64,000 nucleotides of DNA from an uncultured Lachnospiraceae bacterium (lineage in GTDB: Bacteria > Bacillota > Clostridia > Lachnospirales > Lachnospiraceae). The stretch is from assembly GCA_947626715.1 (NCBI GenBank), contig CANQTG010000003.1, forward strand, positions 2,707-66,706, written 5' to 3'. Shown one piece after another: positions 1 to 64,000 of the stretch. A program made the position numbers and the translations under genes. How positions within the stretch are numbered: position 1 is the first letter of the stretch; every line of letters begins with the position of its first letter. Below the pieces are notes generated by a model, which did no database searches, was not told the origin of the DNA, and saw only the letters and a program-made list of their open reading frames with translations.

Positions 1-834
1 CCTTGCCGCGTCAAAGCAGGCCGCCTTTTCCTCTTCGTTAAGCGGCGCGAACTCTTTCATATAGCTCACGTTATCCTTCATCTGGGAAAGATCGGACATT
101 CCCGAAAGCACTACCATCACATTGTCAAGAGACGCCGCGAACCGGATCGCCCAGCTGGAAACGGACATCTGCGGGGCGCAGCTCTTTAACAGCTTTTCCG
201 CGCTCTCGGGCAGCCGCGCCAGAGTGCCGCCCTTGACCGGCTCCATAACGACGACGGGCTTTCCGTGCTTTACCGCCACGTCATAACATGCCTTTGACTG
301 CACCCATTGACTTTCCCAGTCAAGATAATTGATCTGCAGCTGCACAAACTCCATCTCCGGGTGCTTGGTAAGGATCTCGTCCAGCAGCGCGGCAGAATCA
401 TGGAAGGAAAACCCTGCGTGTTTCACCAGTCCCGCCGCCTTCTTTTCCATCAGCCAGCGAAAGCAGTCGTATTGTTCGTACTTATCGAGCATTCCCGCCT
501 CAATGCCGTGAAGGAGATAATAGTCGAAATATCCGGCTCCCGTCTGGGCAAGCTGCTCCTCAAATATCTTATCCCGATCCTCAAAGGAATGAAAGAACGC
601 CGCATGGAGCTTCGTCGCCAGCGTAAAGCTGTCTCTGGGGTATCTGTCCACCAGCGCGGCTTTCGCGACGCTTTGACTGGCAAAGCCATTATACATGATC
701 GCCGTATCAAAGTAGGTAAACCCGTTTTCCATGAACAGATCCACCATCGCTTTGACCTGCTCCACGTCCACATCCGAATCCTTCCCGCCTTCCAAAAGCG
801 GCATCCGCATCAACCCAAACCCGAGTTTTTTCAT
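1..834 (-). CDS. Aldo/keto reductase, COG1453-like (3' end runs off window start)
   Basis: Not in the ORF track because it has no stop in the window. Manual translation from ATG at 834 (RBS GGAGG upstream) gives MKKLGFGLMRMPLL...FTYFDTA...LHG...GFSFHDSA...FVQLQINYLDW...VVVMEPVKGG, typical of this AKR subfamily. Confidence 0.88.
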   Translation of the reverse strand, partial: MKKLGFGLMRMPLLEGGKDSDVDVEQVKAMVDLFMENGFTYFDTAIMYNGFASQSVAKAALVDRYPRDSFTLATKLHAAFFHSFEDRDKIFEEQLAQTGAGYFDYYLLHGIEAGMLDKYEQYDCFRWLMEKKAAGLVKHAGFSFHDSAALLDEILTKHPEMEFVQLQINYLDWESQWVQSKACYDVAVKHGKPVVVMEPVKGGTLARLPESAEKLLKSCAPQMSVSSWAIRFAASLDNVMVVLSGMSDLSQMKDNVSYMKEFAPLNEEEKAACFDAAR

Positions 835-898
835 ACGCTTCCCTCCTAAATCCGTTTCCCTTGTTTCAGCTTTGCCGGTTCGCCCGGACAGCCCCTTT

Positions 899-1369
899 TT
901 ATTCCGCTGTGCTAAATACAGCGGTCACGTCTCCGCTGCCGAGCGCCCGTTTCCAATCGGTCAGATCGTCCACCTTTCCGATACGGGTATAGCTCCATGA
1001 ATTGGAGCCATAAAAGATCACGATCTGATTTCCGTTATAGAGCACAATGTCCCCTTCCCTTGTAGTGGTCTGACGATCCTCTGCGGCCAGTTTTTTCCCC
1101 AGAGGGCCGACTTTTTCAAAACCGGAATAATCGCTCATCTGGATCGTTACCGGTCCTTCCTTCAGCATTTCAATCCACTCGTTTACCGCGTCGTTTTCCT
1201 CCAAAGCGGCTGTAAAATTATAATCCCCGATCTGTATGTTCATCTTCATTTCCGTTTCCTCCTGCGTATCCTCTCTTCCCGCTCTGCCAGCGCCGCCCTC
1301 CGGCTTACCGCAGGCAATAAGTATCCATGCGCAGACCATGACAACGCCGGCTATCCCGTATTTTTTCAT
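899..1369 (-). CDS. Cyclophilin-like fold lipoprotein
   Basis: Lipobox ILIA-C. Core MSDYSGFEKVGPLG...GDIVLYNGNQIVIFYGSNSWSYTRIGKV matches my recollection of cyclophilin-like (Cyclophil_like2) proteins. Confidence 0.75.
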   Translation of the reverse strand: MKKYGIAGVVMVCAWILIACGKPEGGAGRAGREDTQEETEMKMNIQIGDYNFTAALEENDAVNEWIEMLKEGPVTIQMSDYSGFEKVGPLGKKLAAEDRQTTTREGDIVLYNGNQIVIFYGSNSWSYTRIGKVDDLTDWKRALGSGDVTAVFSTAE

Positions 1370-1508
1370 CTTCCGCCTTTCCGCCTTTCTTCTTGATAGA
1401 TTTTATTTCCGTGCGCCCCGTTTATGTATGCGACCTATAGAACCGTATCCCTGCATAGCAGATGGGAGGAGACTTCCGCTCCAGCCCGCAGGCAAGCCTT
1501 AAACGCGC

Positions 1509-1724
1509 TTACATATGTTCGATCCTTGCCATCATGTAATCGAGGCAGGAGAGCTTCCGCCTCTCTTCGGCAAGCAGGTCCTTTTTGATCCTGAAAAAAC
1601 GGCGCAGCAGCCGCTCCCTGCCGCTTTCGTCCCTGTTATCGCAGCAGGACTGATAAAGCGCGAGTATCTCGTCCGACATGCCGATCTCTTTTAATTTCCG
1701 AATGGTTCCCCGATCCGTTTCCAT
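1509..1724 (-). CDS. Small helical protein resembling the MerR C-terminal half without HTH (copy A)
   Basis: 71 aa, LKEIGMS..I...Y...D....R..LL......L......L..LDYM pattern; RBS GGAGG; divergent from LysR; paralogous to 2895-3119 and 7535-7762. Confidence 0.65.
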   Translation of the reverse strand: METDRGTIRKLKEIGMSDEILALYQSCCDNRDESGRERLLRRFFRIKKDLLAEERRKLSCLDYMMARIEHM

Positions 1725-1880
1725 ATCGTTTTTCCTCCCCTGCGGCCCCTGCCGGATCCCAAAGCTTATCCCAGCAGCCGAAAATCATGCACAGGCGCGG
1801 AAAGCATTTGATCCCGCCTGACAAGGTACGATAAAATCTCAGCGTGCGCGGCGCAGCTATAGTCTAGGATACGCCGCCGC

Positions 1881-1909
1881 TTGACAGATAACAAATACTT
1901 ATGTAGAAT
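1881..1909 (+). promoter_or_regulatory. Sigma70-type promoter of LysR1 with LysR-type T-N11-A boxes
   Basis: TTGACA (1881-1886), 17 bp, TAGAAT (1904-1909) with TG extension. ATAA-N7-TTAT (1888-1902) lies between the hexamers and ATGTA-N9-TACAT (1901-1919) overlaps the -10. Confidence 0.7.
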
Positions 1910-1960
1910 GCGGTTACATAGTTTTTAAGAATGATTTATTGAAAAGGAGCGTGAGCCGAT

Positions 1961-2845
1961 ATGATCGAAACGCGGCTGTTACAATATTTCCTTGCGATCG
2001 CGGAAGAACAGAGTATCACCAGAGCCGCGGAATATCTCCATGTCACGCAGCCGACCCTTTCCAAGCAGATGATGGACTTGGAGCATACGCTGGGCAAGCA
2101 GCTTTTTATCCGCGGCAAGAAAAAGGTGACCCTGACGGAGGACGGCGCGTATCTCCGCTCCCGCGCGCAGGAAATCATGTCGCTGATGGAAAAGACCGAA
2201 TCGGCGTTCCGGGAGAACGAACAGACGATCTCGGGCGACATCCATATCGGCTGCGGAGAATACCGCAGCTCCTACCGGATCATGCAGTTAGTCCGGGAGA
2301 TCCAGTTAGAATATCCCGAGATCCGATTCCATTTTTTCAGCTCCAACGCCGACGCGATCCTCGAACGGCTCGACAAGGGGCTTCTTGATATGGGGTTTCT
2401 ATTGGAGCCTGAGAGGAAGCCGCATTATGAATATCAAAAGCTCCCGTTTTACGAAACATGGGGGATCCTCGCAAGAAAAGACTCGCCGCTTAGCGGGCGC
2501 GAAACGGTATCCTTCAAAGAGCTTGCCGGGCTTCCCCTTATCATGCCCAGCCAATCCTCCAACAGCAGCCGGATCGCCGCGCTTTTTGCCGATGAACTGC
2601 TCTCCCCGCATATCGTATCGACCTACAACCTGATCTTCAACGCGGGCCTGATGGTGGAGGCCGGGATCGGTTACGCCCTCTGTATCGACGAGCTGATCGA
2701 CACGGCGGGAAACCACCCGCTGACCTTCATTCCCCTTGCGCCTAAGCTTTGCTCCCATGTGATCCTCTTTACCAAAAAATATCAGGTCTTCTCAAAGGCG
2801 GCAAGACTGTTTCTCGACTGTCTGAAAGAAAGAATCGCCGTCTGA
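1961..2845 (+). CDS. LysR family transcriptional regulator
   Basis: N-terminal HTH ([30 protein letters not shown]); 294 aa with a substrate-binding domain. Confidence 0.95.
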   Translation: MIETRLLQYFLAIAEEQSITRAAEYLHVTQPTLSKQMMDLEHTLGKQLFIRGKKKVTLTEDGAYLRSRAQEIMSLMEKTESAFRENEQTISGDIHIGCGEYRSSYRIMQLVREIQLEYPEIRFHFFSSNADAILERLDKGLLDMGFLLEPERKPHYEYQKLPFYETWGILARKDSPLSGRETVSFKELAGLPLIMPSQSSNSSRIAALFADELLSPHIVSTYNLIFNAGLMVEAGIGYALCIDELIDTAGNHPLTFIPLAPKLCSHVILFTKKYQVFSKAARLFLDCLKERIAV

Positions 2846-2894
2846 GCGCGCTCATAGGGCTGGCCGTCCTTTTGCCGGAAAATACCGGCGCGGC

Positions 2895-3119
2895 CTATAC
2901 GCGCCCGTCCGCGATCAGGCTCTCCAGAAAATAAAGATCCGCCTGCGCGTTATGGATATTCTGCAGCAGTCTCTTTCTTTTCTTTGCCAGCAGTCCCATG
3001 CTTTCCGCTAGGTCTCCGCTCTGCCACGCCGCGATAAAGATATCGATCTCAGCCTTTGTGCAGCCGGCATCCTCCATATTCTGTTTTACCTCTTCTATGC
3101 TCCGATATCTTCCAAACAT
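2895..3119 (-). CDS. Small MerR-C-terminal-like protein (copy B)
   Basis: MEDAGCTKAEI...LLAKKRKRLLQNIHNAQADLYFLESLI; directly downstream of patB. Alternative start at 3077. Confidence 0.65.
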   Translation of the reverse strand: MFGRYRSIEEVKQNMEDAGCTKAEIDIFIAAWQSGDLAESMGLLAKKRKRLLQNIHNAQADLYFLESLIADGRV

Positions 3120-3135
3120 GACCGAAAGCCTCTTT

Positions 3136-4317
3136 TTAACGACGGTTTTCGACGGCTCCCTCGTACTTTTCGATTCCTTCCCGCAGGCGGGAGAGCCCGT
3201 CTCTTAGCACGCTGCGGGGACAGGCGGCGTTCATACGGATAAAGCGCTCCCCGCCGCGGCCATACTGCGACCCGCTCGAAACGATCAGTCCCGTCTCTTT
3301 GCGGATAAACGAAACGGCCTCGTCGGCAGAGCCGGCCAGACGTCCGCAGTCTAACCACATAAGATACGTGGCCTGCGAGGGAACGGCGCGCAGCTTAGGG
3401 ATATTTTTTTGGATATACTCCGCCGCTTCCTTTTTATTTTGGAATAAATAGGCGCGCAGCTCGTCAAGCCACCGCGCCCCTTTGGTAAACGCGACGACGG
3501 CCGCTTCGACGGCAAAGGCATTCGGCTCCGCCACCTCGTCCGTATTCAGCGCGCGCCAGACCTTATGGCGCAGCGCCGGATTCGGGACTGCGACCGCCGC
3601 CGTCTGCAGCCCCGCCAGATTAAACGCCTTCGTCGGCGCAATGCAGGTAACGCTGTTTTCCCGGCAGTCCTCGGAAACGCTCGCAAACGGGATATATTCC
3701 GTTTCCGGCGCGGTCAGATCGCAGTGGATCTCATCTGACAGGACGACGACATGATATTTCCGGCAGAGAGCGCCGATTCGGGCAAGCGTTTCCCGACTCC
3801 AGATCTTTCCAATGGGATTATGCGGATTGCACAGGATCATCAGAGAAGTCTGCGGGTCGGCGAGCTTTTTTTCCAGATCCTCAAAATCGATCTCATATCC
3901 GCCGTCTTTGTACGTTAATTCACTTTCCAAGACCTGCCTTCCATTATTGAGAACGGAATGAAAAAAGATATTGTAAACGGGAGTCTGCAATAAGACCTTT
4001 TCGGCGGGCGTCGTCAGCTTTCGGACAATACTGGAAACGGCGGGCACCACGCCCGTGCAGAAGATCAGCCAGTCCCGCTCGAGCGCAAAGTGATGTCTGC
4101 TCTGCCACCATGCCGCGTAAGCGTCGTACCACGACTTTGGGACCACGCAATAACCGAATACGCCGTGTTCCGCCCTCTCTTTTATCGCATGGAGTATCTC
4201 CGGCGCCGTCGGGAAATCCATATCCGCCACCCACATAGGCAGTTCGCCGTCCGCGATATCCCACTTTAAGGAATTTGTATTCCTGCGGTCCGTAACCGTA
4301 TTAAAATCATATTCCAT
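3136..4317 (-). CDS. patB: MalY/PatB family PLP-dependent C-S lyase (cystathionine beta-lyase-like)
   Basis: LPMWVADMDF, LCNPHNPIG, SDEIHCDL, APTKAFNLAGL (PLP lysine); 393 aa. Confidence 0.9.
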   Translation of the reverse strand: MEYDFNTVTDRRNTNSLKWDIADGELPMWVADMDFPTAPEILHAIKERAEHGVFGYCVVPKSWYDAYAAWWQSRHHFALERDWLIFCTGVVPAVSSIVRKLTTPAEKVLLQTPVYNIFFHSVLNNGRQVLESELTYKDGGYEIDFEDLEKKLADPQTSLMILCNPHNPIGKIWSRETLARIGALCRKYHVVVLSDEIHCDLTAPETEYIPFASVSEDCRENSVTCIAPTKAFNLAGLQTAAVAVPNPALRHKVWRALNTDEVAEPNAFAVEAAVVAFTKGARWLDELRAYLFQNKKEAAEYIQKNIPKLRAVPSQATYLMWLDCGRLAGSADEAVSFIRKETGLIVSSGSQYGRGGERFIRMNAACPRSVLRDGLSRLREGIEKYEGAVENRR

Positions 4318-4336
4318 ATTCCCTGTCCCCGTTTCT

Positions 4337-5215
4337 TTATACGCACATTCGGATCGGCTGCTGTATCTCCTGCCTGCATACGATCCTCGTTTTCGACGGA
4401 TCCACCTTGTCTTTTTCGATCGTAAGCTCTTTGATCAGATCCGCAGTGATCGTGCCGCCCGACGGATTCAGTATGCTGTCAACCGCTCCACTGATATCCG
4501 CTTCCACGGTGGAATATTCAAACGCCAGCGTCGTATTCAAAAGCTTACAGTTTTTCAGGATAAGGTTGTCGATGTAGCACATGCCCTGAAGACTCTCTAT
4601 CGTACAGTTGACAAGCGTCAGGTTTTTCGCGTTCCAGCCCAGATATTCCCCCGAAATAAACGAATCGTAAACGGTCACGTTCTCGCTGTTCCAAAAAGCG
4701 TCTTTGGAAAGCAGGCGCGAATCGTGTATTTCCACATTTCTCGCCCCGTCAAAGGAATAATTCCCATACAGCGTAAGGCCAGAGACCTTCATATTGCTGC
4801 TGTTCATGGCAAAATAATCCCCTTTTGCCGTCACCTGCTCCAACGTCACCTGATCGCAGTTCCACAGCGTTTCCGCCGCATTCGGGAAAGAAACGTTTTT
4901 TAGAAAGACCTCCTCGCAGCGGCGGAAGTTTTTCGGAGCTTCGATCGCGCTGTCCTCCACCCGGATACGTTTCGTGTACCAGACGCCGGCGCGTCCCATC
5001 TCAAACCACGTACAGTCCTTGACCGCTATATTCCTGCAATACCACAGCGGATATTTCCATTTGAACATACTGCCCGACAGCTCAATATCGTGGCTTTCCT
5101 TTAACGGCGATTCCCCGTCGTCAAAGATCGTATCTTTTATGCGCAGATAGGCGCTGCCGAATAACGCGCGCTCCCCCGTTAAAAACTCCTGACAGATCTC
5201 GTTTTTTATCTTCAT
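4337..5215 (-). CDS. DUF3737 family protein (beta-helix-like repeats)
   Basis: GERALF...GESPLKES...FKWKYPLWY...SKDAFW...GEYLGW...LAFEYS. Start placed at ATG 5215 (RBS GGAGGG). Confidence 0.82.
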   Translation of the reverse strand: MKIKNEICQEFLTGERALFGSAYLRIKDTIFDDGESPLKESHDIELSGSMFKWKYPLWYCRNIAVKDCTWFEMGRAGVWYTKRIRVEDSAIEAPKNFRRCEEVFLKNVSFPNAAETLWNCDQVTLEQVTAKGDYFAMNSSNMKVSGLTLYGNYSFDGARNVEIHDSRLLSKDAFWNSENVTVYDSFISGEYLGWNAKNLTLVNCTIESLQGMCYIDNLILKNCKLLNTTLAFEYSTVEADISGAVDSILNPSGGTITADLIKELTIEKDKVDPSKTRIVCRQEIQQPIRMCV

Positions 5216-5298
5216 GCTTTTCCCTCCGTTTATGGACAATGCTTTTCTTTGATTTTTGATTTCTCATTTTATATTTTTATTTTCTTTTCTATATTATA

Positions 5299-5335
5299 AT
5301 TATAGTATTCCTTTTATAAAATAACAAATATCTAT
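5299..5335 (-). promoter_or_regulatory. Promoter of DUF3737-patB with an overlapping LysR-like box
   Basis: Minus strand TTGTTA (5327-5322), 17 bp, TATAAT (5304-5299). ATAACAAATATCTAT (5321-5335) is nearly identical to the box in the LysR1 promoter. Confidence 0.55.
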
Positions 5336-5390
5336 GCTGCATGATTTATCATAATCTATAGGAATGGAAATATCATAAAAAACGGATAAA

Positions 5391-5422
5391 GCAGCAGCCC
5401 TGATCCTTCGCCGGACTGCTGC
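5391..5422 (-). terminator. Intrinsic terminator after the AKR lipoprotein gene
   Basis: GCAGCAGTCC...GGCTGCTGC stem followed by TTTATCCGTTTTTT on the minus strand. Confidence 0.65.
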
Positions 5423-5493
5423 CCTTCCATGTAATATAATAAGCGCCAAGCCTCGCAAGCGAATCTTGAACAGATGGGAGATGACTCCCACTT

Positions 5494-6498
5494 CTAATAC
5501 CAGTCATGCTTTTCGTTCCTATCAAGATCGGCGATCTGCCGCATTTCCTCGTCCGTCAAGGCAAAGTCAAAGAGATCGAGATTCTCCCGGATATGCGCAG
5601 GGTCGCTCGAGCCCGGAATAACGACGATCCCCCTCTGCAGATCCCAGCGTAGGATCACCTGCGCGGCAGATACGCCATGCGCCCCGGCGATCGCCGCGAT
5701 CGTCTTATCGCCCAGCAGCTCCGCCGTATGCCCTCTGCCGCCCAGCGGGTACCAGCACTGAACCACAATACCCTTTTGCTGGATATATGGGACTACCTCC
5801 CGCTCCTGATAGTACGGGTGGATCTCGTTCTGCACGAGCGCCGGCATGATATTGACCTGCGGCAGAAATTCCTCCAGTTCCTTCACATACCAGTTTGACA
5901 GCCCCAGCGAACGGATCTTCCCTTCCGCCGCCGCTTTTTCCATCGCATGATAAGCGTTTACGTCGCCGCTCCCGGGGTGATGGAGCAGCATCATATCAAT
6001 ATAGCCGATATCCAATTTATCCAACGCGTCCTGAATCGCTTTCTCTGGATCTTCATACTGCTTTCCGGGATATATCTTCGTAATCACGAAAATATCCTCC
6101 CGCGGGATGCCGGAATCCCGGATCGCCCGCCCTACGGCGGCTTCATTCCCATACATATACGCCGTGTCGATCAGCCGTCCGCCCGCCTCCAGCAGCGCGG
6201 TCACAGAATCATAGCATTCCGTATCGGAAAGACTGTAGGTTCCAAGTCCCATGATCGGCATTTCATATCCGCTGTTGAGCATGACCGTATGGTTTGCAAA
6301 ATCGAATACGCCGCTTTCCCCGGATACGGAGGCGTCCTCTGAAAGAGCCTTTATATCGCCGCCGGACGAAGAATAATCGGCAGGAAGATGGGGCGTCTCC
6401 TTCCCTTTGACCTGATCGCAGGCCGAGAGGCCGGGCGTAAGAAGCGAGGTCAAAAGAAGCGCCGCCAGCCGTTTCAACTGTTTCTTCCGTTTTTGCAT
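5494..6498 (-). CDS. Aldo/keto reductase (2,5-DKG reductase-like) with N-terminal lipoprotein signal
   Basis: GLGTY, LIDTAYMYGNE, VITKIYP, LLHHP, LGLSNW, QNEIHPY give the D/Y/K/H tetrad. N-terminus is basic + hydrophobic + LSA-C. Confidence 0.9.
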   Translation of the reverse strand: MQKRKKQLKRLAALLLTSLLTPGLSACDQVKGKETPHLPADYSSSGGDIKALSEDASVSGESGVFDFANHTVMLNSGYEMPIMGLGTYSLSDTECYDSVTALLEAGGRLIDTAYMYGNEAAVGRAIRDSGIPREDIFVITKIYPGKQYEDPEKAIQDALDKLDIGYIDMMLLHHPGSGDVNAYHAMEKAAAEGKIRSLGLSNWYVKELEEFLPQVNIMPALVQNEIHPYYQEREVVPYIQQKGIVVQCWYPLGGRGHTAELLGDKTIAAIAGAHGVSAAQVILRWDLQRGIVVIPGSSDPAHIRENLDLFDFALTDEEMRQIADLDRNEKHDWY

Positions 6499-6517
6499 AT
6501 CCCGCTCCCTCCGCGTC

Positions 6518-7516
6518 CTATTTCAGATATTCCGTAAAGAAATCTTCCAGCTTATCAAAGGGGATCGCGTCCTTACCGCCGCCGTCATACAGATCCGTGT
6601 GCACCGCGCCCGGAATGATCAGCAGCTCCTTATTCTCCGTATATTGACTGTCCTTTGTCATCGCCGCATAGGCGTCTTTGGAGAAATAGCAGGAATGCGC
6701 CTTTTCCCCGTGCACGAGCAGGACGGCGCTGCGGATCTCGTCCGCATAGCTTAGGATCGGCTGATTTAAAAAGGATTCGCAGCCGATCACATTCCAGCCT
6801 CCGTTGGAATTGAGCGACCTTTCATGATACCCGCGGCCCGTTTTGTAATAATCATAATAATCCTTTACAAAAAACGGCGCGTCCTCGGGAAGCGGATCGA
6901 CGACCCCGCCGCCCAGCTTATACTCGCCCGCTCTTAGATCCGCAAGCCTCTGCTCACACATCGCCTTCCGCTTCTGATAGCGCGCCTCTTCGCTGTCCTC
7001 GCTGTCAAAATAACCGTTGACGTTCACTCTCGCCATATCGTACATGGTGGAAGCGACCGTCGCTTTGATCCTCGTATCCAGCGCCGCCGCATTTAACGCC
7101 ATGCCGCCCCAGCCGCAGATCCCGATGATCCCGATCCTGTCGGGATCGACTCTCTCATCCAAAGAGAGCGCATCTACCGCCGCCATAAAATCCTCCGTAT
7201 TGATATCGGGAGAAGCCATGTATCTGACATTGCCTCCGCTCTCGCCCGTAAACGAGGGATCGAAGGCGATCGTCAGAAAGCCCCGCTCCGCCATCGTCTG
7301 CGCATAGAGCCCCGCGCACTGCTCCTTTACCGCTCCAAAAGGGCCGCAGACAGCGATCGCCGGAAGCCTGCCCTGCGCATTCTTAGGCACATAGCGGTCC
7401 GCCGCCAGCGTAATCCCGTAGCGGTTTCCAAAGCTTATCTTGTCGTGATCGACCTTATCGCTCTTGGGGAAGGTCTTATCCCACTCTTTTGTAAGTTTCA
7501 ATTCTTCTTTTTTCAT
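6518..7516 (-). CDS. Alpha/beta hydrolase (YcjY-like, Cys nucleophile elbow)
   Basis: GPFGAVKEQ, FDPSFTGESGG, GICGWGG, VHGEKAHS, GAVHTDLYD. Confidence 0.85.
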   Translation of the reverse strand: MKKEELKLTKEWDKTFPKSDKVDHDKISFGNRYGITLAADRYVPKNAQGRLPAIAVCGPFGAVKEQCAGLYAQTMAERGFLTIAFDPSFTGESGGNVRYMASPDINTEDFMAAVDALSLDERVDPDRIGIIGICGWGGMALNAAALDTRIKATVASTMYDMARVNVNGYFDSEDSEEARYQKRKAMCEQRLADLRAGEYKLGGGVVDPLPEDAPFFVKDYYDYYKTGRGYHERSLNSNGGWNVIGCESFLNQPILSYADEIRSAVLLVHGEKAHSCYFSKDAYAAMTKDSQYTENKELLIIPGAVHTDLYDGGGKDAIPFDKLEDFFTEYLK

Positions 7517-7534
7517 TTTCTTTCCACCCTTTCC

Positions 7535-7762
7535 TTATTTTGCTGCGATCTTTTCCGTCTGCCTGATCAGATAATCCATACGGTCTACCCTTCTCTGGCT
7601 TTCATGCATTTTGTCCACAAGGTTCGCGCGGCACTTCCTGAGATATCGTATCAGGCTGTCTAAGCTGTCCGTTTCAAGGAGCCTTTCGGCCCCTTCGACC
7701 TCTTCTTTCGTACAGCCCGCGTCAGCCAGACCCACGAGCAGGCGGTCTAATTGTTCCTTCAT
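7535..7762 (-). CDS. Small MerR-C-terminal-like protein (copy C)
   Basis: LADAGCTKEEV...YLRKCRANLVDKMHESQRRVDRMDYLI; RBS AAGGA; divergent from LysR2 and first gene of the hydrolase/AKR unit. Confidence 0.7.
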   Translation of the reverse strand: MKEQLDRLLVGLADAGCTKEEVEGAERLLETDSLDSLIRYLRKCRANLVDKMHESQRRVDRMDYLIRQTEKIAAK

Positions 7763-7849
7763 GGCGCCATCCTTTCTGCGCGCGGCTTTTCTCCGCCCCT
7801 TACAGTCTCAGGATAGCACCTTGCGTTTCTCTTCGCTAATGGTTATAAT

Positions 7850-7865
7850 GAATATCATGATATTC
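7850..7865. promoter_or_regulatory. Perfect 16-bp palindrome in the divergent LysR2 promoter region
   Basis: GAATATCATGATATTC equals its own reverse complement. Confidence 0.45.
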
Positions 7866-7899
7866 CTTTTATGCATATTATAAGGGAGGAAGAGATTCG

Positions 7900-8799
7900 A
7901 TGGAGATCCGCACGTTACGCTACTTTCTCGCAACAGCAAGAGAAGAAAATATGACAAGGGCGGCCGAGCTTCTTCACGTTACGCAGCCCACGCTCTCCAA
8001 AGCGCTGCGCGCGCTGGAAGAGGAACTCGGAAAAAAGCTGTTTACCAGACACAGCTTCCATATCTCCCTGACCGAGGAGGGTATGCTCCTCCGCGACCGG
8101 GCGGAGGATCTGGTCGGCATGGCGGATAAGATCGAAAAGGAATTTTTATCTCTGGACGACATCACCGGCGGGGATCTGTTTCTGGGGCTTGCCGAATCCT
8201 GCCAGATCCGATACCTCGCAAGGGAGATCCGAAAGCTGAAAACCGTTTATCCCGGACTGAAATATCACATTACGAGCGGCGATACGGAGCAGGTCACGGA
8301 AAAGCTGGACCGCGGCCTTTTGGATTTTGCGGTTCTGTGCGATACTCCCGACGCCCGCAAATACGACTATCTCCCATTCCCCAAGCCCGATATCTGGGGC
8401 GTCATCATGAAAGAGGACGATCCTCTCGCAAAAAAAGAGGCCATCGTGACAGATGACCTCATAGGGCTCCCTTTATTTACTTCCGAACAGGGCTGGAAAA
8501 ACGATATCGGAAAATGGTGCGGCGAACGCCTCCACGAGCTTTCGTTAGAAGGCTCCTTCCGGCTCGCATACAACGCCTCCCTCTTCGTAAGGGAGGGGCT
8601 CGGTTATCAGCTCACCTTTGCGGGGCTGATCGACACCTCCAAAGGAAGCGGCCTTGTTTTTCGCCCGCTCTCCCCGAAGTTGGAAACCCGTCTTTTTTTA
8701 ATCTGGAATAAATATCAGACCTTCACGCCGATCGCGGAAAGATTCCTTGCGCAGATCCAAACAGGATTTTCCCGCTCCCCGCAAAGCCCTACAGCTTGA
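7900..8799 (+). CDS. LysR family transcriptional regulator (paralogue of 1961-2845)
   Basis: [32 protein letters not shown]; shares [10 protein letters not shown] and FNKYQ-type segments with LysR1. Confidence 0.95.
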
Positions 8800-10612
8800 A
8801 TTTATTCGTTTCCTGACTCTGCCTCTGGCTCAGATCCACCAACGCCTGCGTATCTTCGGTGCATTCATGAATCGTCTGCGAAAGGATCGCCATCGTCGCG
8901 CTCGTCTCCTGCGTGGAAGCCGCGTTTTCCTGTACGACGCTGGAGAGATTATTCACGGAATCCGTTACGATACGCTTGAGCGCGTCTAAGGTATTGGTCT
9001 GCTCGCCGATCTCCTGCGCCGCGTCCTCGACAGAGTGGATCTCCTCGTACAGATGGCCGAACGCCTGCCGCGTCTCTTCCAGACATTTCTGCTGTTCCTG
9101 AACGTTCCGCGTCACTTCCTGCATTTTATCGACAGAGCTTGCCACGTTCCCTGTCAGCTCGCGGACAATGCTCTCGATCTCCTGCGCGCTGCTGGAGGAT
9201 TCTTCGGAAAGATTCCGGATCTCTTCCGCCACGACCGCGAAGCCTCTGCCCGCTTCTCCGGCCCGCGCCGCTTCAATGCTCGCGTTTAGCGACAGCAGAT
9301 TGGTCTGCGCCGCCAGCCCCTTGATGATCTCCACCGCCTTGTTGATATCCGCCGCGGATTCGTTATTTTTATTGGTCTGTTCCGATACCACGCCGATCGC
9401 GTCGATCGTCGCCTGCGTGATCTTATTCAGCTTATTGATACTCGACGAAGCGCCCGCGGAATATTCCGTCATGCTCGAAACGGATTCCCGCAGCCGGTTC
9501 ACATCGTTTTTCTCCGTCTCGATCACGTCCCCCAGCTCCACGATCTTGCTGCTGACCGTCTCCGTTTCGCCCGCCTGATTGGTAGCGCCCTGCGCCAGCT
9601 CCTCGATCGCCCGGTTCGCGCTCTGGATCCGGTCCGTGATATCCTCAAATTTCTGATTAAAGTTCTCGCTGCTGCTGTTTAGCTCCCCTTCGATGTTCAC
9701 GACGTTCCCGATCATCGAGGTCAGAGAGCTCTTCACGCGCCCCAGATAACGAGCCATCTCGCCGATCTCATCCTTGCGGCGCAGCAGCTTCTCATCCGTA
9801 TGAAACGCGAGATTGCCGCCGGCCAGCTTTTCCAACGCCTTCTCCACGCTGCCGATATCCCGCACGGTATGGCGGCCAAACAGCGCCGCGACCGTCAAAG
9901 AGACCGCCAGCACGATCACAGAGACCACGATAAAGATCACGATCATCCTGCTTGCCTGCCCGCGGATCGCATCCTCCGCATCCTGCGCCTGCGCCTGCAT
10001 ATCGTCTATGTAATTGCCCGTGGTAACGACCCAGTTCCAAGGGGCGAATTTCTCGGAATACGCCAGCTTGGGCGCTACCGTCGTGCCGTCCGCTTTGGTA
10101 AAGTAAAATTCGTTGTAGCCGCCGCCCGCTTCCGCGGATTTCATGATATTCTGAATGATCTTGACCCCGTTCTGATCCGTCAGGTCATAACGATTATCCC
10201 CCTCCTGCTCCGGCAGGATCGGGTGCATGACCAATGTATAATCCGTATCGTCGATCCACATATATCCCGAACCGTCGTCCCGGTAACGCATTGCCCGCAC
10301 GCCCTCCGCCGCCAGCGCCTTCGCCTCTTCCTCGCTCAAAGCGCCGCTCTGGGAAAGATCGTAATAATACTGCAGAAACGCGATCGCGCTCTGCACCTCG
10401 GACTTGATCTCCGTCCGATATCCCTGCATCATCGCCTCGTTATACTCCGTTGTGGAGGTGTTCATGGAGCGGTTTAAATAATACACGCCCAGCCCTCCTA
10501 CGCACAGCGCAGTAAACGCGATCATCAGAAAAACCATAAGGATCAGCGTCGCCGCAAAACTCTTTGTCTTTTTCACTGCCTGTACCGTATCCTGATCTGC
10601 CATTTGACTCAC
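8789..10612 (-). CDS. Methyl-accepting chemotaxis protein with extracellular Cache domain
   Basis: Two TM segments; Cache-like [13 protein letters not shown]...MHP...W..TTGNY; HAMP; signalling hairpin [31 protein letters not shown]. Confidence 0.93.
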
Positions 10613-10784
10613 CGCTTTCTTTTGTTTTTACTATCTCCCATTATAGGCTTTTCTCCACTAAAGTCAATCAATTCCCTCCCTATTTTCGGTGAAAATGTCT
10701 GTTTTTGGGAAGCCTTTTTATAAAATTTTTGTCGCATTTCCCCTTTTTGCTCCTAAGAGGCCGCCTCTGTAGGATAAAACGGCG

Positions 10785-11780
10785 TCATATCCTGTCGCTG
10801 TAAGGCAGGGATCGTATGTATGTTTCCATCCATGCAAAATCCGGCGCGCCATTCATATCGTTTGGCAGCTTTATCAGGGTTTCTTTCATTTTTTCCAGCG
10901 TCCATTTCCTGCCATATCCGAAACGATACTTATTTGCTTTTATAACTGTGACAAGAAACATCGCGATATACGGATTCATCTTCCAAAAATCTCTGGCATA
11001 TAAAACATTTACGTCGTCGGACGCCCAGAATGGCTCGGATTGATAAAACGCCTCGCCTACGCTGCCATTATAATTAACGGTGATACAGTTTGGCTCCCAA
11101 TAATCCTCCGTTTCTATTTTCTCCCTTACTCCGTTATTTTCACTTATCGCTCCCAAAAAATTAATATCGCCCCTGACCATATCCGCTTTTGTCAGCCGCT
11201 TTCCTTTGACGATCACAAACAGATCGTCCAGCTTAAATTCCTTCCACCCGCTAAAGTCGATCTTTTCTTTTTTTACAGGCAGCTTTGTTCTGACAGGTTG
11301 ATATCGGAGCGAATACATATACTGTCTCATAAACGCCCAGTCTGGATTTCCATCCTGATCTGCCGGCAGCTTTACCATCGTCTGGGAAAGATGTTTCCGG
11401 TATTTTCTTCCAAAAGAATACTTAGGCCGCTCTCTGTCAAGAACCGTCACAAGGAACAGGCCCGTTGCCGGATCCAGATGCTCGTTATACCCGACGGACA
11501 ATGTCGTAGAGCCGATAAAATCCTCTCCGATATAATTGGTATATCCGACCGATCCCTGTCCGTCGCAGATAAAGATAATGCAATTTCCCTTTGTCACAAG
11601 CTGTTCATCGTACATTACCCTCTTCATGACTCCGTTATTCGTTTTCTTCGCGCCAATATAGAGAATATCCGACCCGTCTGTCAATTCCGAAGCATTGCTG
11701 CATTTACAGTTTTCCAGCCTGAAAATACCATCTGGACCGCCTAGCGAAAACCACTTCCACGCCGCGACATCAAGCCTCAT
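10785..11780 (-). CDS. Restriction-modification specificity subunit, BcgIB-like (two TRDs)
   Basis: Internal duplication: W..F.L...F...KLP.D..G.PD(W/F).(F/W)M..Y..SL occurs twice; overlaps the end of the methylase gene. Confidence 0.8.
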   Translation of the reverse strand: MRLDVAAWKWFSLGGPDGIFRLENCKCSNASELTDGSDILYIGAKKTNNGVMKRVMYDEQLVTKGNCIIFICDGQGSVGYTNYIGEDFIGSTTLSVGYNEHLDPATGLFLVTVLDRERPKYSFGRKYRKHLSQTMVKLPADQDGNPDWAFMRQYMYSLRYQPVRTKLPVKKEKIDFSGWKEFKLDDLFVIVKGKRLTKADMVRGDINFLGAISENNGVREKIETEDYWEPNCITVNYNGSVGEAFYQSEPFWASDDVNVLYARDFWKMNPYIAMFLVTVIKANKYRFGYGRKWTLEKMKETLIKLPNDMNGAPDFAWMETYIRSLPYSDRI

Positions 11781-13635
11781 ACACTTTTCCCTCCCTGATC
11801 AGATATGCTAGGTAATCGTTTAATGTCGCCTGAAAATCATCTTGCGTAAGTTTTGTGTAATCCGTCTGCATATATGCCTCGCATAACCATTCGTCTTCGT
11901 AACCAACGCAGTGTCTCGCCGATAATCCGTCAACAACATCCCGGTTCCGGTATAATCTCAGCCATTCTTTTTCAACGCTTTCCCATTTCCCTAAAGCGTC
12001 TATCCTTCCCAGCTTTTTCTTCTTAACAAAGCCGTCCTCCTTGCAATATCCAAAGAATGTCTCCTGCGCGCTGTCATGGGGCGTATGAGCCTCCCAGACC
12101 ATGACGCATACATTCGTTCCGGCCGGGTAAAAGATATCGTCAGGCATGGAAAAAACAGCCTTTAAGGTATGCTTCTTCATCAGACGTTCTCTGATCTCCT
12201 TATATTTGGTGCCAGTCGCACAGCTCATCGGAACTACCACTACGCCAATGCCGCCTGCCGTTAAAATATCCAGCAGATGTTCTACAAATTCCAGTTCCAC
12301 AACATCTTTCTGCGAATAGGGCGGATTGATCAATCCAATATTGATATTTTTCTCCTTCAGCTCCCGAGTGATCTCTTTATTAAAACAGTCGCCCTTATAG
12401 ATGTTTGACTTCCCATCTTTTCTGATAATCATATTGGCAACCGCCAATGTATAAAGCCCGTCGTCAAACTCAACGCCATACAAGCCATATCTGCGGATCT
12501 TTTCAATCTCATCCGGATTTGCGTCTTGAAACATCTTGCTCATGGCGGTCACTAAAAAAGAGCCGGAACCGCAGCATATATCCACGATCCTGCTGTTCTT
12601 ATTTACATTCGCCAGATCGCACATAAATTCCGTTAAATGCTGCGGAGTCAATACGATACCCAGACCGCTTCCGTCTCCGCCTGAATATTTTATAAATTCA
12701 TGATAAAAGACCCCCAGCGCGTCGACCGTACTGTCCGCATAGTCCATCATCGGTTTGATCTTCATTTCCAGCTGCTCAATATACCAAGTAATCGACTTTG
12801 AGTGTCCTAGCGGAATCTCTGCAAATTTGGTATTATCCTGAAGCGTATTGAATACCTGCTTGATATAGCTTACACGGCTGCTCTTAATATCGCTTTCCTC
12901 CAAAACATTTTCGATAGCATTTTGGATATTCTGCATAACTGATTTATAGGACGTTAAGGAAGAATAGCTTTTTGAAAAATCCTCATCGTTCAGCGCGATC
13001 AGAATCCCCGCGATAAATATTGGCTTATGCGCCTCCGTAACCTTTATCTCCCTGAGAGAATTGTGCATATCGATCGCCGTATTTCTGATCTCATCTAAGG
13101 AATATGCCTTTTTCAGCCTATTTCCCTTAATCAGCTCAAGATAATTCTGCGGTTCCAGAATGATATCTCTCGCTTTTTCCAATACCGTATACGTATCCTG
13201 TCCTTTTATCCAGTAGAAAGTATCCACTTTCCTGTTTTCCGCGCTTGTTCCGCTGACGGCCAATGCGATAACGTTGTATTCCTGCTTTAAGAATTTTGCA
13301 TAATACAATACGCCGTCCACCGCATACGCGCTCGGCTTATTATATTTTTCGCTGCAATGCCTTTTCACCGTATTTTTACACTCTACAACAAGGATCGTAT
13401 TTATGTCATCATAAAAGGTAATCACATATTCCGGCCTTGCCTTTCCCCTTTTGCACTGGGAAAAATCCTCCAGCGCACACTCTCTGGGCTTCCCTCCGGC
13501 CTGCTTCAAAAGCCGGTCTATTTTATCAATGTCCGCGACATCACCCTGCGGAAAAACATAACCAAACTTATTTTTTCCGATAACGCACTTCATCTCTTTT
13601 AAAGTCAGACTTTCCGTATACCGCTCAACAGCCAT
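11770..13635 (-). CDS. Fused endonuclease/N6-adenine methyltransferase, BcgIA-like (Type IIB/IIG)
   Basis: N-terminal PE...VECK nuclease motif, motif I DICCGSGSFL, motif IV NPPY, VLTPQHL. Start at ATG 13635 (RBS GGAGGAG). Confidence 0.88.
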   Translation of the reverse strand: MAVERYTESLTLKEMKCVIGKNKFGYVFPQGDVADIDKIDRLLKQAGGKPRECALEDFSQCKRGKARPEYVITFYDDINTILVVECKNTVKRHCSEKYNKPSAYAVDGVLYYAKFLKQEYNVIALAVSGTSAENRKVDTFYWIKGQDTYTVLEKARDIILEPQNYLELIKGNRLKKAYSLDEIRNTAIDMHNSLREIKVTEAHKPIFIAGILIALNDEDFSKSYSSLTSYKSVMQNIQNAIENVLEESDIKSSRVSYIKQVFNTLQDNTKFAEIPLGHSKSITWYIEQLEMKIKPMMDYADSTVDALGVFYHEFIKYSGGDGSGLGIVLTPQHLTEFMCDLANVNKNSRIVDICCGSGSFLVTAMSKMFQDANPDEIEKIRRYGLYGVEFDDGLYTLAVANMIIRKDGKSNIYKGDCFNKEITRELKEKNINIGLINPPYSQKDVVELEFVEHLLDILTAGGIGVVVVPMSCATGTKYKEIRERLMKKHTLKAVFSMPDDIFYPAGTNVCVMVWEAHTPHDSAQETFFGYCKEDGFVKKKKLGRIDALGKWESVEKEWLRLYRNRDVVDGLSARHCVGYEDEWLCEAYMQTDYTKLTQDDFQATLNDYLAYLIREGKVYEA

Positions 13636-13749
13636 GATGTCATCTCCTCCGTAATATCCTGATAATATCATAAAGTTTTGAATATATCCAGCATTTCACG
13701 GGTTCCTCTGAACCTTTCAAAACCAAATCAGAACATTTGTTCTATTCTT

Positions 13750-13777
13750 ATTATACTATCTACTCGATATAAGTCAA
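13750..13777 (-). promoter_or_regulatory. Sigma70-type promoter of the R-M cassette
   Basis: Minus strand TTGACT, 16 bp, TATAAT. Confidence 0.55.
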
Positions 13778-13884
13778 GACCGTATCCCCCTAATTTTTCC
13801 AACAGAAAAAGGCCGCGCCGGCCCACCGTCAAAGATGTCCCGCCGCAGCCTTTCTTCTATTCTCCCCCCCGTATCCTAGTCCCC

Positions 13885-15819
13885 CTACACCAGCTCCTTT
13901 ATCCACACGCACATCTCGCCCATTCCCCGATTGTTCCAATAGGCGTAGGGAACGGCGCGCAGCTCCGTATCCTCCAGCGCGACGGGATGCGTTCCGTACA
14001 GCTCGCCTTCCCTCCAGCCGCTCTGCGTCATCCGCTTTCCGCGCAGCCTAAGCGTCGTGCAGCCTCCAAAGAGCTCCGAGGGCTCCTCGACGATCGCCTC
14101 GTTTGCGTCTACATACAGCGCCGCGAGATTTTTCCCATTATCGATCTCCTCAAGGCAGTATACCAGCGGCCCCTTCATCAGGGCCGCCCTGCCGCAGTCC
14201 GCATGGACCGCCGGATTGGCGCGCACCAATCTGGGCGGGGCCTCAAAGCGCGCCTCCACCCTGCTGCCGTCATGCACAGACAATAGGGCGTAACCCTTCT
14301 CTGTCTCATATTCCGCCCTCTGGCCGTTTGCCGTGACCGTATACCCCTCTGCATAGCCGGGAATGCGCAGGGCCAGCTTTACGTCGCCGCCGCCCACTTG
14401 CCGGATCTCTAACGCAAAGCCGTTTTCATAGGGGAATTTCGTTTCCAGACTGACTGTGACCCTCTGGCCCCCTAGCGTCGTTTTCGTCTGATTGGAAACA
14501 AAGAGATTCACATACAGCCTATCCTCGCTTTTCGCATAGAGGTACTGTCCCAGAGAGGCCAGCGTCCGCGCGATATTGGGCGGGCAGCATGCCACGCCGA
14601 ACCATTTCTGACGCACCGGCTTTACATGCTCTCTGGAGGTGCGGGGCAGGCAGTTCTCCGGCCAGACTTCCAGCGGGTTCACATAGAAAAAGGAACGGCC
14701 GTCCTGCGCGATCCCCGCCAGCACCGTATTATAGAGGGCGCGCTCCACAATGTCCACATAAGAAGCGTCCCTTGTGATATTGGCCATGCGCAGCCCAAAG
14801 AGCGCCAGCCCGATAGAGGCGCAGGATTCTGAATAGTTGCAGTCGTTCGGCAGATCGTAATCCGACGTGAAACGCTCCAGTATCCCCGAAGACCCGATAC
14901 TGCCCGTTATATACATGCGCTTTGTCACCATATTTTCCCACAGACGCACGCAGGCTTCCATCAGCTCCTTATCCTGATATTCATACGCCAGCTCCGCCAT
15001 CGCGCAGTACATGTAGACCGCCCTGACCGCATGTCCCTCCGCCGTCTCCTGCTCTCTGACCGGCAGGTGCGACTGGGAATAGCGCGGATCGTAATCCGCA
15101 AGCTCCGGGAAGATCCCCCGATGTCCCGGCCTTGCCTTTTCCTTTAGAAAATAATTCTCCCCGACGCCCCTTGCGTCGATAAAATATTTCGCCTGTTCCA
15201 GATATTTTTTCTCTCCGGTCGCATGATAGAGCTTTAACAGGCCGATCTCGACCTCCTGATGTCCCGGATAGCCGTGGATCTTTCCCTCCTCCGCTCCAAA
15301 GGTCTCGCAGATCAGATCGGCCAGCCGCAGCGTCACGTCTAGGAATTTGCGTTTTCCCGTCCCCTGATAATAAGCGGCCGCGGCCTCCATCATATGCCCC
15401 GCCGTATACAGCTCATGTCCCTCGCAGAGGTTCTGCCAGCGTCCTTTGGGCTCTTTGATGATAAAATAAGTGTCCAGATACCCGTCCGGCTGCTGCGCGT
15501 CCGCGATCAGGTCTATGACCGCATCCGCCGTCTGCTCCAGCTCCCCGTCCCGCTCGGCGGCCAGAGAAAAGCCTACCGCCTCCAGCCATTTTGCGATATC
15601 CGTATCCTGAAACACCGCGCCGTAAAACTCCCCTTTTTTCCTGCCTGCCGCGATCTTAAAATTCTCAAGACAATGGCTCGGTTCGGCGTCCGGGATCCTG
15701 TCGTTCATCGCATCCCACTGATAGGGAATGATCACGTCCCGCACCAGCCGCACGTATCTGTCCCAGAAAAAATCCCGTATCCTGATCTCCTTGAGATCGA
15801 TCGTTTCCAGTTTCTTCAT
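13885..15819 (-). CDS. Glycoside hydrolase family 127 (beta-L-arabinofuranosidase-like)
   Basis: HELYTAGH, AEGHAVRA, YSESCASIG and ACCPPN (Glu/3-Cys Zn site). The true start is MKKLETIDL at 15819; the ORF-track start lies inside the upstream permease. Confidence 0.92.
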   Translation of the reverse strand: MKKLETIDLKEIRIRDFFWDRYVRLVRDVIIPYQWDAMNDRIPDAEPSHCLENFKIAAGRKKGEFYGAVFQDTDIAKWLEAVGFSLAAERDGELEQTADAVIDLIADAQQPDGYLDTYFIIKEPKGRWQNLCEGHELYTAGHMMEAAAAYYQGTGKRKFLDVTLRLADLICETFGAEEGKIHGYPGHQEVEIGLLKLYHATGEKKYLEQAKYFIDARGVGENYFLKEKARPGHRGIFPELADYDPRYSQSHLPVREQETAEGHAVRAVYMYCAMAELAYEYQDKELMEACVRLWENMVTKRMYITGSIGSSGILERFTSDYDLPNDCNYSESCASIGLALFGLRMANITRDASYVDIVERALYNTVLAGIAQDGRSFFYVNPLEVWPENCLPRTSREHVKPVRQKWFGVACCPPNIARTLASLGQYLYAKSEDRLYVNLFVSNQTKTTLGGQRVTVSLETKFPYENGFALEIRQVGGGDVKLALRIPGYAEGYTVTANGQRAEYETEKGYALLSVHDGSRVEARFEAPPRLVRANPAVHADCGRAALMKGPLVYCLEEIDNGKNLAALYVDANEAIVEEPSELFGGCTTLRLRGKRMTQSGWREGELYGTHPVALEDTELRAVPYAYWNNRGMGEMCVWIKELV

Positions 15820-15872
15820 ACTGCTCCTTTCCCCGCAGCCGCCTCTCCCCGCATACGGCCGCCGTCTTATTC

Positions 15873-16706
15873 CTACGCCTTCACCGCGCCGTTGGTCAGG
15901 CCGCTGACGATATAGCGCTGCATAAAGATAAAGATCAGCACCACCGGCATGATCGCAATGATACCGAACGCCATCGTCGAATTCCATAGAGTCTGGTACT
16001 GCTGCACATAATTATAGATACTTGACGTGATGGGCCGCATATTGGGGTCGGTGATAAAGGTAATGCCGTAGATCAGATCGCCCCACGCATACACGAAGGA
16101 AAATACCGCCGCGACGATGATCCCCGGTCTGGCGATCGGCAGCATGACCTTCACAAAGGACTGCGCGTGGCTGCAGCCGTCGATCACCGCCGCCTCGTCC
16201 AGCTCTTTGGGGATCGAGATAAAATAAGAGCGCAGAATGATGATACTGAACGGGATCCCCAGCGTAGCGTCCGCCAGTATCGGGGCGAGGTACGTATTGA
16301 GCAGATGGATCCTCGCAAACATGATATACAGGGACGTCAGCACCAGCGTCGAGGGCAGCATCTGCGTGATCAGGAAAAACAGGATCAGCGGCTTTTTGGC
16401 CTTAAAGCGAAAGCGCGCCAGTCCGTAGGCCGCCGGGATCGCCAGCACCGTGGAGATCAGCGTCGCCCCCACGGAGATGATCAGGCTGTTCTTAAAGCCC
16501 CTGAGCGTATCGCTGGATACGCTCAGCTGCGCCTGAAACGGCTCTAACGTCAGATCTCTGGGCCAGAGAGGCGTCGGGATCTCAAAGATCTCCGTCTGCG
16601 TTTTTAACGCCGTGACGACCATCCAGTAAAGAGGGAACAAAAAGACGATAAATATCAACAGACCTACAAAAAATAACCCGATATTGTTTTTCTTACTTTT
16701 CATCAC
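15873..16706 (-). CDS. Carbohydrate ABC transporter permease (MalG-like)
   Basis: Six TM segments; EAA motif IPKELDEAAVIDGCS. Confidence 0.93.
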   Translation of the reverse strand: MMKSKKNNIGLFFVGLLIFIVFLFPLYWMVVTALKTQTEIFEIPTPLWPRDLTLEPFQAQLSVSSDTLRGFKNSLIISVGATLISTVLAIPAAYGLARFRFKAKKPLILFFLITQMLPSTLVLTSLYIMFARIHLLNTYLAPILADATLGIPFSIIILRSYFISIPKELDEAAVIDGCSHAQSFVKVMLPIARPGIIVAAVFSFVYAWGDLIYGITFITDPNMRPITSSIYNYVQQYQTLWNSTMAFGIIAIMPVVLIFIFMQRYIVSGLTNGAVKA

Positions 16707-17614
16707 ATGATCTCCTCTTCATCATTGATCAGCTTGATATAGAAGCAGCCGACGACCAGCAGGATCAAAAACAGGATATTGGCGGCCGCCGCGCCCTTGC
16801 TGAACTGAAATTCCTCAAAGGAAAGCCGGTAAGCGTAGGTAGAGACCAGCTCGGTCGAATTGACCGGGCCTCCCTTCGTCATGACCCATACCAGATCGAA
16901 TACCTTAAAGGTATAGACGAAGCCGAGCGTCAGCACCGACATGATCGCGGGACGTATCATCGGTATCGTAATGCGAAAGAGCCGCTGATACCAGTTCGCG
17001 CCGTCTAACGCGCAGCTTTCATAGATCTCCTCCGGTATGGTCGTCAGGCCCGTCGTCAGGAGCATCATATTAAACGGGATCCCGATCCAGATATTGGCGA
17101 CAATGCTCGCCGCCATCGCCGTCCCCGGCTGCAGCAGCCAGTCCACATTTTTATCAATGAGGTGCAGCTGCGTCAAAAACTGATTGACGATCCCGCCGGT
17201 GCTCGCGAACATAAATTTAAACAGCAGCCCCGCTACGGTCACGGGCAGCAGCCACGAGATCATCGCCGCCCCGCGGAAGAAAGCCGCCCCGCGGAATTTT
17301 TTATTAAATAGCAGCGCCAGCCCAAAACCGATGATAAACTGGAAAAAGATCGAGCCCACCGTAAAGATCAGGGTATTGACCACCGATTTTTTCAAAATGG
17401 AATTTTGTCCGGTAAACAGCTCGATATAATTCTGCAGGCCGATAAATTCCTGCTGATCCGGCTTGGCAAAGGTGTATACGTCCACATTTTTTAAAGCCAG
17501 AAGGATATTCTGTATCATGGGATACCCGATGAACACCAGCATATAGATCACCGCCGGGATTGCAAAGCAGATCCCCAGATATGCGCCGCTTTTTCTCTTT
17601 CTTAACCGATTCAT
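16703..17614 (-). CDS. Carbohydrate ABC transporter permease (MalF-like)
   Basis: IPEEIYESCALDGAN, FKVFDLVWVMTKGGP. Confidence 0.93.
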   Translation of the reverse strand: MNRLRKRKSGAYLGICFAIPAVIYMLVFIGYPMIQNILLALKNVDVYTFAKPDQQEFIGLQNYIELFTGQNSILKKSVVNTLIFTVGSIFFQFIIGFGLALLFNKKFRGAAFFRGAAMISWLLPVTVAGLLFKFMFASTGGIVNQFLTQLHLIDKNVDWLLQPGTAMAASIVANIWIGIPFNMMLLTTGLTTIPEEIYESCALDGANWYQRLFRITIPMIRPAIMSVLTLGFVYTFKVFDLVWVMTKGGPVNSTELVSTYAYRLSFEEFQFSKGAAAANILFLILLVVGCFYIKLINDEEEIM

Positions 17615-17640
17615 TTCCCTGCTCCTTTACCTAAAAAGAA

Positions 17641-17681
17641 AACTGCCGCAAAATGAGAAGAAATGATATTTTGCGGCAGTT
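17641..17681. terminator. 14-bp perfect stem-loop between SBP and permease genes (partial terminator or mRNA stabiliser)
   Basis: AACTGCCGCAAAAT ... ATTTTGCGGCAGTT, flanked by A/T runs on both sides. Confidence 0.7.
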
Positions 17682-17692
17682 CTTTTTTCCTG

Positions 17693-19024
17693 TTATTCGA
17701 TCGCGTCTACGGCTGCCTGCGTATCCTTCGCAGCCTGCTCAGGCGTCTTTGCCGAAGTCATGACCTCTTGGAACCCTGTCTGGATCGCGGAAGAATACGT
17801 TGGCCATACTGCGGAAGGCCCGCGCGGGATCGAGGTTTCAAGCTGCTGGATAAACGCCGCTTGGATCGGATCCTCTGTCCAGTACGCATCCTGCGCCGCC
17901 TCAGTCTTAGGAGGGAAGGAGCCGTACTGCTTCATTGCCGCTACCATGACGTCGGTCTGGTTATAATATTCCAGAAAGGCCTTCGCGCCGTCCATATTGT
18001 CCTTTTTGACAGCGCCCATGTTCTCGCCGCCCAAAATGGAGGTCGCCTGCCCGGAATTGGCGTCGCGTTTAGGCAGTACCGTTACGCCGTAATTTAACTC
18101 CGGCGCATTGCTTTCGATACCGGGGATCTGCCACGGGCCGTTTTGCTGCATTGCCAGATTGCCCGCCATAAAGTTATTGTTCACGTCGGACTGCGTCCAG
18201 TTGACGACGTCCTTTGCCCACGAGCCTTCGTTGATCATTTCCTGCATCAGCTTATACGCGTCTACGCCGGATTCGATATCCGTATAGGAGCCGCCCGCCG
18301 TATATAACCACTGTAGGCACTGGAACGTACCCTCATCCGTATTCGTCCCCGCGTTCCCGAAGCCGTATACGCCGTCCTTCGTCAGGGCCTTCGCCATCTC
18401 GCGGAACTCGTCCCAAGTCGTGTTTTCGTCGGGATATTCCAGCCCCGCCGCATCAAACATATCCTTATTGTAGAACAGCGCCGTGCAGTTCGTCGCGAAC
18501 GGGATCCCGTAATGCTTGCCGTCCATCATCGTGGAAGCCATAGGCCCCTCCAGATATTCGTCCCATGCGATATCCGCATCCGAAATATCGCCGAACAGAT
18601 CCATCGCGATAAAAGAAGCCATATCGCAGCCGTCTAAAATGACCAGATCCGGCAGCTCGCCGGAAGCCACGCCCAGCGTGAGCTGTTTCTCATAATCCGC
18701 AAACGGCACATACACGTGGGACGCGGTAAACTGATCCTGCGACGCGTTAAAGCCGTCGATCAGGCTCTGCATCATCTCCTTCTGTGCGTCCGTCTCGAAA
18801 TAATCCCAGATCACGACTTCCTGCTTCTCCCCGCCTGCCGTCTGCGTATCGGCAGCGGCCTGCGTATCTGCGGCAGCCTGCGTATCCGGGGCAGCCGCCG
18901 TATCGGACGCGCCTCCCGCATCCGCCGCGGGCGCGCTCTGGCCGGAGCTGCCGCATCCGGTCAAAACCGACGCGCATGTCAGGATTGCCGCTAGGGACGC
19001 GGCGATCATCTGTTTTCTTTTCAT
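17693..19024 (-). CDS. Sugar ABC transporter substrate-binding lipoprotein
   Basis: Lipobox LTG-C; Ala-rich linker; SBP_bac_1-like fold (YGIPFATNCTALFYNKDMF). Confidence 0.92.
   Translation of the reverse strand: MKRKQMIAASLAAILTCASVLTGCGSSGQSAPAADAGGASDTAAAPDTQAAADTQAAADTQTAGGEKQEVVIWDYFETDAQKEMMQSLIDGFNASQDQFTASHVYVPFADYEKQLTLGVASGELPDLVILDGCDMASFIAMDLFGDISDADIAWDEYLEGPMASTMMDGKHYGIPFATNCTALFYNKDMFDAAGLEYPDENTTWDEFREMAKALTKDGVYGFGNAGTNTDEGTFQCLQWLYTAGGSYTDIESGVDAYKLMQEMINEGSWAKDVVNWTQSDVNNNFMAGNLAMQQNGPWQIPGIESNAPELNYGVTVLPKRDANSGQATSILGGENMGAVKKDNMDGAKAFLEYYNQTDVMVAAMKQYGSFPPKTEAAQDAYWTEDPIQAAFIQQLETSIPRGPSAVWPTYSSAIQTGFQEVMTSAKTPEQAAKDTQAAVDAIE
18842..18905 (-). repeat. 18-bp coding tandem repeat (DTQAAA linker), about 3 copies
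   Basis: ctgcgtatcggcagcggc / ctgcgtatctgcggcagc / ctgcgtatccggggcagc. Confidence 0.75.
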
Positions 19025-19192
19025 GCAAAATACCTCCCTTTCGATTTATCAGTTCCCTGACTGTTTTGATAAATCCATTATAAGAGAGGTATTTTTCTTT
19101 GATAATTCTAATAATTTAAGAAAAGTGGACTCATTTAAAGTCGCCGCTCGGACGCCGCGGCTCTTACTCCTCGTTCAGAGACGCCGTAGTCT

Positions 19193-20509
19193 TTACTCCC
19201 CGCGCAGGGACGCCGCGATCTCTTCGGCCGTCCTGCCCTCCGCCATCATCTCATAGATCCCCTCCGGCAGCCTGTCCCGCAGCGCGCTCCAATGCTCGTT
19301 TTCCGTCCGCAGCACCGCGTTTTCCATCTGCCTGCGGAAGACGTCCGTTTTCCCGTCCCCTTCTCCGGCGAGCCTTCTCTTGGTCGGCAGCACGCCGGTC
19401 TTTTCGCAAAACGCGCTCATGACCTGATCTCCCGCGCAGTAGCGCAGGAACTCCCGCGCGCCTTTGGTGTTCTTCCCTTTTAAGATCCCGATATTTTCCC
19501 CGCCGATCACCGTCTGCCGCCGCTCGTCCGCGGGCAGGAACGTCACGCCGTAGGAGATTCCCGCCTCCTCCAGCATAGGCAGGATCCACGGCCCGTTTTC
19601 CATCATGGCCGCCTCGCCCTGTATGAACTTGCGCGCCACATCGATCTGGGAATAATTGATACAGTTAGGATCCATGCCGCCGGAGGCGATCAGCCCGTAC
19701 AGGAAATCGTACGCCTTTGCCGTCCCGTCGCCGCCGATCTCCCGGATATCCTCGCCCGCCGACAAGATCCACGGCATGATCTGAAAGGCTCCCTGCTCGC
19801 CCGTGATCGCCGACATCAAAAAGCCGTATCTGCCGTCGCCGCTCAGAGCCTTCACCGCTTCCTGAAACTCCTGCCAGTTTTCCGGCGGCGCTATCCCTGC
19901 CTCCTGCAGCATTTCCGTATGATAGATCAGCGCCACGGTGTTGCAGTTGAGCGGCAGCCCGTACAGCTTCCCCTTATCGTATACCGTTCCTAACAGGGCG
20001 CTGTAATAGTCCTCGTAAAGGCGCAGCTCCCCTTCCATGTCCGTGATCTCTTCCAACAGCCCCGTCTTGATATAGTACGGCATATCGGGATTGTCCATGA
20101 TGACCAGATCCGGCATCGCGTTTTCCGTATAGCCGATCGAGAGCCGCTTGGAAAATTCCGTCATCGGCACATATTCCCACTCCAGCGTATAGGACTGCGA
20201 TACCGCGTTAAAGCCCTCCGTCAGCTCGTCCATCGCCTCCTGCTGCGCCGTCGTCTCGTAATAGCTCCAGATGACGAGCCGCTCCTTCTCCCGCGTCCCT
20301 GCGCCGCCGGATACGCCGTCCCCTGTATCCGCGCCGCCCAAAATACCGCTTCCCGCGCCCGCGCCGCCTGACCGATCAAAGCCGTCTGCCTCTCCTGCGC
20401 TTTCCAGCCCAGCGGATACGCCCGCCGTTTCGCCCGCCGGATACGCCGCGCAGCCTCCCGCGCAGAGCGCCGCCAGCAGCGCCGCCCCTGCCCTTATGAT
20501 CCGTTTCAT
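19193..20509 (-). CDS. Second extracellular solute-binding lipoprotein (paralogue of 17693-19024)
   Basis: Lipobox AGG-C; LVIWSYYET, PDLVIMDN, LYGLPLNCNTVALIY, GGENIG. Confidence 0.88.
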   Translation of the reverse strand: MKRIIRAGAALLAALCAGGCAAYPAGETAGVSAGLESAGEADGFDRSGGAGAGSGILGGADTGDGVSGGAGTREKERLVIWSYYETTAQQEAMDELTEGFNAVSQSYTLEWEYVPMTEFSKRLSIGYTENAMPDLVIMDNPDMPYYIKTGLLEEITDMEGELRLYEDYYSALLGTVYDKGKLYGLPLNCNTVALIYHTEMLQEAGIAPPENWQEFQEAVKALSGDGRYGFLMSAITGEQGAFQIMPWILSAGEDIREIGGDGTAKAYDFLYGLIASGGMDPNCINYSQIDVARKFIQGEAAMMENGPWILPMLEEAGISYGVTFLPADERRQTVIGGENIGILKGKNTKGAREFLRYCAGDQVMSAFCEKTGVLPTKRRLAGEGDGKTDVFRRQMENAVLRTENEHWSALRDRLPEGIYEMMAEGRTAEEIAASLRGE

Positions 20510-20521
20510 CTGACTCTCCCC

Positions 20522-22012
20522 TTACATCTGCCGGAACTCCCTCGGCGAAACTCCCACATTTTCCTTAAAGACCCTGTTAAAATATTTGGAATCCGAATAT
20601 CCTACCTCCTGCGCGATCTCATAGACCTTCTTATCCGTCCCCTTTAAAAGCCTTTTGGCATGGCTGAGCCTGAAATCCCGCAGAAACGCCGTAAAATTGA
20701 CCCCGACCTCCCGGTTGAACAGCGCGCTTAGATATTCCGGCGTCAGGTCGAGCATATCCGCGATCTCTTCCAAAGAGATATTTTCCGCGTAGTGCATTCG
20801 GATATAGGAGATTGCTTTCTTGATCGCGTAGTTGGAGATATCCTCCTTCTGCGCCGCCGCACCCTGCATGGCATGGAGGATCCCGTCTAGGATCCGGCGC
20901 ATTTCCCGGCGGGTGCAGGCGCGGTTCATCTTATCCGTATACTGCATGGGCTCCAGCTTTTCATAGACGCTGCGCTCCACGTCCTCCAAAAAGCCCATCA
21001 GCCTGTGCGTCAGCCGCAGATAGGCTTCCCTGATCTGCGGCGGCGCGTACTCCTTCTTTTCCAGATACGCGTGAAATTCCTGAAGATACCGCTCTGCGGA
21101 TTCCCCGTCCTCTTTGTAGACCGCCGTGCGGATCCTGCGCTCGAGCTCCTCAGGGTAGGAAAAGGGCTCCTCCGCAAAGGCCTGCGTTTCCTTCCCGCTC
21201 ACGATCCTGCCCGGATATCTCTCGCCGTACAGATACAGCGTCCGCAGCTTTTCCATCGTCTTATCCAGCCGCAGCCAGTCCTCCACCGGCGACTGCGCCC
21301 ATACCCATTTTTCCCCGCCGCGCTCTATGCTCCACGCCATCTCTTCCGTGAACGCCGCAAACGCCTCCAAAGGCAGCAGACAGACTAACTCCCTCGTTTC
21401 CTCAAAAAGGGCGCAGTGCATATCGGGAAAGCGCCGCTTTACCCTGCTGCCGCGCACAGCCTCCAGCATCTTCTTTCGCTCCTCAAAGAGCGTGTCCCAC
21501 CCGTATCCCGCCAGCAGGACATAGGCTTTCCCCGGATCCGTCAGCAGCTCCGCCCGTTCCGCTTCCAGCTCCTCGTCCTGCGCCGCCCCCTGCAGCCATC
21601 TCCAAAGGATCCGCTGGGAATTGCTGCTTTTGTTTTTTAATTCTTCCGCGAGCTTTCCCTGAATCTTTTCCAGCGCGCCTAAAATATCCTCAGGCGCCAG
21701 CGGCTTTAGGAGATAATCGTCCACGCCGAAGCCGATCGCTTTCTGCGCGTATTCAAACTCCGAATAGCCGCTTAAAATGATACTGTGCACATGCACATCT
21801 TTTTCATATAATTCTCCCAGCATTTCCAGACCGTCCATGACCGGCATTTTCACATCTGTGATGACCAGATCGGGGCTGACGTTCAGGATCATTTCCAGAC
21901 CCTCTTTTCCGTTCCGGGCCTCGCCCACGATCTCATTTTCCGTCTGCTTTGCGATCAGATTCGCCAGACCTCTCCTGATCTTGATCTCGTCCTCGACGAT
22001 CAGTATCCTCAT
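20522..22012 (-). CDS. YesN-type response regulator (REC + AraC HTH)
   Basis: LIVEDE, PDLVITDVKMP (phospho-Asp), C-terminal AraC double HTH. Confidence 0.93.
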   Translation of the reverse strand: MRILIVEDEIKIRRGLANLIAKQTENEIVGEARNGKEGLEMILNVSPDLVITDVKMPVMDGLEMLGELYEKDVHVHSIILSGYSEFEYAQKAIGFGVDDYLLKPLAPEDILGALEKIQGKLAEELKNKSSNSQRILWRWLQGAAQDEELEAERAELLTDPGKAYVLLAGYGWDTLFEERKKMLEAVRGSRVKRRFPDMHCALFEETRELVCLLPLEAFAAFTEEMAWSIERGGEKWVWAQSPVEDWLRLDKTMEKLRTLYLYGERYPGRIVSGKETQAFAEEPFSYPEELERRIRTAVYKEDGESAERYLQEFHAYLEKKEYAPPQIREAYLRLTHRLMGFLEDVERSVYEKLEPMQYTDKMNRACTRREMRRILDGILHAMQGAAAQKEDISNYAIKKAISYIRMHYAENISLEEIADMLDLTPEYLSALFNREVGVNFTAFLRDFRLSHAKRLLKGTDKKVYEIAQEVGYSDSKYFNRVFKENVGVSPREFRQM

Positions 22013-23804
22013 CCGTTTCCCTCCACTCCGCCGGGAGCCTGAGCATGATCACCGTCCCCATGTTCTCAATGCTCGTCACCTTCCACGAGGCGCGTTCCCC
22101 ATAATACATATCCATCCGCGAAAACGCGTTGTGCAGGCCGATGGCCGTCCCGTCGCCCCTGACCGCCCACGCCCTGTCATGGTAACGCTGCGCCTGCTCT
22201 CTGGGCATCCCGCGCCCGTTGTCCTCGATGGTGATATGCAGAAACTCCTTATCCTCCGACAGCGAAAGATCGACCCTGAGCATTCCCCCGCCTTCCATTT
22301 CCTTAAACCCGTGCAGGATCGCGTTTTCGATAAAGGGCTGCAGGAGCAGCTTATACACGAGGCAGTCCCCCGCCGCCTCGTCCATCGTGATCTCATAGGA
22401 AAAGATATTGTCAAAGCGCACCTTCTGCAGGCCGATATATTTTTCCAGCCAGTCCACCGCTGCTTCGGCCTTTACCCTCGTATTGCTCTTTCCGATACTG
22501 TAACGCAGTATGACCCCCAAATCTCGGAGCATTTTGCTGATCTCGTACTCTCCCCGGTCGATCGCCATCCAATTAATGGAATCCAGCGTATTATACAGAA
22601 AATGCGGATTGATCTGCGCCTCCAGCGCGGCGATCTCCGCATTTTTCTGCTGCGTCGTCGCTTCCTTTACCTCCTCGACCAGTGCGTTGACCCGTCCGGT
22701 CATCTGGTTAAAATTCCCCGCGATCCTGCCAAATTCGTCGTCGGAATGGATCGGCAGCATGACCTCCAGATTCCCCTCCGATACCTCCTGCATCCCTTCC
22801 ACCACATCGTTGACGGAGCGGTTGATCAGCCGCGCAAAATAGAGGATAAAGACGACGGCGATCCCAAGCGCCATACCGCCCACCAGCAGAAATATCATCT
22901 GCGTCCGGCGCACGTCCTCCAACATCGCGCCCAGCTCATAGACATTATAAAAGACCCAGCCGGTCCGCTCATCCTGATAGGCGTTGATCTGCGTCTGCCG
23001 CTCTCCCAGCAGGCCGCTCTCACGCACAAAGCGCGCGACGCTCTCCTCATCTTCGATCCTCCTGCCCGCAAATTCCTCGTCAGGATAGCTGATCACCGTT
23101 CCGTCCCCGGCCACGATGAAATTAAAGCCCGAATCCTCCGTCTCTCCCGTCGGATTGCAGATCAGATCCATATTGTCCTCGTTCACGCTGACTATAATGG
23201 TCGCGATACTTCCCCGATCCAGATTATTCAGATCGAAGATACGCTTGGAAATATGAAAATAATGCGAATACTGCTCTCCCTCTAGGAATTTCACCGTCGG
23301 GGTCAACACCATGCCCGCCTCTCCCTGCGCGTCGCGGTAGGGCGGGATCATACGCAGGTCGGGATAGCTGCGCCAGAGGTTATCGATCGCGGAGTCCGTC
23401 TGCGAATCATAGGCGACGCTTGTCCCGTTCGCGCATACCACCGTGATACAGCGTATCTCGCCTTCCATGTCGTTGTACTGCTTTAAACGTCTGTTTAAGC
23501 GGTTATAGGCGACGGCGTCGCCGCCCTTTTTCATCAGCGTCTTGACCGCCGCCGTCATTTCCTCGTCCTGACTCATCTGATAGAGCAGATTCGCATAGAT
23601 CTCCAGACTCATATTCGCGCGTTCCGCGATCTGCTGCAGATTGTCTCTCGTCACCTGATCCACCTTTTCGGTCAGCGCGCTTTCGTTTACCTTCGTAGAG
23701 ATCCCCCAGAGCAGCAGGATCGGCAAAAGGGAGCTGAAGCCGAATATGATAAACAGCTTTGTCTTCAGTTTACTGTTCCTGTAAAATGCGATCAGCCTTT
23801 TCAA
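21933..23804 (-). CDS. YesM/LytS-type sensor histidine kinase
   Basis: Two TM segments, Cache region, HAMP, ALEAQINPHFLYNTLDSI, LLQPFIENAILHG, DNGRG. Probable TTG start at 23804; the C-terminus overlaps the RR gene by 80 bp. Confidence 0.9.
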   Translation of the reverse strand: MKRLIAFYRNSKLKTKLFIIFGFSSLLPILLLWGISTKVNESALTEKVDQVTRDNLQQIAERANMSLEIYANLLYQMSQDEEMTAAVKTLMKKGGDAVAYNRLNRRLKQYNDMEGEIRCITVVCANGTSVAYDSQTDSAIDNLWRSYPDLRMIPPYRDAQGEAGMVLTPTVKFLEGEQYSHYFHISKRIFDLNNLDRGSIATIIVSVNEDNMDLICNPTGETEDSGFNFIVAGDGTVISYPDEEFAGRRIEDEESVARFVRESGLLGERQTQINAYQDERTGWVFYNVYELGAMLEDVRRTQMIFLLVGGMALGIAVVFILYFARLINRSVNDVVEGMQEVSEGNLEVMLPIHSDDEFGRIAGNFNQMTGRVNALVEEVKEATTQQKNAEIAALEAQINPHFLYNTLDSINWMAIDRGEYEISKMLRDLGVILRYSIGKSNTRVKAEAAVDWLEKYIGLQKVRFDNIFSYEITMDEAAGDCLVYKLLLQPFIENAILHGFKEMEGGGMLRVDLSLSEDKEFLHITIEDNGRGMPREQAQRYHDRAWAVRGDGTAIGLHNAFSRMDMYYGERASWKVTSIENMGTVIMLRLPAEWRETDEDTDRRGRDQDQERSGESDRKADGK

Positions 23805-23820
23805 CCTTATCTCCCCATCG

Positions 23821-24339
23821 TCACAGCTCGATCCCGATCCTTGCGGGGACGCCCCGCTCATAAGGGTGGCGCTCGCAGCACAGCCGCGTGATATAATCGC
23901 TTCTCTCCCGCAGCCATTTCGAGGCTTCTCTCCCCGTCAGCAGCACCTCCGTTTCCCTTCCCCTCCCCAGCGAAAGGATCCGTTCCAGCCTGCTCTCGTC
24001 TAACAGCGCGTATCTGTGCGCATGGACGGCCTCGTCCAACACAACAAAATCCGCCTCTTTCTTTTCAAGCGCCTCCCAGACCTGATCGAGCATACGGTCA
24101 TGCAGCGCCTTCTGCTCCCGTTTTTCCGCCTCCGTCATTTGGGAAAAAAAGGGGAAATCCTTTTGCAGACAGATGAGCCGGATCCCCTGTATCCGGGAGA
24201 GCGCGGAGAGCTCCCCGCTCTCTCTCCCCTTCATGAATCTGGCGAATATCACCCGCCGCCCCCGGCCCGCGGCCCGCACCGCCGCGCCTACGGCCGCCGT
24301 CGTTTTGCCTTTTCCGTCTCCATGATATAGCTGTACCAT
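23821..24339 (-). CDS. cobO: Cob(I)yrinic acid a,c-diamide adenosyltransferase (CobO/BtuR family)
   Basis: YHGDGKGKTTAAVG P-loop, FMKG, VLDE, LTGR, HPYERGVPARIGIE. Confidence 0.88.
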   Translation of the reverse strand: MVQLYHGDGKGKTTAAVGAAVRAAGRGRRVIFARFMKGRESGELSALSRIQGIRLICLQKDFPFFSQMTEAEKREQKALHDRMLDQVWEALEKKEADFVVLDEAVHAHRYALLDESRLERILSLGRGRETEVLLTGREASKWLRERSDYITRLCCERHPYERGVPARIGIEL

Positions 24340-24373
24340 TTGGGACTCCTCTCGTTCCTATCCTCTAAGCGCC

Positions 24374-24739
24374 CTATTCCTCAATATGCTCCATTCCCTG
24401 ACTCAAGATCGTGGAAATATGCCCGTCCGACAGGGAATAAAATACCGTCTTGCCCTCGCGCCGGTTCTTTACCAGCGCCATCTGCTTTAAAAGGCTCAGC
24501 TGATGGGAGATCGCGGACTGCGTCATGTTCAGGATCTGCGCAAGATCGCATACGCACATTTCCGAACACAGCAGGGCGTACAGGATACGGATCCGCGTCA
24601 CGTCCCCAAAGACCTTAAAGAACGCCGCCAGATCATTTAACCGCCCCTCCTCCGGGATCTCGCCTACTATCTTTTCCCGCAGCTTTTCATGCACATGGAG
24701 GCATTCGCACCGTTCCGCCTCCGCTAGTCCTTCCTGCAA
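24374..24739 (-). CDS. ArsR/SmtB family metalloregulator (CadC/SmtB-like)
   Basis: EMCVCD alpha3 site; alpha5 D-x-H-x10-H-x2-E (DGHISTILSQGMEHIEE); SAISHQL HTH; TTG start with RBS. Confidence 0.92.
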   Translation of the reverse strand: MQEGLAEAERCECLHVHEKLREKIVGEIPEEGRLNDLAAFFKVFGDVTRIRILYALLCSEMCVCDLAQILNMTQSAISHQLSLLKQMALVKNRREGKTVFYSLSDGHISTILSQGMEHIEE

Positions 24740-24764
24740 TCGGATCCCTCCCTTTCTGATCGCG

Positions 24765-24813
24765 TGAATATCTGTTCATGTGTTCATTGTATCAGGCGCG
24801 CCCGGTTTGTCAA
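24765..24813 (-). promoter_or_regulatory. ArsR promoter with SmtB/CadC-type operator
   Basis: Minus strand TTGACA, 16 bp, TACAAT with TG extension. Operator TGAATA-TC-TGTTCA (24765-24778) lies just downstream of the -10. Confidence 0.7.
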
Positions 24814-25118
24814 GCGTCCCGCCCCGCCGACCGGGCAGGGACTCATAGCGGCAAAGCAAGCGCCCGCGGCGGGCAGGGCAGCGATTCGTGGCAAATGCAG
24901 AAATCACTCACAACGGGCATAGCAAACGCTCGGTTACAAACGCGGAAAACGCCTAACGAATGCAACAAAAAGAGCCGCAGACGCCGCCTCTTTTAGGCCG
25001 CTTCCTGCAGCTCCCATATTACAATCTTTATCGCTTTTTCTATCGTTCTTTCTGGCGCTTCGGCTTTCATGGGCCGGGCGTTCGCGCCTCTGACGGACGG
25101 CTTATCCCGACTTATCCT

Positions 25119-26690
25119 TTACAGGAGCGGTGCAAAGACCTTCATCACAAAGCCTGTCAGCTTACAGCTCAGCTTCTCCCGGCGCACGCTTTCCCTCGTG
25201 ACCTCCCTGCACTTTGACAGCGTTTCCTCAAAATCCGCCTCGATATCCGGGATACAATCCGCCCGGTACAGGTACGCCGCGCATTCAAAGTGATGCGAAA
25301 GGCTCCGGTAATCCAGATTGATCGTGCCGACGGATGCGCGCATATCGTCGCTGACAAAAACCTTCGCATGTACGAAGCCCGGCGTATATTCATAGATCTT
25401 CACGCCGGAATCCAGAAGCGCCTTATAATGCGACTTCGCGAGTGCATAGGGCACGGCCTTGTCGGGGATCCCCGGCAGGATCAGCTTCACATCGACGCCC
25501 TTTTCCGCCGCGAAGCGCAGCGCCGTCTCGATCGCGCTGTCTAGGATCAGGTAAGGCGTCATGATGTGCACGTACCGCTCGGCGCGGTTTAGGATATCCA
25601 TGTAGACCCGCTCGCCCACCTTGTCATGGTCTAACGGACAGTCCCCGAACGGGATCACATAGCCGTTTCCCTTCGTATCCGGCGCAGGCGGCGTCAGGTA
25701 TCTTTCAAACTCAGGCTGCCTCTCCGTCACGTTCCACATCTGTAAAAACATCAGGGCAAAGCTCTTGGCCGCCTCGCCCTTTACCATCACGGCGACGTCC
25801 TTCCAATGGCCAAAGCGCTGCACGTGATTGATATACTCGTCCGCAAGGTTCACGCCGCCCGTAAACGCGGTATGGCCGTCGATTACCAGTATCTTGCGGT
25901 GGTCGCGGTAATTATAATGCGTCGATAGAAAGGGCGTGAGCGGCGCGAACACCTTACACGAGATCCCCAGCGCGCGCAGCTTCTGCGGATAGCTCGAGGG
26001 AAGCAGGGCAAATTCGCAGGTGCCGTCGTACATGACCCGCACCTCGACGCCCTCCTTTGCCTTCCGCGTCAAAATCTCCAGAATCTTTCCCCACATCACG
26101 CCCTCTTCAATGATGAAATACTCCATGAAGATATAGCGCGACGCTTTCTCGAGCTGGCGCAGCATTTCCTCAAATTTATCCTCGCCCAGCGGGAAATATT
26201 CCGTCTGCGCGCCGCGATAGGCCGGAAAACAGCCGCTCCGGTGGATATAATGCGCCAGCGCAGCCTCTTTGGGATCCTCCGCGCGCAGCGCCTCCATGAC
26301 CCCCGGATCCTGCGGCAGCGCCTCTAGGGTATCCGAAAGGAGCTCTGCCAGCCGCTTTTTTAATTTGATATGCCCCGCCTCGCTCATCGTATAGCCGTAC
26401 AGGAGCAGGCCGGGCACCGGCGCGAGCATAACGATAAACAGCCACGTGATCTTGGCGGACGGCGAGATATCGCTGTTGATCAGGTACAGTACCATAATCA
26501 GGGAAAATACCGCCGCGCCGCCTAAGATATGCGGCAGAAGCTGTTCAAACCATACGAACAGCGAAAACAAAAGCCCTGCCTGAAGAAGAAGGAGGAGCAG
26601 GAAGATCCCCATTCTGCTGAATATCATGCGCAGGAGCCCCCGCTTCCCCTTTTTCAGAAGTCTCATGCCGCCGTTTTCAGACGTTTCCAT
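25119..26690 (-). CDS. cls: Cardiolipin synthase
   Basis: Two HKD motifs (HRKILVIDG, HAKVFVSD); N-terminal TM segments and PLD_N region. Confidence 0.93.
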   Translation of the reverse strand: METSENGGMRLLKKGKRGLLRMIFSRMGIFLLLLLLQAGLLFSLFVWFEQLLPHILGGAAVFSLIMVLYLINSDISPSAKITWLFIVMLAPVPGLLLYGYTMSEAGHIKLKKRLAELLSDTLEALPQDPGVMEALRAEDPKEAALAHYIHRSGCFPAYRGAQTEYFPLGEDKFEEMLRQLEKASRYIFMEYFIIEEGVMWGKILEILTRKAKEGVEVRVMYDGTCEFALLPSSYPQKLRALGISCKVFAPLTPFLSTHYNYRDHRKILVIDGHTAFTGGVNLADEYINHVQRFGHWKDVAVMVKGEAAKSFALMFLQMWNVTERQPEFERYLTPPAPDTKGNGYVIPFGDCPLDHDKVGERVYMDILNRAERYVHIMTPYLILDSAIETALRFAAEKGVDVKLILPGIPDKAVPYALAKSHYKALLDSGVKIYEYTPGFVHAKVFVSDDMRASVGTINLDYRSLSHHFECAAYLYRADCIPDIEADFEETLSKCREVTRESVRREKLSCKLTGFVMKVFAPLL

Positions 26691-26747
26691 TCCGTTCCCT
26701 CGTTTCCCGTCATCTTTAGATTCAAGACTCGCTTACATTCGCCCTTT

Positions 26748-27542
26748 TTACATGGCGATCGGAGCCTGCGCCTCCTGCTCCCTCAGCTTTTTCATTGCCA
26801 TCACAAGGATAAACAGCGAAAGGCCGAAATTGATCACCCAGAAAAACGGGATCTGGAACGGCAGGAAGGACACGACGGCCTTGATCAGCAGCGACAGCGT
26901 CCTGCTGTAAACGCCCATCAGGTACAGCTTCCCAAAAGTGATCTGATATTTCATGCAGGACGCCGCGATCATTCCCAGCAGGGCGACAAAGAGCACCCCA
27001 AAGAAAAACAGCGCCGTGATCCAGATATACAGAAGCCCCAGCAGCACATAATACAGCGCGAGGAACCACGGAAGGAGCCCTTCGATATCCTTCCGCTCAA
27101 AGTCGATATCCAGATTGGAAAAATACAGGATATTGACGTCCCCGTTCTCATCCTTTACGATCGCCTTTTCCGAATCCATGAGGATCGCCTGACGATAACC
27201 GCCAAAAGCCGCCGTTACCTCGGACTCATCCGTATACGGCAGAGAAAAACCGGGCGTCGTATTGATATACAGGTAATTGGAGTCCGTATCCACTTCAAAG
27301 GTATCCTCCATCCACAATACGCCGTCCTCCAGTTTAAAATTCGGCACCTCTGCCCGGATAGTCTCTACCATCTGACTGGTCGAGCCCATATTGACCACGC
27401 CCGGTATCAGATAGACGATCAGGAAATAGAGCAGCATGAGCAGGACGCCGAATCCAAACACCTTGCTCTTTTTGTTTTTCAAGAACTGCCCATAGCTTCC
27501 ATAACTGTATATGGACAAAGCCATCTCTTTAAATATGTTCAT
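26748..27542 (-). CDS. DUF1189-like membrane protein
   Basis: N-terminal TM, soluble loop PNFKLEDGVL, three to four C-terminal TMs with ...LYLMGVYSRTL. Confidence 0.7.
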   Translation of the reverse strand: MNIFKEMALSIYSYGSYGQFLKNKKSKVFGFGVLLMLLYFLIVYLIPGVVNMGSTSQMVETIRAEVPNFKLEDGVLWMEDTFEVDTDSNYLYINTTPGFSLPYTDESEVTAAFGGYRQAILMDSEKAIVKDENGDVNILYFSNLDIDFERKDIEGLLPWFLALYYVLLGLLYIWITALFFFGVLFVALLGMIAASCMKYQITFGKLYLMGVYSRTLSLLIKAVVSFLPFQIPFFWVINFGLSLFILVMAMKKLREQEAQAPIAM

Positions 27543-27684
27543 GTAAATCTCCTCCTTTGCGGAATTATAGTTTGAAGTTTACTATACCATGACTTCCTGA
27601 TAATTGCAAGCACAGACAGCCCCCTTCCGCGCAGGATTCGCCCTGCGGCATAAAGCCGCCCTATTACGCAGAGCCGAAGGCATC

Positions 27685-28488
27685 TTACGGGCGGTATCTG
27701 CCAAGCAGATTCCAAAACAATATCTTGAGCAGCTTTGCATTCCCTCTGAAAAACGATATTTTCGTCGGTATTTTCCCATCTTTCGGATACGCCCTCGTCA
27801 CCGGGATCTCACAGCTCCGCATTCCGAGCTGCGGCGCTCGGACCGATAGATAAGCCAATAATTCGTAGCCGCTGAAAATATCCCGGAATATAGCGACACG
27901 CTTATCTAAAATATAGCGTTTTGAATATCCCCGAAACCCATTCGTCGTATCGGTAAACCATTTTCCAGCCGTCAACGAGATAAGCGGCGCATGGAAAAAG
28001 CGGATCGCGGCATAGCGCAGAAGCGGCGTGCGGACAGCCCTTCCTCCGGCTACAAAGCGCGAACCCTGCACCAGATCATATCCCTCCTCAAGCTTTTGGA
28101 TAAAATCCGGTACATCTTCAATACTGTCCTTATTATTTCCATCTATTGTAACAAATCCCTGATAACCCCTTTTACAGGCCCACCAAAATCCCATACGCAG
28201 CTGCGCGCCCTGTTTCCCTTTCCCTTCTTTGATCAGAAGCGTATTCACATGGAGCGGTTTTAATTTCCCGCTTTCCATGCTTCCGTCCACAGAGCCGCCG
28301 TCACAGATAACAATATCCGCCTTTTCCCATATCTTGGCCGTATCCGCTCTTCTCAGCAGCGCGCCAATACGTTCCCCTTCATTGATTACCGGGATCAAGA
28401 CGCAGTATCTGCATTGCTTCTCCTGATATTCCCTGCACATAAAGGCGGGAACCCCTTCCCTCCCGTTATAACAGCTTTCTCTCAGCAT
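27685..28488 (-). CDS. GT2 glycosyltransferase, DPM1-like polyprenol-phosphate sugar synthase
   Basis: LIPVINEG, DGGSVDGS, TIDGNNKD (DxD variant), VQGSRF, DTTNGFRGY; no TM. Start at 28488 (RBS AAGGAGG). Confidence 0.88.
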   Translation of the reverse strand: MLRESCYNGREGVPAFMCREYQEKQCRYCVLIPVINEGERIGALLRRADTAKIWEKADIVICDGGSVDGSMESGKLKPLHVNTLLIKEGKGKQGAQLRMGFWWACKRGYQGFVTIDGNNKDSIEDVPDFIQKLEEGYDLVQGSRFVAGGRAVRTPLLRYAAIRFFHAPLISLTAGKWFTDTTNGFRGYSKRYILDKRVAIFRDIFSGYELLAYLSVRAPQLGMRSCEIPVTRAYPKDGKIPTKISFFRGNAKLLKILFWNLLGRYRP

Positions 28489-28523
28489 TTTTCCTCCTTT
28501 TAAGACTCGCTCGCATTCGATAG

Positions 28524-29360
28524 TCACCTTCCATCTGCTATAAGGCGCTTTACATAAGATACTGCGGACTTTACCGCCTCCACGTCCGCGCTCCCTTTCA
28601 TTTCTATGGATATATAACCGCCATAATTCCTCGATCTCAGCATATCCGCAATTTCCCTATGGATTCCCCGCGCTTTTATCGCCGCCAGTTCCGGCTCGCT
28701 GATATGCACATGATGAATCCATTCCGCCGTTTCGTCATTTCTTATCCACTTGCAATCCTCCCGATTGATTAAGATTGTCCCGATATCCAGATTCAAGCCA
28801 AGTCCATGCAGGATCCTATCGCCTTGAATATCCTGCAGCCTTTTTAAAAAGGAGATCGCCTCCTGCGTCGTATTTAAAAAATCCGTCCCGTATACCGGAG
28901 GATTTGCTTCCAGCGCCAAAACCGTATCATTCGCAGCCGCATATTCTCCCAGCTCCGCAAAAAATTCCAGCGCGCTAGGCAGAGCCTGTTCTTTCTTTTT
29001 CCCCTCTCCCAGTCTGCGGTTTTTAGGACAGCCGAATACGATATTGCCGCAGCCCGCCTCCCGCGCAAAACAGATCGCTTTTTTCGTATATTCCCGCAGC
29101 GTCTCCCTTTCCTGTGAGGAGACAAACATATTTTCCTTTCTTCCGAACCAGACGGACTGCATGGATACGATCGAAAGTCCATACATTTCCCACAATCTCT
29201 TTCTGTACGCGCGGACTTTCTTTAAGTCCTCGTAAGGCGTTTCTCCAAAAAGACGGGAAGGCGCGATCTCCAAGCCGTCCACGCCGCTCTGCTCTAAGAA
29301 GCGGTATACCTCTTCATCCCTTTCTTTTTGCCACGCAAGATTAGAAACGCTGCATTTCAT
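28524..29360 (-). CDS. Sugar phosphate isomerase/epimerase (AP-endonuclease-2 TIM barrel)
   Basis: GLEIAP, SMQS, VFGCPKNR, LEANP, LNLDIG, HHVHISEP, SIEM metal-ligand pattern. Confidence 0.85.
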   Translation of the reverse strand: MKCSVSNLAWQKERDEEVYRFLEQSGVDGLEIAPSRLFGETPYEDLKKVRAYRKRLWEMYGLSIVSMQSVWFGRKENMFVSSQERETLREYTKKAICFAREAGCGNIVFGCPKNRRLGEGKKKEQALPSALEFFAELGEYAAANDTVLALEANPPVYGTDFLNTTQEAISFLKRLQDIQGDRILHGLGLNLDIGTILINREDCKWIRNDETAEWIHHVHISEPELAAIKARGIHREIADMLRSRNYGGYISIEMKGSADVEAVKSAVSYVKRLIADGR

Positions 29361-29826
29361 CGTTCTCTTTCCCTCCGTCATCCTTTTTTCCTTCTCCGAT
29401 CCCCTTTATGCCTTTTCTTTCTTCTTTGAGCGCCGTCACGATCCCGATCCCAAATATCAATACGATCAGGACGGCGATCACGCTTCCCCAAAGGAGGGCG
29501 CTCTGGCGCTGCTTTTCACTGCGGAGAGACTCATTCATGTCTTGTTCGGTTACAAAATCCAATTCCTGCATTTCCTCGGCCAGCTCTTTATCGGTATCCG
29601 CCTTTTTCAGCCGCGCCCGCTCCACATATACGCTCTGCCCGTCATACCAGACCGTGCACCATTTTTCCGCCATCTCCGTAACAAAGACCTCATCGCCGGC
29701 CGTCAGGCGCTCTGCGATCTTTGAGTCGGTACTTTTCCTCTCATAAAGGCAGGCATCCTGCGACAGCTTCATAAGGACTCCTTCTATCGCTTCGTCCGCT
29801 CCCATATGATTTCCCGCTTCATCCAC
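29341..29826 (-). CDS. SH3b-like domain protein with a single C-terminal TM helix
   Basis: LYERKSTDSKIAERLTAGDEVFV...WCTVWYDGQSVYV; TM ALLWGSVIAVLIVLIFGIGIVTAL; GTG start. Confidence 0.65.
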   Translation of the reverse strand: MDEAGNHMGADEAIEGVLMKLSQDACLYERKSTDSKIAERLTAGDEVFVTEMAEKWCTVWYDGQSVYVERARLKKADTDKELAEEMQELDFVTEQDMNESLRSEKQRQSALLWGSVIAVLIVLIFGIGIVTALKEERKGIKGIGEGKKDDGGKENDEMQRF

Positions 29827-29833
29827 CTTCTCT

Positions 29834-30784
29834 TTACCTCCCTTCTGTCAGAATATCCGCCACAAAGCGTCTGATATCCTCTAACACTTCTTTACGGCTC
29901 CACAGATATCCCTCTTTGCCGCCAAAACGCTCCGCATAGACGGTCTTCATATCATAACGGGCAGGCTCTTTTTTCAATTCATTGCAAAAATCCCCATTTT
30001 CCAATATCCGATACACTTCCGCGGCGCTGACCGGCTCTGTCGCTAGGTTCAGGATATGCAGCGAATCCGCAAGCCCGATCTGGAGATCCTTCCATAGTCT
30101 TGACAGCGGATAAAACTGATAGGCGCTTCTGCTGTCGGTAAAATGCAGGGCGCTGAATCCCTGTTTCTGAAACTCCGCTTTTAATTTTTCTTCCTCTATC
30201 CCGCTGCCTTGACATTGATAAAACCCGTTCCCCATATCCTGATAACTTTTTGCGATGAAGGCGCTGCCTTTTGCCAATTCATAATATTTTTCCGCCTTTA
30301 ATCTGCGGGGCACGGGATGCAGGAAATCATAAATAAAGTTCTTTTTCAGATTTTTTCCATAGAGCGCGGGGAGGCGTACCAGCAGGGAATCCGGGTATTC
30401 CTTCCTTACCGTCTTTTCCAGCCAAAACCGATTGGCCCCGTACCCCTTTCCATCTCCCCATTCTATCTTAGAATGCTCGTCCACTTTGAACGGCTGCGGA
30501 TAAACATCTATCGTACTGATCAGCGCCAGTCTGCGCGGCGCTATCGCCCTGATATTTTCAAGCGCCTGACAGATATGACGAAAGTCCTCTTCGGGATATG
30601 CATCCGCTAGATATTTTTCCGCCCGGACTCCCGCATATACCAGCAGATCGGGATGCAGCCCATAGGCATCCCGAATATCGCTCGCATGAAATCCCCTGTC
30701 AAACGCTCCGCTTGCATACAGATTACTTCCTACAAATCCCGTGCACCCGACTAATATCTTCACTTTCTTTTCCTCCTTCCTCAT
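29834..30784 (-). CDS. NAD-dependent epimerase/dehydratase-like protein (atypical extended SDR)
   Basis: GCTGFVG Rossmann motif, ISTIDVY, YGANR (YxxxR instead of YxxxK), RLPALYG. Confidence 0.82.
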   Translation of the reverse strand: MRKEEKKVKILVGCTGFVGSNLYASGAFDRGFHASDIRDAYGLHPDLLVYAGVRAEKYLADAYPEEDFRHICQALENIRAIAPRRLALISTIDVYPQPFKVDEHSKIEWGDGKGYGANRFWLEKTVRKEYPDSLLVRLPALYGKNLKKNFIYDFLHPVPRRLKAEKYYELAKGSAFIAKSYQDMGNGFYQCQGSGIEEEKLKAEFQKQGFSALHFTDSRSAYQFYPLSRLWKDLQIGLADSLHILNLATEPVSAAEVYRILENGDFCNELKKEPARYDMKTVYAERFGGKEGYLWSRKEVLEDIRRFVADILTEGR

Positions 30785-33523
30785 TCAACCCGCCGCAGGA
30801 GCAGGAAATTCGATCGGATTGACAAAGAGCTCCTTTACCTCGGCATTCTCGATCTCGATCTTAGAACCGTCCTGCGGGTAAGCGGAAAGCAGCACGCTTC
30901 CCCTCCCTCCCAGCAGCAAAACGGGGATACGCCTGTCCTGCATTTTATTGGGAATACAATACTTAATATCTGGACGTCCCGGCAGCGCTGCCGCCAGCAG
31001 TTCGTCACAGACATACGTATACAGATTGACATTGCCGCTTTCTAAAAAACTTCTCGTCTTATCGCTTTCATAACTCAGCGATACGTCCGCAAGCGCGTCG
31101 ATCGCTTGGTCGGCCTCGAATAGCAGGCGCACTTCCCGCTCCGAAAACCGCTCGATCGATACGCTTACAGAAACCCCCGGGATCGTCTGCTCTGTTTCCG
31201 CCTTTTCCCAGAACTGGCTGTAGGAAGTTTTCAGCGTTTTCACATAATCGCGAAATACTTCCTTATAAAAAAACCAATTCGCATTCATCATCCATATCCC
31301 ATAATCATAGTTCAGATCGATCGTCTGTACCTTTGGATACTCCCCTTCTCGAAAAATACGCAGATAGTCCTCCTGCTGCTTTTCCCCCAGCGCATGAATG
31401 ATATAGTCCCGCCCGGTGGGCTGATATCTTCCCGTCTCCGTCTCGAGTGCAGAAGCATAGGTAGAAAATATGGGATCCGTCCCTACGTAAGCGATCGCCG
31501 CGCTCAGATCCTGTGCACTCGCATTGGGATACTGCGCGTCGGCGCTCAGATATCCCTCCAATGTCGGGAAATAGACCCCCGCCCGCTCGCCAAACAGTCT
31601 TTCCGCCGCGGTATTAACCTCCGGCAGATTCGCGCTAAAGACCAGAAACGTCATAAAACACCCTGCCGTCCGTATCGGCCCCGCGCTGCGCAGCTTTGGC
31701 AGCAGGTAGGCCAATCCTCTGACCGTATAGGCGGCCATCGCCGAAAATACGAGCAGATACAGCAGGGCATGATTGGAATATCCCGATGAGATCAGATAAA
31801 AGGTCGCATTGATATAGGCGGTGAGCAGCATACAGGCCGCCGCGGCATAGGGAAACTGCCTGACCAGCCCCTCTCCGCGCTTTTTAACGATCTGCACGAT
31901 ATTGTACGCAATCATCAAAAGGGCCAGCATTGCGTACCGATTCAGATACAATTCGCGGATATTTATAAATTTACTTTCAATTTGCGGTCCATAATACCAT
32001 TTCTGATAGGATGCCGTTCCAAGCATTTCATACAGGTAAGCCGCCAAATGTCCCCTTGTCAAAACCGCCGCCACAAAAAGAAAGCCTAAAAAAGACAATG
32101 CGCCGTATAAGAGCAGTTCTTTTATAAGGATTCGAAGCTGCAGACGATACCGTAACGCCAGAAACAGAAAAAAGAGAACGCTGACGCTGAGGTACAGGGA
32201 AATCCCCGTATCATTGGAGTAGACAATGGCGCTCCCGGCAAGAAGCGCGGCCGCGCTCAGACAAAGCCTGCGTTGTCCGATAGAAACGCTTCCGATCCGT
32301 ACCGTTTTATTTTCTTCCAAATGACGGACCAGATATCCGCTTCCCCAAAGCGCCGGCAGGATAACGAAGCTGCGCAGCATACGCATAGAATCGTAAGATC
32401 TCTCCGATATGCCGTTGAGCGCGCTCTGTATCTCGACATTCAGATTCTGCGTAAGCGGAAGATGCGCAGAAACGCACAAAGCGGCCACGGAAGTCACGCA
32501 CAGGGCATAAATGCGGTTTCTGAGAATATAATTTGCTATGGCATACACAAACAGAAGATTCACCAGCGAGATCAAAGTATTACTGACAAACAGGCTGTCC
32601 GTAAAGCTGCCGCCCGCCAAAGCAGTCAGTATCCCGCCAATATACAGATGTCCCATCCCCAGATAGGCAGCAAAATCCCTCTGCGGGATCTGCCCGGCCA
32701 GCAGTCTGCGCCACACATTATAATTTTGAAAATCCCCGTTAATTGGAATATAATCCGAGAGCCATATCCTCGTAAGCCCCGCTTTGAGCGGGATCAGCAA
32801 AAGCCCCAGCCAAAGCAGCAGGCAGATTACCCCTTCCGCCGATACCGGCCTCCCGCCTTTTCGCTTGATCTTCCACGGCCCCGTCTTTAAAAAAGCTATG
32901 CCTGCGCCGCTTAAAAACCAGCTTGCCAAAAACAGCGCCGAAAGGCCGCTCTCTCCGGCAAGCACATCCGGCGCCACATCAAAAAGCTGCTCGTTGAGCA
33001 TACAGAGCCGCACGGACAAAAGAAGCAGCAGCGCGCCGACAATCGTCCCTTCCCACCGATTCGCATAAGAGCCGCTTGGAAAAGCCTTCTCTATCCCTTC
33101 CATAAGATATGCAAGCGGCAGCCCTAGACAGATCATATTCAGATACAGCGGAAATTCCGCGGTCAAAAAATGCATCCCCGCCAGAGAAAAACCAGTTAAG
33201 GCAGCCGACAGCGCCAGCTTCCCGCGCGCTTTTATACCCATTCTATGCAGCAAAAGATACAAAAAAAGTGTACCCGCCGTTCCCGGGACGACCCACAGCA
33301 GCGCCGGAAACAGACTGTCCCTGTGTCCCATCAGGATATGAAACACATATAAAACGCCGTATTCCTGTTCCCTGCGCAGCAAAAGCGCCAGCACATAAGC
33401 CGCGATGCCAAGAAGCAGCCCCGGGCAGAGCAGCCTGCGCGCCAGAAAACGCGCCGACATGCCTTCCCTGCGCCATATACAAAAACAGCACAGCAAAAAT
33501 ACCGGATAATACAATAATTTCAT
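30785..33523 (-). CDS. Large polytopic membrane protein, GT-C-like
   Basis: 912 aa, many TM segments, loop INGDFQNYN, C-terminal extracellular domain; inside the glycosylation cluster. GT-C function is inferred. Confidence 0.6.
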   Translation of the reverse strand: MKLLYYPVFLLCCFCIWRREGMSARFLARRLLCPGLLLGIAAYVLALLLRREQEYGVLYVFHILMGHRDSLFPALLWVVPGTAGTLFLYLLLHRMGIKARGKLALSAALTGFSLAGMHFLTAEFPLYLNMICLGLPLAYLMEGIEKAFPSGSYANRWEGTIVGALLLLLSVRLCMLNEQLFDVAPDVLAGESGLSALFLASWFLSGAGIAFLKTGPWKIKRKGGRPVSAEGVICLLLWLGLLLIPLKAGLTRIWLSDYIPINGDFQNYNVWRRLLAGQIPQRDFAAYLGMGHLYIGGILTALAGGSFTDSLFVSNTLISLVNLLFVYAIANYILRNRIYALCVTSVAALCVSAHLPLTQNLNVEIQSALNGISERSYDSMRMLRSFVILPALWGSGYLVRHLEENKTVRIGSVSIGQRRLCLSAAALLAGSAIVYSNDTGISLYLSVSVLFFLFLALRYRLQLRILIKELLLYGALSFLGFLFVAAVLTRGHLAAYLYEMLGTASYQKWYYGPQIESKFINIRELYLNRYAMLALLMIAYNIVQIVKKRGEGLVRQFPYAAAACMLLTAYINATFYLISSGYSNHALLYLLVFSAMAAYTVRGLAYLLPKLRSAGPIRTAGCFMTFLVFSANLPEVNTAAERLFGERAGVYFPTLEGYLSADAQYPNASAQDLSAAIAYVGTDPIFSTYASALETETGRYQPTGRDYIIHALGEKQQEDYLRIFREGEYPKVQTIDLNYDYGIWMMNANWFFYKEVFRDYVKTLKTSYSQFWEKAETEQTIPGVSVSVSIERFSEREVRLLFEADQAIDALADVSLSYESDKTRSFLESGNVNLYTYVCDELLAAALPGRPDIKYCIPNKMQDRRIPVLLLGGRGSVLLSAYPQDGSKIEIENAEVKELFVNPIEFPAPAAG

Positions 33524-35469
33524 TCTTCTCCCCCATACAAGATCTGCAGTTCGTTCGGAAAGCGAAAGGCAATCATTTTTTCCCGAAGCGATTCTTCTAC
33601 CTGCAGCTGCACATCAATATATCCGATCTCATCCCAGCAAAAGACGCCTGTTACCGGAAAGGAAACGCCGTTTGGAGCGGACAGCGCTGCGGCATGTTCC
33701 AGCCTGCTCCTGTTCTCCTGCGTCAGCTCAAAGCGCACAATTCCTGATTCTATAAATATCCCCGGATCCTCCGCTTTTTCATCTACATAAAGAGCCGCAT
33801 AACAGCCGTTCTTATCCAGAATCCTTTTGCCGATCTCTCCGCTTTCCCCCATTTCCCAGTAAACCCGCTCCTTATTCTCCAAATCGGAAACGACGGCTCC
33901 ATAATAGAGAGATTTCTGCCCTGCTTCATTATCTGCTATCAGGAATATCACATACCGCTTTCCCTGTTTCGCGGCAATGCCTTCCAGCTCCTCCAGTTTT
34001 TTCCCTTCATAAATATTTCTGTGAAACAGCAGCGTATCATACCCTCTGACTGCGATAACCGGAGCCTGTCCATAGACATTGTTATCCTCCCCGTATGCTT
34101 CTCGCAGCGCGGCGGCCAGAATCTCATTATTGCGGTAATCCCCGTCTACCGTCCAGCGATATCCGTTGCCGGGCAGATGAAAGGCCGTCAGCTCCAACAG
34201 CATGACACAGCAGGCAAAAATAACGAGCATACGCTGTAAAAGAAAGCTCCACTCCCCCGACCTTTTCATCGTATACAGCAGCAAAAAGAAAAGGAGCAGC
34301 AGCCAAACGCCCACCTTCATCCTGTCATAGCTGTATTCCAATGCATGTTCGCTCATCAAAAGATTTTCCAGACAGGCGGTCCCAGCCGCCAATGTCACCA
34401 GCCCCCGGTTTCCCAGCGCTTCCTTTCTGAGCGCGCCCCGAATCCGGGGCTCCATAAAGCAGATCCCTGCCAAGATCACCACCGCTCCGATTTCCATACT
34501 GAAGGAGTGGAGATATTCCGCTAGGATCCCAAAGCTCTTGTTTCCTTCACTGGCAAGGCTCCTCGCCAGTACGCGCTCCCCGACCAGCTCCCCGATTTTT
34601 GCCGGTTCCAATACCAGAGAATAATGGACGCCCAGAAGAGCCAGAGCCGCTAAGGAAGCAAGCGCGATCAAAAAGCAGGCGGATATGCAGCCTGCGGCGC
34701 TTTTTCGTTTTTTCTCCCCGTTTTCTTCTTTCCTCTCTCTTTTCTCCACGATGGCTTTCAAGCAGATACAGAACGCAAGGGCGGCATTCATAACATAAGC
34801 TGTCCACTCGATACAGGCCGCGGCAAACGCGCCGGCCGTTAGGAGCAGCAGCCAAAATCTGCGTTTCTTCCCGCTGCTTTCCAAATAGCGATACAGCCAG
34901 AAAAGCTGTCCGATCAGCAGGGGCTGATACAGATTCTGTCCCCAGTAGATATCCGCATTGCAGTGTAGAAGCTCCGGCGCCAGAAAATAAAACGCCGCCA
35001 GATAGAGCAGGATCGTACTGTGAGTAAAATATCTTCCATACATGGCGCGCAGCAGAAAAAATAATAAAATACTGCTCGCAAGGCCCAATATGCCCGTTAA
35101 AATACTCAGGCTCAGTTCGTTTATCTGCAGTCCCGGCAGCTTTAGGAACAGCCACGGTATTATAAAAGACAGCGGCATAAACGAAGTATAATAATAATTT
35201 CCGTTTTCATCCGCAAGACAGTCTCCCCATGGGATATTTTTATTTTCTTTCCCGCCCAGCGTTACGATAGGCAGCAGCTTATGAACGCTGACCGGCGTCT
35301 CTTCCATTGCCTGCGCGATCAAAAGCGTATGCCACGGGGCATCCGAATTTCGGACGTTCATCGTAGCGCTATTCGGCAGATCCCATAAAAATACCGCCAG
35401 ATACAGCAAAGTCAGCGCTATGATACAAACGCGGGTCTTTTCGTTTATGGCTCGATAAAAAGTCTGCAT
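33520..35469 (-). CDS. Polytopic membrane protein, GT-C-like
   Basis: TM1 followed by an acidic loop (NSDAPWH), about 10 TMs, C-terminal soluble domain; ATGA-coupled to the downstream gene. Confidence 0.6.
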   Translation of the reverse strand: MQTFYRAINEKTRVCIIALTLLYLAVFLWDLPNSATMNVRNSDAPWHTLLIAQAMEETPVSVHKLLPIVTLGGKENKNIPWGDCLADENGNYYYTSFMPLSFIIPWLFLKLPGLQINELSLSILTGILGLASSILLFFLLRAMYGRYFTHSTILLYLAAFYFLAPELLHCNADIYWGQNLYQPLLIGQLFWLYRYLESSGKKRRFWLLLLTAGAFAAACIEWTAYVMNAALAFCICLKAIVEKRERKEENGEKKRKSAAGCISACFLIALASLAALALLGVHYSLVLEPAKIGELVGERVLARSLASEGNKSFGILAEYLHSFSMEIGAVVILAGICFMEPRIRGALRKEALGNRGLVTLAAGTACLENLLMSEHALEYSYDRMKVGVWLLLLFFLLLYTMKRSGEWSFLLQRMLVIFACCVMLLELTAFHLPGNGYRWTVDGDYRNNEILAAALREAYGEDNNVYGQAPVIAVRGYDTLLFHRNIYEGKKLEELEGIAAKQGKRYVIFLIADNEAGQKSLYYGAVVSDLENKERVYWEMGESGEIGKRILDKNGCYAALYVDEKAEDPGIFIESGIVRFELTQENRSRLEHAAALSAPNGVSFPVTGVFCWDEIGYIDVQLQVEESLREKMIAFRFPNELQILYGGEE

Positions 35470-35477
35470 GGTTTCCC

Positions 35478-36422
35478 CTATTCTCTGGATATCTTTTCAA
35501 TGCTCCCATAGGTATATTTCTTTTTACGAAAGATCAAATGTACCAGAATGGACAAATATTTTATTACGATCGTCAATATGCCAAACAGGCCGCAGAACGC
35601 CAGAGACAAAAACAGCATAGTCGTCGTCCAGCCGGTGATCGCCCGCCCGTTCAGGAATATCCCGGCTGCATAGAGCGCGCAGATAAGCGTGACCAGCATC
35701 ATGCCGGTCGTCAGACGGACAGATATCTTATATCCCGCCTGCGTAAACAAGATCAAGGAATCCAGAGCCAGATTCATGCGGTATTCCGTCATCTCCCTCC
35801 TCTCTCCCGTCTGAAGTCCCGATACGCTGCTGTGATATGTGACACAGTCTGTATGCAGGCCGCAATTCGCGTATATCACCTTTCTATAAGGGATACTGTC
35901 GTTCATCATATGGATCCTGTTGATCGCCCGCCGCGACAGGATACGGAAGCGCTCCGTTTTCATATTGATCCGCTGCGCGGAGAATTTTTGGAATACCGTA
36001 TAGAAAACCCCGGAGCTTTTTCGCAGCTTTTGATCCGGCACAGCCGCCACGATATCATATCCTTCCTGAGACTTTCGATAAATCTCTTCAATAAGCCCTG
36101 TGTCATAGTCGCAGAGACAGGAATCAAATTCATAAACAAAATCCCCGATAGAAAGGTCATTCCCCGCATCCATCGACAGCTCCAGACCGTGAAAATGGCT
36201 CATCTGCAGCAGGGTCAGTGTGATATTTTCCCGCTCTTTTGCATAACGGCGTATCCTTTCCACGCTTTTATCCTCTGAAGCGTCGTCCACACAGATGATC
36301 TCAAACCGTTCAAACAGCCCTGAGAGCGCGCCGTGCAGCTTTGTTAAGAAATTCTCTACCGTTTCCTGATTATTTCTGATATAAACAACCGCGGATATAA
36401 AATTTTTCTCCTTATTCTCCAT
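35478..36422 (-). CDS. GtrB/ArnC-like GT2 protein with two C-terminal TMs (degenerate motifs)
   Basis: CVDDASEDKS, GYDIV, RRAINRI, GWTTTM plus TM pair. The usual PxYNE, RNFG and DADLQ motifs read YIRNN, SHFHG and DSCLC. Confidence 0.75.
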   Translation of the reverse strand: MENKEKNFISAVVYIRNNQETVENFLTKLHGALSGLFERFEIICVDDASEDKSVERIRRYAKERENITLTLLQMSHFHGLELSMDAGNDLSIGDFVYEFDSCLCDYDTGLIEEIYRKSQEGYDIVAAVPDQKLRKSSGVFYTVFQKFSAQRINMKTERFRILSRRAINRIHMMNDSIPYRKVIYANCGLHTDCVTYHSSVSGLQTGERREMTEYRMNLALDSLILFTQAGYKISVRLTTGMMLVTLICALYAAGIFLNGRAITGWTTTMLFLSLAFCGLFGILTIVIKYLSILVHLIFRKKKYTYGSIEKISRE

Positions 36423-37539
36423 CGCTTAGTACCTCATCCAGATCATATACGGTATTTATCTTGCCTGATAATACGCTGACAAAAGCAGGCGATTTTGTAT
36501 GAACGCGAATCACGGTAGGCCGCGAATCGTCGATTTCCGATGCCAGCAATATGGGTTTCATAGAAAAAAGGGAATGATGATAAGAAAAACGGTACTGCTC
36601 TTTTAAATATTTTTCCGCCAGATTTTTCATATAGGGGAACGCCGTTTCCGGCCTTTCCATACAGTGATTGCAATTCCCCAGACTTTCCGGGCTGCACGCC
36701 GAGCCCTCCCTTTTCTGACAGTCAAATTCCGGCAGGCTCTCATAACAGGTCATATGCGGCGTAAACGTCACAGAGGTCAGGGAATGCAGCCCCGTCCTGC
36801 CAAAAGGCATGATAGAAAAAAACGGGCCGTCCATTACCGTGATCCCCAGACCTTTTAATTCTTCCTGTACCTGACATAAAATAATCTCGCATAATTCATA
36901 TTTGATCGGAAACGGCTCTCCCTGTATTTTTTTAATGATCTGATTGGTAGAAGCATACGTCGCGTTGAGCAGAAACGGCGTATACAGGACGCTGCCATCC
37001 TCCGTATGCAGCTCATAAACGCCGCCGCTTTTCTGAATGGACTGCAGCTTTACCCCAAAGCGTAATTCCGCATTTTTTCTGATCTCCAGATTCTTTAGAA
37101 AATAGTTTTTAAGCAGCATAGCGTCATAGGTATATTCCCTTGTCAGGAAAGCGCCGTCGCACATACCGGCTTTAAAATAAGCGCCCTCATGAACCCTTTG
37201 GCAGAAGATTCCGGCCGCTTCGCAAAATTTTTGGAACTCGTCCGCATCCGTCCATGAAAATTCCCTCGAGGTAGCATAAATCTGCTCAAATTCCCCGTTG
37301 ATACAAAAATGGTAGTCTTTTACAAAACGTTCAAAATAACCGGCTGATTTTACCGCCGTCGCTAACGATCTCGGATAGTGGTATCCCATGTGCACCCTCG
37401 CCTGATTGACATAGGTCGCTCTGGAAAACGGTTTCGGATCGTATTCCAGAACCAGCACCCTTTCGCCCCGCCGCGCACAGAAATCGGCGGAATACAGGCC
37501 GTATATTCCTGCGCCGAGAATAATTTTGTCATACTCCAT
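36412..37539 (-). CDS. FAD-dependent oxidoreductase (DAO-like)
   Basis: IILGAGIYG dinucleotide-binding motif, NQARVHMGYHYPRS, VMDGPFFS, SGKINT. Confidence 0.87.
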   Translation of the reverse strand: MEYDKIILGAGIYGLYSADFCARRGERVLVLEYDPKPFSRATYVNQARVHMGYHYPRSLATAVKSAGYFERFVKDYHFCINGEFEQIYATSREFSWTDADEFQKFCEAAGIFCQRVHEGAYFKAGMCDGAFLTREYTYDAMLLKNYFLKNLEIRKNAELRFGVKLQSIQKSGGVYELHTEDGSVLYTPFLLNATYASTNQIIKKIQGEPFPIKYELCEIILCQVQEELKGLGITVMDGPFFSIMPFGRTGLHSLTSVTFTPHMTCYESLPEFDCQKREGSACSPESLGNCNHCMERPETAFPYMKNLAEKYLKEQYRFSYHHSLFSMKPILLASEIDDSRPTVIRVHTKSPAFVSVLSGKINTVYDLDEVLSDGE

Positions 37540-37601
37540 TTTCCTTTGTCCTTTCCTTCTTCCTCTGCCGCCGATCTGCGCGGACAGCGCCGTCCATATC
37601 C

Positions 37602-39393
37602 TTACCGCCTATAGAGGCGCACGTCTCCTCCCATTTGATATAACGTAAAATGAGAAGATTTCCCTATCCTTGTATAAACCGCGTCCGCCTTTTCTTTTCC
37701 GCTATCCGCATTCGAGAGTAAGAGAAGGCTCCCGTTTTCTATCCCTTCGATCTCTTCCGCTTCAAAGCAGATCCGTATCGGTATCTTTTTTACGGCATAT
37801 TGTATCAGGTCGATATAAATAAAATCTTCCGGGGAATAAAGATAATATACGCTGCCTTCCCGCGCATTCTCCTTTATCGCATCCGCCAGCTCCAGATCCG
37901 AGACATTATCCGCATTATGCGCATAAATATATTGATCTGCCGCACGAAATCCCAAGATCCCCCAGCAAAGAGACAACATGCTGATTCCTATCAAGCAGAA
38001 GCAACGCCTTTTTTTCATCAAATGAAATCCAAACAGCAATCCGCCGGACAAAAGCTCCGCCGAGAGCATACGCCATACCAGACGCCTCCCGCCGATCTGT
38101 CCCAGCGGAGAAAACAGGTACGAGATTCCAACGACAAAATATCCGTATATTCCCTTGACCGTATCAATATTCCCTGCATAGACCAGCCAAAGAGCCAGAA
38201 GGATCTCCGCCGCCGCGCAGCCCGCTATCAAACGCAGGGGACGTTGATGTTCTAAAAGCTCCGACATACCTAAACAGATCAAAAGCGGCGCAAATATTTC
38301 ATTATATCTGCCATAAAAGACAATATCCAGCCTTTCCTGCGTCATGGTAAAGACCGATGAAATGAAAAAATGCAGAAAAAATGACAAAAGCAGAAAAAGC
38401 GAGAGAATGTCCTCCGGCGCAGGGGATCCTATCCGTTTTTTCAGTCTGTCATACGCTTTTTTACAATGCCTCAGCAGAAAGCGGATCGCCCAAAAGCAGA
38501 GTCCTCCCGTCGCCGCCATAAGGTAATCCATCTTTCCCAAAAAGCTGAGCAGAAATCTTCTCTGCCCATCCGGCGTCAAAAGGGAGCCCAGCTTAGCCAT
38601 CTGCCCGCCGTATCCGTTTACATCCATCAATTCTTTGGGCATATGGCCATATAAATCCCTGACAAGGTCAAGTCTTACGATATCACCCAGAAAAAAGAAA
38701 AAAATCAAAGAAAATACCGTCAGCCAGAAACATTTTTTAGGCAGGAACCCCCGCAGGGTCCCGACGGCCAATACAAACAGAGCCGCCGCTCCAACCGCAA
38801 GCATACGCATGTGGACATAATACAGATAAACAAGCAGCAGAGCCAGCAATACGGCAGAGGGGCCGTCCTGCCGCCTAAATAAGCGCTCCATGCAAAGGAT
38901 CGACAACAAAAAAAGCGTGATCAGCAGCGTTTCCGACAGCGTCATCTGCACGTAAAAAATATGCGCCGCATAGGAGCCTCCCAGCAAGGACAATAAGAGC
39001 CTTTCCTGCCGTTTTCTGTCTTTACATAATATTCCCGCCGCCTTTCTCAAAAGCAGGATATTACAGAGAAACAGGCCGAGATTAAGCCCGACCGACATTC
39101 TGTATAACGCCGTCGCATCCTGTATCAGATACATCAACGGCAGCAGCAGCACACTGTAACCAAAGGAATAATAATACCCGAGCGAAACCGCGCGAGCCCA
39201 GTCATAGCCCAGCCATTTTGCCGCCGCAGCCCAATACCCGAACTCATCCGGGAAAAGCACCGGACAGAATATCCTGAGCTTGATAAATTGATATACGCTG
39301 AGAAATAAGCAGAAAAACAGCAGAAACAGAACGCATTTTTTTATCTGGCAGAAATTGATAACAGAAGGCGGCAAAAGATATTTTGCAGGACAT
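37602..39393 (-). CDS. GT-C-like polytopic membrane glycosyltransferase; 5' end ambiguous (possible frameshift at A7)
   Basis: TM1 followed by PDEFGYW (DE motif typical of GT-C enzymes), then many TMs. The only ATG with an RBS (39393) is out of frame with the body; the in-frame TTG at 39458 lies inside the upstream gene. Confidence 0.65.
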
Positions 39394-39403
39394 CTTCGCC
39401 GCC
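39367..39403 (-). terminator. Stem-loop after the Ser-rich gene, overlapping the GT-C start codon
   Basis: GGCGGCGAAGAT...ATCTTTTGCCGCC followed by TTCTGTTAT on the minus strand. Confidence 0.55.
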
Positions 39404-39414
39404 CTCCCCTTTTC

Positions 39415-40137
39415 TCATTGCCGCACAAGCGCAAACACTCCGAAATCTGTCGTCGCAAATGTCAGCGTAGAGGGATCCGTATCAAGATCCTGTAACAGCG
39501 CGACCGCTCCTCCCGGCTGCACATTAATCACATAGTAGCTGCTCCCTGCCTGAACAAATTCTGCCGGAATGCCGATCGTAAACGCCACCGCCGTGTTCAG
39601 GTGCTGCACATTGGAATATTTTCCGCCTGCGTCAATCTTGCCAAGATTGATATCGAGCACCGGGCCCAGCGTGACGTTCAGCGCCGCAGCCGTATCGGCA
39701 ACGCATTTCTGCGCTTTCGGTCCGTATGCGCTTTGAAAAACTCTGACGCTCGCCGTCTCTCCGTTCTTCAGTCCAAGCGCCGCGTTTACCTCGGCCTTCT
39801 GGCTGACTACCGCCGCTCCGTTCACATTAGGCGCGTAGAATCTTCCCGATACCGTCGAGTTAATCGCCTGACCTCCGACGGTCACCTTACTTGTGGACGC
39901 TGCGGTCTGTCCGCTTGCAGAGCTCCCGCCTGAGCTTTTGCTGCTTGAGCTGTGACTGCTTGAGCTGTGGCTGCTCGAACTGTGGCTGCCGGAGCTGCTC
40001 TGTGAGCCGCTGCTTGCCGGGCCCATGGTAGAGTTTCCGCCCATGCTGCTTGCGCTGACTGCCATCGCAGACGACATCATAAGCGATAATGTCAGCGCGC
40101 ACATCAGGAACTTTTTCATGAATCTTCCTTTTACCAT
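39415..40137 (-). CDS. Secreted protein with Ser-rich linker, unknown function
   Basis: Signal peptide (KKFLMCALTLSLMMSSAMAVSA), Ser/His/Gly-rich segment, beta-rich C-terminal domain. Confidence 0.8.
   Translation of the reverse strand: MVKGRFMKKFLMCALTLSLMMSSAMAVSASSMGGNSTMGPASSGSQSSSGSHSSSSHSSSSHSSSSKSSGGSSASGQTAASTSKVTVGGQAINSTVSGRFYAPNVNGAAVVSQKAEVNAALGLKNGETASVRVFQSAYGPKAQKCVADTAAALNVTLGPVLDINLGKIDAGGKYSNVQHLNTAVAFTIGIPAEFVQAGSSYYVINVQPGGAVALLQDLDTDPSTLTFATTDFGVFALVRQ
39941..39985 (-). repeat. 15-bp coding tandem repeat x3 (HSSSS)
   Basis: ctgcttgagctgtga / ctgcttgagctgtgg / ctgctcgaactgtgg. Confidence 0.8.
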
Positions 40138-40256
40138 TGTGTTCTCCTCCTTTTCGATTCATTTCCGTTTTATTATAGCCCGATATCGGGCATTAGTCAA
40201 ATAAAATTTTAAACTTATGATAACAATAACAGAATCAATGAAAAAAGAGGGATTCC

Positions 40257-40466
40257 ATGATAAAATACGATAGGTTATGGCTCACCCTAAAGCAAAAGGG
40301 AATTTCACAATATCAGTTAATCAATAAATATGACGTCAGCACTGGACAGTTGGATCGATTGCGCAAAAATGAAAGCGTAAGCACCAATACGCTCGACAGG
40401 CTCTGCTCTATTCTGCACTGCGGTTTAGAGGATATCGCCACATACAGCCCGGATCCGCCCGATTGA
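40257..40466 (+). CDS. Cro/C1-type (XRE) HTH regulator
   Basis: 69 aa: ISQYQLI...STGQLDRLRKNESVSTNTLDRLCSILHCGLEDI. Confidence 0.88.
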   Translation: MIKYDRLWLTLKQKGISQYQLINKYDVSTGQLDRLRKNESVSTNTLDRLCSILHCGLEDIATYSPDPPD

Positions 40467-40468
40467 CG

Positions 40469-40735
40469 TCAGCCGCTCAACGCAGCCGTCAAAATACGGA
40501 TCCCGCACCGCAGCCCATCAATATAGGAAGCTTTTATTTCTTCTGCCATCAATTCCCAGTCCCTGTCCATCATTTCACAAAAATCCCTTTTCTGCTCCTC
40601 GTTCAGGGTACTGATAAAATCATCGTATTGCTTCATTGCGGCTGCCCTGATCTCATGAAACCGTTCTGCCGCCGCTTCCTTTCTCTCAGGCGGAAATACT
40701 TCTCCATCATACATTTTTTCAAGTATGCTCTTCAT
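40469..40735 (-). CDS. DUF6809-like small protein
   Basis: MKSILEKMYDGEVFP...F...L...Q...F..M.......E....YIDGLRCGIRIL. Start at 40735 (RBS AAGGAG). Confidence 0.65.
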   Translation of the reverse strand: MKSILEKMYDGEVFPPERKEAAAERFHEIRAAAMKQYDDFISTLNEEQKRDFCEMMDRDWELMAEEIKASYIDGLRCGIRILTAALSG

Positions 40736-40871
40736 TTTTTCTCCTTTCCCTGTATCTTCCCTTCTGCTCTCTGCAAAACCGTCCCGTATTTTGAAACTAT
40801 CACAGGAATGCGCAGGCGTAAACGCACGGCGCAGATTTTCGCTGCCGAGCGGCGCTCCGCGCACACAAAAA

Positions 40872-40897
40872 GCGGCTCCGCAGAAACACGGAGCCGC
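40872..40897 (-). terminator. Intrinsic terminator of the AmmeMemoRadiSam operon
   Basis: GCGGCTCCG-N8-CGGAGCCGC followed by TTTTT on the minus strand. Confidence 0.75.
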
Positions 40898-41006
40898 AGC
40901 ATATCGGAAAGCGCCGCCTAAAGCTATGCGGCTATGTTAGATGGAAAATGGCTTACGCCTCTATAGGCGGTGAATAACAGATTGGTATCAGCGGCAGGAT
41001 CCCCTC

Positions 41007-41837
41007 CTACACATTCCCCAGACAGACATGCAGCAGGCTCTCCTTCGCGATCCTTTGCAGGCGCTTTAGCACGGAGAGCTCCGTCGCCGGCCTTTTCATT
41101 CGATAGCGCGGGAAATAACGGGTGATATGCAGCGGGAGGGCGGGGCTGATCTGCGCGAGCCATTCCGCCTGCCGCCTCATATCCTCCGGGTCGTCGTTCA
41201 TTCCCGGTACGATCAGAGACGTCACCTCCACATGGCAGGCCGAAGCGGCCCTTTGGATAAACGCCTTCACCGTCTCCAGCTCCCCGCCGAGATACCGATA
41301 GATCTCCGGTCGAAAGCCCTTTAGATCAATATTCATCGCGTCGATCCACGGCAGTATCTCTTCCAGCGTCGAGGGCTCCGCCATACCGTTCGTCACAAGG
41401 ACATTCTGCATTCCCGCCCCGTGCGCCAGCCTTGCGGTGTCCCGCACATACTCATATCCCGCCAGCGGCTCGTTATAGGTAAACGCCACCCCGATATTTC
41501 CTCTGGCGCGTTCCTCCCACGCGAGGCCGCACAGCTCCTTTGGGGAAAGCTCATAAAACTGCGGAAAGTCCGCCTCCCTTCCCGCCGCGATCTCATGGTT
41601 TTGGCAAAATGGGCAGGACAGGGTGCAGCCAAAGCTCCCAACGGATAAGATTTTGCTGCCGGGGTGGAAAAAGGCAAGCGGTTTTTTCTCGATGGGATCC
41701 AGCGCCAGCGCGGTCAGCTTCCCATAATTGGCGCAGACGATCCTGCCGCCGTCGTTTTTCCTCGCGCCGCACCTGCCGTATGCGCCGTCGGGGATCTGGC
41801 AGTGATGAGGGCAGACCGGGCAGACTGCCTCAGGCAT
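41007..41837 (-). CDS. amrS: AmmeMemoRadiSam system radical SAM enzyme
   Basis: N-terminal CPVCPHHC...GRCGAR, DPIEKKPL, GCTLSCPFCQNHEI (CxxxCxxC), FTYNEP, NIDLKGF, LHITRYFP. Confidence 0.9.
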   Translation of the reverse strand: MPEAVCPVCPHHCQIPDGAYGRCGARKNDGGRIVCANYGKLTALALDPIEKKPLAFFHPGSKILSVGSFGCTLSCPFCQNHEIAAGREADFPQFYELSPKELCGLAWEERARGNIGVAFTYNEPLAGYEYVRDTARLAHGAGMQNVLVTNGMAEPSTLEEILPWIDAMNIDLKGFRPEIYRYLGGELETVKAFIQRAASACHVEVTSLIVPGMNDDPEDMRRQAEWLAQISPALPLHITRYFPRYRMKRPATELSVLKRLQRIAKESLLHVCLGNV

Positions 41838-42345
41838 GGCGGATCACCTCAAAGCGGTACAAAAGGACGTCCTTTTCCCCTTCGCGGATCCCGGCCTTTC
41901 GCTTTGCGATGGCAATCTGCTCCTCTACGCTGTCAACGCCCTCTAAATCGGGCAGAAGGAGCCCTCTTTGGTATCCCTTTTCCACGATAACGCCGTAGCG
42001 CTTTACGTCCAGCTCCTCCTTAGAGGCTATCCGCTCCGCCCCTCCCAGCACGTCCACGCTGATCTCTAACAGGGGCAGCTCCTCCCTTCTGACAGCGGGA
42101 AAGCGCGGATCGCTGACAGCCGCCGCGATCGCATTCCGAATGATCTCCTCTGCCAGCGTATCCCGCGTCGGCGCGATCGTCCCGATACAGCCGCGCAGCG
42201 CGCCGTTTTCATGGAGCGAGACAAAAGCGCCCGCCCGTCCCGTCTTCATCTCTTTTGTCAGCTCGTTTTCCTCCGGCCGGTATATCGACTTTTTCAAGAT
42301 ATACTCCCTGATCGTATTTTGGGCAAGCTGTGTGTACAGATCCAT
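41830..42345 (-). CDS. amrA: AmmeMemoRadiSam protein A (AMMECR1 domain)
   Basis: GAFVSLHENGALRGCIGT, NAIAAAVSDPRFP, GLLLPDL. ATG at 42345 overlaps the upstream TGA (TGATG). Confidence 0.9.
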   Translation of the reverse strand: MDLYTQLAQNTIREYILKKSIYRPEENELTKEMKTGRAGAFVSLHENGALRGCIGTIAPTRDTLAEEIIRNAIAAAVSDPRFPAVRREELPLLEISVDVLGGAERIASKEELDVKRYGVIVEKGYQRGLLLPDLEGVDSVEEQIAIAKRKAGIREGEKDVLLYRFEVIRHA

Positions 42346-43151
42346 CACTCTGCCTCCCTTCGGTGATAAATGCAAAATCCGTACCCGACCCCGAATACGG
42401 CCTCATGCGACAGCCGCCTGACCGTAAGGGCGGTCCCGTCGAACGCGCCGCCCATGATCGTAAAGGAACGGTGCCCGCATTCCATGCTTTCCTCTAAAAA
42501 TCCTTCTTGAAATCCGGTAAGCTCTCCGAACGCTCCCCGCCCCATGACCTCCATGATCTTTTGATCGTACAAAGGCCCCTGCGGGCGGTATCCGTAAGGG
42601 CCGTCCGCCTTCTGGCAATGGCTGAGATCCCCGCTCGCGATAAAAACGCAGCTTCTGCCGATCCCGTTTACCGCCCTTTGGATCAGCCTGCCAAATTCCC
42701 AATGCTTTTGCAGGGACAGGCCGGAAAGCCCGATCCTGACAAGGCGGTAATCCCGATATTCCCGATTGATAAAATAGAGCGGCACCATCGTCCCGTGGTC
42801 TAAGTCCTTTCTGCGCTCGCCTTCCATTCCCGCCGGAAAACCGACGCGCTCCGCCTCCAGCGCGATCCGCGCTGCCAGCTCTTTATCGTACTCGACGTTA
42901 AAACGCACCCGGCCCGCTCCGAACGCTTCCAAGCTCCCCTCTGCGCCGCTCCCCGGCGAGATATGAAAATAGTCCCTGTATAGGACGGCATGGGGCGAGG
43001 TCAGAAGGATCGTCTCAGGCCGGATCCTCGCGATATCCTTTGCGACCTCCGCAAAGGAATCCAGCGTAGCCTGTATCTTCCGTTCCTCCCCTTTCCCGAC
43101 CTCGCGCACGGCGATCGGGGGATGGGGAACCATATAACCCGCCAAAAGCAT
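42345..43151 (-). CDS. MEMO1/LigB-fold protein of the AmmeMemoRadiSam system
   Basis: MVPHPP, TSPH, LDHGTMVPLYF, IASGDLSH, ECGHRSF, FGVGYG. Confidence 0.85.
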   Translation of the reverse strand: MLLAGYMVPHPPIAVREVGKGEERKIQATLDSFAEVAKDIARIRPETILLTSPHAVLYRDYFHISPGSGAEGSLEAFGAGRVRFNVEYDKELAARIALEAERVGFPAGMEGERRKDLDHGTMVPLYFINREYRDYRLVRIGLSGLSLQKHWEFGRLIQRAVNGIGRSCVFIASGDLSHCQKADGPYGYRPQGPLYDQKIMEVMGRGAFGELTGFQEGFLEESMECGHRSFTIMGGAFDGTALTVRRLSHEAVFGVGYGFCIYHRREAE

Positions 43152-43339
43152 GAAAACGCCTCCTTCTTATCGTCTTTCCCCGCAAGACCCGCTTGCAAGT
43201 CTCTTCGCGTCTCTCCTATCCGCTATATGCAACAAGGGAGAACTTTCCGCCGCCGCGAAAGTCCCCCCCCTTTTTCTCTTTCTCTCAGCTTGTCCGCGCC
43301 GCCCGGCCCGTTCATCACGGCTCATTTTTAAAGCAGCCG

Positions 43340-43414
43340 CGCCAGCCGCCCACAGCGGCCTATGCCACAGGAGCCGCGCCGCACGCCCGCAGCGGCCTGT
43401 ACCGCAGGAGCCGC
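43340..43414. repeat. 37-bp imperfect tandem duplication, intergenic
   Basis: cagcggcct at 43353 and 43390; caggagccgc at 43368 and 43405. Confidence 0.65.
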
Positions 43415-43431
43415 CCGGCCTCCCGGACATT

Positions 43432-43779
43432 CTACGTCACCAAGAGCTTGATATCCTGCATGTCGGCTACCAGCTCCTTTGCCTGTTCGATCGCGGTATC
43501 ATGGATACATATGATAAAGATGATCTTTTCCTTTGTCTCGGAATCGAACATGCGCTTAAAAAATCCCTGTTCCTGCCATTTCACATAATAGGAGATCCGG
43601 TTCTGCAGCAAAAGCCGCTCGATCGCTTCCTTTTGCTTGATATTGTAGACCTTGCAGAACGCCACCTCGTTATTGACCTTAACGCTCGTCAGCTCGGTCG
43701 ATTCCGCGCCCCTCGTGCTGTTCGTTATCTGGTTCAAGCCCCGGCCGCCGCGCGAGCCGCCCGTTTTTAGATTTGCCAC
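43432..43779 (-). CDS. Hypothetical protein (115 aa)
   Basis: RBS GGAGG; natural composition; the C-terminal part resembles a small PII/DUF2007-like alpha/beta unit (weak). Confidence 0.7.
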   Translation of the reverse strand: MANLKTGGSRGGRGLNQITNSTRGAESTELTSVKVNNEVAFCKVYNIKQKEAIERLLLQNRISYYVKWQEQGFFKRMFDSETKEKIIFIICIHDTAIEQAKELVADMQDIKLLVT

Positions 43780-43835
43780 TGCTTTATGCCTCCAGCTCCC
43801 TGATCGTCAAACACCCTGCCGCAAGAATCGAAGCG

Positions 43836-44087
43836 TCAGCCAAAGAGCCTCGCCGCATTCATTCTCCCAAGCGCCATCTGAGAGGCTGCGATCCCGGCAA
43901 AGTCCCTGCTCTCTCCCGGCCTGAGCGGATTGGTATTTTCAGATGATTCAGAATGATGATACCCGATCTTACTCTCCAGCGCGTCATTCGGGATCGGACG
44001 GATCCTGTTCAGGCTCCTTGCGCTGATCTGATTGGTATTGTATACATAAGTCGGAAAATAATTCGGATAAACGGAACCGATACGCAT
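43836..44087 (-). CDS. Hypothetical protein (about 83 aa)
   Basis: RBS AAGGAG before ATG 44087; fills the gap between vanZ and the 115-aa gene. Confidence 0.6.
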   Translation of the reverse strand: MRIGSVYPNYFPTYVYNTNQISARSLNRIRPIPNDALESKIGYHHSESSENTNPLRPGESRDFAGIAASQMALGRMNAARLFG

Positions 44088-44122
44088 ATCTACCACTCCT
44101 TATAAGGCTCGGCGGCTGCCTT

Positions 44123-44608
44123 TTACCGCCGCCGTTTACAGATATCATACCACTTTATTTTTTCAACTGCAATCATAAATATCGTTCCTAAGACGGCTCC
44201 GGCGCAGTTTAGCAGGATATCGTCCACATCGAATTTCCCCAGCCCGCCAAAGAGCTGCGCCAGCTCGATCCCCGTCACAAAGGCCAAAAGCGACGGGAGA
44301 AAGAGCCGCTTTCCCCACCGCCCGGGAAAGCTCAGCCGGTACAGGATCCCGTACGGCACAAAGATCAGTACGTTGCCAAACAGATTTTCAAAGCTGTTTA
44401 GGCGTTTATAATACCGGATATACATCCGTATCGTCTTAAAGAGCGTAAGATTCGCTTCCCGCAGCCCCTGCGCGACAAGGCCCGCCTGCCAGCCCGTTAT
44501 CATATCCCGCAGCTCGCGGTACGGGTATTTGAACAGGATCAGGCGCAGAACGATCAGCGCATACAGAAAAAACGCCCACTTCCACTTACCAGATTCCCTT
44601 ATCTTCAT
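44123..44608 (-). CDS. VanZ family membrane protein
   Basis: NLTLFKTI, NLFGNVLIFVPYG, IELAQL, FDVDDILLNCAG. Confidence 0.9.
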   Translation of the reverse strand: MKIRESGKWKWAFFLYALIVLRLILFKYPYRELRDMITGWQAGLVAQGLREANLTLFKTIRMYIRYYKRLNSFENLFGNVLIFVPYGILYRLSFPGRWGKRLFLPSLLAFVTGIELAQLFGGLGKFDVDDILLNCAGAVLGTIFMIAVEKIKWYDICKRRR

Positions 44609-45371
44609 AAAAACTCCCGCTGTGATAGCAAACTTCCATCAAGGTCAGACCCTTTGCGGGAACCAGCTCCCCCGCATACTCCCTTGCTCCTCTCTCTAAG
44701 ATGTCCGTCATATCCTCCGGCCTTTTCTCCCCCGTGCCGACGGCGAGCAGCGTCCCCGTCAGTATCCTGACCATATGATACAAAAAGCCGTCGCCCTTAT
44801 ACGTCAGATCGACCTCGTCGCCCAGCCGCTCGATCTTGATCTCATAAAGCGTGCGCACCGTGGACTTTTTTCCCTTTTTCGCCGAGGTAAAGGCGCAGAA
44901 ATCATGCGTGCCGGTCAAAAGCCCGGCCGCCGCCCGCATGGCCGCTATGTCCAGACGAGCCGGAAATTCATAGACGTATCTTCTGTCAAATATATGCGGT
45001 ATCTCCGTATTCATGACACGGTAGCGATAGATCTTCCCCGCGGCGTTCAGCCTGCTGTGAAACCTAGCCGGCGCTTCCTCCACGGAAATGACGGCGATAT
45101 CCTCCGGCAGATACCGGTTCATATAGCAAAGGATCTCTTCACAGGAAAGCGCCGTCCGCGCATGAAAATTCGCCGTCTGCCCAAGCGCATGGACGCCGGC
45201 ATCCGTCCGCCCCGCGCCCTGCACCTGTACCGGAGCGCCCGTCATCTTCACAAGCAGCGCTTCCAGCTTTCCCTGAATGGTATTCCCGGTGCTCTCCTGC
45301 CGCTGCCAGCCCTGATAACGGGTGCCCTCATATTGCAGGATCAGTTTAAAATTACGCATTCCGTCACTCAT
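44586..45371 (-). CDS. truA: tRNA pseudouridine(38-40) synthase
   Basis: YEGTRYQGWQRQ, GAGRTDAGVHA, GTHDF..F, GFLYHMVRIL, PAKGLTL. Confidence 0.95.
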   Translation of the reverse strand: MSDGMRNFKLILQYEGTRYQGWQRQESTGNTIQGKLEALLVKMTGAPVQVQGAGRTDAGVHALGQTANFHARTALSCEEILCYMNRYLPEDIAVISVEEAPARFHSRLNAAGKIYRYRVMNTEIPHIFDRRYVYEFPARLDIAAMRAAAGLLTGTHDFCAFTSAKKGKKSTVRTLYEIKIERLGDEVDLTYKGDGFLYHMVRILTGTLLAVGTGEKRPEDMTDILERGAREYAGELVPAKGLTLMEVCYHSGSFYEDKGIW

Positions 45372-46527
45372 CGCCGTCTTTTAATACCTCTTTGTCCTCA
45401 TCGTCAAACCTGCGCGAACGCTCCAGACTCGCCCACAGTATCCGAAAACTGGTCTTGACCGTATCAAAAACGCCGGCGCGGTTCATATTGATCAGGATCA
45501 GACCGACCGGCACCGCCAAGATCATGCCCAGCACGCCCGCATACTGATAGCCGATAAACAATAGGATCAGGGTAGGCAGCGGGGCGATCCCGACGGAATC
45601 CCCCACGATCTTAGGCTGGATAATCTGCCGCACGAGCTGGCCGACGCCCCAGATCACCAAGAGCCAGACGGCCATCTTATAATCCGCGCTCAATATCTTG
45701 ATGAGCGCCCACGGGATCATGACCGCTCCCGTCCCGAAAAAGGGCAGAAAGTCCAGAATCGAGATCAAAAACGCCACAAACGGCCCGTAGGGGATACGCA
45801 GCAGCAAAAAACCGATCAGCATTAGCAGAAAGATCCACAGCTCGATCTTTAACTGCGCCTTTAAATAGCCTCCGACCGCGTTTTTCAGGCTTCCCGCAAC
45901 GATATGCCATTTGTCCCGAAACGCCTTAGGGATACAGCTCTGCCAGTATTGTCCTATCGTTTCCTTTTCCGCGATAAAAAAATACGCGGAAAGAATGCAC
46001 ATGACGATATTGAGCAGCGCGTTCGGGATATTTTTGGCAAAATTCCCCACCGCGCTGACCGTAGGCGTCCCAAAGCTCCCCACGATCCCGGCGACGTAAT
46101 CGTCCATCTGCCGCCCCATCTGCGTAATGCGCTCCTGCATATCCAGCGGAAGCTGCTCATAGAATACGCTCAGATTCTTCCCGATCTCTCCCAGATCCCG
46201 CTCCACGCTGCTCCACAGCGCGGGAAGAGAAGAGAGAAAGCCGATCCCCGCCGCGGCTAGGCGCGCCAGCAATAGATAGGCCGCCAGTATCACCAGCGCG
46301 ATCACCGATACGATCACGACCGCCGAGCCCGCCTTCCTGCGGATACGGAGCTTTTCTTCAAAAAAATGCACCAGCGGGTTCGCGACTGCGGCTATGAGCC
46401 AGCCGATGACGAACGGCAGGAAAAAGACCAGCGCCCGCGGCAGCAGAAAAACGCATACCACGAGCACCAAAAGCGCCCACGCCAGATTGAAAAACACCTT
46501 ACTGTATCGTTTAAACGGTTGCTTCAT
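45364..46527 (-). CDS. ytvI: Sporulation integral membrane protein (AI-2E family)
   Basis: FLPFVIGWLIA..ANPLV, GYLKAQL, LDFLPFFGTG, QIIQPKIVG. Confidence 0.88.
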   Translation of the reverse strand: MKQPFKRYSKVFFNLAWALLVLVVCVFLLPRALVFFLPFVIGWLIAAVANPLVHFFEEKLRIRRKAGSAVVIVSVIALVILAAYLLLARLAAAGIGFLSSLPALWSSVERDLGEIGKNLSVFYEQLPLDMQERITQMGRQMDDYVAGIVGSFGTPTVSAVGNFAKNIPNALLNIVMCILSAYFFIAEKETIGQYWQSCIPKAFRDKWHIVAGSLKNAVGGYLKAQLKIELWIFLLMLIGFLLLRIPYGPFVAFLISILDFLPFFGTGAVMIPWALIKILSADYKMAVWLLVIWGVGQLVRQIIQPKIVGDSVGIAPLPTLILLFIGYQYAGVLGMILAVPVGLILINMNRAGVFDTVKTSFRILWASLERSRRFDDEDKEVLKDGDE

Positions 46528-46641
46528 AGGCTTCCCCTTCCATTGGCTTTCTATCCGCTTCCTATCTACTTTCCCTTCTTTGGTGCAGGACCCGCCTGCA
46601 GATCCCGCGCGGGATCCGGGCCTGCTTTCGCAGACGTTTTC

Positions 46642-47250
46642 CTACTCCGATCGCTGCGTATCCTCCGCGGAGCATAAGCGGGAAAGCAGCGCATAGATCT
46701 CGTCCCGTCCCTGCTTCGTCTTCGCCGAAAAGGGGATCATGACCGTATCCGCCGGCGCTCCCAGCCCCTCGCGGATCTCCTTTAACTGCCTTGCGGTCTG
46801 GCTCCTTTTTATCTTATCCAGCTTGGTCGCGATAATGACCGGCCTGTAATCCTGCGCCGTGATCCAGTCGTACATGATCTTATCGTTGCCCGACGGCTTG
46901 TGCCGGATATCGACCAGCAGAAATACCGCCCGCAGCATGTCAGAGCCGTGCAGGTAGCGTTCTATCATCCTGCCCCATTTCGCCCGAATCTCTTCCGGCG
47001 CTTTGGCGTATCCGTAGCCCGGCAGGTCTACAAAATACAGCTCCCCGTTGACGTTATAAAAATTAATGGTCTGCGTCTTGCCCGGCTGCGCGCTCGTGCG
47101 CGCCAGCGACTTCCGGTTCATGAGCGCGTTGATCAAAGAGGATTTCCCGACGTTGCTCTTTCCCGCGAACGCGAACTCTGGCTTTTCATTCTTCGGCAGG
47201 ACGCTGGTAATGCCGCACACGGTCTCCAAAGCGGCGCTCTTAATCACCAT
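46642..47250 (-). CDS. engB: Ribosome biogenesis GTP-binding protein YihA/YsxC
   Basis: GKSNVGKSS, SAQPGKTQ, DLPGYG, TKLDK. Start at 47250, 1 nt after the lon stop. Confidence 0.95.
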   Translation of the reverse strand: MVIKSAALETVCGITSVLPKNEKPEFAFAGKSNVGKSSLINALMNRKSLARTSAQPGKTQTINFYNVNGELYFVDLPGYGYAKAPEEIRAKWGRMIERYLHGSDMLRAVFLLVDIRHKPSGNDKIMYDWITAQDYRPVIIATKLDKIKRSQTARQLKEIREGLGAPADTVMIPFSAKTKQGRDEIYALLSRLCSAEDTQRSE

Positions 47251-47251
47251 A

Positions 47252-49756
47252 CTATCTTTCCTCCCCGCCGGCTCGGCCCGCGCCGCCTGCACGCTTTTCC
47301 TGTTCTCCATCATCAGCTCGTCCTGCGCCGCCTGTCCGTTTCGCCTGTCCACCGCCGACGCTTCCTGCGCCCTTATCCTGAGCAAAGCCCGCCGCCTTTG
47401 CAGGCGCGGCTCCCTTCGCGGCCGCCGTCCTGCGCTTTACCAGCGCGTGCTTTAATACCTCTTCCATATGCGTCACGTAGACGATCTCCACGCCCGATTT
47501 GATCTCCCTCGAGATCTCTTCGATATCCTTCTTATTTTCCGCGGGCACCAGCACCTTTTTGATCCCGGCGGACTTCGCCGCCAGTATCTTCTCCTTTAAG
47601 CCGCCGATCGGCAGCACCCGTCCCCGCAGCGTGATCTCTCCCGTCATCGCGACCGAGGCGCTGACAGGCCGCTTTGTCAGGGCCGAAAAGACCGCCGTCG
47701 CCATCGTGATCCCCGCGCTCGGCCCGTCTTTTGGCACCGCGCCCTCCGGTATATGGATATGAAAATCATTTTTGCGGAATGCATCCGCCGCGATCCGGTG
47801 CTCCTTCGCGATCGAACGGATAAAGCTGATCCCCGCAAGCGCGGATTCCTTCATGACGTCGCCCATCTGTCCGGTCAGCTCGATCTCGCCCTTCCCCGGC
47901 ATGATATTGACCTCGATCTCCAGCGTATCGCCCCCGACGCTGGTCCACGCCAGCCCTCTGACGATACCGACCGCGTCGTTTTCATTCACCATATCCTGCG
48001 TATATTTCACCTTGCCCAGATACCGCTCCAGATTCTGGACACTGACCCGTATTTTTTTCTCCCTGCCGCTCTGCAGGATCTCCCGCGCCGCTTTCCGGCA
48101 GATCTGCCCGATCTGGCGCTCCAGCTCGCGCACGCCGGCCTCCCGGGTATAGCCCTGTATCATCATGCGCAGCGCGTTGTCCGTAATCTCGAGCTGCGCG
48201 CCTGATAAACCGTTCTTTTCTAACTGCTTGCCGACCAAATGTTCCTTTGCGATATGGTACTTCTCATTCGCCGTATAGCTCGTCACCTCGATCAGCTCCA
48301 TACGGTCGAGCAGGGGTCTGGGGATCGTCGAGACCGAATTGGCCGTCGCCAAGAACAGCACCTCCGACAGATCGAGCGGGATCTCAACATAATGGTCGCG
48401 AAACTTATTGTTCTGCTCCCCGTCGAGCACCTCTAGCAGCGCGGAAGCCGTATCGCCCCTTTGGTCGGTGCCCACCTTGTCGATCTCGTCGAGCAGCATC
48501 AGCGGGTTATTGACCCCGGCCTGCCGCAGTCCCGCGGCGATCCGTCCCGGCATTGCGCCCACATAGGTGCGCCTGTGTCCCCGTATCTCCGCTTCGTCCC
48601 TGACGCCGCCTAAACAGATACGGATATATTTCTTATTTAACGCCCGCGCCACGCTCTTAGCAATCGAGGTCTTACCCGTCCCGGGAGGGCCGACCAGACA
48701 CAGGATCGGGGAATCCCCGCGTTTGGTAAGGCTCCTGACCGCCAAAAATTCCAGAATGCGCTCCTTGACCTTTTCCAGACCGTAATGATCCTTTTCCAAG
48801 ATCTCCTCCGCCCTTACGATATCCGTATTGTCTTTGGACGCCTTATCCCACGGGAGCTCTAGCAGCGTTTCGATATAGCCCCGCTCTACCGTGCTTTCCG
48901 AACTGCTCGCGGCGATATTCTGGAAACGCGAAATCTCCTTTTTGATCTTTTCCTTTACTTCCTTCGGCGCTTTTAAGCTCTTTAAATCTTCCAAAAACTG
49001 CTCCGCGTCGGAAAGCGCGCCGCCCTCCCCTAACTCCTCGCGGATAAAGCTGAGCTGTTCCCTGAGCAGATATTCCTTCTGGTTTTTCTCCACCCGCGAG
49101 CGTATCTTTTCCGTCAGCTCCGCCCGCGCTCTCGCGACCTCGATCTCATTGAGCAGGATCTGGCACAGCAGCGTAAAGCGTTCCCGCAGATCCAGCTCGC
49201 CCAAGATCCTTTGCTTATTTACATAGTGCAGCGGGATATTGATCGTGATCTCGTCGATGAGCCGTTCCAGATCGTCGATCTCCTGCGTCTTAGGCGACAG
49301 GCTCTTGCCGATCTTAGGATAGCACTGGCTGTACCGCTCAAAATCCGCGCGCAGCTCCCGCAGCGCGGCCTCCTTCTCGCTTCCGGCAAGCGGCTCCGAC
49401 GTTTTGATCTCCTCTGCCTCCGCGGCCAGATACTCCGTCTCTTCCCCGTCAAAGCCCAGCAGCCTTACGCGCTCCTTCCCTTCCGCCAATACGCGCAGGA
49501 TATTGCCCGGCAGCTTTGTCATCTGGCGGATCACCGACAGCGTCCCGATCTCATAAACGTCCTGAAACGCCGGATCCTCTACCGCGGGATCCTTCTGCGC
49601 GACCGCCAGCACCATCTGATCCCCGTTCATCGCATGTTCCACCGCCAGAATGGATTTCTCGCGGCTTAGGTCGAAATGTATGAGCATACCCGGCAAGATC
49701 GTCATTCCGCGCAGCGCGACCGCCGGAACGCGGTATCTGTTTTCTTCCTGATTCAT
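47252..49756 (-). CDS. lon: ATP-dependent protease La (Lon) with an extra C-terminal tail
   Basis: LON_N domain, GPPGTGKTS Walker [16 protein letters not shown] (catalytic Ser), IGGLKEK. Confidence 0.96.
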
Positions 49757-49801
49757 TTGTCGTTCACCCCTTTACCCCAATCCCCTTTTCGGTACACAAA
49801 A

Positions 49802-49823
49802 CGCCGCTAACTGATTAGCGGCG
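49802..49823. terminator. Stem-loop between clpX and lon
   Basis: CGCCGCTAA-ctga-TTAGCGGCG with A/T-rich flanks. Confidence 0.7.
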
Positions 49824-49838
49824 CTTTCTCCTTTGGTA

Positions 49839-51092
49839 TTACTTCGCTTTTCTGATCGCTTCCCGATGTACGACTAACGGCTCGCTCGTACCGTCGATCA
49901 CCTCTTTGGTGATGATACACTGTACGATCGTATCGTCCGAAGGGATACGGTACATAACGTCCATCAGCACGTTTTCCATGATGGAACGCAGGCCCCTCGC
50001 ACCCGTCTTTCTCTCCAGCGCCTTTCTGGCGATCTCCACGATCGCATCCTCCTCAAAGCGCAGCTTCACATCGTCAAATTCAAATAAACGCTGATACTGC
50101 TTGATCAAGGCGTTTTTCGGTTCCTTCAAAATACGGATAAGCGCTTCCTCGTCCAGACCCTCCAGCGATACGTTGATCGGCACCCTGCCGACAAACTCGG
50201 GGATCAGCCCGAATTTAACGAGATCCTGCGGCGTTACCTCTCCTAAGATCTCGCCGATCTCCTTCGTCGTCTTTTTCCCCATCTCGGCGTTAAAGCCGAT
50301 CAGCTTGCGGTTCAGCCGCTCCTCCACGATCTTGTCCAATCCGTCAAAAGCGCCGCCGCAGATAAACAGGATATTGGAGGTATCGATCTGGATCAGTTCC
50401 TGATGCGGATGCTTCCTGCCGCCCTGCGGGGGTACGCTCGCGACCGTCCCTTCAATGATCTTGAGCAGCGCCTGCTGTACGCCTTCGCCGGAAACGTCGC
50501 GCGTAATAGATACGTTTTCCCCCTTTTTGGTGATTTTATCGATCTCGTCGATATAGACCATTCCGTACTGGGCGCGCTCCACATCGTAATCGGCCGCCTG
50601 AATGAGCTTGAGCAGGATATTTTCCACATCCTCGCCCACATATCCGGCCTCCGTCAGGGTCGTGGCGTCCGCAATCGCGAACGGCACATTGATGATCCGC
50701 GCCAGCGTCTGCGCCAGATAGGTCTTGCCGGAGCCGGTAGGCCCCACCATCAGGATATTGCTCTTTTGCAGCTCCACCTCGTTTAAATCTCTGGGAGCCA
50801 TAACGCGCTTATAATGATTGTAAACGGCCACGGACAGCACCTTTTTCGCCGCTTCCTGCCCGATCACGTAATCATCTAAAAATTCCTTGATCTGCGCCGG
50901 TTTGAGCAGATTGATCTCGATCTCCTCCTGCGCGGGCTCGTCGCCGTATTCTTCCTCCATGATCTCCGCGCAGATATCGATACATTCATCGCAAATATAC
51001 ACGCCCGCGGGCCCCGCGATCAGCTTTCTGACCTGCCCCTGCGTCTTATTGCAAAACGAACATCTTACTTTATCGTCAGGATTCTTTGTCAT
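49839..51092 (-). CDS. clpX: Clp protease ATP-binding subunit
   Basis: Zn finger CSFC...[32 protein letters not shown] loop. Confidence 0.97.
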
Positions 51093-51116
51093 TTTCTGCC
51101 TACGATCTCCTTACCA

Positions 51117-51710
51117 TCATACTGCGGGCCTGACATCGATCACCTTATCGATCAGGCCGTAATCGAGCGCCTCCTGCGCGCTCTTCCAGTTATCCCGTTC
51201 CGTATCCGCACAGATCACGTCGTACGGCTGCCCGGTATTCTCTGCAAGCATTTTATTTAACTTTTCCTTTGTGCGCAGGATATGCTTCGCCGCGATCTCG
51301 ATCTCCGTAGCCTGCCCCTGCGTCCCGCCAAGCGGCTGATGGATCATGACCTCCGCGTTGGGAAGCGCGCTCCGCTTGCCCTTTGCGCCGCCCGCTAACA
51401 GGAAAGCGCCCATGCTGGCCGCCATGCCGATACAGATCGTCGCCACGTCGCAGCGGATATAATGCATGGTATCATAGATCGCAAGCCCCGCCGTTACAGA
51501 GCCGCCCGGGCTGTTGATATACAGCTGGATATCCTTTTCCGGATCCTCCGCCTCCAAAAACAACATCTGGGCCACGACCAGACTCGCCGTTACCTCGTTG
51601 ACCTCTTCCCCTAAAAATATGATCCTGTCCTTTAACAGTCTCGAATAAATATCATAGGAGCGTTCGCCCCTGCTTGTCTGTTCTATGACATAGGGTACTA
51701 AACTCATCAT
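51117..51710 (-). CDS. clpP: Clp protease proteolytic subunit
   Basis: [32 protein letters not shown]. Confidence 0.97.
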
Positions 51711-51736
51711 AAATGCCTCCTCGCCGGAATCTCTTC

Positions 51737-53050
51737 TTATTTTGCCTCTTCTTTCGCGGGCTTTTCTTTTGCCTGCTTCACTACAAATTCGACGGCTTTC
51801 GTGATCGCAAGGTCATCCATGATCTGCTTTTTGGCCTTTTCATTTTCGCCGAGCATTTCCTTTACCTTGTCCGGTTCCATATTATAGATCTGCCCCATTC
51901 TCGCCATCTCATTCTCATAGTCTTCCTCTGAGGCCGTAATCCCTTCCGCCGCTACGATCGCTTCCAGAGCCAGTCGGGAGCGGATCCGTCTCTCCGCCTG
52001 CGGCTTTAGCTCCTCCATCAGCTTCTCGCTGTCAGTTCCCGTAAACTGGTAGTACTGCTCCAGAGAAAGCCCCTGTATCTGTATCCTCTGCGCGAACTCG
52101 TCCGCCATCTGCCTTTGCTGCGTCTTTAACATCGCGTCGGGGATCTCTAACGCGGCGTCCGCAATGATCGCGTCGATCACGGCCGTCTCCTTTGCATCCG
52201 CCGCTTCCTTTTCTTTGCGCTCGGCGAGCTTTTTCTTAACGTCCTCCCGGTATTCCGCGAGCGTATCGAACTCGGATACCTCGCTCGCGAACTCATCGTC
52301 TAACTCCGGCAGCTCCTTTGTCTTTACCTCTTTAATCGCGACATGGAACACCGCGTCCTTACCCTTTAGATTTTCCGCATGATAATCCTCCGGGAAGGTC
52401 ACGTTGACCTGCGTCTCTTCATCCTTATTCTTGCCAATAAGCTGCTCTTCAAATCCGGGGATAAAAGCGCCCGAGCCGATCGTCAGCGGATAATTCTCGC
52501 CCTTGCCGCCCTCAAACGCGACGCCGTCGATAAAGCCTTCAAAATCAATGGTAACGATATCGCCGTTTTCGACCGCGCGTCCCTCGACCTCTATCGTTCT
52601 GGCGTTATTTTCCCGCTCCTTCTCGATCTGCGCGTCGATCTCTTCCTCTTTCACGCCGGTATCCTGCATTTCGACCTCAACGCCCTTGTATTTCCCGAGC
52701 CGGATCTCCGGTTTTAAAGCCACCTGCGCGGTAAAGATAAAGGGCTTGCCCGCCTCGATCTGCGTCACCTCGATCTCGGGAGAGGATACGATGGATTCCT
52801 CACATTCCGCAAGCGCCTTTTCATAAGCGTCTGGAAGCAGGATATTCGCCGCGTCTTCATAAAATACCTCTTTGCCGTACATCTTTTCGATGATCTGCCG
52901 CGGCACCTTGCCTTTCCGAAAGCCCGGGACGCTGATCCTGTTTTTATTTTTCTGATAAGCCTTCTGGATCGCCGCCTCAAGCTCCTGTGACGATACCTCT
53001 ATTGTCAGTTTTGCCATGCTGTTCTCTAATTTCTCGACCTGTAAACTCAT
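51737..53050 (-). CDS. tig: Trigger factor
   Basis: PGFRKGKVP ribosome-binding motif; FKBP domain ([13 protein letters not shown]). Start at 53050 (RBS AAGGAGG). Confidence 0.96.
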
Positions 53051-53179
53051 GTTTTCCTCCTTCAATCTGCTTCTGTTCTTCTTTTTTCCATACGGCTTTT
53101 CCGATTCTCCTATTTACAGTCATTTTCAAATTATAGCATACGACTTTTAAAAGCGCAAGAATTCTTGAAAAACTTACCA

Positions 53180-53208
53180 TCATAATTCATCCTGTTTCGT
53201 CAATACTA
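53180..53208 (+). promoter_or_regulatory. Possible SigG/SigF-type promoter for the SASP gene
   Basis: TCATA, 17 bp, AATACTA resembles the forespore sigma consensus; matched by eye only. Confidence 0.35.
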
Positions 53209-53327
53209 TCTGCAGGATAAGCGTGACGAGTGCTTGCGGAGGAACGAACTTCTTCAGGATAAGCACAAAATCCGCTTATCTTGAAGAATAGATAAAGGAA
53301 AAAAGAACTAAATGGAGGTGAATGAAG

Positions 53328-53531
53328 ATGGCAAGTTCCAACAGCAGTAACAGGACTGAAGTGCCGGAAGCAAAGGCCGCTATGGATCGTTTTAAAACAG
53401 AGGTTGCATCCGAGCTGGGGATCAACTTAAAGGAAGGTTACAACGGTGATCTGACTTCCAAAGAAGCCGGAAGTATCGGCGGTGAGATGGTGCGTAGAAT
53501 GATCAAGCGCCAGGAAGAGCAGATGAAGTAA
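53328..53531 (+). CDS. Alpha/beta-type small acid-soluble spore protein
   Basis: KAAMDRFKTEVASELG...GDLTSKEAGSIGGEMVRRMI; RBS GGAGGTG. Confidence 0.95.
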   Translation: MASSNSSNRTEVPEAKAAMDRFKTEVASELGINLKEGYNGDLTSKEAGSIGGEMVRRMIKRQEEQMK

Positions 53532-53641
53532 CAGCTTCAGAAAACGGAACGAATAAAAAGCTGAAAAACAGCGGAAAAAATAAGATAAAAAACAGGTGAT
53601 GTGCAGAAAACGCCGCGGCGGCGCTTCTGCATGTGACAACG

Positions 53642-53669
53642 AGCGCCCGACCGTCACGGATCGGGCGCT
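53642..53669 (+). terminator. Stem-loop downstream of the SASP gene
   Basis: AGCGCCCGA...TCGGGCGCT followed by TT. Confidence 0.6.
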
Positions 53670-53730
53670 TTCCGCGTTCCGGTGGATTTCTTTTTGGTTG
53701 TGTGATACAATATCCGCGTAAGCAATGAGC

Positions 53731-53965
53731 AGTGCGAAAACAGAGGACGGTAAAATCCTGCTTGCAGGCAATTTTACCGGACACTGTTTTCATAGGGCGA
53801 AGCCCGCGAACGAGAAAATCGCAGATTTTCGAGCGCGCTGCGAAGCCGCGGTACTATGCAAGTGCGAAAACAGGGAGCGGCATAATCCTGCTTGCAGATA
53901 ATTTTACCGGACACTGTTTTCATAGGGCGAAGCCCGCAAGCGAGAAAATCGCAGATTTTCGAGTG
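53731..53965. repeat. Tandem 130-bp multi-hairpin REP/BIME-like element, 2 copies
   Basis: Copies start at 53731 and 53861 (agtgcgaaaacag...attttaccggacactgttttcatagggcgaagcccgc...gagaaaatcgcagattttcgag). Each has nested inverted repeats and GAA/GCA-loop mini-hairpins. Confidence 0.85.
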
Positions 53966-54002
53966 TGCGCTGCTATTATAAAAACGATATGAGGGATTTG
54001 AC

Positions 54003-54866
54003 ATGTGGATCGCTGACAAATGGAACGAATACGAAGTGCTGGATACCTCCTGCGGGGAAAAGCTGGAACGATGGGGCGATTATCTCCTCATACGGCCCGA
54101 CCCGCAGGTCATCTGGCAGACAGAGAAAACGGATCCCCGCTGGGACAGGCCCGACGCCCACTATCACCGCAGCAGCCGAGGCGGCGGGGAATGGGAATCC
54201 TTCCGTCTGCCGCAGGAATGGTCTATCCGCTACCGAAACCTGCAGTTTCATCTCAAACCGTTCAAATTCAAGCATACCGGACTTTTCCCCGAGCAGGCGG
54301 TCAACTGGGAATGGTTCTCCGAAAGGATCCGCAAAAGCGGCAGGACATTAAAGATCTTAAACCTCTTCGCCTATACGGGAGGCGCTACGCTTGCCGCCGC
54401 CGCTGCGGGAGCCGCCGTCACCCATGTGGACGCTTCGCGCGGTATGGTGGGCTGGGCAAAGGAAAACGCAGCCTCCTCCGGCCTTGCGGACGCTCCGATC
54501 CGCTGGCTCGTAGACGACTGCGTTAAATTCGTAGAACGCGAGATCCGCCGCGGCAGCCGCTACGACGGCATTATCCTCGACCCGCCGTCCTATGGCAGAG
54601 GGCCTAAGGGCGAGGTCTGGAAAATAGAGGCCTCCCTCTATCCTTTTCTGGAACGAACCGCGCGGCTCCTTTCCGACGAGCCCGTATTTTACCTGCTCAA
54701 CTCCTATACCACGGGGCTGCAGCCCGCCGTCCTGTCCTATCTGATAAACAGTATCATCGTCAAAAGATACGGCGGACGCGTACAGGCGGACGAGATCGGA
54801 CTGCCCGTCACGGACAGCCGCCTGATCCTCCCCTGCGGCGCCTGCGCCCGCTGGAGCCCCTTATAA
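54003..54866 (+). CDS. Class I SAM-dependent methyltransferase (RlmI/RlmK-like)
   Basis: HTGLFPEQ, LNLFAYTGG, VDASRG, LDPPSYG. Confidence 0.88.
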   Translation: MWIADKWNEYEVLDTSCGEKLERWGDYLLIRPDPQVIWQTEKTDPRWDRPDAHYHRSSRGGGEWESFRLPQEWSIRYRNLQFHLKPFKFKHTGLFPEQAVNWEWFSERIRKSGRTLKILNLFAYTGGATLAAAAAGAAVTHVDASRGMVGWAKENAASSGLADAPIRWLVDDCVKFVEREIRRGSRYDGIILDPPSYGRGPKGEVWKIEASLYPFLERTARLLSDEPVFYLLNSYTTGLQPAVLSYLINSIIVKRYGGRVQADEIGLPVTDSRLILPCGACARWSPL

Positions 54867-55202
54867 AGAGCCGATAGCCGTCACCATGCCGACCGACATC
54901 AGGATCGTCATAACGATCCCTAAGACGATACTGATACCCGCCCAGATCAGCGCGGCCTTAAAATAATTGGACTTGCTCTTTTTCTCCGAATCGCTAAAGG
55001 CCCATACGAACATCAGCACGATATTGACGCAGGGAATCAGCATAAGCAGCATGGCAATGAGCCATTCTCCCATGCTGACCGGCTCTTCTAACTGCGGGCC
55101 CGGCGTCTGCCCCTGCGGCGCAGGCGCGTCGTAATACGACGAATACGCGCTCTGTCCCATATTGTCCTGACCGTACTGGTTATACCTATTCTGATTGTCC
55201 AT
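54861..55202 (-). CDS. Small membrane protein, Q/N/Y-rich N-terminus
   Basis: PVSMGEWLIAMLLMLIPCVNIVLMFVWAF...KSNYFKA plus a second TM; RBS GGAGG. Confidence 0.75.
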   Translation of the reverse strand: MDNQNRYNQYGQDNMGQSAYSSYYDAPAPQGQTPGPQLEEPVSMGEWLIAMLLMLIPCVNIVLMFVWAFSDSEKKSKSNYFKAALIWAGISIVLGIVMTILMSVGMVTAIGSL

Positions 55203-55229
55203 CGTTTCCCCCTCCTGCTTTCGTATCCG

Positions 55230-55724
55230 TTACGTATTCAGTGTATCATAAACGCCCGAACGCCACAACCGGAAAAATTCCAAAACCCGCTGTCTGTATC
55301 CGGGGATCCACTTCTCGGCCAGATTCCCTCCGGTATAGGATATCGGGGCCCTGCCCGGAAAAAACGCGGCCATGCGATACAGATACAGGATCAGCGTCGC
55401 CGCGCACAAAAGCGCCGCATAAAGCGCAAGACCCTTCGTATGCGGCTTCCCCGCCAGATAACGGTCTCCCAAAAACGCGATAAGAAGCAGCAGCCAGAAT
55501 ATCCCCAGCGGATGCATCCGCAGGGATCTGACGGGCTGTCCCAGCAGAAGGAACCAGACGGCCCGGCTCAGCCCGCAGCCCGGGCAGGGAAGGCCGGTCA
55601 GTATGACCAAAGGGCAAAAGGCGTGAAAAACAAGCCTGACGACCGCATAATAAAGCAAAAGGCACGCGGCCGCCAGACGGTATTTTCGGATATCCGACGC
55701 GATCCTGTCAAGAGCCCGCTTCAT
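55230..55724 (-). CDS. DUF2752 domain membrane protein
   Basis: CPLVILTGLPCPGCGLSRA...MHPLG motif. Confidence 0.85.
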   Translation of the reverse strand: MKRALDRIASDIRKYRLAAACLLLYYAVVRLVFHAFCPLVILTGLPCPGCGLSRAVWFLLLGQPVRSLRMHPLGIFWLLLLIAFLGDRYLAGKPHTKGLALYAALLCAATLILYLYRMAAFFPGRAPISYTGGNLAEKWIPGYRQRVLEFFRLWRSGVYDTLNT

Positions 55725-56398
55725 TTCTCTTTCGAGAACGTCCCGCTCTCCCCGTCTTCTCCCGATTCCTCTAAGCCCAGCTTGGATACGTCCCGTTTAT
55801 CGTCCTCTAACGCAAAACGGGCCTGCCTTACTTTATTGTCCTCTGCGATCGCCCGCAGGATCCGGTTTACGTCTTCCGGCGAAAACATGCCCAGCGCCTT
55901 TTGCAGTCCATCCAGACTGTCCCGGTTTACCTTCAGGCATCCGCCCGCCGACAGCGGGATAACCAGCGTATCGGCCTCGTTTGAGGTATCTCCGAGGCAG
56001 AGGCTGTTATGCTCTTCGTCGCACCAAAAGACAACTCCGTGATATTCGATCACGCCGTCCTTTGCCAAATACCCGTAAGGGACCTTCGCTTCCCCCTTCG
56101 TAATATCCGCTTTCAGGATATCGGCGGGGCCTTTGCCCAAAGAAGCCGCCTCATAGATACGCTGCGCCTCTGCCTTTTCCTTCCGACGCTCAAGGCGCTC
56201 CTTCTGCTGCTTTTGTATCTCGTCGATCTGACGATCCACATTTTTCATGATCTTATCCCACTGCGTCTGCGTATAGGAGCCCGCTCCGGTCGGGATCTCG
56301 TCCTGCGTCTCCCCTTTTTTGATCTTTGTGAGCAGCTCCGCCTGATAGGCATGGAACGCATCCGTCCATTTTCCCTGTGTCACATTTCCCGCCGCCAT
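55721..56398 (-). CDS. Hypothetical protein (225 aa, coiled-coil N-terminal half)
   Basis: RBS AAGGAGG; YLAKDGVIEYHGVVF.CD...LCLGD...NRDSL..L..A.GMFSPEDVNRILRAIA. Confidence 0.75.
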   Translation of the reverse strand: MAAGNVTQGKWTDAFHAYQAELLTKIKKGETQDEIPTGAGSYTQTQWDKIMKNVDRQIDEIQKQQKERLERRKEKAEAQRIYEAASLGKGPADILKADITKGEAKVPYGYLAKDGVIEYHGVVFWCDEEHNSLCLGDTSNEADTLVIPLSAGGCLKVNRDSLDGLQKALGMFSPEDVNRILRAIAEDNKVRQARFALEDDKRDVSKLGLEESGEDGESGTFSKEK

Positions 56399-56585
56399 AA
56401 TTGCCCCTCCTTATGCTTTTTCCATTTTTTTTAACGCTCCGCCGCGTACCGCTTCTTTTTTTCGCCGAATCTCTGCTCTACATAGATATCGGCTTTTTCC
56501 CGGATTCCTTAACCGCAGGGGAACATATTTCCCGCCGGATACGCATAAGGTTGTACCAGAACCAATCCCGTGAAAGTGAGAGAAT

Positions 56586-59258
56586 ATGTTTGCATATAAG
56601 ACCATAAAGGAATGCTGCCAAGAATGCAGAAGCGACGCGCAAAAGGGGCTCACGGCAATGGAGGCGGCCAAACGGCTCCGCCTAGAGGGCAGAAACGAGC
56701 TTCCAGAGAGCGGCCGGAAAAACCCGCTTTCCGCATTTTTCGGACAGCTTCAGGATCCGCTGATCTACGTGCTGCTCGCCGCCTCCGCGATCTCCCTTAT
56801 GCTCGATGACGTGAGCGATACCGTCATTATCCTTTTCGTCGTCGTGATGAACGCGCTCGCCGGCCTGATACAGGAGGGAAAGGCGCAGAAGGCGCTGGAT
56901 TCCCTCAAAAAGCTCACGAGCCCCCGCGCCGTCGTGATACGGGACGGCAGGCGTTTCGAGATCCCCGCGTCCCAGCTCGTCACAGGCGACGTCGTATGTC
57001 TGGAGGCGGGCTGTCAAGTCCCCGCCGATCTGCGGCTTTTGGAAACGGAAGCGCTCAAGATCGAAGAATCCGCCCTTACGGGGGAATCCCTGCCCGTAGA
57101 AAAAGACGCTTCCTTCCTGCCGCGCAGCCGGGACGGCTCCTTTGCCGAGATCCCGCTCGGCGACCGCCGCAACATGGCCTATATGTCCACGATCGTCACA
57201 TATGGCAGGGGCAGGGGCATGGTCACCGCTGCCGGGCTGCATACGGAGATCGGCAGGATCGCCGCCCTGATACAAGGCAGCAGGGAGGAGCCCGCGCCGC
57301 TGCAAAAGCGTCTCGGCGAGCTCGGGGCCATACTCAGCGTTCTCTCTCTGCTGCTGTGCGCCCTGCTCTTTTTCATCGGCCTGATCCAGCGGCGCAACCT
57401 GTTTGAAATGCTGATCGTCGCCATTTCCCTTGCCGTCGCCGCCGTCCCGGAGGGACTGCCCGCCATCGTCACGATCTGCCTTGCTCTCAGCGTTACCCGC
57501 ATGGTGCGCGTCCACACCATCATAAGAAAGCTGCCCTCGGTAGAAACGCTCGGCGCGGTCAGCGTCATCTGTTCCGACAAGACGGGCACCCTGACCCAGA
57601 ACCGTATGCGCGTGGAAAGCTGCTTCTGCGATCTGCGCCTGATCCAGACAGACGAGGTCAACCGGAAGGAGCATTTTGATTTTCTGGCCGGTATGGCGCT
57701 GTGCAACGACAGCTCGATCGAGAACGGCGGCCCGATCGGCGACCCCACCGAGCTGGCCCTATTGGAGCTCGCGGCGGCTAAGGATATCCGCCAAAAGGCG
57801 CTGGAGGGGCAAATGCCGCGCCTAAAGGAGCTTCCCTTTGATTCCGAGCGCAAGATGATGACCACCTTCCACCGCCTCGGGAACGGGAGCGTCAGCTATA
57901 CCAAAGGCGCGCCCGACGAAATCCTAAAGCTCTGCAGCGGTATCCTGTTATATGGAAAGATCCTTCCCCTCACCCGCGAACATCGCTCCAAGATCCGCGA
58001 GCATATGCGCCTCATGTCGTCGCAGGCTCTCAGGACGCTCGCCATCGCCATGCGGAGGGACGGAAGCGGGCCCATCGAGAGCGATCTTGTCTTTCTCGGC
58101 CTTGTCGGAATGCAGGATCCCGCCAGACCGGAGGCGGCCGCGGCCATACAGACATGCAGGCGGGCCGGTATCGACACCGTCATGATCACCGGCGACCATA
58201 TCGATACCGCCTACGCGATCGCCCGCAGGCTCGGTATCGCCAAAAGACGCAGCCAATGCCTTTCCGGCAGCGAGCTCGCCGGACTATCGGAGGAGGATTT
58301 TCTAAAGAAGCTGGACGACGTGCGCGTCTTTGCGCGTATCTCGCCCGGTCAAAAGGTCAGGATCGTAAAGGGATTTCAGGCCAAACGCCATATCGTCGCC
58401 ATGACGGGAGACGGCGTCAACGACGCCCCTTCCCTGAAAAGCGCCGATATCGGCATCGCTATGGGAAAAAACGGTACAGACGTGGCGAAGCAGGCCGCCG
58501 ATATGATCCTGACCGACGACAATTTCGCTACGATAGAAAAGGCGATCCGCGAAGGGCGCGGCGTCTATGAGAATATCAAAAAGTCCGTCGTCTTCCTGCT
58601 TTCCTCCAATCTGGGGGAAATGCTGACGATGTTTGCGGCGGTGATCGCGGGACTCGCCTCGCCGCTTCGATCCAGCCATATCCTCTGGATCAACCTGATC
58701 ACGGATTCCCTGCCCGCGCTCGCGCTGGGGATCGATGAGAACGACGGGGACGCTTTCATGCGGATGCCGCCCAGAAAAAGCGGGGAAAGCCTCTTTGCGG
58801 GCGGCGCGCTGACCTGTACCTGCTTTTACGGCATCCTGATCGCCGCCATCAGCTTGAGCGCCTTCCTGTCCTTCCCGTATTTCCTGCTGCGGGAGCGCGG
58901 GATCCCTCTAAGCCTTGCCGCGTTTTCCTCCCTGTTGGGACACGAAGAGATCCTAAGGCGCGCGCAGACCTACGCCTTTACCGTGCTCGGCCTCTCGCAG
59001 CTCTTCCATGCCGTCGGTATGCGGGATATCCACAGCTCCCTGCTGAAAAGGCGCAGGCGCAATCCCCTAATGCTGGCCGCCTTTGCCGTCGGCCTGCTGC
59101 TCCAGCTCGCCGTAACGGAGATCCCCTTCCTCATTCAGGCATTCGGCGCCGTCCGTCTCCTGTTCCCGGAATGGTGCTTTTTGTTCCTGCTGGCGGCGTT
59201 CCCGCTGCTGGCGCATGAGCTGCTCGCCCTATCCTTCTTCCGGCCCTCTTCCCGCTAA
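56586..59258 (+). CDS. Cation-translocating P-type ATPase (type II, Ca2+-like)
   Basis: [40 protein letters not shown]. Confidence 0.95.
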
Positions 59259-59260
59259 GA

Positions 59261-59385
59261 GGGCCTCTAGGGCTGCCAAAGGAACGGCCCGCCGTCTCCG
59301 CCGTTCTCTCTTTTGCCCCTCTTCCCATTGAGAGAGCCTTTAGGGCTGCCAAAGGAACGGCCCGCCGTCTTTGCCGCTCTCTCTC
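59261..59385. repeat. Direct repeat (73-bp period) duplicating the 3' end of nrdG
   Basis: The 30-bp identical core tagggctgccaaaggaacggcccgccgtct is at 59268-59297 and 59341-59370, with similar flanks. Confidence 0.85.
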
Positions 59386-59867
59386 ATCCGCTTTAGATCG
59401 ATGATACGCTGATTGCCCGAGCCCCGAAACGCAAGGGTCAGATCCTTCTGCGATTCCACAAACGGCCCGTCCACCAAAACGTCGCACAAGGCCAGAAAGC
59501 TGTCCGTGACCCCGCACGCCGCCCTGCCTCCCGGAAGGAAATCCTCATACCGATACCCGCTGTAGAGCCACACGTCCTTTTGGGGCAGCTCCCCGCGCAC
59601 CCGCATAAGCAGCGGAAGGAGCGCCTCTTGATTTTCCGGCTCGCCGGGATCGCCGCCCAAAAGCGTCAGTCCCGCGATATAGGGCGGGGACAGCAGCTCT
59701 AGGAGCCGCTCCTGCGTCTTTTCTGTAAACGGCTCTCCATAGGAAAAATCCCACGTTTCCTGACTAAAGCAGCCCTTGCAGCGATGGGTGCAGCCGGAAA
59801 CGAACAGAGAGACTCTCACGCCCGGGCCGTTTTCAATGGTAAACGGCTTGATCCTCCCATAATACAT
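59340..59867 (-). CDS. nrdG: Anaerobic ribonucleotide reductase activating protein
   Basis: NGPGVRVSLFVSGCTHRCKGC, LGGDP, DVLVDGPF, FRGSGNQRII. Confidence 0.95.
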   Translation of the reverse strand: MYYGRIKPFTIENGPGVRVSLFVSGCTHRCKGCFSQETWDFSYGEPFTEKTQERLLELLSPPYIAGLTLLGGDPGEPENQEALLPLLMRVRGELPQKDVWLYSGYRYEDFLPGGRAACGVTDSFLALCDVLVDGPFVESQKDLTLAFRGSGNQRIIDLKRMRESGKDGGPFLWQP

Positions 59868-59879
59868 GGCTTCCCCGTT

Positions 59880-62036
59880 CTACAGGTGCAGGACGCGTTC
59901 CCGGATCTCCTGCGTCCTGCCCTGATTCCAGAACTGCGTCCCGATATAGCCGCAGGTACGGCGCGCTACGTTCAGCGTCTCCTGATCGCGGTTCCCGCAG
60001 TTGGGGCATTCCCATACCAGCTTGCCGCCGTCGTCTATGATCTGGATCTCGCCGTCATATCCGCACGCCTGACAGAAATCGCTCTTGGTATTGAGCTCCG
60101 CATACATGATATTGTCGTAGATAAAGCGGATCAGCGTAAGCACCGCCGGGATATTGTCCTGCATATCCGGCACCTCCACGTAGCTCACCGCGCCGCCCTT
60201 TGAGAGCGCCTGAAATTCCGCCTCGAATTTCAGCTTGGAAAAGGCGTCGATCTGCTCCGTCACCTTCACGTGATAGCTGTTTGTGATATAGCCCTTGTCC
60301 GTAACGCCCTCGATTATGCCAAAGCGCCGCTGTAAGCATTTAGCGAACTTATAGGTCGTACTCTCGATCGGCGTGCCGTAAATGCTAAAGCAGATGTCCG
60401 TCTCCTGCGTCCACTTATCGCAGGCCCGGTTCATATATTTCATAACCTCTAACGCGAAGGGCTTCGCGGACGGGTCCGTATGCGATTTCCCCGTCATGTA
60501 CCGCACGCACTCGCACAGTCCGGCATAGCCTAACGAGATCGTAGAATATCCGCCGTAGAGCAGCTTGTCGATCTTCTCCCCCTTTTTCAGCCGCGCCAGC
60601 GCGCCGTACTGCCAGAGGATGGGCGCAGCGTCCGACAAAGTCCCCTTTAAGCGCTCGTGGCGGCACATCAGCGCCCGATAGCACAGATCCAGACGTTCGT
60701 CAAAGATCTGCCAGAATTTATCCATATCCCTTCCGGAGGAGAGCGCCACATCGACCAGATTGATGGTCACGACCCCCTGATTGAACCTGCCGTAAAACTG
60801 ATATTCGCCCTTTTCATTTTTCCACGGCGAGAGCGCGCTCCGACAGCCCATGACCGGGAAGCAGTTCCCTTCTTTTAGCTGCTTCATGATCTTCTCGGAG
60901 ATATAGTCCGGCACCAAACGCTTTGCGCTGCACCTTGCGGCTAGCTGCGTCAGATAAAAATATTCCCCGTCCTCGCGGATATTGTCCTCCTCCAGCACAT
61001 AGATCAGCTTAGGAAAGGCCGGCGTGATAAAGGTGCCCTTTTCATTCTTTACGCCCTGAATGCGCTGATTCAGCATTTCCTCGATGATAAGGGCCAGATC
61101 GCGCTTCTCCCGTTCGTTCTTCGCCTCGTTTAAATACATGAACACCGTCAAAAACGGCGCCTGCCCGTTCGTCGTCATCAGCGTGATGACCTGATACTGG
61201 ATCGTCTGCACGCCCTTTTCGATCTCGCTGTGCAGACGCTTTTCCACGATCTTATGCAGCACCTCTTCGGAAGCCTCTGCGCCGAGCATTTCCATATCCT
61301 CTAGGACTTCCCTGCGTATCTTCTCCCTCGATACCTGAACAAAGGGCGCTAAATGCGTCAGGGATATGCTCTGTCCCCCGTACTGGCTGCTGGCTACCTG
61401 CGCGATGATCTGCGTCGCGATATTGCACGCCGTCGAAAAGCTGTGCGGCTTATCAATAAAGGTCTCGCTGATCACCGTCCCGTTTTCCAGCATATCCTCC
61501 AGATTGACCAGATCGCAGTTATGCATGTGCTGCGCGAAATAATCCGAATCATGAAAATGGATCAGGCCCTCTCTGTCCGCCTTTACGATATCTTCCGGCA
61601 GCAAAAGCCTCCTCGTCAGATCCTTGCTGACCTCTCCGGCCATGTAATCGCGCTGCACGCTGTTGATGATCGGATCCTTATTGGAATTTTCCTGCAGCAC
61701 CTCTTCGTTATTGCACTCGATCAGCGAGAGGATACGGTCGTCCGTCGTATTGCTCTTACGCACCAGAGAACGGGTATAGCGGTAACGCACATAACACCGC
61801 GCCACATTGAACGCTCCCTGCGACATGATCTGATTCTCCACCATATCCTGCATTTCCTCTACGGAAACGGCCCTGTTCATGCGGTTGCATTTGAAATTGA
61901 TATACTCCGCGATCTCCTGAATCTGCTCCTCGCTCAGCTCCTGCCGCACAGCCGCCTTATTCGCTTTCCTGACCGCCGCCTGTATCTTTCGGATATCAAA
62001 ATCCACCTCGGCGCCGTTACGTTTGATTACCTTCAT
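59880..62036 (-). CDS. nrdD: Class III anaerobic ribonucleoside-triphosphate reductase
   Basis: ATP cone (KVIKRNG), HFHDSDY, MGCRS, FNQGVVTINL, C-terminal CQAC/CPNC and RRTCGYIG glycyl-radical motif. Confidence 0.97.
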   Translation of the reverse strand: MKVIKRNGAEVDFDIRKIQAAVRKANKAAVRQELSEEQIQEIAEYINFKCNRMNRAVSVEEMQDMVENQIMSQGAFNVARCYVRYRYTRSLVRKSNTTDDRILSLIECNNEEVLQENSNKDPIINSVQRDYMAGEVSKDLTRRLLLPEDIVKADREGLIHFHDSDYFAQHMHNCDLVNLEDMLENGTVISETFIDKPHSFSTACNIATQIIAQVASSQYGGQSISLTHLAPFVQVSREKIRREVLEDMEMLGAEASEEVLHKIVEKRLHSEIEKGVQTIQYQVITLMTTNGQAPFLTVFMYLNEAKNEREKRDLALIIEEMLNQRIQGVKNEKGTFITPAFPKLIYVLEEDNIREDGEYFYLTQLAARCSAKRLVPDYISEKIMKQLKEGNCFPVMGCRSALSPWKNEKGEYQFYGRFNQGVVTINLVDVALSSGRDMDKFWQIFDERLDLCYRALMCRHERLKGTLSDAAPILWQYGALARLKKGEKIDKLLYGGYSTISLGYAGLCECVRYMTGKSHTDPSAKPFALEVMKYMNRACDKWTQETDICFSIYGTPIESTTYKFAKCLQRRFGIIEGVTDKGYITNSYHVKVTEQIDAFSKLKFEAEFQALSKGGAVSYVEVPDMQDNIPAVLTLIRFIYDNIMYAELNTKSDFCQACGYDGEIQIIDDGGKLVWECPNCGNRDQETLNVARRTCGYIGTQFWNQGRTQEIRERVLHL

Positions 62037-62108
62037 TCCACCCATTCCTCCCCGATCGCTTTCGCCTTATCCGTTCCCCGACCTCTGCCTGCGGAACGGT
62101 TCCTATCT

Positions 62109-62137
62109 ATCATACAAGATATAGTGGGATTTTGCAA
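62109..62137 (-). promoter_or_regulatory. Sigma70 promoter of nrdDG
   Basis: Minus strand TTGCAA (62137-62132), 17 bp, TATGAT (62114-62109). Confidence 0.7.
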
Positions 62138-62159
62138 TAGGAATGTCAAGATATTGCGC
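62112..62159. promoter_or_regulatory. Tandem NrdR boxes
   Basis: ATACAAGATATAGTGG (62112-62127) and TGTCAAGATATTGCGC (62144-62159), 32 bp apart. Both match the acaC(a/t)AtATaT(a/t)Gtg consensus and overlap the nrdD promoter. Confidence 0.85.
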
Positions 62160-62197
62160 ATTTTCAAAAATCGCGTATCTAACTCTCCGCGGCGTTC

Positions 62198-62920
62198 TCA
62201 ATTCCTGATCTTTTCAAATAATTCCCGGTTAAAGGCGGGTTGGAACGCTTCGATCTGATCCGCGATCGCTTCGCAGCAGAGCTTGACCTCGGGATTGGCG
62301 CTGCCCTTTTCGTTCCTTTCCTTATAGACGTGCGCCCACTCGGTCAGATTGATCTTAAAGATAAAATTGCTCGGTATGCTGAGCATATACAGGCCGCGCT
62401 TTACGTCAGGATCCTCTTTCATCTCTTCCCGGATATAGCCGTTGACGGTTTTGACAAAGATCTCTCCCTCCCGCTCGATCGTTTCCGGCAACTCCATGCC
62501 CAGCAGGGCGAGCGCATTGTCCGTCGTCAAAATCTTCCCCTGATACCACTCCGACATCTCGTCTCCAAAGTCTGCCAGACGGGTGCTGCTGCGTATGATA
62601 CGGTTATTAAAGCGCGCGGCGTGGGAATCCCAGTCGTCCTGTCCCGCGCGGTGCAGCCCCTCCACCGTGACGCAGATATCAATATAGCGCAGCATTGTCA
62701 CATGCCGCCAGCCCCATTTTAACAGGCTTTCCAGCCACTTATGGTACTGCGAGAGCTCCTCCTGCCCCGCCTCCGGCACGATCCTGCCCTGCCTGTCCAG
62801 CACGCGCTCACAGACGCGGCGGATCTCAAGCTCCTTTTCCCTCGTCCATGAGCGTTTGCTCATAAACATCGATACGAATGCATCCGCAATGCCCGTGATC
62901 TCATTTACATAAACCTTCAT
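62198..62920 (-). CDS. Divergent ThyX/Thy1-fold protein (lacks the RHR signature)
   Basis: HxxxL...EGxxR-x8-H, later SxR, and N-x5-H-x4-R-x5-A-xx-E match ThyX spacing by manual alignment. The CDS is clear; the fold call is inference. Confidence 0.6.
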   Translation of the reverse strand: MKVYVNEITGIADAFVSMFMSKRSWTREKELEIRRVCERVLDRQGRIVPEAGQEELSQYHKWLESLLKWGWRHVTMLRYIDICVTVEGLHRAGQDDWDSHAARFNNRIIRSSTRLADFGDEMSEWYQGKILTTDNALALLGMELPETIEREGEIFVKTVNGYIREEMKEDPDVKRGLYMLSIPSNFIFKINLTEWAHVYKERNEKGSANPEVKLCCEAIADQIEAFQPAFNRELFEKIRN

Positions 62921-63031
62921 ATATTCTCCCTTCTAAGCGTTGCCTCTTCTCCCGCCCTGCGGCCATTTTCTTAATCTTAGGCTGCCCTGCCATCGGCGGC
63001 CATTTTCTCCGACGGTTATCTTCCCTGCCTC

Positions 63032-64000
63032 TTATCTTCCTTCTGCGAGCCAGTCCTCCATGAGCAGCCATTTTTCAGGCAGGCGCAGGATCCTGCCCGC
63101 CCGGACTTTATCCGCGTTTTCTATCCCGTTGTACGCCGCCAGCTCCCGGCAGGCCAGCCAGTCCCCCGTATAGCGCCGCGCCAGCTCTGAAAGCGTCTCG
63201 CCCCTCTGCACCCGCACTTCACAGGGAAGATAACGGAAGCAGTCCTCCATGACCGTCTGCGCAAAGGACAGCTCCGGCCGGTAATTATTCTCCCGGTTGG
63301 TAAAGAGCAGCAGATAACGGACCGAGCGTTTCCCTGTAAAATCCTCCTTCACCGGCAGGGAAACGATATTGTCGAGCCGCAGTTTTCCCGTTTCGTCGCC
63401 CTTTACATACGTGTACCAGACCGCGTTCATCTCTTCTTTATAATAGTTAAAAGAACGGCAGGACAGCCCTTTGCCAGCGCCCCGCCATGTATGGTGGTCA
63501 AAGGAATTGGAAAAATCGAGGGGATGCAGCCAGTCCAGACCGTCCACATAGCTCCAGATATGGGAAACATCCGTCTCAACATCAATATCTGCGATAGAGA
63601 ACGCGACCGCCAGCTTTAACCTGTTATCCGACGCCGCAGCCCTGTCGCGCGTAACCTCCTGTCCCCATGCATACGCGGTATCCAGACTCTCAAGCCGCTC
63701 GAGGAATCCGTTCATCTCCTCCTCTTCCCGGGCCGGAAGTCGCAGCACCCAGAGCTGATACCCGCCGGCCCCAGACCCGTACAGCCGCTCCAGCTCCAAA
63801 AGATCGGCGGCAGCGTCCGCCTCCATGCACAGCGCATAGTCCGATACCCTCCTGACCGCAAAGCCCTCCGGCGCGCGCAGGCAGAAATCCCCGCACAGAT
63901 AAGCGTCGTCCCTGCCTTTCGTCATCTCGGATTCTTCTAGGCCGAGCGGAGAAAGATTCAGCTTTTCCGCCGCTTCCTTTAGGTCGAACTGCCAGTTGTT
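63032..64000 (-). CDS. LysM-domain protein, 5' end beyond the window
   Basis: C-terminal LysM (VRVQRGETLSELARRY...LAAYNGIENADKVRAGRILRLP). The frame is open from 64000 (NNWQFDLKE...), so the ORF-track start at 63925 is internal. Confidence 0.82.
   Translation of the reverse strand, partial: NNWQFDLKEAAEKLNLSPLGLEESEMTKGRDDAYLCGDFCLRAPEGFAVRRVSDYALCMEADAAADLLELERLYGSGAGGYQLWVLRLPAREEEEMNGFLERLESLDTAYAWGQEVTRDRAAASDNRLKLAVAFSIADIDVETDVSHIWSYVDGLDWLHPLDFSNSFDHHTWRGAGKGLSCRSFNYYKEEMNAVWYTYVKGDETGKLRLDNIVSLPVKEDFTGKRSVRYLLLFTNRENNYRPELSFAQTVMEDCFRYLPCEVRVQRGETLSELARRYTGDWLACRELAAYNGIENADKVRAGRILRLPEKWLLMEDWLAEGR

Follow-up and report, generated by a model that had tools for sequence, protein, structure and literature searches.

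Why should operons beside LysR-type regulator genes each carry one protein of little more than 70 residues? The question is raised by the window analysed here, a 64,000-nucleotide (nt) stretch of a contig (CANQTG010000003.1) from an uncultured Lachnospiraceae bacterium. A first-pass annotation of this DNA had described three related minus-strand reading frames, A, B and C, at the head, tail and head of their respective transcription units, with A and C divergent from the LysR genes, and had noted a cysteine in each. Our analysis confirms these reading frames, their placement and their cysteines, as well as the identities of the neighbouring enzyme and regulator genes (Table 1). A plausible Shine–Dalgarno site precedes each frame by 7–10 nt (GGAGG for A, AAGAGG for B and AAGGA for C).

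Table 1 Genes and candidate control elements of the locus, numbered from the first nucleotide of the window
Feature	Position	Strand	Remarks
Aldo/keto reductase (AKR)	1..834	(-)	PF00248; truncated by the window edge; last visible gene of the A unit
Cyclophilin-like 2 protein	899..1369	(-)	PF18050; lipoprotein-like N-terminus; downstream of A
Mini-protein A	1509..1724	(-)	71 aa; very divergent member; heads the cyclophilin-like/AKR unit, divergent from LysR1
Promoter-like site	1881..1909		By LysR1
LysR1	1961..2845	(+)	PF00126 and PF03466; lies between divergent A and convergent B
Terminator-like hairpin	2887..2905		Overlaps the B stop codon, ending the DUF3737-patB unit
Mini-protein B	2895..3119	(-)	74 aa; divergent member; closes the DUF3737-patB unit, convergent with LysR1
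PatB/MalY-type class I/II aminotransferase (C-S lyase-like)	3136..4317	(-)	PF00155
DUF3737 (beta-helix) protein	4337..5239	(-)	PF12541, 430 bits; head of the unit ending with B
Promoter-like site	5299..5327		Heads the DUF3737-patB-B unit
Aldo/keto reductase (AKR)	5494..6498	(-)	PF00248; lipoprotein-like N-terminus
Alpha/beta hydrolase (Peptidase_S15/DLH-like)	6518..7516	(-)	Pfam; 18 nt downstream of C
Mini-protein C	7535..7762	(-)	75 aa; typical family member; heads the hydrolase/AKR unit, divergent from LysR2
Candidate operator between LysR2 and C	7850..7878	.	T-N11-A type box, here ATATGC-N7-GAATAT
LysR2	7900..8799	(+)	PF00126 and PF03466; divergent from C

A family of three-helix mini-proteins

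A, B and C are paralogues in an undescribed family of approximately 75-residue three-helix proteins. Pairwise, B and C share 30% identity across 53 aligned residues (E 3e-6), the similarity of A to C is weak (E 0.007), and BLASTP gives no match between A and B. A family HMM was built from 161 other members, excluding A, B and C, and used to search the complete set of 35,843 six-frame ORFs in the genome; it ranked C first (104.7 bits, E 1.3e-30), B second (58 bits, E 2.8e-16) and A fourth (E 0.0063), each through an ungapped, full-length alignment. Used alone as a query, A matches canonical members elsewhere, with E values of 9e-6 to 8e-3 per genome. The family comprises 1,456 clusters of 70–80-residue proteins (50% identity, E<=1e-3); there is no Pfam or NCBIfam model for it, and the only name that its members carry in databases is ‘hypothetical protein’. 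C has 28 close homologues of 70–105 residues, and its subfamily is under purifying selection, with a median NG86 dN/dS of 0.28 (0.25 for the closest pair). An AF2 model of C (pLDDT 94.7) consists of helices spanning residues 2–14, 19–30 and 34–74; the model of A is likewise helical (pLDDT 85).

Conservation is concentrated in a polar stripe on the last helix, comprising R45 (0.99 of members), H53 (0.99), Q56 (0.93), D60 (0.95) and D63 (1.0), together with Y64. Cysteines are less constant, with Cys17, in a DAGC motif, present in 86% of members, Cys46 in 59% and Cys61 in 37%. The motifs kept by A are only (L/M)K.xG, LL and CLDYM; it lacks Cys17, H53, Q56 and D60. B retains DAGC, the arginine and H..Q, has position 17 as its only cysteine, and has lost the D..DY motif (D60, D63 and Y64). 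Since parts of the invariant stripe are missing from A and B, these two proteins may act differently or be decaying.

Descent from NmlR/AdhR-type MerR regulators

The first-pass annotation had read these proteins as MerR dimerisation segments without the N-terminal helix–turn–helix (HTH), a claim that profile alignment, the recovery of true MerR proteins and the existence of HTH-bearing relatives now support well. Aligned by hhalign with 24 NmlR/AdhR-like MerRs, the family matches over 68 columns with 95.6% probability (E 1.2e-8), such that mini-protein residues 4–71 correspond to MerR residues 52–121; 21 controls (a reversed alignment and 20 column shuffles) gave probabilities of at most 5% and scores of at most 18. 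A search of the PDB with the family profile recovers the true MerR 3gp4 (E 0.073), the family HMM places a true MerR fifth among the ORFs of the genome itself (E 0.019), and the profile also recovers true MerRs from other genomes. For the model of C, query-normalised TM-scores are highest against MerR structures (0.59–0.64). On these alignments, the family is shown to be homologous to NmlR/AdhR-type regulators minus the HTH and wing, with α3, α4 and α5 kept. The absence of both HTH and wing rules out DNA binding of the MerR type.

The ‘headed’ relatives are proteins of 112–121 residues (for example, at loci L132, L133 and L150) that combine a MerR_1 HTH (PF13411, 53 and 45 bits) with the mini-protein signature, written R..L.eIH.sQ..vD.LDYLI or R..LLdEIH.kQ..LD.LDY. 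They score 49–69 bits against the mini-protein HMM, and their best NCBIfam match is NmlR. Their genes share with those of the mini-proteins a neighbourhood of LysR and redox genes (Fe-ADH, flavodoxin and CMD), but they directly follow LysR in the same orientation and do not head a divergent operon, and the encoded proteins lack the cysteine of the DAGC motif. Headed and headless forms occur together in one genome (G142) and otherwise mostly in separate genomes.

LysR as the constant genomic partner

Across genomes, the gene constantly associated with the family codes for a LysR regulator and not for a MerR. A divergent LysR gene is present at 56/70 C-type loci, and in a 151-genome sample 23 of the 25 family matches lie less than 700 bp from a LysR2-like gene; the linkage to LysR and redox genes predicted for other genomes is strongly confirmed. 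At none of the 70 C-type loci is there a MerR gene within 5 kb. Distant family members (approximately 30% identity) retain the LysR–mini-protein layout, and genome G147, from another genus, repeats the A-type/LysR/B-type arrangement, with full-length ungapped orthologues of A (48% identity) and B (38% identity) in the same positions. The dependence is asymmetric, in that the mini-proteins are near-obligately found beside LysR genes whereas the LysRs often stand without a mini-protein. Only about 21 of the 47 LysR2-like genes in the 151-genome sample have one; of the approximately 11 assessable closest homologues of LysR2, 9 have an adjacent mini-protein gene. Because about half of the related LysRs lack it, LysR functions without it.

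The LysR stays constant while the downstream cargo changes among hydrolase, cyclophilin-like 2 and AKR genes. Overall, the operons that bear mini-proteins carry hydrolase, AKR, cyclophilin-like, DUF3737, PatB or flavodoxin-like genes; cyclophilin-like 2 is common in those that they lead, and DUF3737 is linked to them in other genomes too. One locus (L115) unites most of these in the order LysR (reverse), then mini-protein, cyclophilin-like 2, DUF3737 and aminotransferase (all forward), and lastly AKR.

Between LysR2 and C, a 16-bp palindrome, GAATATCATGATATTC, overlaps the T-N11-A type box of the candidate operator, and its exact copies number only two in the 2.65-Mb genome. The operator is conserved at approximately 50 of 75 C-type loci, occurring once per locus, 75–100 bp 5′ of the mini-protein start; it is presumed to be the binding site of LysR2.

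A candidate LysR modulator and its alternatives

As LysR is the one constant genomic partner, we tentatively favour a reading, which we rate somewhat short of probable, in which the mini-protein is a MerR-derived, probably dimeric modulator or co-sensor that does not bind DNA and acts with the adjacent LysR. Descent from NmlR/AdhR-like MerRs by loss of the HTH and wing, shown by the sequence and profile evidence, leaves α3–α4 and the long α5 dimerisation helix, and the mini-protein may form an antiparallel coiled-coil dimer. The dimer would contact LysR at the conserved operator through the invariant stripe on the long helix, providing feedback modulation or co-sensing of the divergent operon. 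As the first gene of a LysR-controlled unit, the mini-protein would be induced together with the enzymes, closing the loop. The operons that it heads or closes appear to encode enzymes resembling those for detoxification of carbonyls, electrophiles or conjugates (alpha/beta hydrolase, AKR, flavodoxin-like reductase, cyclophilin-like 2, DUF3737 and PatB C-S lyase), and the DAGC cysteine, conserved only in headless members, may by analogy with NmlR confer a response to thiols or electrophiles. However, simple co-regulation by LysR would produce the same adjacency without physical contact, the stripe is partly lost in A and B, and the cysteine of NmlR α3 is not conserved in the family. We know of no earlier description of a small protein that partners a LysR-type regulator in this way; the family context suggests that such a partner exists.

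The first-pass annotation had also proposed a cysteine-based sensor paired with LysR. This remains viable through the conservation of Cys17, but its likeness to NmlR does not extend to the α3 sensor cysteine, the equivalent of which (position 11) is found in only 10% of members. A related but rather unlikely account dispenses with LysR altogether: a dimeric mini-protein would react with electrophiles or oxidants through Cys17, together with Cys44, Cys46 or Cys61, and either sequester reactive compounds, as TipAS and AlbAS do their ligands, or pass the signal to another protein. The frequencies of Cys17, Cys46 and Cys61, the absence of Cys17 from headed relatives and the resemblance of the cargo to carbonyl/quinone detoxification genes fit such a role, as does the location of the NmlR sensor cysteines in α3, α4 and α5, the very segment that the mini-proteins retain (PMC5001606). 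Nevertheless, invariance is highest at R, H, Q, D and D rather than at cysteine, A has no Cys17 and B has it alone, a pocketless 75-residue helical protein would be a poor sink, and the near-obligate adjacency to LysR is left unexplained.

Poisoning of a MerR by heterodimerisation, the other mechanism put forward earlier, is poorly supported, and we give it little chance. Here, the mini-protein would pair through α5 with a full-length MerR/NmlR to yield half-headed dimers unable to distort the operator. The homology to the MerR dimerisation helix suits this idea, the host genome has three MerRs, of which the one at C102 is NmlR/AdhR-like, and G142 holds both forms; yet no MerR gene is closer than 5 kb at any of the 70 loci, the family HMM finds no headed member of the signature subfamily among the 35,843 ORFs, the NmlR-like host MerR differs in its signature residues and lacks the H..Q...D..DY stripe, and the two forms mostly inhabit separate genomes. 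It is similarly improbable that the mini-protein takes no part in regulation and instead assists or helps to assemble the enzymes encoded downstream, for example as a chaperone or subunit of the hydrolase. The hydrolase gene follows immediately 3′ in 57/70 C-type loci, with tight or translational coupling (a 4-nt overlap at L001, and the short gap in Table 1), but other subfamilies have cyclophilin-like 2, DUF3737 or AKR as the next gene, B stands last in its unit after PatB, and the family descends from transcription factors, with headed relatives co-transcribed with LysR and not with an enzyme. That the frames are non-functional MerR remnants or chance ORFs is scarcely credible: decayed copies do occur elsewhere (split at L137, with a stop at L138 and a fragment at L169), and A and B have lost part of the signature, but the constant length, individual start codons and Shine–Dalgarno sites, the number of clusters, the low dN/dS of the C subfamily and the positional, gapless orthologues of A and B in another genus all argue against this.

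Comparison with known systems

The closest described relatives are Haemophilus influenzae NmlR and Bacillus subtilis AdhR (NF041849; MerR example 3gp4), whose α3–α4–α5 are homologous to the mini-proteins. In both groups a separate effector domain is absent and cysteines lie in these helices, and the physiological setting, among aldehyde or electrophile stress genes, looks similar. The mini-proteins differ in having no HTH or wing, no conserved α3 sensor cysteine and a different invariant stripe, and their genomic linkage is to LysR genes, not to a divergent target promoter of their own. BldC of Streptomyces is also a very small protein with the MerR fold minus one module, but is a mirror image, as its missing module is the coiled coil and the DNA-binding domain is retained (PMC5859096). 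TipAS and AlbAS, too, are MerR-derived, lack the DNA-binding domain and act beside a regulator; they are C-terminal ligand-binding domains produced from the same gene and sequester ligands (AlbAS: bioRxiv 10.64898/2026.09.21.753095). The mini-proteins are instead encoded by separate genes and consist of the dimerisation part, with no ligand-binding domain.

MerD of the mer operons is a MerR homologue encoded within the operon that is regulated, where it exerts feedback on the main regulator; it retains its HTH and targets MerR and the mer operator. The likeness to the mini-proteins lies in the proposed feedback role, with the differences that the main regulator here is a LysR and that the modulator has no HTH.

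The three mini-proteins and their neighbourhood

The three short open reading frames, here called mini-proteins A, B and C, have the coordinates and the minus-strand orientation that the first-pass annotation gave them, and a purine-rich Shine-Dalgarno-like sequence precedes each start codon by 7–10 nt. A and LysR1 are divergently oriented, as are C and LysR2, and B is the final gene of the DUF3737–patB unit, convergent with LysR1; all three adjoin a gene for a LysR-type regulator. Consensus scans alone place a promoter-like site (TTGTTA-17-TATAAT) at 5299-5327 and a hairpin resembling a terminator at 2887-2905, both of which fit a division into three separate minus-strand units.

Mini-proteins and neighbouring genes in the window
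Feature	Position	Strand	Length	Assignment
AKR	1-834			Pfam
Cyclophilin-like 2	899-1369	minus		Pfam
Mini-protein A	1509-1724	minus	71 aa	
LysR1	1961-2845	plus		Pfam
Mini-protein B	2895-3119	minus	74 aa	
Class I/II aminotransferase (PatB-like)	3136-4317			Pfam
DUF3737	4337-5239			Pfam
AKR	5494-6498	minus		Pfam
Alpha/beta hydrolase	6518-7516			Pfam
Mini-protein C	7535-7762	minus	75 aa	
LysR2	7900-8799	plus		Pfam

A single family of small proteins

All three genes are real and belong to one family, in which C is typical, B divergent and A very divergent, as matches to a family HMM, orthologues in another genome and purifying selection together show. In pairwise comparison, B is 30% identical to C over 53 residues (E 3e-6) and A matches C more weakly (E 0.007); A and B gave no match to each other, and word-based homologue searches with A and B returned only these two proteins themselves. 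An HMM built from 161 members without A, B and C, and run on the 35,843 six-frame ORFs of their own genome, recovered C (E 1.3e-30), B (E 2.8e-16) and A (E 0.0063), the last in a full-length, ungapped alignment. A also directly matches canonical members in other genomes. In G147, a genome from another genus of the same bacterial family, A has a full-length, gap-free orthologue with 48% identity in the matching position, with a LysR1-like gene transcribed divergently from it; B has an orthologue with 38% identity that ends a DUF3737 unit and adjoins that LysR1-like gene. The C subfamily is under purifying selection, with a median NG86 dN/dS of 0.28 (dN 0.17 and dS 0.70 for the closest pair).

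Members of the family are approximately 70–80 aa long, with three helices and the signature L.DAGC ... R(C).L...H.sQ..vD.LDYLI. Among 120 members, in the numbering of C, the signature residues occur with frequencies of 0.78 (L12), 0.84 (D14), 0.93 (G16), 0.86 (C17), 0.89 (L41), 0.99 (R45), 0.59 (C46), 0.83 (L48), 0.99 (H53), 0.93 (Q56), 0.95 (D60), 1.00 (D63), 0.68 (Y64), 0.90 (L65) and 0.77 (I66). C matches in full (104.7 bits), with every listed residue bar C46; B matches in part (58 bits), with D60, D63 and Y64 absent; and A matches weakly (16 bits), retaining only the G and CLDYM motifs. Hydrophobic residues at 41/48/52/59/62/66 suggest a heptad pattern, and the positions 41/45/48/52/55/59/62/66 are compatible with a coiled coil, beside which H53, Q56, D60 and D63 would form a polar stripe. 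R45 and D63 would lie at equal distances from the helix midpoint, which fits a salt bridge in a predicted antiparallel dimer.

No description of the family turned up in the libraries and papers that we searched. Scanned against Pfam and NCBIfam, A, B and C gave nothing meaningful, and no MerR_1, MerR or HTH match at E ≤ 10 (Pfam PF13411/PF00376). A Pfam scan of 103 other members gave no consistent family, PF09278 MerR-DNA-bind included, and the 25 families that they match most often at E ≤ 1 include none of the MerR type. Members carry only the database name ‘hypothetical protein’, and the literature on DUF3737, HTH-less MerR proteins and small partners of MerR or LysR regulators held no description of them. 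C has 28 close homologues, all unnamed and 70-105 aa long. A profile of these and B, searched against 1.84 billion cluster representatives, matched 280 proteins at E ≤ 1e-10 and 1,456 at E ≤ 1e-3, the latter being clusters at 50% identity, whose weakest entries may include some headed MerRs and coiled coils matched by chance. The best 150 of the 1,456 matches are without exception short.

Longer matches among the top representatives (97–137 aa), considered as domain fusions, proved to be mis-called starts or fragments, and a 271-aa open frame in the genome G012 is a mini-protein remnant running into the next gene. A match in the genome G046 is unrelated. Decayed copies are seen at L169 (G012:C2:132150-132275), where the C-terminal half of a mini-protein runs on into a flavin-reductase-like ORF; at L137 (G024:C81), where a gene with an HTH-bearing head is split over two ORFs; and at L138 (G050:C13), which has an in-frame TAA.

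Homology to the post-HTH part of MerR regulators

The first-pass annotation saw in these proteins NmlR/AdhR-like MerR regulators without their HTH, and this structural idea is correct: four independent lines (profile comparison, hhalign, Foldseek and a set of relatives with the head still in place) connect the family to the MerR segment beyond the HTH. The winged HTH (α1–α2 and wing) is absent, and the sequence starts at about the equivalent of MerR residue 52; what is retained is α3–α4 and then a long α5, the homologue of the MerR dimerisation helix. The family HMM matches residues 55-117 of the 143-aa NmlR/AdhR-like MerR of the own genome (rank 5 of 35,843 ORFs, E 0.019) and several MerR frames of 127–182 aa in other genomes (E 1e-5 to 6e-4), and the family profile aligns positions 11-68 with residues 54-113 of the solved MerR-family regulator 3gp4 (E 0.073). 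With hhalign, an alignment of the 120 members matches one of 24 NmlR/AdhR-like MerRs with 95.6% probability (E 1.2e-8), pairing mini-protein residues 4-71 with MerR 52-121; the controls, one alignment reversed and 20 MerR alignments with shuffled columns, score at most 18.2 (5%). Searched on its own against the PDB, C gave chance coiled-coil matches only, and a search of the minis with NF041849 (NmlR/AdhR) gave no match.

The AlphaFold2 model of C (pLDDT 94.7) has short helices at 2-14 and 19-30 and a long helix at 34-74. In Foldseek, the top query-normalised TM-scores (0.59–0.64, rmsd 2.6–2.8 Å) belong to the MerR structures 3gpv and 5crl, whose E-values (3.4) fall short of significance, a usual outcome for small helical queries; the model of A, in which the long helix is kinked, was uninformative. 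The decisive line is provided by the headed relatives, proteins of 112-121 aa that have a PF13411 MerR_1 HTH at the N-terminus (53.4 and 44.6 bits, cut-off 21.6) and, over their C-terminal two-thirds, the exact mini-protein signature (49–69 bits against the mini-protein HMM). They share its R, H, Q, D, D and Y, with L or F in place of C17, and their best NCBIfam match is NmlR (NF041849), at 52.7 and 20.2 bits, below the 175-bit equivalog cut-off. We therefore regard the ‘headless MerR’ homology as established. The three-helix repeat of RecX was rejected as a homologue, with an hhalign probability of 15.7% (score 22, 42 columns) and an HMM match split into weak stretches.

The functional cysteines of NmlR lie in α3, α4 and α5, the α3 sensor being Cys54 of HiNmlR and Cys52 of AdhR (PMC5001606). 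The column of this sensor, position 11 of C, holds Cys in only 10% of the 120 members; Cys17, six residues further on, is 86% conserved.

LysR genes and detoxification-like cargo

The linkage to LysR and redox genes noted in the first pass is confirmed and can now be stated more sharply. In the first three C homologues looked up, the gene order is a divergent LysR gene, the mini-protein, an alpha/beta hydrolase and then an AKR, a cyclophilin-like 2 or a flavodoxin-like gene, beyond which the flanking genes are unrelated between loci. Across 70 C-type loci, all from named genomes, a divergent LysR gene lies within 500 nt in 56, the hydrolase is directly downstream of the mini-protein in 57, and a MerR gene occurs within 5 kb in none. 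The hosts belong to Lachnospiraceae, Butyrivibrio, Oscillospiraceae/Ruminococcaceae, Erysipelotrichaceae and Eubacterium, and most come from the gut of rabbits and ruminants. A set of 75 loci was chosen by the pattern [RK]VDRMDYL, the broader alignment being too little conserved, and over-represents the C subfamily; the broader LysR rule rests on loci with approximately 30% identity, a 151-genome sample, and G147 and the headed loci.

Members approximately 30% identical to C follow the same LysR rule with other cargo, as in an operon with the order LysR (divergent), mini-protein, cyclophilin-like 2, DUF3737, aminotransferase and AKR-Fer4, which unites gene types that are here divided between the A and B units. 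The family is present in 26 of 151 evenly sampled genomes of the order (approximately 17%), with 1–4 copies each, and 23 of 25 mini-protein or headed matches in this sample lie within 700 bp of a LysR2 homologue. Conversely, a mini-protein is near about 21 of 47 LysR2-like genes (approximately 9 of 11 among the closest assessable LysR2 homologues). The dependence is therefore asymmetric: the mini-proteins need a LysR neighbour, and the LysR genes need no mini-protein. Headed relatives are found immediately downstream of LysR on the same strand (L132, L133, L135, L136 and L150), and locus L156 has the order Fe-ADH, flavodoxin_4, LysR, headed MerR-like and CMD/AhpD-like.

G147 repeats the whole local layout, with A-type, LysR1 and B-type genes and, apart from them, a C-type gene with LysR2. 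Its locus L151 (G147:C2:1-18000) has three mini-proteins in 8 kb: a minus-strand A-type gene, a plus-strand LysR1, minus-strand B-type and DUF3737 genes and, further on, PatB, DUF3737 and C-type genes on the minus strand before a plus-strand LysR2.

In the window, the AKR at 5494-6498 (...LLTPGLSAC...) and the cyclophilin-like 2 protein (...AWILIACGK...) have N-termini resembling lipoprotein signal peptides; an exported, lipid-anchored NAD(P)H-type reductase would be unusual. The AKR and cyclophilin-like 2 domains form a single fused 470-aa protein in other loci (L004).

A predicted operator between LysR2 and C

The LysR–mini intergenic region contains a composite site, ATATTC-N7-GAATAT-CAYG-ATATTC, in which a T-N11-A box overlaps a 16-bp palindrome. 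About 50 of the 75 C-type loci, from many genera, carry it once each, at 75–100 bp 5′ of the mini-protein start. The window copy at 7850-7878, ATATGC-N7-GAATAT-CATG-ATATTC, has a one-base change in the first half-site, and its palindrome (7850-7865) sits in the T-N11-A setting typical of LysR-type sites; the exact 16-bp palindrome has only 2 copies in the 2.65-Mb own genome. From the form and position of the site, LysR2 is the probable binder of this predicted operator. MerR proteins bind a palindromic operator within a promoter with a 19–20 bp spacer and activate by distorting the DNA. Because the mini-proteins have no HTH, operator binding of the MerR type is not expected of them, nor is DNA-distorting activation.

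Candidate mechanisms

The mini-proteins lack the MerR HTH, keep the dimerisation segment, are under selection and are tied by position to LysR and detoxification-like cargo. They may dimerise in the manner of MerR α5 and, induced along with the cargo, may modulate the neighbouring LysR or serve as its co-sensor, for which Cys17 could, by analogy with NmlR, supply thiol reactivity. Such a LysR-directed modulator is the best-supported hypothesis. Its rivals are a thiol sensor or sink that works alone, in which the same cysteine could serve with no regulator as target; an accessory factor of the neighbouring enzymes, which vary between loci that keep the LysR gene; and gene remnants, a reading opposed by the full-length orthologues of A and B and by purifying selection in the C subfamily.

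One of the suggestions in the first-pass annotation was that a mini-protein could poison or tune a full-length MerR by heterodimerisation, and this model is disfavoured. Of the three MerRs in the own genome (C102, C46 and C22), it has a single candidate partner, the 143-aa frame at C102:1625-2053, which is the sole NmlR/AdhR-like short MerR there. This host MerR is without the signature stripe, the genome has no headed member of the signature subfamily, and the genomic partner of the mini-proteins is LysR, not MerR, both here and in the C-type loci. A glyoxalase-like ORF lies near C102:1625-2053 on the opposite strand.

LysR-type regulators are the largest bacterial transcription factor family and are thought to sense small molecules directly; to our knowledge, dedicated protein partners for them are essentially unknown. 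We consider it rather unlikely, at this stage, that the mini-proteins are the first such dedicated small partner, making up a hybrid MerR/LysR two-protein sensor. If they were, a MerR dimerisation module would have been recruited, at the start together with its DNA-binding head and afterwards stripped of it, would dock on the LysR tetramer, for example at the linker-helix coiled coil, and on thiol or electrophile modification would alter LysR activity, in a system widespread in gut and rumen Clostridia. Among MerR-derived proteins, BldC keeps only the DNA-binding head, and TipAS and AlbAS keep only the ligand domain; we know of none that keeps only the dimerisation part. The family is large, with its 1,456 clusters and its presence in about a sixth of the sampled genomes, yet unnamed in Pfam and NCBIfam. 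It follows a clean genomic rule (LysR, conserved operator, mini-protein, detoxification-like enzymes), has headed intermediates that represent evolutionary steps still with a DNA-binding head, and poses the question of whether a fragment of one transcription factor has been re-used as the regulator of another. An answer would annotate thousands of hypothetical small proteins of herbivore gut Clostridia and help to define an uncharacterised detoxification regulon.

Genes beyond LysR2

The 3′ end of LysR2 overlaps by 11 nt, convergently, the end of a minus-strand gene at 8789-10612 for a methyl-accepting chemotaxis protein with sCache_2, HAMP and MCPsignal domains. Two further minus-strand ORFs of 331 and 633 aa, at 10785-13671, lie in a stretch of lower GC content (approximately 44–45%, against approximately 54%) and by eye resemble type I restriction-modification proteins, namely the specificity and methylase subunits.

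Follow-up and report, generated by a model that had tools for sequence, protein, structure and literature searches.

A divergent ThyX-fold family without the RHR motif is a probable thymidylate synthase of gut Clostridia

INTRODUCTION

Thymidylate synthesis is essential, and to our knowledge only two families of thymidylate synthases, ThyA and ThyX, are recognized. ThyA oxidizes folate to dihydrofolate and needs DHFR. In ThyX, the RHR motif is treated as universal, as the anchor of FAD and dUMP, and the substrate loop of the canonical enzymes is flexible; because humans lack ThyX, it is pursued as an antibacterial target. In the Mycobacterium tuberculosis (Mtb) enzyme, R87 and R199 are dUMP contacts; S71, R95, R97, and R190 are FAD-phosphate ligands; and the RHR arginines count as key ligands of both FAD and dUMP (PMC6514825). 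Canonical ThyX, or FDTS (PF02511, TIGR02170, EC 2.1.1.148; e.g., T. maritima TM0449 and the M. tuberculosis and H. pylori enzymes), has a patchy, transfer-prone, and thyA-exclusive distribution (PMC5954106) and occurs in genomes without DHFR.

PolB, a UMP/dUMP C5-methylase of polyoxin biosynthesis, is a ThyX-fold precedent for diverged specificity (PMC5954106) and is encoded in an antibiotic gene cluster beside a housekeeping thyX. Phage proteins grouped in PHROG 24884 include gp68 of Geobacillus phage TP-84, gp42 of Bacillus phage vB_BboS-125, and members from Bacillus phages PBC5/vB_BceS-M2 and Clostridioides phage ES-S-0107-01. Their annotation as thymidylate synthases is based only on a weak Pfam match, and the TP-84 protein has been detected by mass spectrometry during infection (PMC5889276).

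Here we analyze a chromosomal member of the same family, encoded in a 64,000-nucleotide stretch of DNA (the window) from an uncultured Lachnospiraceae bacterium. In the searchable literature, whose coverage excludes most subscription journals, we found no assay of any family member, nor any account of a ThyX clade that lacks RHR. Genes of this family are often annotated as "hypothetical" in genomes.

RESULTS AND DISCUSSION

Genomic setting and gene neighborhoods

The ThyX-like gene occupies positions 62198 to 62920 of the window on the reverse strand and, from an ATG start, encodes 240 amino acids. It lies directly upstream of, and on the same strand as, nrdD (59880 to 62045; NF006732, 934.7 bits; PF13597, 2.5e-193), encoding the anaerobic ribonucleoside-triphosphate reductase, and nrdG (59340 to 59867; TIGR02491, 174.8 bits), encoding the radical-SAM enzyme that activates NrdD. 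The 152-bp spacer between the ThyX-like gene and nrdD holds the nrdD promoter region (62109 to 62159, reverse strand), with a sigma-70-like site whose −35 element is at 62137 and whose −10 element ends at 62109; two NrdR-like boxes overlap this site, CCCACTATATCTTGTA (62113 to 62128) and GCGCAATATCTTGACA (62144 to 62159), 32 bp apart. The ThyX-like gene itself lies outside this NrdR-boxed promoter, in agreement with a preliminary description made from the DNA alone. No terminator-like site was found between its stop codon and nrdD, and no Rfam element was found in the region. The upstream neighbor encodes a LysM-domain protein (63032 to 63925, reverse strand; PF01476); a LysM-protein gene occupies the same position in close relatives (loci L008, L013, L014, L017, and L018), and no functional link to the ThyX-like gene is evident.

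Across the family, tblastn placed nrdD downstream of the gene, in the same orientation, in 16 of 75 loci; ORF clustering gave 18 such loci in addition to the window. The linkage recurs in other lineages whose NrdD proteins are only 27 to 32% identical, in line with the earlier suggestion that the position beside nrdDG points to a dNTP role. DHFR is encoded directly downstream in one Lachnospiraceae clade (L027, L045, L046, and L049), and other neighbors include dNMP-kinase-like, guanylate-kinase-like, and deoxyribosyltransferase-like genes and a class II RNR; in phage TP-84, a dUTPase gene adjoins the family gene. The neighborhoods are thus those of dNTP metabolism (nrdD/nrdG, DHFR, kinases, and dUTPase), and antibiotic-biosynthesis genes, the setting of polB, were not among the recurrent neighbors.

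The phage proteins are 31 to 67% identical and share the QDDxDxHA, NNRIxRxSTRL, DVKRGL, and ANPE(L/V)K signatures. They are longer (~300 to 330 amino acids, versus 240 for the window protein) through insertions in the N-terminal half and C-terminal extensions, and their genes sit in nucleotide-metabolism and replication modules. The phage genes are accessory, whereas the gene in the window lies on the chromosome and is apparently the only synthase gene of its genome. An origin as a phage passenger was rejected for the window's clade, in which the order LysM gene, ThyX-like gene, (regulator), nrdDG is common to close relatives and the tree shows a host-coherent clade; in a mixed-phylum clade (L061, L063, L065, L068, and L070), such an origin does apply.

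ThyX fold and family membership

The window protein scored just above the threshold of the Pfam Thy1 model (PF02511; 27.7 bits, gathering cutoff 24.8, E value = 2.9e-6), with residues 56 to 228 matching model positions 35 to 190 of 191, and many family members scored slightly under this cutoff in six-frame searches. The thyX equivalog model TIGR02170 (EC 2.1.1.148) gave 26.8 bits, far below its trusted cutoff of 87.9, while phrog_24884, labeled "thymidylate synthase," matched at 1.6e-73. More than 2,300 homologues of the protein were found. Searches of PDB sequences, with the single protein or with a 24-sequence profile, returned no ThyX, and the relationship came out only in the fold search. 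As the preliminary description had suggested, we compared structures: an AF2 model of the ligand-free monomer (pLDDT 82.8, with low confidence at residues 113 to 118) was searched with Foldseek against the PDB, and the top 50 matches were all ThyX/FDTS structures (probability 1.00, E values of 7e-6 to 5e-5), with TM values of 0.43 to 0.55 and ~14% identity. The ThyX-fold membership is beyond chance similarity.

Residue correspondences were taken from a MAFFT alignment in which 53 family members were set against 9 canonical ThyX sequences and two other variants. This alignment superseded hhalign comparisons with shallow profiles, in which the C-terminal half alone was aligned, at low probability. 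The family shares the fold and the core-motif register of canonical ThyX. It differs in its N-terminal part and in the central helical segment, which is replaced by a segment of ~50 residues with a beta-hairpin.

A conserved active site with a rewritten cofactor half

Column counts were made over 53 diverse members, down to below 40% identity. In the segment from K68 to R91 (62648 to 62719, reverse strand, as are all segments below), H73, T75, G88, and R91 fall in the canonical register: H73 is the retained active-site histidine (Mtb H69, Tm H53), and T75, conserved in the family, stands at Mtb S71 as a conservative Ser-to-Thr change. The dUMP contacts are kept almost without exception, namely, R91 in 51/53 members, S112 in 51/53, R114 in 52/53, R175 in 52/53, and R202 in 53/53, corresponding to Mtb R87, S105, and R107, Tm R147, and Mtb R199, respectively. 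R175 lies in the DVKRGL motif (codon 62396 to 62398) and was matched to the dUMP-phosphate arginine of T. maritima by both hhalign and MAFFT. R202 lies in the C-terminal segment N191..R202..A208-N-P-E-V212 (62285 to 62350), in which T193 occupies the position of Mtb R190.

The cofactor side is different. The canonical RHRx7S motif is absent and reads S99-H100-A101, then x10, then S112; position 99 is Ala in 27 members, Ser in 24, and Thr in 1, position 101 is Ala in 50, Val in 1, and Ser in 1, and Arg occurs at neither. All three FAD-phosphate arginines (Mtb R95, R97, and R190) are replaced in 53/53 members, R95 being a shared FAD/dUMP ligand, so that of the FAD-phosphate ligands only S71 is kept, as Thr. 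In place of the canonical "..(Q/E)xxRHR" stands the family signature Q94-D-D-W-D-S-H-A101 (62618 to 62641; from the translation and column counts), with D95 in 50/53, D96 in 52/53, D98 in 51/53, and H100 in 52/53. The substrate loop that follows, R103-F-N-N-R-I-I-R110-S-S112-T-R114-L115 (62576 to 62614), is lengthened by three residues relative to canonical ThyX (x10 versus x7); it retains the Ser-x-Arg, carries Leu (L115) at the position of the canonical Tyr lid, and contributes three arginines (R103, R107, and R110) that, like the three aspartates, are newly conserved in the family.

Part of this had been read by eye in the preliminary description, and the alignment agrees: its HxSxxEH...xEGxSR register places H73, E87-G88, and R91 on their canonical counterparts, the histidine of RHR is kept nine residues past R91 within an SHA motif, and RSSTR supplies the SxR (S112-T113-R114) past a short insertion. 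The proposed match to NxRxLxHF also stands, with N191, H197, R202, A208, and E211 aligned, but the Arg of NxR is itself lost (T193). The overall view, in which the Ser/Arg pair persists in a divergent ThyX subfamily with altered cofactor contacts, is likewise supported by fold, register, and residue conservation.

Because the RHR arginines are seen as key ligands of FAD and dUMP, the activity of the protein could be lost or changed. The conservation pattern nevertheless indicates a rewritten site that is constrained and not decaying, because mean column identity in a 24-sequence family alignment is 72%, the dUMP contacts are kept, and the FAD-phosphate positions are never Arg.

Distribution relative to other thymidylate synthases

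The family ranges over ~75 species of gut anaerobes as well as phages such as TP-84, and is carried by Lachnospiraceae, Oscillospiraceae, and the butyrate-producing genus Agathobaculum, among others. The genome to which the window belongs (95% complete) contains no thyA and no second Thy1 match; tdk is present, split over two contig ends, and thymidine salvage is therefore possible. Across 50 carrier genomes, thyA was detected in 8, ThyX of canonical strength in 5, and neither in 38, compared with neither in 19 of 120 background genomes (Fisher P value = 9e-14); most carriers are MAGs, and because carriers are phylogenetically clustered, the Fisher P values given here overstate independence. 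The question raised by the preliminary description, whether carriers lack thyA and canonical thyX, can thus be answered with a strong yes. The 38 genomes include those of cultured isolates (Agathobaculum spp., Clostridium porci, and a mouse Lachnospiraceae isolate), and a thymidine kinase gene is also missing from 26 of them, among which are Agathobaculum isolates and C. porci.

The same pattern is seen within the window's genus, where thyA or thyX is present in 0/10 carriers versus 4/6 noncarriers (P value = 0.008; six of the ten carriers are also among the 50 carrier genomes). One of these carriers is a closed 3.19-Mb genome. At a syntenic locus, a noncarrier (G175) has the order gene-thyA-folA, whereas two carriers (G000 and G183) have gene-folA without thyA. 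ThyA (PF00303), a protein of unrelated fold, is the proposed functional equivalent; thyA and the family gene substitute for each other in a single genus and at a single locus. A detectable thymidylate synthase is also lacking in two genomes of the same genus, G171 (97% complete) and G184, and in ~16% of genomes at the family level; because such synthase-less relatives exist, absence of thyA and thyX is not by itself proof that the ThyX-like gene fills the gap.

Of the 38 carriers with neither thyA nor thyX, 15 have no DHFR, all Agathobaculum tested among them; DHFR is present throughout the window's taxonomic family, regardless of synthase type. In this the family resembles canonical ThyX, as it does in its patchy, transfer-prone, and thyA-exclusive occurrence. 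The distribution is complementary to that of the other synthases, and the phyletic evidence for a thymidylate-synthase role is strong. The pattern is best explained by horizontal transfer of the family, partly on phages, and, in several gut clostridial lineages, by displacement of thyA or thyX.

Proposed function and alternatives

Judging from sequence and distribution, we hold it probable (roughly 0.6) that the gene encodes a working thymidylate synthase of the ThyX superfamily whose cofactor site has been rewired, and that this enzyme is the only route by which the organism makes dTMP de novo. Such an enzyme would rely on the ThyX fold, the retained nucleotide-binding residues R91, S112, R114, R175, and R202, and the active-site H73; methylenetetrahydrofolate would still be the carbon donor for conversion of dUMP to dTMP, reduced flavin would act as relay and reductant, and the product would be tetrahydrofolate and not dihydrofolate, as in canonical ThyX. 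The hold on the phosphate/ADP part of the cofactor would have been rebuilt, with small residues in place of the first and third residues of RHR and the NxR arginine, and R103, R107, and R110, together with the acidic QDDxDxHA patch, may now bind the phosphates in their stead, directly or via a metal ion. Flavin binding, a tetramer, and the roles of the new residues are points that we only infer. In this lineage, the position just upstream of the NrdR-boxed nrdDG would cluster genes for anaerobic dNTP supply. Less likely, though worth considering, is a ThyX-fold synthase that has given up canonical FAD binding and depends on FMN or a freely exchanging flavin, a metal-bound pyrophosphate, or electrons from a partner protein.

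A thymidylate synthase whose cofactor chemistry departs from that of ThyX, with FAD no longer the cofactor and with FMN or another flavin, a metal-assisted DDxDxH site, or, as in ThyA, folate as the reductant in its place, seems unlikely. The replacement of every FAD-phosphate arginine, the near-invariant D95, D96, D98, R103, R107, and R110, and the change of the Tyr lid to Leu would all fit such an enzyme, but H73, the histidine on the flavin/folate side, and T75, at the place of the FAD-phosphate Ser, are conserved, and the three new loop arginines could re-create phosphate binding. The downstream DHFR gene of one clade might likewise be cited in its favor, but this adjacency says little because, in the window's taxonomic family, DHFR accompanies every type of synthase. 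A ThyA-like, dihydrofolate-producing chemistry is specifically disfavored, as the carriers without any DHFR gene speak against it, and because of those carriers a ThyX-type chemistry that yields tetrahydrofolate is favored.

It is more improbable still that the protein modifies pyrimidine nucleotides at C5 with another substrate or product, as a UMP/CMP methylase like PolB or a hydroxymethylase for modified phage DNA, and does not act as the housekeeping thymidylate synthase. ThyX paralogues of altered specificity do exist (PolB; PMC5954106), the family is found in phages, and the surroundings of its active site are rewritten; however, the dUMP contacts are retained, the hydroxymethylases known from phage hypermodification belong to the ThyA type (PMC8989533), and this explanation accounts neither for the mutual exclusion with thyA and thyX nor for the loss of thyA at the syntenic locus. 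The window gene also differs from polB in having neither an antibiotic cluster around it nor a second synthase in its genome. Of the two options in the preliminary description, the thymidylate synthase has far stronger support than a new nucleotide-modifying flavoenzyme. We give the least weight to the idea that carriers depend on external thymidine or thymine, or possess an unrecognized synthase, the protein being a ThyX-derived nucleotide-binding regulator or pseudoenzyme. In its favor, the protein has lost residues for cofactor binding that are held to be essential, nucleosides may be available in gut habitats, and close relatives without a detectable synthase exist, but the 26 carriers that also lack thymidine kinase are therefore unable to use thymidine. 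Also against this idea are the anticorrelation of the gene with thyA and thyX, to which it is not merely added, the very strong conservation of substrate-binding residues and many other positions across phages and cells, and the placement of the gene beside dUTPase and dNMP kinases in phages.

Implications

The RHR-less family appears to be the sole dTMP-making enzyme in many gut Clostridia. The alternation of thyA, thyX, and this RHR-less form within one genus would be a clear natural case of gene displacement. If the proposed role as a thymidylate synthase is true, it would fill gaps recorded as a "missing thymidylate synthase" in metabolic reconstructions, it would mean that the ThyX scaffold tolerates a complete rebuilding of its cofactor site, which bears on the mechanism, and it would be relevant to whether ThyX inhibitors spare commensals. 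If FAD is no longer held canonically, the family would represent a third mechanistic flavor of thymidylate synthesis and the only source of dTMP in common gut commensals.

Family assignment and fold

The ThyX-like gene (62198 to 62920, minus strand) starts with ATG and encodes a protein of 240 aa, of which residues 56 to 228 matched Pfam Thy1 at 27.7 bits, slightly above the gathering cutoff of 24.8. Its score against the thyX equivalog TIGR02170 was 26.8 bits, far below the cutoff of 87.9, indicating that this protein is not a canonical ThyX. It also matched PHROG 24884 ("thymidylate synthase") at 1.6e-73. Neither the protein alone nor a profile matched any PDB entry by sequence. An AlphaFold2 model based on a 24-sequence alignment had a mean pLDDT of 82.8, with low confidence only at residues ~100 to 125 and 171 to 180. 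When this model was used as the Foldseek query, each of the best 50 PDB matches was a T. maritima or H. pylori ThyX/FDTS chain (probability 1.00, E value of ~1e-5, TM score of ~0.5, ~14% identity), and the best match among viral models was an uncharacterized Bacillus phage protein (33% identity). The ThyX fold proposed in the preliminary description is thus upheld by both the Pfam and the structural matches.

Active site

We aligned 53 diverse family members (to ~33% identity) with 9 canonical ThyX sequences from related genomes and 2 further variants. T. maritima R147, which binds the dUMP phosphate, is in register with R175 (R in 52/53 members). In Mtb ThyX, dUMP is held by R95, R87, S105, R107, and R199, with Y108 as the lid, and the FAD phosphates and ribityl are held by R95-H96-R97, S71, and R190 (PMC6514825). 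Mtb R87, S105, R107, and R199 correspond to R91 (R in 51/53), S112 (S in 51/53), R114 (R in 52/53), and R202 (R in 53/53), the lid tyrosine to L115 (L in most members), and Mtb H69 to H73 (H in 51/53). Among the FAD contacts, H96 is kept as H100 (H in 52/53), and S71 is replaced by T75 (T in 48/53). Arginine was never found at the other three positions, i.e., S99 for R95 (A in 27, S in 24, and T in 1 of the 53), A101 for R97 (A in 50/53), and T193 for R190 (variable).

Compared with canonical ThyX, the His-to-Ser loop is three residues longer and carries new conserved arginines at R103 (51/53), R107 (43/53), and R110 (52/53), and three aspartates are near-invariant (D95, 50/53; D96, 52/53; D98, 51/53). 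Mean column identity in the 24-sequence family alignment was 72%. The residue counts, together with the loop arginines and the aspartates, indicate a retained nucleotide site and a cofactor-phosphate site that has been rebuilt systematically, and under strong constraint; the new residues presumably have roles in it. The earlier suggestion that cofactor contacts have changed while the catalytic Ser and Arg are retained is supported across the 53 members; beyond that reading, the C-terminal NxR motif has also lost its Arg.

Distribution in bacteria and phages

More than 2300 homologues were found in a large protein collection, mostly unnamed and some called "hypothetical protein," and C. difficile copies are annotated "FAD-dependent thymidylate synthase." The family is already recognized by Pfam and PHROG and sometimes automatically named thymidylate synthase; our literature search found no paper characterizing it or noting the loss of its RHR motif. 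A search of ~185,000 genomes, each representing a species, found the gene in 75 species, including many Lachnospiraceae, Agathobaculum, Oscillospiraceae, termite-gut Defluviitaleaceae and Turicibacter, Clostridium porci, [Clostridium] polysaccharolyticum, Gastranaerophilales, and one Bacteroidales MAG. When the window's taxonomic family was sampled with one genome per genus, the window's genus was the sole carrier (1/121). Phage carriers include Geobacillus TP-84 (gp68), Bacillus vB_BboS-125 (gp42), PBC5, vB_BceS-M2, and a 133-kb Clostridioides phage, and the two phage copies aligned (gp68 and gp42) have the same rewritten signature. TP-84 gp68, whose name rests on a Pfam match only, is adjacent to a dUTPase and was seen by mass spectrometry during infection (PMC5889276). 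A maximum-likelihood tree contained host-coherent clades (the window's Lachnospiraceae clade, Agathobaculum, and a DHFR-linked Lachnospiraceae clade) and one mixed-phylum clade corresponding to phage-like modules.

Probable replacement of thyA and thyX

At 95% completeness, the window's genome yielded no thyA and no second Thy1 match. In the background family, thyA was present in 90/121 genomes and a Thy1 match in 18 others, so that at least one synthase was found in 101/120 genomes and none in 19/120. Among 50 carriers, 8 had thyA and 5 had a canonical-strength ThyX (one genome being in both groups), and the thyA-positive carriers mainly had divergent ThyX-like copies in phage-like contexts. 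Neither gene was found in 38/50 carriers versus 19/120 background genomes (Fisher P = 9e-14), in a sample consisting mostly of MAGs with phylogenetically clustered carriers. Thymidine kinase (tdk) was present in only 15/50 carriers, and 26 lacked thyA, canonical thyX, and tdk together, including the cultured Agathobaculum sp. Marseille-P7918, Agathobaculum sp. LCP25S3_E8, Clostridium porci WCA-389, and a mouse Lachnospiraceae isolate. The tdk gene of the window's genome is split over two contig ends (G000:C130:1-204 and G000:C110:6719-7036), which is an assembly break without the look of a pseudogene.

The comparison within the window's genus is the sharpest test of replacement. The ThyX-like gene occurs in 10 of 16 species, one of them represented by a closed genome of 3,188,848 bp, and thyA or canonical thyX occurs in 0/10 carriers (six of which are the same assemblies as 6 of the 50); the six noncarriers include three with thyA and one with a tandem double-domain thyX (P = 0.008). 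The absence of both genes from carriers, which the preliminary description had proposed to check, thus holds for 38/50 overall and 10/10 in the genus. The double-domain copy (L105; G180:C13:86907-88124) has two tandem Thy1 domains in one 496-aa open frame and is apparently a fused double ThyX. No thyA, canonical thyX, or ThyX-like gene was detected in two congeners, G171 (97% complete) and G184 (88%); thymidine auxotrophy, yet another synthase, or incomplete assembly could each explain this.

The pattern recurs at the DHFR locus. In noncarrier G175 (L109), a conserved 557-aa gene is followed by thyA and then folA, and in carriers G000 (L108; G000:C9:14500-20500) and G183 (L110) the orthologous gene (533 to 557 aa across the three loci) is followed directly by folA, with no thyA between. 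The other flank is an HtpG-like gene of 702 to 726 aa in the carriers and differs in G175, indicating that the folA locus has been rearranged.

Two other ThyX variants were observed. One, of ~225 aa, also lacks RHR and reads '...REWYTHIGGAPTRLQASTRY...', with T-H-I at the RHR position, x9 before the Ser, and a Cys-rich C terminus (PKCDxxGxCTEKKSCGR); it matched Pfam Thy1 well, with E values of 1e-33 to 1e-36. It was read at L088 to L090 and L092 to L094 (G018, G072, G116, G030, G003, and G040), excluding L091 (G106). These six genomes gave no thyA match, and G106 gave only a weak thyA fragment; this variant is probably the sole thymidylate synthase of the six as well. The other, of ~260 aa (L095 to L098; G097, G096, G049, and G015), reads TRHQNEVK(Y/F)MSASLQY, with R-H-Q, no Arg after the Ser, and a Cys-rich C terminus. 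A genome can have as many as four copies of it (G096), and thyA is always present as well; this variant looks to be mobile or carried by phages and may serve another function.

Gene neighborhood

In the window, nrdD (59880 to 62045) starts 152 bp downstream of the ThyX-like gene and nrdG lies at 59340 to 59867, both on the minus strand, and a LysM-domain gene lies 111 bp upstream. The spacer before nrdD holds, at 62109 to 62159 (minus strand), a promoter-like site overlapped by two putative NrdR boxes, the 16-mers CCCACTATATCTTGTA and GCGCAATATCTTGACA, with cores 32 bp apart; neither a terminator-like site nor an Rfam element was found there, and the 111-bp spacer upstream of the ThyX-like gene has no NrdR-like box. 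The coordinates of the gene, its place upstream of nrdDG, and the boxed nrdD promoter agree with the layout first described. In close relatives (L007, L010, L017, L018, L074, and L081), a Crp/Fnr-type regulator (cNMP_binding plus HTH_Crp_2; ~207 to 261 aa) sits between the two genes on the opposite strand. It is absent from this position in the window, and the pair is therefore a neighborhood rather than a fixed operon.

By tblastn, nrdD was found downstream on the same strand in 16/75 loci and nrdG in 11; ORF clustering placed nrdD in 18 loci and nrdG in 10, plus the window. No other neighbor recurred as often as nrdD. Several nrdD-linked loci belong to other lineages, with NrdD only 27 to 32% identical to that of the window, suggesting that the link arose or was kept more than once. 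DHFR lies directly downstream in L027, L045, L046, and L049 (Pfam), and Pfam-confirmed neighbors at other loci include dNMP-kinase-like, guanylate-kinase-like, and nucleoside 2-deoxyribosyltransferase-like proteins, class II RNR, RecD2 helicase, and HNH endonuclease. These neighbors point to deoxynucleotide supply. At L072 (9922-11579), the NrdD match spans only 283 aa and is immediately followed by an HNH/AP2 endonuclease ORF; this nrdD may contain a homing endonuclease insertion and belong to a phage-like module.

Probable reaction type and proposed role in dTMP synthesis

ThyA produces dihydrofolate and hence needs DHFR, whereas ThyX produces tetrahydrofolate, and DHFR is often missing from ThyX organisms. 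All tested genomes of the window's family have DHFR, whatever their synthase type, so that DHFR adjacency is not diagnostic there. Of the 38 carriers with neither thyA nor canonical thyX, 15 had no DHFR either, among them every Agathobaculum tested, and 12 genomes lacked thyA, thyX, tdk, and DHFR together. A folate-oxidizing reaction is disfavored by these absences, which favor a flavin-mediated reaction of the ThyX type, in which flavin N5 relays the methylene and the flavin subsequently reduces it (PMC8989533).

For the ThyX-like protein, the data establish fold, sequence register, residue conservation, phyletic complementarity with thyA and thyX, the lack of thyA at the syntenic locus, and the neighborhood, and we infer catalytic activity, flavin use, the roles of the new Arg and Asp residues, and oligomeric state. 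The reading with the best support makes it a working thymidylate synthase of the ThyX superfamily, in which the nucleotide site is conserved and the cofactor-phosphate site has been rebuilt. It would then be the sole de novo source of dTMP in the window's organism, having displaced thyA.
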